In this document: positions 1 to 64,000 of the stretch, in pieces
Position numbering within the stretch: position 1 is the first letter of the stretch
Layout: every line of letters begins with the position of its first letter
Source: Chrysomallon squamiferum
Taxonomy: Eukaryota; Animalia; Mollusca
NCBI GenBank assembly: GCA_012295275.1
Contig: CM022666.1
Coordinates: 15,128,001-15,192,000, forward strand
Direction: 5' to 3'
Length of the DNA stretch: 64,000 nt
Notes under the pieces: model-generated
Told to the model about the DNA's origin: nothing
Seen by the model: only the letters and a program-made list of their open reading frames with translations
The model's database searches: none
Translations under genes and position numbers: made by a program

Positions 1-1288
1 TAAAATAGAGAAATACTATTTATATGATCATACTTAATTTATCATATTAAAACATTTTATAAAAGAAATTATGCTGCTGAATATAATTTTTTTTTTTTTT
101 TTTTTTTTTAATTGTAATAATAAAAGATATTGTTTTTAAATAGTATTTAAAAATGTAGCTAAATGTTTAAACACTGTTTAACAGATAATTAAAAATATGT
201 TTTAATATGTGTATTATGATGTAGAGCGTTACAGTATTGAAAAAAGTAGTCAAATACATACATTTTTTTAAAACACTGGCTTTTATGCTTTAAAGTTGTA
301 TAATTGATAACAGAATAAGGAAATGTTGTGCTCTGTCTATTAGCAAAATACATAGTATTGAATTTTTTGTTTTTAAACTGCGATTTAAAAAAATGTTTAA
401 TTATTATTTATATAAAAGATAATAAAATATAGGAATATTGTACTATTACAATATCATGCCTAGTTACAGAGTTGAAAAAAACACTAAATGTAGCTGAACA
501 TTTAACACTAGAAGAATATATATATATTTTTAAACAATGAAATACAGGAATATTGTTGTGTGTGATAAATTCATCTTCAGTGCAGGAATAAAATAAAGGT
601 CCCAGCATGCATAGAGGCTCAGATCAGGCTGATAAATGGAGGAATAAAAAGTAATTTAGACCATAATGGTGATTTGACTGATAGCACAATCTGAGTCATA
701 GAGTGAAATAGAAAATATTAATATTAAACATTTTAATTTTTTTTTTAGACAAATATTTGTCGTGTTATACTGTTAGTGACAATAAAGTTATATTTTTGGG
801 GTGTTTTTTCTTTCCTAGAAATGAATTTACTAAAGTGTTACAGTTAGCGATTTTATCATAGATTAAATTTTATCATACTTTCTTAGCCAACACAGCAAAT
901 ATGTGGAATTTTTTTGAATTTAAGTAGACCGATCATTTGAGAAGTGAATCTACATCTAAATATGAATTCCATTTATTTTTCATATATAGCTTGCATATAT
1001 AGTCTGCAGGATTTTTAAAATAATATTTTTTATAATTTTGTGCATAACCTATTGTTTGTATATGCACTAAAGTCTGAAAAGATTTTATTATTATTATTTC
1101 TGCTGCATGGAAAAAGTTTCATAATTCTGAATTCCAGATAAGGCATCCTCAAACTGTGTGTATGCATGTGTGTGTGTATAATCATCTTCTTTTATCTGTG
1201 AGAAAAAGAAACAAACAGAATGTGTGCTTCATAATCATATTTATTTAACAGTGTTTGTTTCTTCAATCTTTTCTAATAATTTACTATG

Positions 1289-1389
<101 letters not shown>

Positions 1390-2708
1390 GCTCTATCTTC
1401 CTGTCTAACATGTACATTGATGTTTGAAGTACAGTCAGTAGTAGGCTGTTGAAATTTAAGCTTGTACAGATGTGTACACATCCTGTAGTGTATTACATCA
1501 CAATACTAAATCACCTGGACAATTTGTATGTTTCCATTGTAACAAATTAATTCATGCAGGTAATGAGGTTTTGGGTGTGTTTGTGATTCATTCAGCCACC
1601 TTGAAATAACAATAACAATAACCTGTACACAAACACACACACACAAACACTGAAAAAATAAATCACACCTATTGTCTTTTTTTCTAACAGGTAAATAAAA
1701 AATGACAGGTAGAAAACTGCAGGTGATAAATGTTGTTATTGATTTAATTGTCTTGTTGATTACCTGGCAGTCTTCTTGTTACAAGTGGTAATGAAATTGA
1801 CTGATAGGTGATGACAGCATTTAGTTAGTGCAAAGACTAAACTCAGTCAATCCTACTCCAAACATTCTTTTATATAATATATATATTACCTTGACTTATA
1901 AAACAATTGTAATTTCAAAATAATAATTATTAGAGCCATTCATAATGATTAATTAAAAATATAATATCTGTTTGTAGTTACTAATTATAAATCTCTGGGC
2001 ATGTCTGATTCTGAGTGTCTGTCTGTCTGTCTGTGTGTCTGTCTGTCTGTGTGTCTGTCTGTACTGTGTCTTCAGACCAAACTCTAATAACAGATACTTT
2101 ACTTATTTCAAATGCAGTGTCTTACAATAGTCTAATTAATTTTAATGATTATTTAACTTCAATTTATTCTTTTCAGCAAATTAGACTCTTGTTATAGTCT
2201 GACTAAATAATAACAGCTTACTCTTTCTTGCTATTTATAATTTTATTTTTTATTTTTTATTTTATTTAGATTGGGCTTCTTTTTCTCTGTGCCATAACAG
2301 TATAAACAGTATCAGTTAATTTTCATTTTACAACTCTTTTCTTCTCTTTAGTAGTTTAGGCTGAACTTTCTCAGTTATAGTTTGACTAAGAAATAGCAGT
2401 CATTGTAGTCACTGAAAACTCTTTACTTTTCTTTACACTGGACTGTCTCTCTCTCTTTCAGCCCGAACATGTTTGACAACTTGTAGCTGTCTGATTCATG
2501 CTGTGTCCATTTAAATAGGTTTACTGTGGCCTCTGCTTTGTGTGTGTTACATACTTCTGTCTGTCTGTCTGTCTGTCAGTTCTCTCATCGGAGGCCTGCT
2601 TTGTGTGGCTGTGTACATTTCCTCTCAAGCAATTATCTGCTTTCTTTGTTCATCTTAGTCACACACACACGTACAGGAGGTTTACCACGTCTATACTGCT
2701 CAAAAAAA

Positions 2709-2742
<34 letters not shown>

Positions 2743-3238
2743 GGACATTGCAGTATTGTCAAGTGAAGTAATATATTGCTTTGTGAAATATATGGAAATG
2801 TATTGTATAGTTATTGGAAAAAGTAGGACATTGTAGTGTGGTGGTTTTGTTTTTTTTGGGTTTGTTTTTTGTTATATATATTGAAATAGATTTTATTCTG
2901 CTCAGAAACATCTAAATGGTTTAGTTAAGAAGGGCTGGATTTAGAAAGTGTTATACTTGTATATGAAATAGCACATTGCTATGTGATGTTGTTTTTGGTA
3001 AGATGTTTCAGCTGAATAGAAATCTTAATTTTTTTAAAATTTCTTTTAAATGTTCATTTAGTCTCAAAAATGAAAACAGTCAGATGAGGTGTGTTACATA
3101 ATAGAAGAGTTTGTTGGATTTGAACTGAATGAATTTTGTGTTCAACACATTTTTTAAAATTTTAAATGTATGAGACTGTCTGGGTACAAGCCCTTTTCTG
3201 AATCACTCCATGCCATAACTTAAGTAATAGTCAGCCTG

Positions 3239-3730
3239 ACACTTACACCTGTACTTACACCTGTACTTACACCTGTACATACATCTGTACATACACCTGT
3301 ACATACACCTGTACATACACCTGTACATACAACTGTACATACACCTGTACATACACCTGTACATACACCTGTACATACACCTGTACATACCCCTACATGT
3401 GGGTAATTTAAAGTGTTCATACAATGTTCATAATCAATACAAATACATTGATTTCATGTACATGTACATACTTTTATGTACATACACCTGTACTTACACC
3501 TGTACATACATTGTACATTACCCAGTACATACACCTGTACTTACACCTGTACTTACATCTGTACATACACTTGTACATACACCCGTACATACACCTGTAC
3601 ATACACCTGTACTTACACCTGTACATACATCTGTACATACACCAGTACATACACTTGTACATAGGCCTACATGTGGGTAGTTTAAAGTGTTCAGGTAATG
3701 TTCTAATCAATAAAAAGACATTGATTTCAT
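3239..3730. repeat. 14-bp minisatellite (TACACCTGTACATA-type) in two blocks, each followed by a copy of a ~65-bp spacer
   Basis: Arrays at ~3239-3390 and ~3478-3662; spacer CCTACATGTGGGTA.TTTAAAGTGTTCA...ACATTGATTTCAT at ~3392 and ~3667. Confidence 0.95.
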
Positions 3731-4069
3731 TGTAAGCTTTTATGTTAGCAATACACCTGGAAATGTAATTGTACATTCCCTTGTAATATTATTTTTAAAT
3801 AGTGCTGTTCTTGTACACTGGGCCATATACAAATGTAAGTCTACACTACTACAGAAAGAATGAATGATAATAACAAATAGTTAGAAATTAGTAGTACATT
3901 GTTTTGATAATATTTTGCCTGGTGAAAACCAGTAGATATGTATGATATTGTTATGACTGTATGAAATATTTCATATAATAAATATAATTTTATATTTATT
4001 TATTTGAATTTTATTTGAAATGCCTTTTTATTTCCTTATTTTAATTTAATTTAATTTTATTTTATTTTA

Positions 4070-4121
<52 letters not shown>

Positions 4122-4902
4122 GAAGAAGAAAAAATTCAAAAATTTATTTCTGATAAAGAAATATGCACTGTGATGCAAGAGTTGACTAATTCATTCAGAT
4201 TTAGTCATCATTAATTGATTAATTTCTTTTGAGATAATCAAAAAAAAAAAAAAAGATTTCATGACAAGTTATTCAAACTATTCTACCACACTAAAACTTT
4301 TTTGATTCATTCATTCTGCTTAACTATTTTTGTTCAGTATAACTAAAATATACATTCATTGATTATTCCATTAAAATAGCACTAAAAGTGACAAACTATT
4401 TTTGTTCAGTATAACCAAAACGTTACACTTTAGTCATTTCCATTGTGACAGCATTAACTGTTTTTGTCCAGTATAACAAAAAAACCCCAGCACTATGCTT
4501 TAACAAATCTGAACTTTGACCTCTAGAAATAACACACAGTTATTGGTAATGACAATTAACTAATTTATACAGTCTGGTTTCTGTTGTCCTGTCTGTCTGT
4601 CTGTCTGTTGTGAAAAATAATCTTTACACTGTCCACACATTTTGAACATGAGTCCACTGTGAATACAGTGAGTCTAGCTGCTGTCGTTGCAGCTGAGAAC
4701 AGAACAAGTAGTTCTTGATTTGTGTTGTGTTTTTCACACTAAGAAGGATGATTGTTTGTTTAGTAGAGTGTGTCAACACACTGAGTGAGTGAGATCAGAA
4801 TTTAAATTGTTACTGTCCCTGAACACACTGTGATCTTAGGATTGGTTAATAGTCTGATTTAGAAATATTTTATTTTTTTCTAATTTATATATTTATTGTA
4901 AT

Positions 4903-4905
<3 letters not shown>

Positions 4906-4988
<83 letters not shown>
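4906..4988. repeat. (CT)n microsatellite
   Basis: Uninterrupted CT run. Confidence 0.98.
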
Positions 4989-4992
<4 letters not shown>

Positions 4993-5264
4993 TACATACA
5001 TATATCCCTTTTCCAGTGTTTTCTCAGTTCTTTTTCCTTCTTTCTTTCTAATTTTCCTTCTTGCATTGTTTAACAATCACCAGACTTTCAAATACCTGTG
5101 TTTGCTTTGTGAGTAACAGAAGAGAAAGAAATTCACCATTTAGCCAACAAGACAGACACATTATTGAGAACAAAGTACAAACATGACAGACAGACAGACA
5201 GCAGACGTGATTAAACAGGACAGACTGATCTGTCACTGAGATTGGTCACTGCTAGAAGTACATG

Positions 5265-5317
<53 letters not shown>

Positions 5318-5457
5318 CATTAGTTATCTGTAGTGACTGTCTAGCTATGCATGTTATACAAATCTGTCTTTGTATGTTAGTAATACAGGAAGTTTGAGTG
5401 ATTGCATCAGAATGTGTGTGTGTGTGTGTGTGCATACATAACACATAGGTACATACA

Positions 5458-5493
<36 letters not shown>

Positions 5494-6984
5494 TATACAC
5501 ACACACACACACATATACACACAGACATTATTTAAAGATATGTGAGTTCATTTATGTGTAATAAGAAATATGAATATGTATGTTTGTGTTTGTGTGTGCA
5601 TGTGCATGTGCATCTATCTATCTATCTAACTATGTGCATAAATCTATATAATCAATATATCTATATATCCACATGCTGTGTTCTGTTGCATAATGATTTT
5701 TGTACATTTTGTTGGGTTTAAGCATGCACATCATGGACACACACTCTTTACAAGCCATCCCCCCATCAGTGACAGTTATTTAGGAAGTATAATATAACAC
5801 GTATATAACACATACACATAAATACATTTTTTAAATCTGTACATGATTTCTTACAGGGTTGTATACATACACATAAACAAGTATTATCTCTCTGTGCCAA
5901 CACCACAGATATGTCTCCTTTTGGCAAGAACAATTTTATCTCCTGAAGCATTTTTCACTTCCAAACAGTAGTGCCCTGCATTATTTAATTTACAGTTTTA
6001 TGTGTTTGATATGTTATAAATATTACACAACTAGTTTACAATGTTCTACACATTACATAACATGTTTTTAAATTAGTACATAAGAGTTACTGTTAGTACT
6101 TTTGTTTGATGTGAATGTCATGTTACATGGTTTTGTGTTCTGAATTATTTAATTTATAGTCAGAATATGATGTATATAAGATATATGCTAAATATTACAT
6201 AACAGTTTTAGTATGTGTATGTGTGTCTGTGTCTCTGTTTGCTTGTTTATGCATGTTCGAAGTTACAGGTGAAATACATTATGTTCTGTTCATCAAATAA
6301 AAAAAAATTTAAATTATAGATTTTTAATCTTACTGAGACATATATAAAACTTTTTATGGTTTCCTATCCAGGTTTTTTTACATTCTTTTTCCTGTACTAA
6401 ACTACACAGTTTTAATTATCATCATCATTATTATTATTTTTATTATTTTTTCATTTACAGTTTTTAATCTGTGTTTGATTTTATTTATGTATATATGCAT
6501 TTGTATCTGAATTCCAAAGATGTAGATGAAATCAATTTAAATTTAAATTAGACAGTTTTCTTTTTTCAAGTATCAGACTATTTTATTATTAGTGTTAGTG
6601 TTATTGTTATTCTATTATTATTATTATAATTATTATTATTATTATTATTATTTGTAGTACAGTAGTAGTACAGTATTGTTATAATTGATGTTGTTATTGT
6701 TGTCATTACTTTATTTTTAATATTATTATGATTATTATTATTGTTGTTGTTACCATTATTAATATTATTACTACTACTACTACTACTACTATTACTACTG
6801 CTGCTACTACTTTTGTTATTATTCAATTTTCTGTAAGAAAATTTAAATTATAAAAAAAAAATATTTACAAGTTATATTCTACATGATAAAAATCAAACCA
6901 CACAAACATATATTTAATTTTAGTTATGTTATTATTGCAGTAATTATAGGTACTCATTGCAGGTGATAATTTATATCTTTTTGT

Positions 6985-7500
6985 TAACTTTACCTGTAAT
7001 TTTTCAAGGTAAGCAGAAATAACTGGTCTCATGTTACTAGACAGTAATAATTATTTGCTGTTAATTTCAGGTTGAATAGATTTTTTACCTTGTACCTGTA
7101 ATTTTTCAAGGTATGCAAAAATACCTGTTTTCTAGTTTGCTACTGCATTACAATAAATAACTGTTATTCTTTACTTCTATTGTTAATTAACAGACAGGTA
7201 TGTGTTTTTCCTTGTACCTGTATATTTCTGAGGTAAACAACAACAACAAAAATCTATTTTCTTTTGCTTTCACTCTGATTCAGTACACACTTTGTCTTCA
7301 AAGACATTGCTAATTACCAGTTAGATGAGTAATTTTATTTTTACCTGTTTATTTTCAAGGTGAGAAAAAAAAAAAAACCTTCTATTTTTCTTTTTACTAC
7401 AATGATAATTATTTTTTCTATACCTATTGTTAATTACCAGACAGGTATGTGTTTTTACCTGCACATTTTCAAGGTGAGTGAAAATACCTGTACTCTACAG
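6985..7500. repeat. Old diverged tandem repeat, ~100-125 bp x5
   Basis: TACCTG...TTTTCAAGGT core recurs, with GT at 7009, 7111, 7233, 7360 and 7474. Confidence 0.75.
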
Positions 7501-8029
7501 CTGTAAGGTAATTGTTATTCTCCGTACCTGCTAACGATTGTTTGTTAGTAAATACTGTCTTAAAACATGTGAGAAAAAACAATTCTTCTGGATTGGTGAT
7601 AAATATTTTTCTTTTTTGTTTCGCACTGGAAAATAATTTGCATTGCAGACATAGCACCTGCTTACAGAAATAGGACATGCAGACACACAGACACAGATAC
7701 ACAAACCCATACATGCACATGCACCACTGGTTTTTCATGCACAGACATCCATAGCGGCAGGTATTCATGTAAAGACATACGATGGTATATAATATGTTCC
7801 TAAAATATACAAGTATAGGTCATGAATGTTCACTGTTATGTCATAGGTTTGTAAATATGTTGTTGTTACTATTATCATTATTATGTCTTTATTGAGCATG
7901 CAAACATACACACACACAAGGATACAGATATATGGGAATGAATATTCATGTGTATGTATTTGCTTATGACATTAATGACTGTATTTTTTATACAGATCCA
8001 TGCATATAATTATACTTACATACCTATAT

Positions 8030-8745
8030 TTACCTTGATCAACATTTACACTAATATACTAATATAACTTGTTTGTATTATATAACTTACCAGTAATTAC
8101 CTTGATCAAGATTTACAGTAACACAATTTATTTGTATTATATTTACCTGTGTTTACCTCGATAAAGATTTACACTAACATAGTTTATTTGTATTATATTT
8201 ACCTGTGTTTACCTCGATAAAGATTTACACTAACATAGTTTATTTGTATTATATTTACCTGTGTTTACCTGATAAAGTTAACATAGTTTATTTGTATTAA
8301 AGACCTGTGTTTTTACACTAACATAGTTTATTTGTATTATATTGACCTGTGTTTACCTCAATAAAGATTTACACTAACATAGTTTATTTGTATTATATTG
8401 ACCTGTGTTTACCTCGATAAAGATTTACACTAACATAGTTTATTTGTATTATATTTACCTGTGTTTACCTCGATAAAGATTTACACTAACATAGTTTATT
8501 TGTATTATATTTACCTGTGTTTACTTTGATAAAGATTTACACTAACATAGTTTATTTGTATTATATTTACCTGTGTTTACCTCGATAAAGATTTACACTA
8601 ACACAATTTATTTGTATTATATTTACCTGTGTTTACTTTGATAAAGATTTACACTAACACAATTTATTTGTATTATATTTACCTGTGTTTACTTTGATAA
8701 AGATTTACACTAACACAATTTATTTGTATTATACTGACCTGTATT
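8030..8745. repeat. 56-bp minisatellite, ~12 copies
   Basis: Unit ACCTCGATAAAGATTTACACTAACATAGTTTATTTGTATTATATTTACCTGTGTTT; AGATTTACAC at 8165 and 8221 gives period 56. Confidence 0.97.
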
Positions 8746-9255
8746 TGAGTAGATTTACACCTGTAACTTCAAACATGACTTAATGTTATCTGTAAACTCT
8801 TGAGTACTCAATAACTCAAACAGCATTGCTTGTTGCAGCCACAGAGCAAACTTTGCAGTTTAAAAACCATTTGTACACTTTTCTGTTTGACTTTCTCAGT
8901 TGAGAAAACATTCTGTGTAACTCCACATATCTGCTCTGTTTGGTTTATTATTTTGCAATGGAATTTTTTTTTTTTTTTTTCTTGTACGGTTTCAGAAGTT
9001 TTTTCTTTTATGAGCCTTAGGTAGAAATGTGTTGTTTTTTTTTTTGTTTTTTTTTTTTTTTTTTTCTTTATTTTTTTTTTTTTTATTTTATTATTATTAT
9101 TATTTATTTTTTTTGTAGTCTTTGGTAGAAATATTTTATTGTTACAAACCTTCACTAGAGAGAAAACTAGTTTAAAAGAAATCATTTCTTATAGAAGCTT
9201 TCAGCAGAAACTTTTTAATTTTTAACTACCAAGGAAGAAACTTTGTATTATTATT

Positions 9256-9295
<40 letters not shown>

Positions 9296-9380
9296 TTGTT
9301 TTTTGTTGTTTTTATTGTTATTATTATTGTATTACAAGCCTTTGTTAGAAATGTTTTTTTAATAATGAAGAAAATTTGAA

Positions 9381-9482
9381 CAAAACATTCAGTTGAGAGT
9401 TGTACAAAACATTCAGTTGTAAGTGTTACAAAACATTCAGTTGTAAGTGTTACAAAACACTCACTTGTAAGTGTTACAAAAC
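9381..9482. repeat. 24-bp tandem repeat x4
   Basis: CAAAACATTCAGTTGTAAGTGTTA-like unit at 9381, 9405, 9429 and 9453. Confidence 0.9.
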
Positions 9483-9512
9483 AGACTGTTTGTTTGTTTG
9501 TGCCAGCCCACA

Positions 9513-9540
9513 GTTACCTAGCAACTTGTTGCTAGGAGAA
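9513..9540. promoter_or_regulatory. Paired RFX X-box-like motifs
   Basis: GTTACCTAGCAAC (9513-9525) fits GTNRCC(N0-3)RGYAAC and is followed by an inverted GTTGCTAGG. Confidence 0.5.
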
Positions 9541-9981
9541 GATGACAAAACAAAGGGGTGAGATTCACATTCTCTCAGCATTTGAGGTTAAAGCAGAAAC
9601 TTGTGAAAATAACAAATCTCTTTGAACTGCATCTTAAAGAGGTTCACTCTGTTGCAAAATTTTAAAGGCAACGAGTCAGGCATGTTTCCAAATGAGAAGA
9701 AAAATTTGTCACATGGAAATGACAGAAAGTCTAAATTAGACGGAGAAAGAGAGAGGCTGAACACAATTAATGAAAGTTTGTCACATGGAAACGAGAAAAT
9801 GTTTAAATAAATAAAGAGTAAATTAATGTGTATTAATTAACTGACCTGTAATACATTCTATTATTAATTCTAATATTAATGATACTCTGTGATCTGCTCT
9901 TCTTAATCAGCAGAAAATATGTACTGTTTGAACCTTCCCACAGACAGGGGTGTGTCTTTCGTGTTCTTTAGTAAATCGTGA

Positions 9982-10035
<54 letters not shown>

Positions 10036-10926
10036 CTGGTAATGTTTGGTTTCCACCCACCTGTCTGTGATATTATATCAGTCGAATAACTCTGATATCT
10101 GTCAGTGTGTTTATATACACAGATATTCCTCAATCAGCAGATTTTAAACAGTTTTGTATGTGTGTGAAGATTCTTTCTATCTTGGTTAACATTAAGAAAA
10201 AAGTATATGTATATTTATATGTATATGTATAGGTATATTTATATGATTATGTGTGTGTGTTCAAATTCAAAACTTAATGTGAACTGTTTATTTGTCTATG
10301 GGTTTGTGTATGTTTGTCTGTATGTATGTTTGTATATATTTATGTATACAAGTATGTAGATACATACCTATTTATTGTGTATACTTATAAATGTATTCTG
10401 TCTCTTATAAATATAAGACACACATACACACACATGCATGCACATGCACACACACACACACACATACAAGCACACACACACACAAACACACACACATTTG
10501 ACCTCTGACAGACAAACAGACACACATATTTCACACATCCCAGGTAAGTTTTTTACGCTAGGTAAGCAGGTAACAGGATCTGTGTTACTGCAGTCCTGGG
10601 AAAGATGAGTGAACGGTGAGCGGTGAGCAGTGAGGCAGTCAGTCACAACTCACTTCACCACAACACTCCAACAGAGAGCAGTCACATCAGTGACTGTGGG
10701 AAAACTAGACACAAAGACTTCCCCCACACCTACTGTACCTGTAGCTATGACAACGACTGGTTTTATTTGTTTATTTACATAGTGTAACTTGTAAGTGATA
10801 TCTTCAGACTGGGGTGTAATAACAGTTGTCATAGTGATAATGATAGATTTTACTGAGTGCATTTTCGTTTTTGTATTCATAATAATAATAATTTACTTTT
10901 TTGGGACTATCAGGTTTTTTATTACA

Positions 10927-10985
<59 letters not shown>

Positions 10986-11641
10986 GTTTTATTTTTTTAT
11001 TATTTATTATTATTATTATGTTTATAGTTATCTTGAAATTTAAAAAAAATATATTTGATTCATCATTCAAAAATATCACTGTTAGTATATATGTATTTGC
11101 TTGTCACCTTGTACACACACAAACACACACATACACACACATACACACATTCTGTAAAAATATAACTTTATAAAATAATTTAAAACAAATTTTAAAATTA
11201 TAAAAGATTACATTAAAGGACTTTAATTTGTTAAGCATGACTTGCTATCATAATGAATAGTTAAATATTATCATTAGTCATTAACATCTGGAATGATGAT
11301 GATGATCATCACATTCTGTACACTCACATCATCAGTTATGATGATAATCATTACAATCACAGTAATCAGTTGTATTGGCCTCCATTTGTTTTTTCAGTCT
11401 GCTACTAAATATAACATAATTACTTTATATAAAAAATCAACAAAAAAAAAATCAATTGTCCTAATTCTTTTTCTCTTCTATGTTTAGGTTATTGTAAAAT
11501 TAATAACTTGATTAATTCTTGCCTGAATATTTATTGGATTTTATGTACCATTGTCATTCACTCAGAAAAAAAATGTATGTATGAATGTATATGTACTAGT
11601 GTATATGTGTGCGTGTGTGAAATGTGTGTGTGTAATATGTA

Positions 11642-11681
<40 letters not shown>

Positions 11682-11687
11682 TCTGTG

Positions 11688-11750
<63 letters not shown>

Positions 11751-14180
11751 GTATGTATATAAAAATATGTATATGTGTTTATATATGTATGTATTCATGC
11801 ATTTTTGTTTTTTGGTGTGTGTGTGTGTATGTGTGTATGTGTTTGATAAAAAGATAAACGAAACATACAGACCACAAGTTGAGGTACATGAACAGTTAAT
11901 GACTGTAATTTCAAGTACATTAGCAGTAAGCACTTTTCCATCAGAATTAATGCACGTTTATTGTTTAATTATTCACATGAGCACTCATGTAAAAACTTCT
12001 TTTTATCCCAACTAAATGTGTGTTACATGTTGTATTACATGTACATGTGTGAGTTACATCTATGTGTGTATGTGGTACATCTTGTATTACATGTATGTGT
12101 GTGTGTGTTACATCTTGTATTACATGTATGTGTGTGTGTGTTACATCTTGTATTACATGGCAGTATATTTTCTCTTTGTGCTAGAGAAATGACTTTAATA
12201 GCTGTGAGAGAAAATCAATGTACTACCTAACAATCGATGAATGCCTCAAACAGTGGCTCAGTGAGATAAATAGCCAGAACATTAATAAAGAATTTAATTT
12301 TAAATATATATGTATGTCACTGTGTGTATGTGAGAGTGTTTGTGTGGGGCTGTGGGTGGGTGGGTAGGTGTGTGTGTGAGGGTGGAGATCACTCTCTACT
12401 GACAACACTTTTAAACTGTGGTTAAGTAGAAATACACAGCATCCTGGTATCATACTGGACTTGAGAAAAGTGTGATACCATGCAGTGAATACTGCAGACA
12501 TTCAGTTTTCAGTGTTACAACTTGGCTCACTGTGACCACTGACCACGTTCTGTTAGTTATACGTTGAATGTGCTGTGTCCTTTATTAGTCTTAAATATAT
12601 CACATCATTAGCGTTGTTAATTTCACCATCAGTGTTACTCATGTCATCAGAGATTTGTTAGTTTTCTGTGACATGTTACAGAGTGTCCTTTGTAACCCCT
12701 CTTTTCAGCACCTAATCAGAATAACACATTTGTATGTGTATATATATAAATGTGTGTGTGTTTTGTGTATGTGTGCATATATATATGTGTGTGTGTGTGT
12801 GTGTGTATTATATATGTGTGTATGTGAGTTAATATATATATAAACTCTTCACATATACTGTTCTTTGTCACAAAATTTTATTTGCATCTTTCTTTACAAG
12901 TCTCAGTTCTTTTCGTTAAACTTCTGCCTGGTCATTTTGGGCTGGTACACGAAATGTTTTAATGCTGCTTGTGGGTGTGTTTAACTTTTTGCTTTCTTTC
13001 GTTAGAAATCTGTTGATGCACATACAAACAGCATCTTTATTTTCCAAAACTATTTATAAATTATTTGATGTACTGTTTGTGTGTTAAGAAAAACCCATCA
13101 AAACATCGCTGAAATTTTAAATCTATTATTTACATTTATTTATTTTTATCAGTTTATAATTAATCAGATAATCAACACAGTAAAATATATTAGGCTGAAT
13201 AATAATATATATATATATTTTTTGTTTTAATTTTTTTAATATTTAATATAAATTTAATTATGTGCCACAATAAGAATATATCATAATTTATTTATTTTAA
13301 TTGTTTTTCTATCTAGTTTAATATTTTTCTAACAAAAAATTTAAATTTTATTTATTTTTTTATTTTTTTATTTAGGTTTTTAAATATTCTTTTCCATTAA
13401 AATCTCAGAACTAGGACTTCACACTAATTGCATTATTATTTTATTTTGTTTTTTCTAGTTGTTAGATATTTATTAATTTATTCCTTTCCTTCCAAATTTA
13501 AAGATTATTATTCTGTAACATTTTTCAGTCCTGTCCTCAAATTCAGTTAGTGATTTTAGACCCATTTGATGTTCAGTTTCATATGCATTCTTTAAACTAG
13601 AATAAATAGTTTATAAATATTTACAACTTGGTTTAATGTGTTAATACATTTTAATTGTTTTGCCAATAAAAACCTAACATACAAGTCTCAACATTTTTCT
13701 CTTTTTGTTTCTTTCAGATTTTAGAAATATTTTTTACCTTGGAAGACTAAACCACAAGCATTCTCATGACATCTTAGGATCATGTGACCAGCTTGACCAA
13801 TCAGAGGCATTGAAACAAAGATGCATCCTAAAGTGCATCAGCTCACCAGTCAAAAAATTCCTTTTGTAAAATGAGCACGTGTCGGAACTGGATATTAGCT
13901 GTCATTGATGTGGGTTTTTAACAAGAGTTTCGGAAGATTGATTCTGTTAAATAAGTGCTCAGGACTGAGTATTGTAGACAGAAAATAGATTTATATTCTA
14001 TTTTAGTTTGTATTATTTCAACCAATGATTTGAAAGAATGTATCTTTTTGTATACATGTATATATTTATATATATATATTTTAATTATTCATTTGCAATA
14101 ACTGTTTTCAAATACATTCTTGGAAATTTATGTATTTAAATGAATTATTTTTTTATTTTGTCTTTTATTTTTGACTTTGA

Positions 14181-14230
<50 letters not shown>

Positions 14231-14566
14231 GAGCTATTTTGTTCTTATTTGTTTTCATTCTTTTTTCTTTCTTTTTCTTTATTATTTTTAATTTTTGTTG
14301 TTTTGATGTATTTGTTATGATTTCACTGTTAACCAGATCTCCAACCTGTAACAAATTACCTGTTTTAATTGTTTTGTATTTATCAAAAATAAATAAAGCA
14401 TGTTTTTAAAAACAGTTTGTTAGTTCATATGGCAAATACACACAGACACACACTGAGATATCCAGACAGACAAAAAGAAATCTAAATAGAAAGAATTTAA
14501 ACCATGTACAACATTTTAAAAATTAAATTAACAACTGAATTCTTCTTCTTTAAATCATTATTATTA

Positions 14567-14610
<44 letters not shown>

Positions 14611-15205
14611 ATTTTATTTATTTATTTATTTATTGTACTCCATATTTATTTTTAATAACTACAATATCACTAAATATTATTTTTAATCAGAATCATTTAC
14701 ATTTATTTATTTTTCAATTTGTAATTAATTAAATAGTCAACTCAGTGAGATATACTTTGCTCAATAATCATTTTTTTTTTTTTTTTTTTTTCCCAATTAA
14801 TAAAACAAGTTGTATGTTACAAGAAATGTGTAATCATTAGTTATTTATGTTAATTAATTTACATTCTAATTTATTGGATTTATTTAACTTCTGTATAATA
14901 TTTATTGACAGATCAGCTTTCAACATGGTGTAAAATGGAATTTCAGGGTTAGATTAACAAAGACGTGCATGCACCCATACATACATATGTGTTTATGTAT
15001 GTATGTATGTATGGGTGTATGTATGTTGATAGATACATACATATATATATATATACATACATATCTTGCAATCACTATAAACAATGGCAAGATATGATAA
15101 TAACTAGACAAACCTTTGTATTTATTTTTGGTTACTGCAGAGCCTCGTTGCATCTGCCATTCTTACCTTTGCAGAATAAAGCCAATATCTTAAAACAGAA
15201 ACAGT

Positions 15206-15259
<54 letters not shown>

Positions 15260-16773
15260 AGATATGGAGATTTGGGGCACTCTCTCTGCATCAAAAGAAT
15301 TTAAACAGTTCAGTTCAATTCAGAGCCAGATTTAACTAAGATCCAAACTCAGGGTGTCACATCTGAGAGGGCATTTTTGAGTTTCTGTTGAGTTATTATT
15401 CTGGTTAATGCTCATTAAACAAGGCCTTACAGATCTGTTTGAATTTCAGTTATTACTGTTGATATTTAAAACTTGTTAAACAAACACTTGGAGGACTCTG
15501 TTAATTTCGGTTCACTTATTGAACGATGTTATTATTCTCTGTTGATTTTTTTTTTTTTTTTTGTCAGTCAGAGCTTCTAAAGTTTTACCTGGATGAGCAG
15601 TTCACTGCGTGTAAAATTCAGTTTTATTTGGTGAGTTAATATTCTGTTTAATTTAATGATTTGCCAAACATTTGCTAAAATAATTTTTCTAAGTTTTACT
15701 ACAGTAATTATATGTGTGTGCACATACACACTCACACACACACACATGTCAAATAATCATTTTCAAAATTATTCTTAGGTCAAATAAATAAAACAGATTT
15801 GTCTTATCAAAAAATGTGTAAATAAATTTTAGAATATGTAGTGAAAACAGTAAATAATAATAAAAATAATAATAAGGTAAGAGTTAAAAAAAAAAGAAAA
15901 AAAACATAATTACAGTCAGACTTGTTATCCTTTATTTTTTTGAAAAAGTAACAGATTTATAACAAAATAAAATAATAATAATATATATATATATTTGATG
16001 ATAAAAAATATTTAAATTTAGTGAACAAGAAAACGTGTTGTAACACTAACTGATCAAGAGTGAAGAACATGGAAAAATTGCCTGTTTCACTTTTTTAACA
16101 TTTCAGTTAGTGAAATGTTCTCTTAGCAAGAAATAAAATGTATTTATAACACACCACAAACAGTGGACTTTATTCAGTAAAACATAGACACAGTCTCATT
16201 ATCCCGTTCCAAACTGGCATATTTCTGTTTTTTCAGTTCAGATAACTTTGAAGCCATTTCTACGTTATAACACATTTAAACTGACTTCTGTAACTGATCA
16301 TGTTTTTTATTCCACAATTCATTTTCCAGAAGCAATAATTATTAAGTATTTTTATGATTTTTTTACCTGATTTTTCTTTTGAGAATATTTTTCTTTTGTT
16401 TATTTCACAGAAAGTGTATGTGGAACAAAGCAAATAAAAAAGGTTTTTGAAAATTTTGTGTTTTTCAAAATAATTATTACTTTCTTGGAAAATTCTTGAA
16501 AAGGCCTGAATTCACGAAATCTCCCAGGTAAATCAGAAAAACTGTCATCTTTTTAATTCAGTGATTGTTTTCATAGATCATGAATTACAGTCATGAAAAC
16601 CAAAAATGAATAGTAATCATAATTAATTTAAATATGAAAATGTAAAAAAAATGTCTTATTTATATATTTGCTTTCTTTTTATATCTGAAATTTAACTTTA
16701 AAAATTATTATTTATTTAATTCGCTAGACAGTCCAAATTAACATTTATTTAATAAAGAAAGAATTTAATAATT

Positions 16774-16817
<44 letters not shown>

Positions 16818-17476
16818 TAATAAATAAATATGTAAAAATGAACATAAATAAGAAAAATAATTTGTTTAAATTAGACATCTTCACTATTTTTAAATTTCAT
16901 AAATTTTAATATCTAAAAAGGCTTATTTTTAATTTGAAACATTTATTTGTGTTGTAGACAGCATATTCTGAACACTGTATAATCTCTTCTCTTTTGATAT
17001 TTTTAAAACCATTTTGCTTTGCTTTTATTTGTCTTTTTTTTTTTTTTTTTTTAATTTCAAACCATATATAACATGAAAAAGAACAAATTTGAAATGGGAC
17101 TGAACAAATATACAAAACAGAAAAAACAAAACAAAAAAAACATGTTTAATATTTTCAGTATTATGTGCAATCATAAATTAATATCAATACAACATTTGAA
17201 AATAATTATGTTATCATAATTAACATAACATTATTTTTTTTAAATTGAAATGCTTATTTCATCTGATGCATTTAATATGATTTTTATTGCACACATAAAT
17301 TGTTCATTTACATTTTTTTATACTTCACAATAAACTAAACAAAAGTTACATTTACTAATCTTATTTTTATTTTATTTTTTAAATTCAGATTGACTAATAA
17401 TTAAATTCATTAAAATATCAATCATTTTTAAAAAAAAATAATAAGAAAAAGAAAAGCATAAATAAAAAAAAAAAAA

Positions 17477-17515
<39 letters not shown>

Positions 17516-18716
17516 AACAAAAAAGAAGAAGAAATTGATAGTTAATTTTAAAACAGTTTGAAGATATTTAATATCTGTATATATTGTATTGTTCCAATTG
17601 ATTTGTTTAATTGTTTGAGACAGCCAATCTTTGCTGCTAAAAAACTTAGAGGCATATTATTATCATACTTTATTATTGGCTAAGTTTGGCATTTCAAACA
17701 ATATACATTTAGGTTGTTTGTTCAATTCACCGGTGTAAATGGTAAATAATCAATTCATTGATTTACTAGCTAAAAGAAAAACTATGTTAATACTTCTTTA
17801 GCAAAATTGTGTTAATTATATATATATATATAAAACCAGAAGTTTTTTTTTTTTTTTTTTTATAAATCTACTCTGAAACTGTATCTGCTTTGAAACTGTA
17901 TAAAACTATTACCTTTTTATTACTGTTACTAATTTTAATATTACTAATCCTGCTATTACTTACTGCTACTGTTGTTATTGCTATTATAATAGTAACTTAA
18001 TAATTATTATGTTTAATGTAACAACTAATTCACAAAGCTAAAGTAGATCTTATTTTACAATCTTAAATTTATCCATTTGTAATTTTTATAAAAATTGCTA
18101 AATGTTAACTCTTTTTTTTTTAGACATTTTGGATGTAGCAGCCATGAAGTTACTACTTTATTATCATAAACTAATTTAATAAAACAAAAATAAAAAATAA
18201 TTAAAATACCATTTCAGTTAAAATTAAATGAAATGTTTTTAATAATATAATAATATAAAAAAAATCCTGATATAATGAATAAAAGCTGGTTGTTTAATAA
18301 ATACTAATTATTTGTAGTTTCTGAATATTTTCTTCAAATTATTAAACTATTTAAAATATAATTAATATGAATTTGAATAGTTTCAGTTTATTTTCATTAG
18401 CTGTTCTTAATTTAATTTTTTAAAATTATTTTTTTTAACCTTAGCACAAAAGCTGTTAACAGAAATCTTTGTTAAATAGCATAACAATACATTATTTATT
18501 GTAAAAGAAAAAAAAATTTTTTTTTATTTATTTACATGATTTATTTTATAAAACTATTTTACCATCACTGAGCAAATATCTTGTAGAATCATAGAGCCTG
18601 AAATTTGATAATTAACATAATTATTTAACTATAAATCGAGTTTGCTTTACTAAAATGTAACAACCTTAAGTTTGTCATGTGACAGTAAGATTCATATGAA
18701 GGTAATCAAAATGCTG

Positions 18717-18762
<46 letters not shown>

Positions 18763-21324
18763 CTTTTTAAAACAATTATTTTATTTATTTATTTTCTTTT
18801 AATTATTCTTTCAAACTGATTTCTGTTTTCCTGTTTTTGCTTCCATGTGTGTAAATATGTGAATATTACAATATTTTTAGGTACAAAATGCATAACAATG
18901 GTGCCAAAGCTTTACATAAAATAAAGTTATCATTCTGCCATCAAGAACAGTCTGAAAACAGAGAAGATTTTATTGTTTTTGTTGCCCATTAATAACGATT
19001 CCTTTGAATGTGAAAATAATCATTGAACTTTGTTTCATTTTCTTAAATAAATGCATACGACACATAACATTTTGTTTCTTTTCTGTTTTTATTGGTATTT
19101 ACTTTAGATGATTTTACAGCTAGTGATTATCTACTGTGAAAGGGTTGTATAATGTGTGCAGCTCACTCCATTTTGTTTTTTTTAATGAATTTTTTTGATG
19201 GTTATTAAAATTCATGTTTCAGTGACATTCTTTTCATGAACAATTAATGAAATAGCATGTATTATGAGTATGTGTGTGTGTGTGTGTGTGTGTCTGTGTG
19301 TGTGTTTCATTGTTTAATCAGGCCAACATCTTTAACATCTTTATGAGTCATCTCCTGTCTTTGTCAACATGGTACTTACTGTAGAATCGAAATTTTTATT
19401 AACCAACAGATGTTAAAATTCTAATTAAATATAGGTCATCAGTATATTAATAACACCAACAGGAGTAATGTTTTTATTAATTATAAATAATGATGATGAT
19501 AATGATAAAATAGTAACAATAAATTAAAATTAAAAATTAACAATATCATTAGAATTATTAATAAATAAATAAATAAATAAATAAGTAATTAATTAAATAA
19601 AACGTAACATAAACAAAACACGACCTTAGTAAAAAGAACAGTTATTTTGTATCTTAAAGTTGAGTAATTTATTAATAAATTATAAATATTCCATGTATCT
19701 GTAAATCATTTGCATATTTTCATACGTACACTGAATCAGAAATGAACCATATATACGAAAACACGTTTTTATTATATTCTACATTCACGTAAAAAACAAG
19801 AATAAAAGAAAAAAAAGAAAGTAAGAAAAACAACGAAAGAACACACAAATAGGGCCTACTCTCAATCACACACAGACATATTTACACAAAAATACACACA
19901 CACAGACACACATACATAAACATACATGGACACACACAGACACAAATATTCCCAGGCAGCCATGACCTCTCTTTCATTGACCTATTCACGTGACCTGTGA
20001 CACTACTATCTGCAGTTTCAAGAACGCGTTCGGCTGCCGTGTTAAACTGACGATTTCCACTGATTATTTTCACGAAGTCAGATTATGTTGTGTACTAACA
20101 GTCAAATATGTCTTCCCATTTCAATGAAACTGATACGTTTTGCGTTTTATGTTTTCACCATTTTCAAAGTTTAAGGCATTTCTTTCTTGTGTTTTTTCTT
20201 TTTTTAATCTTTTTTCTTTATTTTTATTTTGTTTTTCTTATAATTTTTTTAATATTAAACACGCACACACACATGCACACGCACAGAAGCAAGCACAATA
20301 TATGTTTATAAATTATTTATTTATTTATTTATTTTATCATCATCATCATCATCATCATTATCATCATCATCATCATCATCATCATCATTATTATTGTTAT
20401 TATTATCATTTATTTATTTATTTGTTTATTTACTTATTTGTTTATTTACTTATTTTATTTTATTTTTTGATATCATGTTTGTACATTGCATTTTGATGTT
20501 GTAATGTGCCAGACTTTTATTTATCATAATCTTTGATTTCATTAAAACTAATATAATCTTAATTCTACTTTTTATCATTGAAATGTTTTCTCTAACTTGA
20601 AAACTTCAGAGCATTTTTAAAATTCTTAAATCTTAAAAAAAAAAACAAAAAAAAAAAATCATATTTTTGGTTACTATACCATCTTGGTTAAAGTTCTCTG
20701 TGAAAATAGCATATGTATGTATTTATATCAGGATTTTCTTTTGGAGCTTTTTAAAGCACAAAGCACAACACACACACACACACATATAAGTGTTGATGTT
20801 TCTTGTTTTCATTTTTAACATATATTTGTATATTTATTTTGTATATTTTTTATTTATCTTTTGTAAAGTATTTATTTTGTATATTTATTATTTTTTAAGT
20901 ATATTTATTTATTTTTCATATTTTTATTTTAAAATAAATATAAAATAGATATATTAAAAAATCAAAACAATAAAAAAAAATATGATTTACACACAAAAAA
21001 AAAAAAAGATACATATATCACTATATGTGTATGTGTATATCTATATATATATAGGTGTGTGTGTGTGTTGTGTTTAAAAACTATGTCAAACAAAACTGAA
21101 TTAGTTGATTAAATAATGACCTTGACCTATAAAGGATTTAACAACCAGTTTCCATTTACAGTATGCACTGTAATGTGAAGATAATTATAGATGTTCTACA
21201 TAATGACAGGAATACAATATTCATAAGTACCAATAAAAAGAATAACATGTTTCTGTCCCCAAGCTACTTACTGTGTTGTGAATGTTTTTAAATAAACTTT
21301 ATTAAAATAAGTTAGTTAAGAGAT

Positions 21325-21605
21325 TATAACTGACCATTTTCTCTGTAACAAACAGTAACAAGTTGTAACTATGATTTGAACTGTAACAGTAACAAGTAGT
21401 AACTGATTTTCTCTGTAACAAACAGTAACAAGTTGTAACTGTGATTTGAACTGTAACTAACAGAAACAAGTAACTGATTTTTACTGTAACAAACAGTAAC
21501 AAGTAACTGTGATTTGAACTGTAACTAACAGTAACAAGTTGTAACTGTGATTTGAACTGTAACTAACAGTAACAACAAACTGCAGATTTGAACTGTAACT
21601 AACAA
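21325..21605. repeat. Irregular minisatellite (AACAGTAACAAG...GTAACTGTGATTTGAACTGTAACT)
   Basis: About 8 units of ~30-40 bp with shared cores. Confidence 0.9.
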
Positions 21606-21744
21606 AGTTCTATTTTCTGTTCAACTGATATATATATATATATATATAACAGTGAAACAACTGTTTTTTTTATAACCAACACTACTAACAAATGCAGATT
21701 TCCCACACAACACATCTATATATATGTGTGTGTGATGCGTGTGT

Positions 21745-21785
<41 letters not shown>

Positions 21786-24700
21786 AATGATAAAACCTAT
21801 ATATAGTACATACACACACAGACATCTATATATACTGATGATAAAACTGTTTCTATATATAGTAGATATAAGCACACACACACATCTATATATACTTATG
21901 TTAAAAAACTTTCTATCTATAGTAGATATAAGCACACACACATGTTATCTACTGACATCAGTGTTAACTTTCAATCTATAGACAATAATAATAATGACAT
22001 CAATGTTAACCAAAAATAATAATAACAATGTTAATAGTAATAATAACTGAAAAAAAAAAAAAAAAAATAATGATTGTGCAAAATGGATATTAAAACTTTC
22101 CCAATAACAGTTTTGAATTTGGAATTTTTATTTACAATAATTAAACAAATGTAACTGTTGTCTGACACCAGTTGTTTTGTTTTTCTAGCACTACATTACA
22201 TAGACAGGAATGAAAACAACTGAATAAATGACATGTTATGTATTTTGTTTTATGTAATTCATGTTAATAAACTATGCTATCTTTGCATTTAATATTGAAT
22301 AAAATGCCTCCCACTAAAATACATGGGTATGTATGTATGTATGTATGTGTATGTGTGTCTATATGTGTGTGCGTGTTTGTTTGTGTATGTACATATATAT
22401 GTGTGTGTGTGTGTATTTATGTATATTTATGTATGTAATGTATGTTTATATATGTGTATGTGTGTGTGTGTGTGTGTGTGTCTATGTATTTATGTATGTA
22501 ATGTATATGTTTATATATGTGTGTGTGTGTGTGTGTGTGTATTTATGTATGTAATGTATGTTTATATATGTGTGTGTATGTGTATGTATGTATGTAATGT
22601 ATGTTTATATGTGTATGTGTGTATATATATATATACGTGTGTATATGTGTATATGTATGGTTATCAGTATATTATTATATCAACATCATCATCAAACTGA
22701 TAGTTATTTATATTAGATTTTATTTACCTATTTCTTTTATTTGATTAAAGTGAAATTATTTATTTTACTTAATTATATACAACAATATAAAACTCATCAT
22801 TCCTAACAGCAGTAGCTTCATTGATTTCATTGTTACTATAAATCACAAAATAGTTCTTAAAAAATAATTAGTTTATTATTTTTAAATGAAAACGATTTTC
22901 AAAAAGGTATTTTAAGATCTAAATCAGCAATTAAACACTAAAGAAGTAACTTTGAACAATATACACCATGAGAATTGCATCTACTTATATGGATTTACTG
23001 AATTAAGTCTATAGAAAGTATTTACTATAATAATTCTTTAATGAATTTGAAAAAACAAAATGGAGTTAAAATAATTATATATTTGGTTTTGAATAGTAGT
23101 TCTCTTATGTTTTGTAGTAAATAATATATATATCTATAGATATATACATACATACATAGATAGGTAGATTGATATTTATATTTATAAATACACAAACGTT
23201 ATTAGAAAAAAAATTACCACTAATAATAATAAATATTAATAATAATTATACTAATTATAATAACCAAAACAGACAATTATATTATTTTTTGCACATTTAA
23301 TTCCAACAAGCTGTTAAATAAAGCAAGAGTTGTATACATAATATTTAAATACTGATAAACGTGAAGAAAAATGTTGTTACCACACAATTTAAAATTTAAC
23401 AATTAAATAACAACAAAACTGCACAACAAGCTTTGAGCTTCTATCACAAGTAAATCGGAAAAAAGAAAGAAAAAAAAATGAAGGCAAGAGAAAATATTTT
23501 AAAATGCTCAAGAAATTATCTAAGTTTTTTTCTAATGGTAGGAGTATTTGGGAGAGGACTGCAGCAAAAGGACGAAAAAACAACAACAACAAAAAAATCT
23601 TCTATGAATGGCAGATTAAGCCGTATGTCTGGAATAAAAGTAGTAATAATGTTAGGGCAAAACAAGTTGACCCAAACATTTTATCAACACATCTGCATTC
23701 TGCTCTAAATAGTTTATGATTAATAACAAAAAAATAAATAAAAATAAAAAGTAAAAAAAATCTGACTTTTTCTCTTAAATATTTTTCTATTCAGATAAAA
23801 AGAAAGAAGCTTATTTCTGCACCTTTACTGTAAACAGCACCTTATAGTATTTGAAATATATGTAAATAATAATAAAAAATTACATTATAAAATAAGAAAA
23901 AGTTTCTAAATTTTATTCCTTAAAAATGATTAATATATTGAATATAAACACAACCTATAAAAAAACATTTATGTTGGTTCAAATTGTTTACGAAGAAAAA
24001 TGTTTCTAAAATTTGTTTTCTCTCAAAAATTGTGGATAATCTTTTTTTAAAATAACAAAATAATTAAAGTGGAATGTTGCATCATGTCTTTTATATTTTA
24101 ATTATAAATTTACAGCTATTTTTTTATTAAAAATTAATCACTAAGAAGATATATGTATACACAATTTAATCAAATTTTTTTTACACTGTTTAAAATATGT
24201 AAATATATACAAGACAGAGTAATTTCATTATTCTAAACTTATTAATATTTTCCAGAAAATGCTTGATTATAAATTTAAATGATACTTTTAAAATATGACA
24301 AGGTATAATCTTCATATTAAAGTTTCTAAAATTGTCCAGAAGATATGAATGAACGACTTCAAAATCGAAAAGAGTAAATTATCTAATTTTATATAAATAT
24401 GTGATTTTCAAAATAAAAAAAAATTACATCAATACTGTACAAAAAAACTATGAAGTTGATTTAGAAAACAACTAGTAACAGTTATATCAGTTTCAAAATT
24501 CAAAATTCACACATTAAATAATAAAATATTATACTACTACATTTAATAAAAAAAAACCAAGTGGTTGACTGCATTCAATTAAACCTGCACACCTAAATAT
24601 TTATTATTATTCTTACTAAAAAAATTAATTCTAATAATTGTCAAGTTATAAATTATTATACGTGTACAGAATAGTTATCTTAAACAATAAATAAATAAAT

Positions 24701-25136
24701 AAATAAATAAATAATAAAATGAATTATCTTTGTTTTTCTGGGTAACTATTTTTTAATGCACAATATGAACAAATGTATTAAATAAAAGTTTTGTAATAAA
24801 ATAATTTCAAAATAATAATATATATACACTTTTTTGGTTCAAATTGCAAAAAAAAAAATCAAAAATATATAAATAAATAATAATAATAATACAATTTTAG
24901 ATAAAAAAAAATCAAAAGACCTGGGTTATAAATTAAAACTGGAATGTTATGTCATTTTGTTTTAATTAACTGATGATTAGCACAGCAATAACATTTTCAG
25001 AATTTCTTTGTTAGGTAAGATTATCATTGCAAAAATACACCTAAAGTAAAAAACATTAAAGCAAAATTTCTACTCTAAATTCACGAGATCATACGAAATG
25101 TTAAATTCTAATGATTATATAAAGCGTCAAGTATAA

Positions 25137-25172
<36 letters not shown>

Positions 25173-27694
25173 ATCGAAATAAAGTATCTAATTATATTCA
25201 GTTTTCAAAAAGAAAACAAAATTAATGCATAAAGCAAGCAGTTAGAAACTTTGCCTTTTTCACTAATGTTTGAAAAAAAAAAGCACTTAACTTTTATTTC
25301 AGTTTAAACAAAAACTGATTACAATTAAATGCTACAATAAATAATTTTCTCAGTATGATCAAAAATTCCATGAAAAAGTCTAACGATTTTCTATTTTTAA
25401 ATTCTTGTCTTCAAACAATGGCATTTAATTATTCAAGATTTGCTTTAAAACTTTTAATATAAAGTGATTTATGGAGGAAATCTAAAAGCAGCAGTCTAAT
25501 AATGAATAAAAGCTAATGTTGTGCTTTGTTTCGACAATTAAAAATATTAAAATGGATTTTGTGACCTTTTGAAAATGTGACCTTTATGACACACTGAAGT
25601 CTAATGAATCAGCTACTTATTCATATATTTTTTTCTATAGTATTTATTAATTAAAATAATTCTATATATAACAAGTTTTATATTCTGTGACAAGAATAAG
25701 GGATATTTTATTTATTTATTTACAGGTTTATTCCCTAATATCAGTACTCTATTGATTTCATTGATTTCTTCTGGTTTTAATACAGATGACATAATAATAA
25801 TAATAATAATAATTAATAATAATAATGATAATGACAACAATTACAACAACAACAGGACTGATTATAATAATTATAGTAATAACAGGAAATTAATAAAAAT
25901 ATTAATTGAACAAATCAAACACAAAACAATGGAGCTGACTATAATATAAAATAGTTTAACCTTATGCAAAATTAAGATTAAAATTAACAAAATGATCATT
26001 ATTAAATGAACATAACAAGAAATAATTCATTATTAGAATGAATCATTCAGAATTTCTATCAGAAAAACAATATGCAAACATTAACATTGGGAAAAGAAAA
26101 CCCACGTACATGAAAGAAAACAAAACAACAAAAAAAAGAAATGAATAAAACAAATTCAGGTAATTAACAATTTAAAATATGTATATGACAAATATTAATA
26201 ACATTTTCATGAAATAAAAAACAAAACAACTTTTTTTTTTTAAAACTGTAACAAAACAAATGTAGTCAAGTATACATTTGATTTTGTTTCATACAAATGC
26301 TACAGAAAGGAAATTTCAACTGATCCAATTTTACTGTGTTTTATGTGGATTTTAAAAAAAGTTGTCACAACACTGATGTCAGGAAGGAGCTTTTAAAAAC
26401 AAATGCATCGATTGATTTGGATTTTATGTAGTTTTCTTTTCAAATTAAAAGTTCTTATTGCAAAACTGGATGTTTTGGGGTGGGTTTTTTTTTTTTTTCA
26501 AGCTTTTAGCCATAACTATATTTGTAGTGATTTTCTTTAAAACAATATATCTCTTAAAACTCAACAAAGAGGTTTTTTTTTTTTTAAAAAGTAACAATAA
26601 TACATTAAAATCTTACAAGGGAAAAAAAAAAGTCTTTTTAAAATGTAGAACAACTCCACAACACCAAAAAATAAATAAAAATTAAAATTTACCATTATGA
26701 TTATTATACAGAAAGTTAAAAAATTTTTACAAATTGCAGTTGATGTGTTTGTTAGTTTTTCTTATAACAGAATTATAATTATAAATAGACTAATCAGACA
26801 TTCAAATTTTTTCTTTTTTACTCATGATTTGTGTAAACAAAATCAAACACACTTTTCAGACAGGTAATATAATTTACTCACAATCTAATTATTTTGATTT
26901 CTTTTCAACATTAAGCTTAAAAATGTTTTCAGAAAACAACAATCTTCATGTCTCAGAATTTAACATTCAGTCAATGTGAACTGATACAATCCTTGCTGTT
27001 TAACCCCTAACTCCTCAAACTACAGAGTAAATATATAAATTATATACTGTATTTACTTTTAGTTGTTTTTAATTTTCAAATTCATATATTTTACCCTATA
27101 TATTAAAAAATGTAACAACATATAAGCCAACAATAGAATAATAATACTAATAGTAATAATAAAACAATCACAAAAGTTTGAATCACAAGTAAAAACCTTC
27201 AGCTTCCCAGCAAATACCTTTTCAATCCAAGTATTAAACAACTATCCTATTTGTTAAAGAAAATTAGAAATTTTCACAAATATCATTCATTTTATTTATT
27301 ATACATTTTAAACTGTATGTTTAAGACATTCTGGACTTTAACTGTTTTTATAATTAATTTCATTTATAAATATAAATTCTTTGATTAGTTTATAATTTAT
27401 ATTTAATTTATGGTTTTGTTTTATAATGGAACATTATTTTAATAATCATAGTAATTTTACTCTCCTCTGAAACTCAAATCATTATTAAAAATTATTTCAG
27501 CTGATGAATGAAAAGTGTATGATCATCCCATTTCCAAACGTGATCATTTATTTCTTAATAATACTAACATTATAAAGTGAAATATATTTATATAATAAAA
27601 AAAATAATAATAATAATTGTAAGAATAATGATAATAACTAGATTTCTGTTATATGTGAAACAACATTTATCCAAAGATGTGAATTGTTCACTTG

Positions 27695-27728
<34 letters not shown>

Positions 27729-27792
27729 TATTCAGCAAAAGAGAAATGTAGAGCACTTTCCAGGTGAATACTCTCTCAGACAGGTGAACTTT

Positions 27793-27864
27793 TTATGCCA
27801 CTTGTTCATACTTAGCTTTGTTGATGCTTTTTGCTAGGCAACCAGCAAGCACTGCACCAAGAAC
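27793..27864 (-). CDS. TSPAN7: Tetraspanin (TSPAN6/7-like), exon 7 (last coding)
   Basis: ATCAG|VLGAVLAGCLAKSINKAKYEQVA*; C-terminal YxxPhi (YEQV) like the TSPAN7 YEMV. All introns are phase 0; total 260 aa. Confidence 0.93.
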   Translation of the reverse strand, partial: VLGAVLAGCLAKSINKAKYEQVA

Positions 27865-28071
27865 CTGATTAATACAAAATAATAAAACAAGTTTAAAATA
27901 AACAAATAAATAAAAATAATGATGATGATAATAATAATGAGAACAACAATAATGATGATTTATGAGAGTAATAGTATAATAATGGTGATGAAAATAATAA
28001 AGTAATTAAACTCATCTCAAGCTGTGAAATGTAGGAAAGAGAACAGAATTTAAATATAAATAACAACTTAC

Positions 28072-28155
28072 TTGGAAAAATGAAATGCCAAGAGCCACTC
28101 CACCAATTGGTCCAATGTTGCCGTTAATGAAATCCACTACCAGCCTGTGACATCC
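28072..28155 (-). CDS. TSPAN7: Tetraspanin (TSPAN6/7-like), exon 6
   Basis: TTCTAG|GCHRLVVDFINGNIGPIGGVALGISFFQ|GTAAGT; 84 nt; final GC of the large loop and TM4. Confidence 0.94.
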
Positions 28156-28264
28156 CTAGAAATGTTAACAAATAAAATAAAAATAGTTAAAATAAATATT
28201 AAATAAATTTTCATAAAAAATATAAAATAATAACAGTAATAAATATTAATATATCATAATTGGC

Positions 28265-28305
<41 letters not shown>

Positions 28306-29493
28306 TATAAAAAAATAAATTAAATAAAAAAATAAAAAAGATAACTATTAAAAATAATAAGTAAAAAATAAATACACATTTTAAATTTTATTGAAATAAA
28401 TTATTAAAATTTTGAAATAGTAGTAATAAATAAAACACAAATATATATTTTATATTTTATTCATTATAATTATGTATGTATTTTAATTGTAATTTATTTA
28501 CCATTTTTTGTTTTTTTTTATTCAAAATGTAATTTTTTGTTTGTTTTATACTATTTATAAATTGCTATTTAAATTCAAAAATATTTTTACATTTACTTGT
28601 TTTTCTTCCTTCATAGAATTAACATTTATTTATTTTTAAAATTTAATTTATTACATTTAAATTTACTTATTTTCACATTTTACTCTCTATTATTTAATAT
28701 TTATAAAGTTTTAATATTTTTCAATTTGAATTTTATATGCCTTTTTATTGTGTTCTAATTGTATTGGCTACATCTCATTTTTATTTATTCATTTATTTTT
28801 TTTATCATTATTACTATTATTTTTAATTTACTTATTTAGGGCTTATTATTTTTTGTTTTACATTTATTTATTTTTTTCTTTACTACTATTTTACTATTTT
28901 TTCAATTTATTTTTTTCTCCCCATTTAAAAAATGCATTTTTACTTCTAATGTTTTCATTTTTCAATTTTATTGTTATTTATTTTACTTTCAAAATTCTAT
29001 TTTTTCTTATTTTGGGTGTTTCTTTTAAATTTAATTTATTATACTTATATTTTATACATTTTATTTACTATTTGTTTATTTATTCTTAATTTCATTCATG
29101 ATTTGAAATTCATTTTTCTTACTATGTTTTTATTTATTAATACTATCTACTATTTTCAGTTTTATTTACTTATTTTTATTCCTTTTAAAATTTATTTATT
29201 TAGTTCTTGTTATGATCACTTTTCAAAAAAATTATGTTTATTTACTGAATTTCAATTTTATTTGTTAACTTTCACTTTTTCATTTCATTTTTATTATTTC
29301 ATATCTTTTAATTTTATTTATTTCCTTTATCTCTTTTTTTTTGTACTATTTTAACTTATTTTTATCCTTTCTTTGTTACATTTAGGCACTTACTGTAAAT
29401 TAAATGAAATGGTAAATTTAAAAAAAATAAAACAACTGAAATATCTTTTGAAACAGAACAAATCCTGCGCATGATGTTGCTGATGTAACTTAC

Positions 29494-29661
29494 GCTTGTG
29501 TTGATGTCTAGGTCAGATGGTTTTGCATCTTTTGGGATGTTTGTGTTTCGACACTTCTTGACATCCACGTGGCAACATGAGTCAGGCACCGTTCTTGTCT
29601 TGTTGCTTTCCCAAGGTGACTTAAACCAGTCGGTGTAACTATCTATTCCACAGCAGTGAAG
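29494..29661 (-). CDS. TSPAN7: Tetraspanin (TSPAN6/7-like), exon 5
   Basis: TTCAG|LHCCGIDSYTDWFKSPWESNKTRTVPDSCCHVDVKKCRNTNIPKDAKPSDLDINTS|GTAAGT; 168 nt; diagnostic CCG and PxSCC motifs. Confidence 0.96.
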
Positions 29662-29725
29662 CTGAAAAAATATATAAACTGATTAATTAATTAATACAAA
29701 AAAATAATAATAAATAAAATTAAAA

Positions 29726-29762
<37 letters not shown>

Positions 29763-31223
29763 TAATAATAATAAAAAAATTTAAATAAAATTTAAAAAAA
29801 ATTAAATTAAATAAAATTTAAAAAATAAAAAATAAAATTTAAAAAATAAAAAATAAATTTAAAAAAATAAATTAAAATAAAATAATAAATTAAAAACCCC
29901 AATAAAATGTAATTAAATTAAAAAAAAGTAATACAAAAATATTTAAAAAATAAATAAATAAAATTAAAAATTGAAAAAATTATTTAAAAAAATTGAAAAA
30001 TATATGTAATGATAATAATAATAACAATCATGAAAATAATGATAAAAAACAATGATAATAATAATCATGATAATCACAGTAAAAGTAACAACAACAATAA
30101 GATAAAAAGTAGTAACAACAACAAACAATGAGAAAGAAAAAATAATAATAAAAAAAATACTACTACTACCTCTATTGGCTACAGAAATAATAATAATAAT
30201 AATTAATAACCAGAACATATATCTTTATTTAACAAATGGAAATACATTTCCAATATTGAAGTAGTGCTGGATATCTGTATTCAGAATATCCTTTGCAATC
30301 AGTAAAAATGTTAAAATTATTTAAGTTTATCTTCAGAATCAAAATAAATTATGAATTCAACATGTGCATAAAAGCCTATTAAAGATTTATTTGTTAGTAT
30401 TATTTTTTAATTTCTTTTCTTTTAATTTACATTATTTTCCACCAGCATCTTTCTTTTTTTTTTCTTCTATTCAGGATATTTTCTATGACCTTTATATTAT
30501 TTTTTCACTGTTGCTGTTTTGACATTTCTGCTAAAGCAAGTGGTTCTAAATTGTGATAACTGCCCAATTAATCTAGTTATCAGGCTTTGTACAAAATATA
30601 TAAAAAATAACAATGTGAAAATAGTGGAAATAACAACAGCCATAATTAACAGTAATGTGTTATTACTCTATTCTTTCTTTTGTCTTCTTTTTCAGCCATC
30701 AAAATTATTTTTAGGTTTTTTTTAAACAAGGAAAGAGCAAGTTCTGACTGCTTGGTAGAGAAATTAGTTAAGAAGGAACAGGCTCCATACAGATTAATTG
30801 TGTATCACTGACTTTTGAACAGGATTATAAAAACTGTAATCTGACAACTCCAGATTAGATGAAATCATCTCTGTGAATGCTCAGATACATTTGTCTGATG
30901 TATATTTAGGATGTTCAATAATACCACTAACAGAAGACATTTTTCTTTTAAAAAAAATGTTTCATCTTCAACTCTTTATTTAAACTCTCTTGCCTCTTTC
31001 TTAAGTTAATCTTTATTAAAAGTTTGTGAAAACTCTTTATTTTAAGTTTAAACTCTAATGTAAATTACACTGTTCTCTCTCACCTTTTTCCTAAAGTTAA
31101 TCTTTATTTAAAGCTTAAACTCTACAGTGTAAATTACATTTTTCTCTCAGATTTACCTGGAGTTCGAGACAACTCTTTATATTAAGTTTAATATCTAATG
31201 TAAATCATATTTTTCTCTCTCAC

Positions 31224-31325
31224 CTTTTCCTGAAGTTCATCAAAAGCTCTCGTTATTTCACCTTCGTTTTTCTTGCCATATTTCTGCAGACCATTGTGTA
31301 GTCCTTCTCTGAAACCCTTCTCAAG
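31224..31325 (-). CDS. TSPAN7: Tetraspanin (TSPAN6/7-like), exon 4
   Basis: TTCAG|LEKGFREGLHNGLQKYGKKNEGEITRAFDELQEK|GTGAG; 102 nt; large extracellular loop helices with D..Q motif. Confidence 0.92.
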
Positions 31326-31524
31326 CTGAATACAAAACAGTTTAAAAATATGCATAATGGAACGTATTAGATAAATAAACCAAAATAAATTATGAACAGA
31401 ACAGTAACTGACATAAAATCTTTGTAAATATTCTCTAAATTTATTTTTAATGTGATTATTTTACTGAATGAACGTACGAGTTAAACTATCAGAAATAAAT
31501 ATATGGTTTTCATTTTGGAAGAAA

Positions 31525-31565
<41 letters not shown>

Positions 31566-32130
31566 GAAAAAGATAAAAAGTGAAAAACAAAATTAACTGA
31601 ATGTTCCATATAATTAAACTGGCAAAAAATCAGATGAATACTACAATGAAATGACATTCTTATTTTAAAAAATGCTCTTTATAAAAGTTAGGAAATAATT
31701 TTAATATAGGAACCTGTATTACCTATGATGTAAATATGTAAATGTTATGAAATACTGATTAATAAAAAAATTAAAATTTAAAATTAAATTTAAAAAACAA
31801 ATTAAATAAATTAATTTTTTTTAAAATTATTGCTATTATATATTTATATAGCCAGAATATAAAATGCTGAATTTAGAATTCCAGAACTAAAATAATATTT
31901 CAATTATGAACATCACATAATAATAATAATAATAACAATAATAATAATATTTTTTTTTTGAATATAAAAAACAAATAAATAAAAAGGTATTCAAAGATTT
32001 ATTTATATACAGGCACACTAATGCTATCAGTAAACAAAAATCACCTGACTTGAACAGAAGGCTGATCACATGATGGTGGATGATAATGATAATGATAATG
32101 ATAATGATAATGATAAAAATAAATTGTTAC

Positions 32131-32205
32131 CTTGTTTCTGTAGACCAACAGAGCTATTCCTGCGCTCAGTTCGACAATGAATACCAAAGCAAGGAAACCG
32201 CAGTA
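32131..32205 (-). CDS. TSPAN7: Tetraspanin (TSPAN6/7-like), exon 3
   Basis: TTCAG|YCGFLALVFIVELSAGIALLVYRNK|GTAAC; 75 nt; TM3 with the conserved Glu. Confidence 0.95.
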
Positions 32206-32543
32206 CTGAAGTAAATAAACACAGGACAGATTCAAAAATTAGTTTTGACAAAAGCCTCTTTTAAAATTTATAGTATTAACAGTAATGTCTTAAAATAAAT
32301 AAATAAATAAATGTTAAAACTTTACGTTATTGATGAAATGATGGTTAGTACTAAAATATTTTCAAGTAGTGGTAAGAAACTAATTAATACATAAGTACAA
32401 ACACCATTTTTTCTTTTAACCATATTCATAAATTTTTAATGATTTTTGAATACTTTTTATATATAACAATAAAAATTTAAAAAAAAAGCAGACATGTATA
32501 TGTTCTGTTATTCTGTCAGTGCATCAGTCTACATTAAACCTAC

Positions 32544-32732
32544 CATGTACAGGAAAAAAGAACTTCCTTTCACTGTGCAGCAACATCCAAGAGATCCAAT
32601 TACAACGATGACTGCACCAACGCCAATGAGGACATATGGAGCTTCTGGCTGATAGATGGAGGACAGCTCAAGATATTTATACAAGTCAACCTTCGTCCAA
32701 ATCCCGATAGACAAGATGACAATGCCAGTCAC
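32544..32732 (-). CDS. TSPAN7: Tetraspanin (TSPAN6/7-like), exon 2
   Basis: TTTCAG|VTGIVILSIGIWTKVDLYKYLELSSIYQPEAPYVLIGVGAVIVVIGSLGCCCTVKGSSFFLYM|GTAGGT; 189 nt covering the end of TM1, the small loop and TM2 with the GCC motif. Confidence 0.95.
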
Positions 32733-35429
32733 CTGAAATATATAAAATTGAATTTTGTTTTATGATACTTCAACTTTTTAAATTAAAGCATCCCTAAATT
32801 AATGAAAATGACATTAAGTTAACTACAGTCATGTTCCTTTGAAATCATAATCTCTTAAACAAATGTATTTGTGTGACTATTGATTGTATAATTCTTAAAA
32901 AATGTTCTCCATTTTTAAAATCCATCCACAAGCATTTTATTTTTTTATAATACAGTAATCCTACAGTATTTGAGAAAAAAAATAAAATCATTGTAATTGT
33001 TTATCTATTCTAAAACCAACTTGTGTTTTCATACCAATTCTTAATTATAATGCAAGTTACTTTGTCTTCAAAATGTTTTCAACAGTCCATATTTTGTACT
33101 TGTCTGGTAGGGTTAATCAAATATATAAGGAGTGTAATTAATTTTTTTCTTGATATTATGATAACATTAATGTTAAGCTTTAAATTTAGCAATTAGAAAT
33201 AAAATACTTCAAATTTAGCAATTAGAAGTAAAATACTATCACATTAAAAATAAATGACCTCTACAACTTTGTTAATAATAATAATACAAAAATTAAATTA
33301 AGGACAGTTTTTTAAAAGTATGTAAACCCATGTTAACACTGAAACTTACTAAAAAATGTAACTATTATTATTTCACATTTTTTTTTTTTTTTTAACTTAT
33401 ACCAATGGAGAGCTCTGCTATAATATTACCTGCATCAGGGTATGAAACTCGTTTGAAATGCATGACAGCAGAAAAACAAATTTGGGCCTCTAAATATTCA
33501 TTTTGAAAAAAGATTAAAACAATATGCTTTGAAGAGTCACTTATACAAATATGTGTGATATTTAAATTCTTCTTTGTCAAAGGCTTGGACATGTACTCAA
33601 GTGTTGCATTTAGCCAAGATGATCCAAATGGTCACGATCAGTTTTACGATAATGGGTCAGCAAAACTTATGGTTTTGTTTATCAAGATTACAATTAACTA
33701 CATGCATATCCGGTCCACAAAATTAGTGTTTACACATAGATGTTGGCAAATTAAGGTACGCCAATGTCCATTTTAATGAACTACTAGCAAACCTTTTATA
33801 TGAAATAAATATTTACAATAAAATTATTATATTATAACTTATAGCAAAGAAAAAAGATAGTCTAAATAATATTTCTTCGGTAACTCATCTATAATTTGTT
33901 TTAACATCCCAGTGCCCAAACTGAAGTTTGGTTGCATTTTGGTGACTGTCCATTTCGAGCCCTGCTTGTATTTGTGAATTGGCTTTGAAGTCTGGTTAGA
34001 AAACCATTAAAATCATACAGATACAGGTTCTGTATCTTGTTCCAGACAAACAATATGACTGGTGTAATTAAATCATCTACCCTTTACTGTCAGATTTCTT
34101 ATTTATAGGATTAAATCGTTAATACTTCTAATACATTTGACGTGTCATCTTTAGGCTGGTTACGACATAATCATGATAATGCTATAATCCCCTTGCGGCT
34201 TCTAATAGTAATAGTTATTTAGCATATTAAATAAATAATCTGCAAATCTGAGTAACATAATTAAATATGACGTACATTACTATAATCTTTAACAAGTGCA
34301 ATATTCTATATTGATTTTATATTCTTCGTGTGTGTCTCTACACTGATGTTAGGTATGTGGATAAATTTTTCAAACCCCACTAATCTGAAAATAAATAAGA
34401 CAGTTGGGTAGAGCTTGTAAACCACTTTAAAATGATAGCAAGATCAAGTGAGTATGTAAAAAATTAAGGAAGTAGCAGCAATTTTAAACCCCCGGAAAAG
34501 CAATTTTTTTCGTCCGATTAAACGCTATGTAAGTCATTAGAGGTCTGTGACCAAAAATAGTAATATTTTAACATTTTCCCCTCTATCTTTGTTAATAATC
34601 AAGCTTTCTTGATGAAATTTTCAGAGAAGACCAATGCCAATCTCTGCTATCGATTATATTTGAAAAAATTAAAAAGAAGTTATTAATTAAGATACCAGCA
34701 GCCTAACAAACGTAAGTGGAAAAAGTGCCGATTTTGTCCATTTCCAGCCCCACCCAAATCCCTTCTGTAAATTTTATCATGAAAAACAATTACACTCAAA
34801 TACAGATTAATATGCGCTCTTTTAAATGGTGATGTTGTTTTTGTTATGTGTTAAATCAGTAGTTTGTATGAGAGTGTTAAACGTGGTGGGGGTAAGCGAA
34901 CTTTGTGAACATCCCTAAAGCTAAAGCGGTGTCGCTCTACGAAGCGCTCATCTGAAGGCGGTGTCGCCTTTGCTCAACACCGACTATTTTTAGCAAGGCT
35001 ATTTTTAGCCCAGGAAGGTCAAAGTTCGATATTTCTAACATCGTACATGTCGTCGCTATTAATACCAATGGCGTGTAAATTTATAACAAAAGTTATGTCC
35101 ACAAATGTATATTGCTTGCCTAAAAATAAATTTAAAAAAAAAAAAAAAGATTAAGAAAGAAAGAAAAAAAAGAGTAACAAACATATAAAAGAACCTCTGC
35201 TATTTAAAATGATAGAAGCTATGTTTATATTTTTAGTAACTTTTGGGATGCATAGTTTTCTCCAGTGTTCGGATTTCTAAAGTATATACATTATAATATG
35301 AATACGATCAGAAATAAACTAACTTCGTGTTTTGCTTTAAAAATTCTTGCGATAAATGGCGAATTAAAAATCATAAACATAACAAACTGTACTACAAAAC
35401 AGTACAATGAATGTATTCTGTGAATCTAA

Positions 35430-36830
35430 GTACCAGAGGTATTCATAGAATATTAAATACGAAACGTACAACTTTTTCTTTTTAATCGTAAAACCATAAA
35501 CTGATAAATCATAAAGTGTTCAGTTTTAAAACTTAGGCTATTTTTGCTTCAAATTTTGATTTGCTCCATCAGAGAAAACATTAACAATGGTCACATGATA
35601 CATTGATAGGTATCTTTTGTTTGCTGTCAAATCACAGGAAGTACAAACACAAAGCCATGAAAATTCTATTGTCTGCTTCAAATGACACTTATCATACCTG
35701 TCTTTAGTGTCATGATTACATACACAATGTATTGCTCCTAATTAAGACCGGCAATACCTTTCTGGAGTAGACTCCAATTTATTATACGAGTTTATGTATT
35801 GCAGAGGATTATAGATAAACATTAATTTGTTTATTTCAGAACGTATTCATATTATAATTATATTCAGTAAAAGTCATAACATATAATAAAACATGCATTA
35901 TACAAGTTATTAAAAATATAATCAACACAGATTATAGAAATATAATCATTTAAAATAGCACCAGTTATTTGTAGTTGAACATAAAGTCTTCGGTGACTTG
36001 ACTAGGTAGGAAACAATGCACGGCGATCTCGCTACGCACGTGCTACAATGAATAAGCTAAACATAGGAACATTGAAGAAAAACATACAATGATACAGCCA
36101 ACAGGTTATTAAAATATAAACAACATGAATTTATGTACCAGAGGTAGTGATAGAATATTATCACTATTTTTTTAATCATAAAACTATAAATTGATCAAAC
36201 TTAGGCTATTTTTGTATCAAGTGCTGATTTGCTCCATCAGAGAAAACAATAGCGATGGTCACATGATACATTGATAGGTATCTTTTGTTTGCTGTCAAAG
36301 CACAGGAAGTACGAACACAAAACCAAGAAAATTCTTTTGTCTGCTTCAAATGACAGTTACAATACCTGTGTCTTTAATTGTCATGATTACATACACATTG
36401 TATTGCTCATAATAAAGACCGGCAACACCTTTCTGGAGTCGACTCCAAGGATTATACGAGTTTATGTATTGCAGAGGATTATAGTTAACATCAAATGCTA
36501 GTAATCGGCAAAACAATATTAATTCGTTTATTTCAGAACGAATACATATTATATTTAGTAAAAGTCACAACATCCAATAAAACATGCATCCTACAAGCTA
36601 TTAAAAATATAATCAACATAGATTATAGAAATATAATCATTTCAAACAGCACCAGTTATTTGTAGTTGCACATGACTAGGTGGGAAACAATTTACGGCGA
36701 TTGTAAATAAAATCAACGCGATTTCGGTCTGTAGAAAACGTAAATTAACGGCGATTTCGCTAAGCACGTGCTATAATGTACACGCTGAAAATAAGAACAT
36801 TCAAGAAAAATATACAGCAAACAAGTTATT
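35430..36830. repeat. Diverged direct duplication (~670-700 bp x2) inside the transposon
   Basis: CTTAGGCTATTTTTG...GATTTGCTCCATCAGAGAAAACA...GGTCACATGATACATTGATAGGTATCTTTTGTTTGCTGTCAAA at ~35531 and ~36200; similarity extends over several hundred bp. Confidence 0.9.
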
Positions 36831-37144
36831 AAAAACAGAAATATAATCATATTAAAAGCGACACACCTTTCTAGTTGTACATACGGCAATTTCGGTAGGG
36901 TAGAAAACGTACTATAATGTACTCGCTGAAAATAAGAACATTCGAGAAGGAAAAACATTCAACCAATATAAAAAACATAGAAATATAATCATTTTCAACA
37001 GCGCCAGATCTTTCTAGCACATTTTAAAATTAAAACGCAAGCACACATGTATACACAATATTTTATTAAAAATGATATTTGAAATATTCGACAAATTGAC
37101 CTTTCTAACTGTACATAAAATCTACTAGAATTCAAAATTAAAAA

Positions 37145-40017
37145 TTAAATAGTTAGATCATCCTCAATGAGATCTGCAGCTAGAGCATGGATGTTCATAC
37201 AGTGGTCTACTGCATCTGCATACGATTCATTTACTCCCCAGTAGGCTACAACATATTTCTTACCTTTGGATGTGATCTTCTCTATCTTTCCATTGTATAT
37301 TGCTCTTTCTCCATCATCAATCCACGTATGGCGAATCATGCTACCCACTGAATTCCCTGATAAAAGTTCACTTACCTTTTCCAATTTATACTCTGAGAGA
37401 TCCGAGAATTCAACAGAGAGTCTGTCGATGTCTACACTTTTCAATCTTCTCTCCAGTCTGTTCCTCTCTGTGGTCTCCTTTGCCTGCAGCTTCTGTACTT
37501 GTCTCCTGTGTTGTTCTTTCCTCAGATTCTTCTGCTTGGTACGCCTGTCCTGTCTGTGTTGTTGGCCCATGTGGATCGCCGTTTTAATAATACGATCTCT
37601 TGTCTCCGCGTCTAGGGCATCAAGATAATCCACTGTCCTGTTTTTGATGGCCCTCATTTTACATGAGATGTAGCAGAGAGTAGCATTTGGGGATTTCTTC
37701 TGTAAGGAACTAAACATCCCCATAATCTCTTCTGCATCAATGTTGTGACATCTGGCCGACCGTGTCTCATTCCTCAGTCTCTCAGTGAGATCGCAGTGGA
37801 AGTATCTGTTGTACTGCCGTTCAAGGACAACAACCGTTGCATACAAACAACTCTTCATCATGTTCGCAAACAGGGAGATGTCTTTTGGCGCTCCTTGGAG
37901 CATCTCCAGAGTTGGTTCTTGCAATAGTATATGTCCAAAAAATCTATCTTGCATGACAGAGTGTCTTCAGGGGACTGTGCACTGACTTTCAGTTTGGCAA
38001 TAACTTGCTTGACAAGCTCAATGCCCTGAATGTGGTTTACTTGTTTTGGGGCAACTGCTGATTGGTAGAACTTGGTCATCCAAGGTCCACTGAGCAGTTT
38101 CCCAATAAGTCCAAGCACCTGCATTTCCACTTGTGCAGGAACAGACACAAAGTCTGCTAGGATGCTATGCCGTAAACCACCACAAGATACACCCTTCTGC
38201 AGAAAACTCTTGAATAAATTATGGAAGCGAGTGAAAACGCCACATATATGAAAAAGGATATGTAGGCGGTTACCTCTGTATCTGGGTAAGATCCCACGTG
38301 CCAAGTTTTCGTGGTCCAGAAAAATGATGAAACCACGAGGATCACCCTTGCTATCCATAAACCTCATTTTGTTCATCTGCACGACTATGTTTCCAGCCAA
38401 ACAGTCTGTCCCTTTAAGTTTCTTTTCTATTCTGATTTCTGCTTCACATACCTTTAGAGCAGCACGAGTTTTTGTTGCAATTGAGTCCAATGGATGCAAA
38501 TGGCAATTTAATTCATTGAGTGTTTTGCTCCACGTTTCATTCAGAAGCTGAATTGCAGCATGATTTGCAGGGCATCGATCAGTAAGGGTATTACAAATAT
38601 TAGAAATTATTTTTGTTCTTGCAGTTTGATAATCATCCTCATGAAAGTTTGAGTATGTTCTGGCCAAGTTATTAATAGAGTCAGATATGTGCTCATGGTA
38701 ATCATCAGCAGTCCCACCAGCCAGTTCATCAACTGCAGCAACATAACAGTTCTCTGGTGTGGTAATGTGGACACTGTTCACATGTGTGCCCTCCTGTGTT
38801 GTGGCATCAAAACCAAGTGTGCAGCTTTTATTTTCAATTACGGCTTCAGCTGCCTGTAATTCCGTTATTACTCCAAGTTCCCTTGTCATTGCCTCAGTAG
38901 TGGTTCTGTGTGGGATGTCCTTCAGTGGAACACCACACCGCCAAAAAAACTTCTGAAGAAGAACAGGGATATTGCTGGTTGGCACCTGATTAACAATGGC
39001 ATCGAATACCATCATTCTTAGGTCTGCAGAATAGACCTTTCCATTATATTTTGTCAATTTTAGTTTACTAACTGACTCATGAAGCTTTTCTTCAAGCAGG
39101 ATTTTATCTCTCTGGAGATCAATTATCTCCTTTTGTTTTATTTCAAGTTTTATTTTAAGTTCAGAAATTTCGTTTTTGGCAGACAGCAGCAGAGTTTCTG
39201 ATTCAGTTTTATTCTTTTTTTCGTTGTGGTACTTTTTCATTTGTTCGTGGGTTTTTTTAAAGTTTGACAGAGTAGATTTTGCCTCATGCATGATCACCTT
39301 TGAAACGGTACTTTGTTCTTGAAATTTTGCTATCTGTTCCTCTTTCCGTCTGATTGTCTGGTTTAAGAATTTTACGTATCCCTTTTTCTTTTGCTGTGCT
39401 CTCGCATCTCGGATTGCAATTTGTGTAGACCTTTGAAGCTGTAGCTGTTTTAGTCTCATATTTGTTAAGGAGTTATTTAATAACTTGCATGAAAGGCATT
39501 TTTTTGTTTGTCTGGTTTTCATGGGTGGTTTTGTCAATATTGGAATAGCAGGTTCCTCTGTATCTTCTCCACAGAGTGAACTGCTATCCAATAGATTGTG
39601 TGGTTCTGGGGAAGCAGTAACGTATTGTGGGTTGCATCTTGGTCCAGGTTGGGGCTCATCTTGTTTTCCGGGTACATCCTCAAGATTACAGCTTTCCGTC
39701 AGTAAAAAATTTTCTGAACATAAACACATAAATTTGGTAAATTGTTCAGCATGACGAAACTTGTCGAACTGGTACACAACTTTCTTCACTTCAGCAGAAA
39801 GTCTCAACACAGGGTTAGGAGTTAGTGAAAAATGACTACATAATTCACTAACTGTTGTTGCTCGACTGTTACCACAGCTAGTGTAAATATAAAGCACGTG
39901 TCCTTTCAAAAACTCATCTGTTGCAGGAACTGTGGAATACTTTTCTTGCAGATGCTGTCTACCTAAGCTCGGTTGGTTACATCTAATTAGGCACTGTCTC
40001 TTGTTACTGAAAGGCAT
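37145..40017 (-). CDS. DDE transposase (hAT-like, ~957 aa) with one frameshift at ~37940
   Basis: ORFs 37858-40155 and 37145-37954 join if the A6 run at 37937-37942 is A7 (..SCKIDFFGHILLQ..). Motifs: coiled coil, GFDATT (D1), LTDRC (D2), NCHLH (C(2)H), YRGNRLHILF, HNIDAEEIMG (E). First ATG at 40017 follows a TTTTTCAG acceptor at 40032. Confidence 0.85.
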
Positions 40018-40559
40018 CTTTTGGTTATTCACTGAAAAAAACAAGAAAAGAGCTGAGAAGACAACTGAAATAAGTTTTAAAAAGTTGAAATTATGAAAGA
40101 CAATATTACCAAAATGAAACATCAACTGTGGGTCAAACCAAACACTGAAAAACAAAAAAAAAAAACACCATTATATGAAAAGAAATGCAAAAGTTGAATG
40201 ACCAATACAAATTAAATCCACACAGAATACAATAGCAAGTGCTTATTTGATTTGGTGTTTAGAAATTATAATTGTTTGGTCAATTTTATGATTTTAAAAT
40301 CCTAAAACATCTTGAGATTTGAGACAATTATGGATGAAAATACCAATATATTGTTAGGAACATATTTGTCCATCAATCTTATGTAAGATAATTTAAGAAG
40401 AATAAGTATTAAGTCAGCATAATCCATTCTCAAACGTAAGTCCTTATACAGGAAGTTTGGTCTGCCATGACACTTTCACTTCGGCGATCTAACGTCGAAA
40501 TAACCATGCTTGACGAGATAAAGATTAGAGTTACTAGTTAGCACGCTTGCAGCTGCTTG

Positions 40560-41830
40560 ACAAAATTTCAAAGACAATTAGATAAAAAAAACTACTTTTC
40601 ATTCGTCTCATGTAACCGGATTTAGTGACTGTAGCATGTTGAACATTCGTAATTTTGAAGAAAAAAACAGAAACTCAAACTGGCGATATAACGCCAACAA
40701 ACCATATTTCACGAGGTAAAAATTACAATTAAGAGCCTCGAAGCTGCTTCATAAAATTTCAAAGATAATAAAACTAATTATTATGTCCAGCTTCTTTTCA
40801 TTCGTGTCACATAACCGGTTTTAGTTATTGTAGCATGTTGAAAATTCCGTAAAAGTTTCAAGATGGCGATCGAAAACCGAAATTACACAGACCATATTTC
40901 ACGAGGCGATCATAACAATTGAATGCAACCATAACTTTTGATAAAATTTTAAAGACAGTAAGATAAAAAAACTAATTATTATGTCCAGCTACTTTTCGTT
41001 CGTGTCCAGTAACCGGTTATTGTAGCATGTTGAAAATTCCGTAAAAGTTTCAAGATGGCGACCGAACACCAAAATGATAACAGACCATTTTTGACGAGGC
41101 GATCATAACAGTTGAATGCGTCCAAGCATTTTGATAAAATTTTAAAGACAATAATATAAAAAACTAATTATTATGTCCAGCTACTTTTCATTCGTGTCAC
41201 ATAACCGGTTTTAGTTATTGTAGCATGTTGAAAATTCCGTAAAAGTTTCAAGATGGCGATCGAAAACCGAAATTACACAGACCATATTTCACGAGGCGAT
41301 CATAACAATTGAATGCAACCATAACTTTTGATAAAATTTTAAAGACAGTAAGATAAAAAACTAATTATTATGTCCAGCTACTTTTCGTTCGTGTCCATGA
41401 ACCGGTTATTGTAGCATGTTGAAAATTCCGTAAAAGTTTCAAGATGGCGACCGAACACCAAAATGACCAACAGACCATTTTTGACGAGGCGATCATAACA
41501 GTTGAATGCGTCCAAGCATTTTGATAAAATTTTAAAGACAATAAGATAAAAAACTAATTATTATGTCCAGCTACTTTTCATTCGTGTCACGTAACCGGTT
41601 TTAGTTATTGTAGCATGTTGAAAATTCTGTAAAAGTGTCACGATGGCGATCGAACACCGAAATGACCAAAATACCATATTTCACGAGGCAATCATAACAA
41701 TTGAATGCAACCATAACTTTTGATAAAATTTTAAAGACAATAAGATAAAAAACCAAAGTTAATGTCTACTTACCTTTCGTTCGTGTCCAGTAGCTGGTTT
41801 TAGTGGTTCAAGCGTGTTGAAAATTCGTAA
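40560..41830. repeat. Subterminal tandem array inside the transposon, ~195-bp monomer with A/B dimeric higher-order structure
   Basis: CTAATTATTATGTCCAGC recurs at 40774, 40972, 41164, 41361 and 41554 (periods 198/192/197/193). Units alternate between two sequence variants; there is a diverged copy at ~40560-40770. Confidence 0.95.
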
Positions 41831-42188
41831 TTTTCTAAAAGGCAGCGTAGGCACAGAAAAACTCAACGGAATCAAAATATTCGAAATCGTGAGCATTTAT
41901 CAATATCCCGTCTGTGTTTATATGCAGAAATCCCAAGGAAAGAATATAACACGATCCAATGAAAAGCGAACAAACGGTGCCCCCCCTCATGCAAAACACG
42001 ATTTCTGTGGAACAGCTAATTGGTAAGAAACCGCAGCCGCTAATCGCGAGTATCTGCACATACCTACTGATGTCAATGACTACTGAATCATGTGAATGCC
42101 GTCATAAAATTAACATAAATAATGATTTTCAACAACAGATGGCCCATGTCCACAAAATGCGAATAAAAAGATGAATTTTCTGCCTTAC

Positions 42189-42281
42189 CCAAAATATGAA
42201 ATTGAAGACCATCAACAGCGTTTTCATGCATGTTACAACTGGTCCTGTATGCAGTGTCGACTGATACTGTCCTTTAGTCAT
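42189..42281 (-). CDS. TSPAN7: Tetraspanin (TSPAN6/7-like), coding exon 1
   Basis: Minus strand reads MTKGQYQSTLHTGPVVTCMKTLLMVFNFIFW, then donor TGG|GTAAGG. It resembles the TSPAN7 N-terminus (PVITCLKTLL..FVFW). 93 nt, phase 0, in frame with exon 2. Not in the ORF track. Confidence 0.9.
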
Positions 42282-42400
42282 TTTAAAATCTTTTTAATGC
42301 AGACAACTGCGCTTCGACCACAACAAGATTACAGCCAACAGGAAGTCAGGTGATTGCGCTTTTAGTCATGCGCATCTGGTGTGGAGAAGCAGACGAGGTA
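42282..42400. promoter_or_regulatory. Probable bidirectional promoter for tetraspanin (-) and TMLHE (+), with candidate non-coding first exon of TMLHE
   Basis: CpG-containing patch immediately upstream of the tetraspanin ATG, with ETS-like CAGGAAGT (42339-42346), NRF1-like ATGCGCAT (42368-42375) and two TGCGCT. Plus-strand donor-like GAG|GTATAA at 42397/42398. The TMLHE ATG exon starts with an acceptor, so an upstream exon is expected. Confidence 0.55.
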
Positions 42401-43683
42401 TAATGTTGTGATAATAAATTAATTATTACTTTAAGTAACATCTGTATATTTCATTATTCCAGTGTATTTTTGTTTTGTGCACAAAAATAAAATAAGAGTG
42501 AACTAAAATATAAAGAGAGGAAAGAGTGTCAGTTTATTTTTCCTAGGGAAGAATGTTGCTATATAAAAAAGAGTTAACAACCATTCTATGAATAGAATGA
42601 ACTGTGATACTTAATAGAATAATAATATTAGATGATCGTAATATTAGTTCTGGTAATTTTATATGGATGGCAAAGTATTTAATGTTGAGTGTATAATTCA
42701 GAAATTAATGTTGTGCGTATAAATGTACGTCTCTTTGCTTTGTTGGTTTTTTTTGGTACTTTTTATTTTTTTTTTTTTTTTTGTGTATGTGTGTGTCGTT
42801 TTTTATCTGCACGGTCACGCATCTCGAATTGAATGTTTTGTCGAGCTGACTCAGTCAGATTTCAAATTTTAATGAGTGTAATCAACATTTTCTTTATTAA
42901 TTCCCACATATGCACATGTGCATATGTGAAAATTATTTTAAATTAATATTAATAATACAATTTAAAAAATTAACTATGAAAATAATAATTGTTTTAAAAC
43001 ATTTTTTTTTTTTTTTTTTTTTTAATGCATACATTAATATACATTTATCCATACATTAATATATAAAAGTAAAATAATAATAAATAAATAAATATCAAAA
43101 AATAAAAATTATTAATCTTTTCATACAACCCTACTGTTACTACCATTGGTTAAATGATTACTATACAAAAAACCACAGAAACATTTAGTGGTAGCTCAAT
43201 AGGCTAACTGGGATCATTGTCCTTTCAGCTAATATTCCATGAATAGATTAACAATTTATTAGAAAGTCCAGTCCATGATAAATCATAATTATTTATTTAG
43301 TGAGTGGCAACAACAGAATAAATGACTTCTGGTACTGTACTCGAGGGATGTCAAATTTTGAAAGAATCCAGCTGTACTTACATGAGGAATCAAATCTGTG
43401 TCTAAAAGCAAATGAGCCATTATTTTTATTAATGATTAATATATGCTACATATATTTAGCTGTTTGTTTTCATGTGACATTAATTCCTTTGCTATGATAA
43501 GCATATATGCCATTTTACTTCAGTGGCATAGTATTGGCCTGATATATTAGATAAAATTGCAGTTTATTTTTTAAGTGAAGATATTAAACTTTATTATATA
43601 CATAGTTTTAACTAAATATTGATTTAATGCATGCAGGAGTAAAGAAAAACAGTTCAAGGTTTGGAGCATGGCTGTATATCATC

Positions 43684-44620
43684 TTAGCCATAACTACATT
43701 GAGGCAAATGCGGCAAATGCCTCATGCCGAAATTGACAATTTCTTTTTTAATTTTTTTTTAATATTTTTTTTATACAGAGATTTTATTTAAAAAATATAA
43801 AATGAAAATCTCTGTTCTGATAGAAATGATATCCACAGAATGAATTTGTTTATGTCTATGGTTATCGTTTGAAGTCTACTAACATTTATGCAATAAAGAC
43901 ATAACTGATCAATGACATCAGTTTTTGCGTCATTTCAAAAAGAGTCTGGTTATGGCCAAGATCATTTTAGCATGTTAACCTCTTTGGACTGGAAAAACAA
44001 TTTGTCTGTGATGTTATGTCATCATAATAAAACTAAGCCGATTTAACTTAGCAGTCTGCCACTCTGTTGGCAAGTACTGGACAAAGAACTGATTGCTTGC
44101 AAGAGTAATGATGAAAAATGGACATCCCACACTGAGCCCATTTTCTCAGTTTTTTCAAATGAACAAATACTAATTTTATTAACTATACTGTAATTTGGAA
44201 TGACAACTGCCTTAAGTTTGATGTTTTTATCATTAAAACATGAACAAGCCTTGTACAAATCTAGGCAGGTGTTGCTTATTGCTGTAGAAATGGTTGTTGA
44301 CTCTTTGTACTTGAGATTCCCGGATGTTATAAAAATGGTGGGTATTATCATATAACAGGATTACTGCCATGTGATACCAGCAGAAGTGAACTATGGTTGA
44401 AGTAGCCGTTGCTCTCATCTTATGATTCACTGTACTGCAATGGGAATCAAAATGTCCACTGTTCAAGTGGTTACAAAAAATACTTAAAGATCATCTTCTG
44501 TGTGTCAGTACATAGTTCCCCAGTCTATCCAGTGTTTGCTAGTTTGTTTATCACTGGCAATGATATTTGTAATCAGGATAAGATTTCTGTTCTGTTCACA
44601 GTACAAAAATATTAGCATAG
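43684..44620 (+). mobile_element. Probable decayed DNA transposon (hAT-like) remnant
   Basis: Terminal-type motif GCCATAACTACATTGAGGCAAATGCGGCAAATGCCTCA (internal TGAGGCA/TGCCTCA inverted pair), followed by a higher-complexity, stop-ridden segment that resembles a decayed zinc-finger region (FKWL...FC...FITG). No second end or TSD found. Confidence 0.35.
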
Positions 44621-45361
44621 ATCAAATTCTAGATCAGTAGTTATTACAAAATTATAAGAACAAAACTTCGTGAAATTAATATAAAAGTTTAATTTCAGGG
44701 ATGTATAGTTTATGATAATTTTGTTAATGGAAAAAAGAAAGAAAGAAATTAAAAAAAATATGTAATTACAATACTTAAAAAATTAATAAAAAAATATTAA
44801 TAATAATAATAAAAGAAGATTGAATATAGTCTTCTTATAATTTGTATCTATACTGAAAAGATAAAAAAAAAAATCTCTTTGTGCTCAAAACAATACACTG
44901 AGTTGTAATCTTTGGTGTATCATGTTGTTTATTAGATCTGTACAATGGACAGCACATATTTCTGTCAAACTTCAGACATTAACTGAAACCTTTAGCTGAA
45001 ATCATTAGATGATGCAATATTATTTATTTCCACCATAATTCAAACTTTACCATTAGTTGATACCTTCAGTGCCATCTGTTTCTACCACAGTTCAGTTTTA
45101 CCATTAGATGAAGCCTTCAGTACAGTGTCATCTACTTCCACTCTAATTCAAAGCTTAGACAGCAATAGCTAGCTGAACAATGAAGTATGTATATGAAACA
45201 CACACATTTCAGCCTATATCAACTGCTGAAGCCAACTGGTGTGATAGATTGATCCAGCTGCCACATGCTACATGAGGTGTCCAGACCGTTGATCTGTGAT
45301 TATCTGTACTCATTAAATTCTGGAAAAGACACTTTGCTGTTCCCTGTGTCACCATCAGAGA

Positions 45362-45660
45362 GAGGTGGGTAGTGGCTTAATGGTTGTTAGATGGATGGTC
45401 CCAGGGTCTACCCTCCAAGGTGGATCCATTTAGGATATTTTTCTGTTTCTCTTATTTTCTCTCAAGTTTCCACTGATTTATTAAAGCTGCTGTTTGTGTT
45501 TTGGTGTTTGTAGGGAGAGTGGAATATAAAAAAATGCTTGCTGCTAATTGATAAAAAGAGTCTGAGGAGAATGACAGGTTTCTTTTGTCACATATGAAAT
45601 AATGATTGTTTTAATAATGACAACTGATATTAAAAGTACTGTAGTGTCATTTGAATAATT
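45362..45660 (+). mobile_element. Degenerate tRNA-derived SINE copy
   Basis: A-box-like GTAGTGGCTTAATGGT, then GGTGGATCCATTTAGGATATTT and TGTAGGGAGAGTGGAATATAAAAAAATGCTTGCTGCTAAT, resembling from memory the central domain of gastropod SINEs. Heavily mutated; not database-checked. Confidence 0.45.
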
Positions 45661-47196
45661 TTTTTATTATTATTTAACTAGTGAAAACAAAAATGCAGAA
45701 AGATTGCATTTAAGAAATTCTGAATATTTGATGTACATAAGCTGATAAAAAATGTTGGTGGTGATCTAACTCAGTTATGTTTAGTCTGTGATGATAGTAG
45801 CTGAAATACCTTCCTCCATGGACCCTGTATTCATGAACCTTGATTTTGTAGTGTTGTAAAACAAATTTGTTATTCTTAATGAGGCTGCTACTATTGATGT
45901 TATCTAATATATACTACAACTACTATTACTAATACCATCACCATTATTACTACTATAATAATATTATTTTTATTATTATTATTATTATTACTGTTACTAC
46001 TGCTGCTACTACTGCTATATCTATTGTTGATGTTATTATTATTGCCTTTGTTATTAATACCTATGATCAACATCACTGTCATTAATATTTATTATTTTAT
46101 TATTATTAATGATTATTATTGTTATTTTCATTAATATTATTATTATTATTATTATTAGTAGTAGTAGTAGTAGTAGTAGTAGCAGTTGTGGTAGTAGTAG
46201 TAAAATCATTAATATTGCCATTATTATTATTTATATCTCCTTTTTATATTTTTATATTCTTATCTAATTTGGACTTATTGTCATCATTATCATCATATTA
46301 CCATGTTTAAACATCTTAATACATCTGAAAATACAATGTGTATGCATCTAATACAAAATCTAAAATTCCTGTGTGTATAGTTATTATGTCACTGTTTGAA
46401 TGTTTAAAGAACTCATTAAAATTCTCCAATAAGGTCATTTTCCTCACTGTGTGTTCTGTACAGTTGTCACTTTTAGCTTCACAAACAAGTCCAGCCTGGC
46501 AAAACTGACCTTGCTAGCATGTCGGCCTTTACTTGCTTCAGGTTCAATAACTGACAAACAGCTTTTTCTTTGTCTGTTTTAGTCAAATGAACCAGACTAG
46601 CTGTTTGAATCTCTTTAGTTGAAGACAGGAATCTAGTGACAGCATCTCAGCTGCAGAAAAGTATTGTAAGTTTGATTTTCACTGTGCTAATATTGGTGTA
46701 TATTAATATATATTAGATTAGATTTTTCAGATGAGTTGGGTCTATCATAATGTTGTTGTTGTCTGTGTTATCAGCAGAAAAATATATAGATATATATTAG
46801 CTGTATTTTGTTTAAGCGATATATGTTATTTTATTTAAATTTTAAAAGACTGCTTATAGCTGTATAGTTGTATGTCTGTCTGTCTGTCTTCACTTTGTGT
46901 GTATGTATGTGTGTGTGTAAAATAATTTTTCATGCAAGCATTTACTCTAGAAAAATCATGTGAACATATTCAGCCACATTCACGGTTTTCTAATTTGCAG
47001 ACTTTGGCCTCATCTTTTTTTTTTTTAAGAAAGTGTGAAACAGTTTATTATTATTCTTGCCAGCTTTTCACTTTCTGTACTGAGATTATTGAGGAATCTG
47101 CAGACACAAGTTTAACTCTGATACAGGAGGCTGGCATGCTGGTGTTAACAGTGAATTGTTTTATGAAAAAGCCTGGATGCCAGTCTGCTACTGTTG

Positions 47197-47247
<51 letters not shown>

Positions 47248-48180
47248 TTGGGAGATGGGTCAAGGTTTGAGTGGGAAATAATGCACAACTCTATAGATAA
47301 CACATTCATTTGTTCAGAGTTGGTACAGGAACTGTGTGCAGAGGAGTATTCATACCAAGTGTGTTCATACAACTCACTGCAGTATGTAATAATGAAATTC
47401 TTTTTAAAACATGAAAATACACTTTTAGACTTTCTCTGAAATTGATAGTGTGTTATCATGTCAGTTCTATAACCTCTTATTTATGCGTTTTTATGCAGTT
47501 ACAAATTTATAATAATATTCAGAAAAAACTTGTGTTAAAAGTGTATTATTATACAAGTTTTATATCTTCTATTTATATTTTTATGCAGTTATGAATTTAT
47601 TATTAGTATTTAATAATATTCAGAAATGCACTTTTGTTAAAACGTCATTATATGTTTTATATCTCCTATTTTTATTTATTTTTTATTTTTTATGCAGATA
47701 CAAATTTATAATTACTTTGTACTTTTGTTAAGTGTCATTATACAAGTTTTATATCTCCTATTTATATTTTTATATTCTTATCTAATTTGGACTTATTAAT
47801 AGTGTTATAATATTAATGTGTATATTAAGAAAGTTGTTTCTTTTTAAAATTATGAAAGAAAGGTAATATTAATAGGTGTTTCAGAAATGTACTTTCACTA
47901 AAAGTACATCATTTGATCTTCTACTTTACCTAATATGGAATTTAAAACCAGTATGAAATTATTTATTTATTTATTTAAATTGTTGTTACTATTATTGTTA
48001 CTGTTATTATTATTATTATTAAAACAACAGTCGTATAACAAATGTTATTTAAATACATATTTAATATATTTTATATTTTATTATATGATAAATCCTCTAA
48101 GCATCAAATCAACTTTTAAATAAATTTTTGTAAAACTTTAAAATATATTATGTTCTGTTTTTAAACCAACGCTGAACATA

Positions 48181-48235
<55 letters not shown>

Positions 48236-48543
48236 GGCAATAACAATTTCTTCTTCTTGTTGTTTTATTACTATTTTTGTTTTAAATAATATTTTCCCTA
48301 TGGTAATGTTTATCTGTTTTAAGAAATCTGTTGTATTCATTTCAGCTGGTGTCATTGTTCTCAGCAATGTTTGTGCACTTCTAACTTTTCACCTTGACCT
48401 TGAACTTGTGATCACATTTTTTGTCCTGTTAATAGTTCATAAATAAATAGTTTAACATATATTTGTTTTTAGATCATATTAAAAATAAATTTGTCAACAT
48501 TTTCATTTTTGTAATATTAAACAAAATAAATATCAATATAATA

Positions 48544-48594
<51 letters not shown>

Positions 48595-49032
48595 TAAATT
48601 TCCACATATTTTATGCTAGTTTTAAAATCCAAATGATGCATACTGGATGTATCTTTTTAAAGTTTATTTTTATATTTAATTTTTTTTTAAAGAGGTCATC
48701 TAAATATTATCTTCACCCACACACTTTTGATCAAAGTGTGTAGGTTAAGAGATATTAACCTCTTTTGAACAATTATAATATGATATTACATTATTATTGA
48801 TATATTTTTAATATTTAGTTATAAAATACACATTAATATTTCACAGTGAAGTTAAGAGTTTAAAACAGGTACACAGAAATTGTAAATACAATAAATATTC
48901 TATTTAACCCTTTTTTATTTGTTTTGTTTAACAACATCAATATTTGCTTAATGTTAGCTTCAGTAATGTAATTATAAACCTGAGGTCATTTTGGTCATGA
49001 TAAAACCCATCAAAACAGCTGAAAAAACACAC

Positions 49033-49093
<61 letters not shown>

Positions 49094-49424
49094 TAAATAA
49101 ATAATAATAATGATAATAATAATAAAAATAAAATAAAGCTGTGTCCTCAATCTGTTAAGGATTGTTAACATTTCTATGCATGAAACTGTCACATAAAAAC
49201 AAACGAAACTGTTGTTCTCTGTGTTACTTCAATGGCTTTTTATTTTATTGGCATACTTTATTATTAGAAAAGTGTGATCACTTTTAATAAGTAAAAAACA
49301 AAAATTGAAGAATTACATAAAATCTTTTTCATATCACATAATTATAATAAGTATCATTTATCAATTTTAATTTACGTTTATTTTTAGTACTTTTTATTTA
49401 TTTAATTTAATTTAATTTATAAAA

Positions 49425-49463
<39 letters not shown>

Positions 49464-49510
49464 ACCATTTCTGTTTTCAGAAATAGTTTCTCCAACATAC
49501 AACAACAGAC

Positions 49511-49940
49511 ATGTTTAGTCGAAGAATTTTCGCAGTAAAACAACGAATTCCTGCTTTTCAAAAATGTCCAGAAATCCAGTCTCTAAAAACTCTCGCATCA
49601 TGTCATGTATGCAGTCCGGCTTCGAAAAAGAGGAACACAAAAACTCGCCACTCAGTTCTGCTGGCTGGGAACAACAGTTTAGACGCAAGAAGTAGTTTTT
49701 CTCGGAATCTTGCTTTGGCTGCAGAGGAAGTGAAAGTTGAGATGTTTGACAGGTACCTGGAGTTGGTGAATGGTGACAGAACAGTGACAATTCCCTACAT
49801 GTGGCTCAGAGATCACTGCCGTTGTCCCACCTGTTATAACGTGGAAACCAACCAGAAAAATGTCAATCACAAGTTGACCTCCGGTCACGGGACGTCCAAT
49901 GTCGAATTGCAGGATGGTGGAAGAAAACTGAAAATTCACT
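49511..49940 (+). CDS. TMLHE: Trimethyllysine dioxygenase (TMLHE), coding exon 1
   Basis: Acceptor TTTTCAG at 49480, ATG 49511. Arg/Ser/Lys-rich mitochondrial-type presequence, then YMWLRDHCRCPTCYN (GBBH-like N-terminal Zn domain). Donor T|GTGAGT, phase 1. Confidence 0.93.
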
Positions 49941-50311
49941 GTGAGTTTAATTAATTTATTTTAGTGTTATTTTATTATGTCTGCTTGAATGTGACAATAT
50001 ATAGAAATTTGCATACTCAGATACTCACTCAAACATGCTTGTAGAACATACAGACACAAAGAAACATGCATATCAGAATTAAATTACAGTCCAACACATA
50101 AACATAAACAAAAGAACTTATGTAGACACATGTACATAAAACATACATCTTCACACACATTCACACACACACACACACACACAGACTCATACAACATACA
50201 GATCAGATACACACACACAGATCAGATACACACACACAGACACACACACAGTCATACATACATCTGACAATTATTTGTGATTATACAGTGTTCAGATTTG
50301 CCAGATGCTTC

Positions 50312-50475
<164 letters not shown>

Positions 50476-50611
50476 AAGACAAACATGTATACACCAACTT
50501 ACAAGATTCAGCAATCACAGACACATATACACACTCCATCTTCAAGGAACACTAATTTTGAAATATAAAACTTTATGGGAAAAACTAGATTCCTAATGAA
50601 TATATCATTTT

Positions 50612-51015
50612 AAGTATTAAAAATATTTATTATTAATATTCTTTAATCACAAAAAACTGTCGTAATGTAAAAGCAAATTAATGGTGGCAGTAAGAAATGG
50701 TTTAAATGATGCTTTGTTTTAAAAAATATAACTGTTTTTAATCTAATTAACTAAACCGATTTTATCTAAATATTTTTTTAATATCAGGGAGGATGGTCAT
50801 AAAACACAAGTATTAAAAATATTTATTATTATTTTTTGTTTGATCACAAAAACTTTGTAATAATGCAAAAACAAATTAATGGTGGCAATAAGAAACAGCT
50901 TAAAAGATGCTTTGTTTAAAGTATATATGTATATACTTTTTATTTAAATAACTAAACTGATTTTATCTAAATATATATGTTTTTTAATCTAGGGGAGGAT
51001 GGTCATGAAACACAA
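50612..51015 (+). repeat. Tandem duplication (~196 bp x2) spanning the acceptor of TMLHE coding exon 2
   Basis: AAGTATTAAAAATATTTATTATTA at 50612 and 50808; both copies end in AG.GGAGGATGGTCAT.AAACACAA. Confidence 0.92.
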
Positions 51016-51213
51016 TATGATACAAGATGGCTACTTGACAACACCTACTCTGAAATACCCAAGCAGAAAACAACACCATTTTTGTGGGACAGTACAAAGA
51101 TTCACTCAGAAACGATGCCATCAGTGGATTACGAGTCGTACAAAAACTCTGACGATGGCATCAAACAAACTATGTTTAATTTGCTAAAATATGGCTTTTC
51201 TGTTGTAGAAGGG
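50993..51213 (+). CDS. TMLHE: TMLHE coding exon 2
   Basis: CTAG|(W)EDGHETQYDTRWL...FLWD...LLKYGFSVVEG|GTATGG; 221 nt, phase 1 to 0. Confidence 0.93.
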
Positions 51214-51708
51214 GTATGGTTAAATCATTTTCTTATAACTGATTAATAATTTGTTAATTTGCATTCATAAATACTGATGAAACTGATTATATTTATTAGA
51301 ATTGTTTTTATTAGAAACATTCACGCACATAATCAGTGAAGTAATGTAATTTAACTGGTGATTCAAATGTTAAAAGAATACAAAAAGAACTTTTTTCTTT
51401 CTTATCTATGTAGTTACTGGATTTTACTTCTGCAACCATTTTTATGGAACATTTTACGTTTATTCTTGTTCTGTTGGTGTTTGTGTTGTTGAAATGATTT
51501 TCTAATCAAATTTAGCAGGCATTACAAATCTAAACACAAAATGGGTTTTGTTTTGTTTGTTTTTTTTACGGCAAAATCAAGCAATTAATTTTAGCTAGAG
51601 AAGGACATAACGAGATGAAAACCAAAAATGGCAAGGCCAATGTTTTTGTAAATTGTGTGTTTTCTGCAACTTGCAGACTAAAGGGAATAATTATAAACGG
51701 AATTGTAG

Positions 51709-51884
51709 GTGCCAACGTCATTACACGACACAGAGGTGACAGTTGAGAAGCTGAACTTTGTGGAGGAGACGTTGTTTGGAAAGATGTGGAGTTTCACGTC
51801 AAACTACGAACGAGGGGACACTGCATACACCAACATGGAACTGGGCGCTCACAACGACACCTGCTACTACACTGCCCCCGCTGG
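51709..51884 (+). CDS. TMLHE: TMLHE coding exon 3
   Basis: GTAG|VPTSLHDTEVTVEKLNFVEETLFGKMWSFTSNYERGDTAYTNMELGAHNDTCYYTAPAG|GTAGGT; contains DTAYT and the Fe-binding HxD. Missing from the ORF track. Confidence 0.93.
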
Positions 51885-52804
51885 GTAGGTACACTTGTTT
51901 TGTTTAGTTCTGTGAAATAATAAATAAAAAGAAATAGCACTTTGATCATTTGTAATAGAAAAAATGGTAATGTGTAAGAGATATTATATAATAATAATGG
52001 TAACTGTCATATGTTGGAGCATATGTAACTTATTTTATTTCTGTAATTAAAAAAGAAAAGAAGATAAGCCAGGTATTGCTGTGTAAGTACTGATCTGTTT
52101 ATGTTGTTGAGAGTTGGTAGAAGATGTAGTAAAAAATTAAAAATTAAATAAAAGATGATGTGTGTAAAAAATCTCACACAGATAATAGGTGTAACCCATG
52201 AAATGGCAGTCTCTGGTTTCTCTTTGTCTTATTATTGGTAGACAAGAGGTGTAGCTTTGATTCTCTGTGCCCATGATCAAAGACAATTTTTAAATCATAA
52301 AAAGGGAACAGATAATGTACAATAGATAAAAGTAAAATATTTAAAAAGAAAGAAAAAAAAAGAAGTTAGTGATATTTTAAAAAGGAATCCATGCAGTTAA
52401 TCTCATGCTGCTGAACATTAATATAAAAACTAAATATTAAGTGAAATATATAACTGATAATTTATAACAGGATGATTAAAGTAATAAAACTAACACAAAG
52501 GCTAACCATATTTACATAAAGGAAGCTGTTTTAGCCTGTTTAAGTTCTAGGTCAAGAATAGCACAGCACAGTAAATAATAGCAAGACCATATTTCATCTA
52601 TAAATAAATAAATTTTGATTTTGATCAAAATCAGACTGGAAAAAATAACATAAAAAAATAAAGCAAAAAAACAACATATGATAAAGCCATTTAGTCACAG
52701 AAAGATAAATATATTAATAAATTTTGCCAATTATTTTCTTTCCAGTTGTTCAGGTACTATGGCTTGGAGATCAAAATATTAATGCTAAATTATCCCAAAT
52801 TGTG

Positions 52805-52844
<40 letters not shown>

Positions 52845-52851
<7 letters not shown>

Positions 52852-53160
52852 TAAATAAAAATATATGTGTACAGATCTATACACAAACTACATGATTTAT
52901 GTTATAATATATATTATTAGTATACACTAACTGTGCACTATATATATATATATATATGTTTCTTATATATATATTAATCTCTTTTTATACACATATATAT
53001 TACATATAGTGCACAATTAGTATATACTAATAATATATATTATAACATATATACATATCATGTAGTTGTGTGTGTATGTATATATATATATATATATATA
53101 TATTATAACATACATATATATCATATAGTTTGTGTATGTGTACACATATATTATTTATTT
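52845..53160. repeat. AT-rich inverted repeat (foldback/MITE-like)
   Basis: 52881-52943 (ACACAAACTACATGAT..TATTAGTATACACTAACTGTGCACTATAT) is the reverse complement of ~53004-53074; outer arms 52845-52895 and 53119-53160 also pair. Confidence 0.85.
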
Positions 53161-53256
53161 GTTTATTTGTTTGTTTATTTGTTTGTTTGTTTGTTTGTTT
53201 ATTTTTATTTGTTTGTTTGTTTATTTGTTTGTTTATTTGTTTGTTTGTTTATTAAG

Positions 53257-53481
53257 CATTCAGACTTTCCACTGCCTGTGGCATGACGGGCAGGGAGGTG
53301 AGACTCAGCTAGTCGATGGTTTCCAGGTGGCAGAGAAACTGCGACAACAAGACCCCGACGCCTTCGTCAACCTCACCAAGCAGATAGTTCCACACGAGTA
53401 CATCGAGCAGGGCTTCCATGTCCACTCCCTCGGCACCGTCCTCTCTGTGCACCCAGCCTCCAAAGAAATGGAAAACATTAG
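53257..53481 (+). CDS. TMLHE: TMLHE coding exon 4
   Basis: TAAG|(G)IQTFHCLWHDGQGGETQLVDGFQVAEKLR...HEYIE...ENIR|GTATGT; 225 nt, phase 2 to 2. Confidence 0.94.
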
Positions 53482-54120
53482 GTATGTGCTGCAGTGTAAT
53501 ACTAATGTTAAATACTAGGTATGTGCTGCAGTGTAATACTAATACTAATGTTAAATACTAGGTATGTGCTGCAGTGTAATACTAATACTAATGTTAAATA
53601 CTAGGTATGTGCTGCAGTGTAATACTAATACTAATGTTAAATACTAGGTATGTGCTGCAGTGTAATACTAATACTAATGTTAAATACTAGGTATGTGCTG
53701 CAGTGTAATGCTAATACTAATGTTAAATACTAGGTATGTGCTGCAGTGTAATACTAATACTAATGTTAAATACTAGGTATGTGCTGCAGTGTAATGCTAA
53801 TACTAATGTTAAATACTAGGTATGTGCTGCAGTGTAATACTAATACTAATGTTAAATACTAGGTATGTGCTGCAGTGTAATACTAATACTACTGTTAAAT
53901 ACTAGGTATGTGCTGCAGTGTAATACTAATACTAATGTTAAATACTAGGTATGTGCTGCAGTGTAATACTAATACTACTGTTAAATACTAGGTATGTGCT
54001 GCAGTGTAATACTAATACTAATGTTAAATACTAGGTATGTTTAAGGTAATACTAATACTAATGTTAAATACTAGGTATGTGCTGCAGTGTAAAAATATTT
54101 AATGTTAAATACTAGGTATG
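53479..54120 (+). repeat. 43-bp minisatellite beginning at the TMLHE exon 4 splice donor, ~14 copies
   Basis: Unit TAGGTATGTGCTGCAGTGTAATACTAATACTAATGTTAAATAC at 53479 (37-bp first unit), 53516, 53559 and onward. Confidence 0.97.
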
Positions 54121-54429
54121 TATATATAAGTGTAATGCTAATACTAATGTTAAATGTGAAATATTCACTATAATATAATACTAATACTAATTTTAAATAA
54201 TTAGGTAAAATATTCACTATAGTGTAATACTAATGTTAATAATTAGGTACTTTCTATAGTGTAAAATAATACTAATGTTAAATACTAGGTATGTATATGC
54301 TTTCTGCAGTGAAATATTAATGTTAAATATTAGGTATGTGCTAATAAGTGTACTTTCTATAATGTAAAATATTCACTATATATGCTGCAGTGTAATACTA
54401 ATACTAATGTTAAATATTAACGGTAATTT

Positions 54430-54897
54430 AAGGTATGTACTTACATATAAGGTATTTTCTATAATGTTAAATATTTCACTTAAATATAAGGAATGTATAT
54501 AATACTAATAAGTACTATAAGGTACTTTCTATAATGTGAAATATTCACTATAATATATGTACTAATAAGATACTTTCTATAATGTAAACTATTTCACTAT
54601 AATATAAGGAATGTATATAATACTAATAAGTACTATACAGTACTAATAAGGTACTTTCTATAATGTGAAATATTCACTATAATATATGTACTAATAAGAT
54701 ACTTTCTATTATGTAAAATATACACTATAATATCAGGTATGTACTAATAAGGTACTTTCTGTAATGTAAAATATTCACTATAATATAAGGTATGTACTAA
54801 TAAGGTACTTTCTATAATGTAAAATATTCACTATAATATAAGGTATGTACTAATAAGGTACTTTCTATAATGTAAAATATTCACTATAATATAAGTT
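54430..54897 (+). repeat. 53-bp minisatellite
   Basis: Unit TAATATAAGGTATGTACTAATAAGGTACTTTCTATAATGTAAAATATTCACTA at 54781 and 54834, with variant copies upstream. Confidence 0.93.
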
Positions 54898-55670
54898 ATA
54901 ATCTGTAGCATAATTCAAGTTTTGTCCCTATGGAATCTTTTTTTTTTTTATCACCATTGAATTTAGTTGTTTGAATTGAGATGCTGAGTAAAAATAGCAC
55001 AGACACACACACACCATTTTATTTTTATTTGTTTATAATTATCAGGTTTTTCTTTGTCTGTTTCCAATGATCATTTTCCTTTTTGTGTTTTTATAGCCAT
55101 TTTTATTTTTGTTTCTTTATAAAAATCAGCTTTATTTTAATCTCTTTATAATAACCATTTTCATCTCTTTATAATAATTAATTTTTGTTTGCAATAATCA
55201 GTTCCATTGTATCCATTTATAATAAAACTTCATTCATTGGTTTGATTTCTGTGTTTGTGAACCTGAATACAGTCACACAGTTCACTGTTTATATAACTTT
55301 ATTTCTGTTTACATACCACTTGAAGCAGATTTTTAATGAGTGACAGTACAGTTGCACACACACAGAGAAAAACAACTTGTCATTCGTGTAGGTCAGCCAT
55401 ATTAGATAGACATATGTTAATTAATGTTTTTTTATGCTTTACTTTTTTGCAATACATTTTATTTCTAATAAATAATTATAAAAAATACAATCAATTTATT
55501 TTAAACATTTTTGTTTTCCTTTGTCATAAGTGAATAATTTCTTTTAATAAATAATTACAAAAAATGGCCTGATGATGTTATTTATTTATTTGTTTGTATT
55601 TATTTATTTATTTATTATTATTATTATTATTATTTTATTTATTTATTTTTATTATTTTATTTTATTTATT

Positions 55671-55729
<59 letters not shown>

Positions 55730-55732
55730 TTA

Positions 55733-55763
<31 letters not shown>

Positions 55764-55786
55764 TTCATCATCATCATCATCATCAT

Positions 55787-55817
<31 letters not shown>

Positions 55818-55828
55818 TCCAATAACAG

Positions 55829-56096
55829 ATTCAACCCATATGATATGGCACCTCTGGACACCATTCCACCAAACGAAGTAGAGCAGTTCTACGTAGACTA
55901 CAAGAAACTAACCAAACTGATCCGAGACCCACAGAACAGCTTCTGGTTCAAACTGCACCCAGGCATGCTCCTTTTAATCAACAACTGGAGGGTGTTGCAT
56001 GGAAGAGCCAGCTTCACTGGCAAGAGAGTGTTGTGTGGCTGTTACATTTCACACGATGACTGGATGAGCAAGGCTAGGCTTGCTGGCCTTGTATAA
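55829..56096 (+). CDS. TMLHE: TMLHE coding exon 5 (last)
   Basis: ACAG|(R)FNPYD...FWFKLHPGMLLLINNWRVLHGRASFTGKRVLCGCY...GLV*; distal Fe-binding His and 2-oxoglutarate-binding Arg. Total CDS 1320 nt = 439 aa. Confidence 0.95.
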
Positions 56097-58428
56097 ACAA
56101 GAAAATTAATTTTTGTTTCCTAAAGTGCTCCCAAGGTAGTATCAATAAAATGATCTAATAAAATTCTTTATACTTCCAAGTTACTGTTTTATAAAATTTT
56201 TGGGGGGATCTGTTATCATCACCCATAAACAAAGTATGAAAATAAAATAATACTGTTACAAAATATTTGACGGTTTCCAGTTTACTTCTTTGCTAATGGA
56301 GTCATGGTTTCATTACGTACATGGTAGACTGCATTTGTTTTCTGACATAAGGAAACAGTGTAATGTATCCAGTCACTGTATGATAATGCTACATATTTTG
56401 TATTTGTACTATTTTCTTTTTATACTGTTATTGAATAAGAAATAGAAATGAAATAAAATGGAATAAAATAAATTAAAATATGTATTAAAAATTCAAAATA
56501 AAACAAAAACTAACTAACTAAATAAATAAACAAATAAAACATAACTTGGAAGTATAAAGAACACATTTAAATCAATGTACTACTAACATATTCCATTAAT
56601 TTTCTGAATATTTGTTTTGTCTCTAAATTTATGAATACTGGAAGTTTCAACCTTGTGTATTGTTTTGGTTTTGGGGTTTATTTTCTGGTAAATCAATCAT
56701 GAATAAGAAAATTTATTTGTATTTTTATGTTTATGAATAATGTTAATATTTTAATTTTTAATACTAAATTAATGTCAGTATTTAAGTCACTGAATACTAA
56801 TACAATTTAAATTGTCAGTTTATTTTCTTTTTTAATAACTGAATATGTTTTGATTTTTCTTTTTAATCTTTTTATATTTAAACTGATAATTCAAAATTCA
56901 GTGCTGGTTTAAAAATGTAAAATGAAAATAAAAAGTTATAGTTTGTAACTTATTTTTGATTTTGTTTTAAAATTGTTTATAACATAAACAAAAACACATT
57001 TACTGCTTTGGTATTTTTGAGTTTCATTTCTTTCTAAACTTAACTACTTTGATCCATGAATAAACAGGAGAATTGCTCAAACTGGTATTTTTATCTTCAC
57101 AGTTTTTTATTTATTTATTTATTTATTATTATATGTTTTTTTTATTATTATCAAAATTATTTACCAGATAAATAAAAGTATTATCCAATAATAATTTATT
57201 ATTTTTCTATTATTTTAATATTTTTAATTTTTTTGGTTTTAATTTTAAATTACATTAATTTCTAAACTGGACATTGAATTTAAAGGTTTGGTTTTGATCG
57301 ATGAATAAATATCAATGTGTAAATTTTAAAAATATATACATTTTTTTTTGCTTAAAATGTATTAATATCTCTCTAACTTATCACAGGACAAACAAAATTA
57401 TTGTTTAAAATTATCAGTATTGTATACACTTGCAAGATCTTTATTACTACTGTTAGCAGTATTATTTAAACCAAATATTTCTTCATTACTTATTAATTAA
57501 ATTTATTATTACTTTTTTTAATAAAATTTTGTCATGTGTTTGTTAAAAATTATCATACTTTTTTATAATATTTCTTCATATGTTGGTAAAAAAAAAACAG
57601 ATGAAAAAAAAAAAAACAGTCATGATTTTACTAGTCAGATATAATTTCATTTCAAATCATGACATATTAAAATAATTAAAATTTATTCTTATTTAAATTT
57701 TAATTAATAAATCAGTATTAATTTGTTTCTAATTCAGTTAATCAGTTTTAAAATTATTTGCAACAGCTTTACATTTAATTAGCTTTAATAATAATTATGA
57801 AGGGCATGTGTTACTCAAATTCACAATTAAACTTGCACTCACTCCAAAATTTTCATTATAAAAGGTTATTCAAATATCAGTGTATGTACATGTATGCATT
57901 AATAAATAAGCAACTTTAATGTGATAACGAACATTTGGCATTTATATTAACTCTCTTTATAAATATTATTAATGATCATTTGGCTTTTTCATATTTGATT
58001 TATAAATATGTTTTTAATATTTGATTAACAAATAACTTTATCATGATAATAATTTTTTGGCTTTATGACATTAATTAATAAATGGCTTTATCATGATAAT
58101 TAATGATCATTTTTCTTTTTCATATTTGATTAAGAAGTAATTTATAATATTTTATCATCATGCAGCTTTCTGTGGTTAAATTATTAAATGAATTTATAAT
58201 ATTTAAAAAATGGTGGATTTGTATTTTTTACTGTTAAATGTCATTATCATAATTTAATAAATAATAGCTGTGTTATAAAAACTGGGTTTTATCATTTAAT
58301 TAATTAAGGGCTTTTTTAAAATTATTATTATGACATAAATTTGTTTGCTTGATTTCAGAATATTTTCATTTTTTTTCTCTTACTATACCTGAATTTTGTA
58401 CTTCTCAGTAATCCTTTTTTAATATTTT

Positions 58429-58463
<35 letters not shown>

Positions 58464-61336
58464 TTATGTGAAATAATTAAACTTTTCATTTCAATATTTC
58501 TTACTAATTTTATTAAGACCTTTTTGTCTATGAAAACAAAAGATAAATTCCTGGGTGCTATGAAAAATATTTGGAGATCTTAATCTTACTAGTCAATGCT
58601 AAGAATATCTAGAATATTTTTTGAAATACCTGAAAAAGTTAAAGTTTTAGAAGTATTGTAGTTTAATGTGAATTATTACAAACACACACACACACACACA
58701 AGTTGGAAATTTTGTCATATCAATTTATACTTTCTGTTTTAGAAAATTATTTTTTTCTTGCAGTTTGTCACCAAAAAAAATAAAAAAAATTAACAATTTT
58801 ATGTATATAAAATCATTAGAATTTAGTGTGTTTTTTGCACATTCTAATGTTGATAATTAATGAATTTATGTTTTATAAAATACTTAGTGTATTGATATAT
58901 AAAAGGGTGCTTTTTAGATCAGCTTATTAAGAAGGTAACAATCAAAGTCTTTCAATTATTGTTTTTATTTTTATTTTTTAATAATTACAAATTACTGTTT
59001 TATATCTATTGGTACATTCCAGTTTGGTACCTTTTCAATTTGTATCTTCAGACAATCCATGCAGTCTTAACATTTTATACAAAAGATGCATAAAATAAAT
59101 TACATATATCACCTTTATAAGTTATATATTTACACAGAATACGCATGCTTGTATATTCTGTTTCTTATAGTTTGTTTTAGTGCTTTGCCAGTGTTTAGTA
59201 TTTTTTTTTATATATACATTCATTTCTGCCACATTTGTTAAAATAATTTTTTAAAAATATAATAGAACATTTCAGTAAAATACAACATTTTTGACCTTTT
59301 TTGAAGACTGTTGGATGCATTAAAAATTTAGAAACTTTTTTATATTGTAAAATTTACCATTGTTCAAGTTTGCTATTGTTTTCAGGTTCAAAGATTTAGT
59401 TTTAAATCTTGTTTTTCTGCTTGAAAACTTGTATTCATAATGAATTATTTTTGTTGGATTGTAATTTTTATATATTTACTAATACATTATTTTGCCATAT
59501 TTGTGAAATGTAACAGAATTTTCTGAGAAATATCTTCTGGTTTGTTCTTTTTTCAAAGGTTTTTGTATTTAACTGGAGGGAATTTGTCATAGATTTTGAC
59601 AGTTTTAAAATTTTGATATTCATTTTGATCATATTAATTCTTATGAAGTGAATTAATGAATTGTCTTAAATAAATACCTGTCGTTTGATTTTTTTTTTTT
59701 TTGAAAATTTAATCACCAATACTGATTAACATGTATGCTATATTCAGTTATTGACAATGTTAAGAAGTTTTACTAATATAAATTTTTGCATCATTTATAA
59801 AATGCTATTGAATGTTTCATTAAAATTTGTTTTATAAAATGCTATGGAATGTTTCACTAATCATTGTTTCTTTCCTGTTTGAAAACTTACAACAAAAGTT
59901 ATAATTGGATGTTTGAATTGGTGGTGGTAATTTTGTTTATTTCTTTTTCATGATTTGTGGATGGATTTTTGTTTATTGTTGCAATTTTTTGGACTTTATT
60001 TAATAAACATAATTATATAAAAAAATTCCATTTAAACAGAAATAATTATTAAAATGCTGCTGTTGATGATGATGATAATAAAAATGTTATGATCACAGAC
60101 TGTGTATTGTGATTTGTTTATTCACTGAAGGAAGATATAATTTGTTTCAGGCAGAAATGTGAAAAACCCTGAGTGTACCTCAGTTAGAACTGATCCTAAA
60201 ACCTTTCATATTTCAGTGTTGCTAAAACAAGATTCAGCTGAGAATGAATGAAATTACTTTATGGGTGAATTTTGTTATTTACTCAGATATTTAATTTTTG
60301 TTCTATACTTTACAATACAATGACTAAGACAGTTACTTAATAACTATTTTAATTAAATAAAAAAATAAAAAAAAAGTTTAAAAATTACTTTTCTTTGTAA
60401 GGACTAGCTTTCTCAACATTTTAGAATGCTGATAAACATGAATAAATTAGTCTGGTTAATCTGTATTTTCTGTAGAAATAGTCAAATTGATTGTGTACAA
60501 ATAAAATTATTCAGAATATAAAGATATTTTATTGGGAGTAAATGATATGTGATAAAAGGTGAAGTAACACATACATAAACACAAACACCTGCTCACTAAA
60601 TAAGAACAAAAATATAAAAACCAAAATAAATAAATAATAATACTTGTAAGATAATTACTGCTACTATTTACTATTACTATTACCACAACCACTAATAATA
60701 ATAATAATAAGAAAATAATAAAATATTTTAAAATAATGTAACATTCACTTTAGAGTGAAGATGCACTGAAAAAAATTCAATTTAAAATAAAAACAGGAAA
60801 CAAATGTAGGTGAAAAATAACATTTATTGATGTCATGAAGTTACAAACTGACTAGTAGAAATAAACTTCACAATCTCGCCGTTTGTAAGTGTCTGGTATG
60901 TACTGTCTTGAAACAGCATCTTCAAGTGAAACTTTGGTTTAAGTAATGGACCTTCTACCTTTGCAATGGTACATATAATGTTCATTTTATAATTATTTCT
61001 GGATTTTTTTTTCTTTGGAAAAAAAAAAGAAGAAAAGGTTAAGTAATTGTTTATCAACATCATAAATATAGAGATAATTAAATAATAATAAAAATAAAAT
61101 AAAAAATAAAAAAACATCCATATCCATGAAGTAAAATTTTTCAAATTAACTAGAAAAATGTCTTCTCTATCAAATAATTTTCCTTGAATTTAGTTTCTGG
61201 GAACAAGAGAATAATGTCAAAAAACAAATCATTTGCAAACTGTACAATAATAATTTAGAGACATAACAACTATTGATATACTTTCATAATAAAAAGAAAA
61301 GAAAAAAGCATTATGTCTACATATATAAATATCAAT

Positions 61337-61409
<73 letters not shown>

Positions 61410-61626
61410 GTAAATAATAATTATAAATAAAAATCATTCTGGAGAGAAATAAAAGATTTTACCACTATGAACTGACGAAAATGAAATTTTAACCCTAGTA
61501 TACATATCCTCAAACACACCTATTCAGAACTAGTGTATTAAAGAACATTTAACATTTAAAAAAAAAAAAAACAGAAGAGAGAAGAAAGCCAGGTAGTCAC
61601 TATATAATAACAGAACTATGAACAGC

Positions 61627-61679
<53 letters not shown>

Positions 61680-62953
61680 AGGATAGAAGAAAAAAAGGGT
61701 TAAACAAAAGAAACAAAAGAGACAATGTAACGAGAAAACCCAAACATAACTGAACAAGAAATTTAAAAATACAACAAACAAAACTAGAAAATAAACTATT
61801 GAACATGCACCATAAACAAGTCATAACATCATACACATCTATACAAATGTGTTCTTAAATAAATATTTATAAAATTTACACGTGTAAACTACATTCTGTA
61901 TTTTAAGTTAATCCTAGCTGACATATTTGTCATAAAAATCTTTAAAACTTAATATTAACTAATTAATATGGCCATTAATTTATAATTTAAATATATTTTG
62001 AGATATACTCATTACAGTTTGTAAAACATATTTTAGTTTTGGGTTATATTTCGTTATATTCAGATAAAAATAATTTTGTTTTCCCAAAAAAAAAATGTAT
62101 CTATATTTCCAAAAAAAGAAATATACATATCTTAATATTCTGAAAAAACTAAATGTTTTTGTTTCTTATTCTTTTCTTTGATCCACAATTGTTTACAAAC
62201 AGAGTAAAATATAGCTATTTCAGAAATATGGTAATGTGTGTCATGTGTGTTTATACACACACACACACATATACAAACATATACATACAAGTAATAGTAA
62301 TATAATATTTGCATTGCATGTTGCATTACTAATTCTGAATGGTGAAATCACTTGATGAATATTGAAACATTTTCCATTTTACTTTGATTCTAGTTTGATT
62401 GCACATGACAAAAACTATACCAGGTTTTTTATATATATATATGTAAAACATTATATAATAATAAAGAAAAATAATAATAGGTAAATAAACAGAAAGAAAG
62501 AAATAAAGAAAGAACAAAAAATTATCGCACAGAATACATTAGAACATTCAGACAGTGTAAATTTAATTTGTCACTCAACATTTCGTAAATTTTCAAATGT
62601 GAAAATTTTTTTTTCTTTTTTCGAAGAATGACAACAATTTTTTTTTTATCAGTGCAAATGTCAGAAATCATGTACACAATAATAAAACAGTATCACAGGG
62701 TTTTGAAGGAACAAACATCTAAACAGTATCCAACATGGTACCACATGGTACAACAAGATATAACAACTACAGAGAGATACTATTTACAAACAAAAATATA
62801 AATATCCTTTGTTCCATTAACATTACTAATATTAAATAGTGCCTTTTCAATTTTATTTAAATTATTTATTTATTTTATATAATAAAAGTTTTATTCCATT
62901 CGATTAACGGGTTAAAAAATATTCATGCTTAAAAATTATGTTTTACTGACCTA

Positions 62954-63011
<58 letters not shown>

Positions 63012-64000
63012 CTTAGAATATTACATAATTAGTTTAGATAATAACATTTTAGACAAATATTGGCTTAAGAACAATCAACTATTTAAAATATATATATATA
63101 TATATCTATATAAAATTTCTGAACAAACAACAGAACATTTTTAAAACAAGGAATCATTATAAATTCATGTCGTTGTCAAATGTATTTTTTTTTTAACTAC
63201 AGATTGCAATGTTTAAACATCAGCAGTATTAAAAAATGAATAAATGAAAATAAATAACTGGTTACTAATTTTAAAATATTAAAGGTGTCAGAAACAATAT
63301 TTATTTTTACAACATGTATGTATGTATACGTAGAGATAAAGGTATTCATGATGGATGTTCAAGGAACTAAGGAATCTTGGTTGTGATAGTAATAATGCAA
63401 TGCATGATGGGTAAACCTCAAAATGGTTGTCAGAGACAGGTGACTGTCATTATAAATATCCAAAAAATTAGATTCAACTGTTCACATTTCAATATACATG
63501 TAGCTGAGTTATCAAAAATAAAAAATAAAAATTAAAAACAATTCTGGTCTTGTTAAAAGTGGCAGTAGGATACAAGGCATTTATCTGACTTAAATAAAAT
63601 TTTGCTCACATTTAACATTTTCATAATACATGAACTAGATTTCTCACTGTGGATACACGTAATGCATTCTTGATACATTCTGACCTGCATTCATTAACAG
63701 AAATAAATAAAAATAACCACTAAATTTATATTTCTAATTTCATATATACATAATAAATGACCTTGTACATACTAATTTAATCTGGAGTGTCATCAACAAA
63801 AAGATATAAGCTAATACATATACCTGATTTTTAATTCTCAAATGCTACGTCACTGAAAATATATGTAAAGTGTACATTTGATGATAGTTAAAGTTAAAAA
63901 ATGTTATAAATGGCTTTCTAGATACAGATTCTATATATTTTTGTTATTCCAAATACCTTATAATGGCTTTCTAGATACTTGTTCAGTATCATATACCAAT

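Follow-up and report, generated by a model that had tools for sequence, protein, structure and literature searches.

The transposase of a hAT-like DNA transposon in the window (the whole stretch of 64,000 nucleotides analysed here) ends in a domain of about 70 residues whose predicted structure leaves little doubt of a Tudor-like fold, and which is very probably related to the Spin/Ssty repeats of the Spindlins. To judge from the sequences of its relatives, this C-terminal domain is a constant feature of the transposase family. It lends itself to a tentative reading, slightly short of an even chance, in which an H3K4me3-type reader on a helical arm would hold the transposase on promoter chromatin at target capture.

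Position and spread of the C-terminal domain

The Spin/Ssty-like Tudor domain occupies 37,148-37,357 on the minus strand, as residues 22-91 of P0001, the 91-residue tail of the transposase, in which S24-I91 correspond to 37,351-37,148. The initial annotation had taken this peptide to be the end of a transposase, and it is the C-terminus of a minus-strand ORF ending at 37,148; the range given there, 37,148-37,355, covers 208 nt and is off frame. The annotation had also placed the tail after the catalytic Glu and a long charged helix, and so it lies: the Glu is at 37,732-37,730 and the helix spans residues 789-846 in the model of an intact homologue (P0002).

Conservation of the last 70 or so residues reaches from cnidarians to fish. 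Among the first 74 relatives the domain is whole in 39 and partial in 5, while 30 stop before it; for 60 further relatives the corresponding numbers are 35, 3 and 22. P0074 and P0251 are exceptions in which other sequence continues past the position of the domain, and they look like fused gene models. The named sponge record stops just short of the domain. A profile of the domain searched against 1.84 billion representatives gave 481 matches, of which the best 150 were considered. The domain lies no more than 5 residues from the C-terminus in 149 of 166 complete cases, and transposase-like sequence precedes it in 64 of the 72 representatives with at least 40 upstream residues. The domain, at a mean identity of 42%, is less conserved than the RNase H core (57%) but more so than the long helix (36%) and the linker (23%). 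A predicted homodimer of the domain scored 0.01.

Likeness to Spindlin

A profile built from 38 domain sequences and searched against PDB sequences is led by Spindlin-4 (E 0.0022), Spindlin-3 and Spindlin-1, the top four matches lying at E 0.0022-0.07. Spindlins account for 16 of the 21 matches and for all of the top 11 ranks, which is better than chance and upholds the original suggestion that the tail resembles a Spin/Ssty Tudor; a second profile, from 57 sequences, had the same outcome. Single-sequence searches with the tail found no Spindlin, and gave Pfam Agenet (E 0.06) and, in the PDB, CarD (E 0.3).

The domain was modelled with a pLDDT of 95.7 as four strands and a closing helix. In a second look with VIA, Spindlins were the top 22 entries, the best match, with a middling Z of 7.8 and an rmsd of 2.3 A over 66 residues, being to repeat 2 (125-192). 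Atlas, which uses language-model features, placed Spin/Ssty clusters at ranks 2 and 3 (0.86) behind a PTM/DIR17 Tudor at rank 1, with scores (0.86-0.87) that, being below 0.9, count as leads only. The initial annotation had proposed checks against Pfam and with Foldseek. Pfam Spin-Ssty (PF02513) was matched by none of the 38 members, even with E allowed up to 1, and other Tudor families were matched weakly; Foldseek returned nothing for the domain model at E <= 0.001.

The barrel with its C-terminal helix is shared with repeat 2 of Spindlin-1 to -4 (PF02513; PDB 7e9m, 4mzh, 4uy4), as are the H-x-aromatic, aromatic-x-G and Tyr motifs, and the residues mapped to the Spindlin cage and to D184 and D189 are kept. 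There are also clear differences. Each transposase carries one C-terminal repeat, whereas the Spindlins are host proteins with three in tandem, and the domain is longer by about 9 residues, has a conserved Trp61 and falls beneath the Pfam threshold. It also occurs in invertebrates, whereas Spindlins are described, in the available text of PMC3967050, as conserved in vertebrates.

Cage-mapped aromatic residues and acidic residues

In Spindlin1 the K4me3 pocket consists of F141, W151, Y170 and Y177, with E142, D189 and D184 as anchors for H3 A1 and R2 (as described in PMC3967050). Since pocket and anchors all belong to repeat 2, a single repeat can hold them. HMMER aligned W33, Y42 and Y60 of the transposase domain both to W62/W72/Y91 and to F141/W151/Y170, the Spindlin numbering being derived from printed alignment offsets. 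From the strand register, position 73 would map to Y177. D83 and D88 would map to D184 and D189, as judged from the end points of the structural alignment and not from a residue-level superposition.

Conservation was counted over the 163 of 188 domain matches (out of 218 proteins) that span the profile. An aromatic residue stands at position 33 in 155 of the 163, at 42 in 158, at 60 in 160 and at 73 in 140, and all four cage-mapped positions are aromatic in 128. Position 83 is Asp in 160/163 and position 88 is Asp or Glu in 152/163, and the median net charge of these domain sequences is -3 (n=163). The position equivalent to E142 (I34) shows no conservation. A structural role is possible for the invariant D83 and H31, and a further conserved feature is a basic loop, rich in Lys, at residues 48-55. 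The domain probably binds a methylated Lys or Arg peptide.

The window copy itself has W33, Y42, Y60 and H73 at the cage-mapped positions (the fourth again by strand register), and His at 73 occurs in only 4 of 163 sequences overall. Because Y177A costs Spindlin1 80-fold or more in binding (D184A costs about 90-fold, as reported in PMC3967050), this particular copy may read methyl marks poorly.

The same barrel could be something other than a reader. Retroviral integrase has an SH3-type domain, and the tail might likewise be an SH3/Tudor-like module for DNA binding or assembly, comparable to the SH3-type domain of TnsB, with aromatics that are purely structural. In a wide structure search the RDM15 Tudor (Z 6.7), the TraI translocation domain (6.5) and Spindlin-4 (6.3) were tied, with CarD (5.1) and TnsB (4.3) not far behind; a Z under 8 may, as the tool warns, reflect no more than a common arrangement. 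Both the basic loop and the lack of a match to Pfam Spin-Ssty suit such a module. Against this, the sequence profile singles out Spindlins, four aromatics coincide with positions of the cage and the domain carries a net negative charge, and I consider a non-reading barrel distinctly unlikely.

The transposase and its classification

The transposase gene (about 956 codons) runs from 40,014 to 37,145 on the minus strand (37,145-40,014), with its stop at 37,145-37,147. Also on the minus strand are the first catalytic Asp (GFDATT, 38,806-38,808), the second (TDRC, 38,578-38,580), the C(2)H motif (CHLH, 38,494-38,505) and the catalytic Glu (HNIDAE, 37,730-37,732), and the corresponding D390, D466, C491, H494 and E748 are invariant in an alignment of 45 sequences (A1). 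In a run of A near 37,936 the reading frame shifts by one base. A programmed frameshift or an intron at this point was considered and rejected, because the contigs of all four sequencing runs (4/4) have one more A there; the shift may come from faulty assembly or from a private mutation. With this frameshift and His73, the window element may be a weakened or dead member of its family. RNA contigs of run X5 (depth 4-6) were examined as a sign of transposase transcription and were set aside, since they extend over non-coding parts of the element too and so do not demonstrate transcription.

Searches with the transposase returned 74 relatives and then 180 (120 among the matches listed). Among the matches listed, the named relatives come from a sponge, Hydra, molluscs, a brachiopod, an annelid, a priapulid, a sea spider, echinoderms and teleosts, and are mostly uncharacterised proteins. 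The full-length model of P0002 (pLDDT 84) has Hermes as its best fold match (E 9e-7) and the P element transposase as its second best (E 2.4e-5); the Hermes-like core is thus read from this homologue's model and not from the window's own full-length protein.

A C(2)H motif that follows the second Asp is a feature of the hAT superfamily, and it is present both in the window copy and throughout the 45 sequences. The initial annotation had called the protein a hAT transposase, and this motif, the Hermes-like fold, the DDE RNase H core with its helical insertion and the short, 10-bp TIRs all agree with that call. The target site and the accessory domains do not: the TSD is 7 bp, whereas 8 bp is canonical for hAT elements (according to PMC8721813), and the window ORFs matched neither a BED finger nor the hAT dimerisation domain (PF05699), nor did the 45 homologues among the 25 of 40 Pfam families listed. 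THAP was absent from the same results. Repbase does contain hAT families with 7-bp TSDs, as noted in PMC4455052. The element is best described as hAT-like, an assignment that the modelled fold supports without an 8-bp TSD or hAT Pfam domains, and it probably belongs to the 7-bp-TSD subgroup of hAT. The name of that subgroup is, I assume, hATw. In the available parts of PMC12905397 and PMC13465017, hATw appears as a mere label.

Hermes and the hAT superfamily (PDB 6dwz, 2bw3, 4d1q, 8sjd) are among the closest known systems, although identity to Hermes is only 10-12% and, in addition to the differences in TSD and Pfam domains, the present protein is about 950 aa long, with a long coiled N-terminal region and the C-terminal Tudor barrel. 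The P superfamily (P, Galileo, 1360) is likened to it by the second-best fold match and by the 7-bp TSD, which Galileo and 1360 also produce. That superfamily, however, features THAP and D(2)H (as summarised in PMC3698922), in contrast to the C(2)H and the lack of a THAP match here.

The element and its insertion site

The element is 7,717 bp long (34,350-42,066, minus strand) and is bounded by perfect TIRs of 10 bp, its ends reading TAGGTATGTG at 34,350 and 42,066. The TIR downstream of the transposase lies at 34,350-34,359 (plus strand), and the upstream one at 42,057-42,066 (minus strand). Outside them stand the left and right copies of the 7-bp TSD, CTGATGT (34,343-34,349 and 42,067-42,073, no strand). 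The empty allele, which has a single copy, confirms the TSD length: contigs from 3 of 3 public DNA runs (two studies) join the flanks over one TSD copy, at a depth equal to that of the flanks. These empty-site contigs, found among the matches listed, carry no information on filled junctions. Given an empty site in 3/3 runs, the insertion is polymorphic, and it is probably recent. ORF-internal contigs stand at roughly 5-14x flank depth, a rough sign, as contig depth is no copy number (the tool's own warning), that the element is a multi-copy family.

Intron 1 of a tetraspanin gene, 1,732 bp long minus the element, contains the insertion 122 bp from its start, 215 bp away from the tetraspanin ATG (42,281). 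Both distances had been put forward in the initial annotation, and the coordinates bear them out; a Pfam Tetraspanin match confirms the identity of the gene. The first coding exon of this host gene is at 42,189-42,281 (minus strand), and in an RNA contig it is joined by splicing, at 42,187, to exon 2; the gene is expressed. Upstream lies a putative promoter region, modestly CpG-rich (42,282-42,420, no strand), whose promoter activity I infer; it has words at 42,340 and 42,369 which I take to be ETS-like and NRF1-like motifs.

The proposal of a CpG-bearing bidirectional promoter at this point fared less evenly. The head-to-head neighbour of the tetraspanin is a gamma-butyrobetaine-hydroxylase-type dioxygenase gene, and the CpG signal is present but modest, with an o/e around the empty site of 0.68 against 0.38 for the 64-kb window. 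An equal CpG count was found in 19 of 557 overlapping 600-bp windows, some of them elsewhere in the stretch. The first exon of the dioxygenase was not located, RNA cover being zero across 42,376-42,692; with this exon unplaced, a promoter possibly shared by the two genes is an inferred one. The 1-kb promoter zone makes up 1.8% of the 56-kb element-free window, and the insertion site was picked after the fact. The most CpG-rich stretch outside the element is at 19,500-20,600 (o/e about 1.1).

Which mark, and to what end?

If the domain is a reader, the predicted helix of about 55 residues would carry it away from the Hermes-like core. Its cage of W33, Y42, Y60 and (Y)73 would enclose trimethyl-lysine, and D83 and D88 would hold R2 and the free N-terminus of H3, the part played in Spindlin1 by D184 and D189. 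A multimer of the transposase would bring several such domains together, which could raise avidity. Bound in this way to a methylated H3 tail, most likely H3K4me3, the domain would keep the transposition complex at promoter-type chromatin during target capture. The chances that the bound mark is indeed H3K4me3 are evenly balanced, and Spindlin is reported to read H3K9me3, H4K20me3 and methyl-arginine too.

The domain might instead read a repressive mark (H3K9me2/3 or H4K20me3) and send most insertions to gene-poor heterochromatin, as chromovirus integrases do, with the present promoter site an exception. Spindlin structures with H4K20me3 and K9me2/3 peptides, by their titles, are among the top matches, and the chromodomain of MAGGY targets H3K9me. 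Grau-Bove et al. argue that the targeting of active chromatin should harm transposable elements and that fusions to readers of active marks are costly (bioRxiv 2021.11.30.470311, as available). On the other hand, the presumed acidic counterparts of D184 and D189, residues that in Spindlin1 anchor H3 R2 and A1 beside K4, are conserved, and the sole site seen adjoins an expressed gene. I rate this the least probable of the explanations considered.

That the domain biases insertion toward promoters is a somewhat doubtful proposition, with one insertion site seen. Tol2 is a hAT element that is not known to carry a reader domain. Yet it favours TSSs and H3K4me3 regions (as reported in PMC3413126), and a single promoter-proximal insertion therefore proves little and cannot separate the models; the site here could be explained by the usual preference of hAT elements for open chromatin. 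Such a bias would leave the domain free to read methyl marks on the donor side or against silencing, so that the transposase locates the ends of its element where chromatin is marked, or else competes against readers of the host or against methylated silencing proteins. The profile, structure and conservation of the cage fit this equally well, and mouse SPIN1 is reported to sit on H3K4me3-K9me3 at young transposons and to drive their silencing. However, the SPIN1 work concerns mouse and two repeats, whereas the domain here is a single repeat, and a donor-side or anti-silencing role seems improbable, although more credible than heterochromatin targeting.

The reading of an H3K4me3-type reader at target capture extends to a broader proposal: an animal-wide transposase family would have its own H3K4me3 reader for insertion at active promoters, and its single repeat would share with the triple repeat of vertebrate Spindlin an ancestor passed between host and transposon. 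I hold this to be rather unlikely in its full form. The link to Spindlin also raises a question of priority between the host reader and the transposon copy.

Reader domains on other transposable elements

A histone-reader fold on a transposition enzyme has known parallels in the integrases of chromoviruses such as MAGGY, in the Tudor of Ectocarpus Gypsy-10_Ec32 and in the hAT-chromodomain fusions of Ephydatia, the fold being C-terminal in the integrases. Fusions of transposons to chromodomains and PHD domains, including hAT-chromodomain in one sponge, are described in bioRxiv 2021.11.30.470311, and a Gypsy element is called, in the accessible text of PMC12477816 (2025), the first reported transposable element with a Tudor domain. 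The chromovirus, MAGGY and Ectocarpus elements are retrotransposons, whereas the present enzyme is a DNA transposase. The Ephydatia fusions carry chromodomains and are described as taxonomically restricted, whereas here a Spin/Ssty-type domain is family-wide in many phyla. A Tudor-type domain in the DNA transposases of many phyla now stands beside that Gypsy element. A Spin/Ssty-transposase fusion was not found in the published literature searched, where most subscription journals and Repbase Reports were outside the scope; the 823-fusion table of bioRxiv 2021.11.30.470311 could list related cases.

The choice of chromatin by cut-and-paste transposons is mostly credited to DNA accessibility or to borrowed host proteins. 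If the proposed reader is real, a built-in domain of 70 residues would make that choice testable through one module, and the family could provide a natural tool for chromatin-steered integration.

Other copies and related sequences

Within the element, a subterminal tandem array upstream of the transposase (40,762-41,830, no strand) repeats a unit of 193-199 bp about 5 times, and degenerate duplications lie downstream of the transposase at about 35,300-37,000. Other copies show many rearranged joints in both regions. A high-depth joint of 37,147 to 39,383, present in three DNA runs, leaves out 2.2 kb of the transposase, Tudor domain included, and is likely a non-autonomous deletion derivative. 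RNA-library contigs pass from the element ends at 34,350 and 42,066 into other flanks, which are other insertion sites; they are too few and too short for mapping.

Both element ends were recovered in only one of 54 metagenome loci (L008), with none convincing in the 13-21 longer loci scanned, and 60 pattern matches in viral contigs included 0 relatives. L008 contains a 4.2-kb relative (128-4,335) that ends in the identical 10-bp TIR, has no matching TSD and retains flanks of about 100 bp, and perhaps represents several copies collapsed in assembly. Three gene models (P0047, P0074 and P0251) join the transposase to other sequence (BTB, ARV1 and an unnamed helical tail); these are probably annotation chimeras and possibly captures.

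Finally, a tandem array of about 21 copies of a 43-bp unit (53,479-54,416) begins at one of the splice donors in the dioxygenase gene, and every unit has the TIR 10-mer. BLAST gave no match between this array and the element, and the shared 10-mer is probably a coincidence with the splice donor consensus. The array multiplies donor-like sites.
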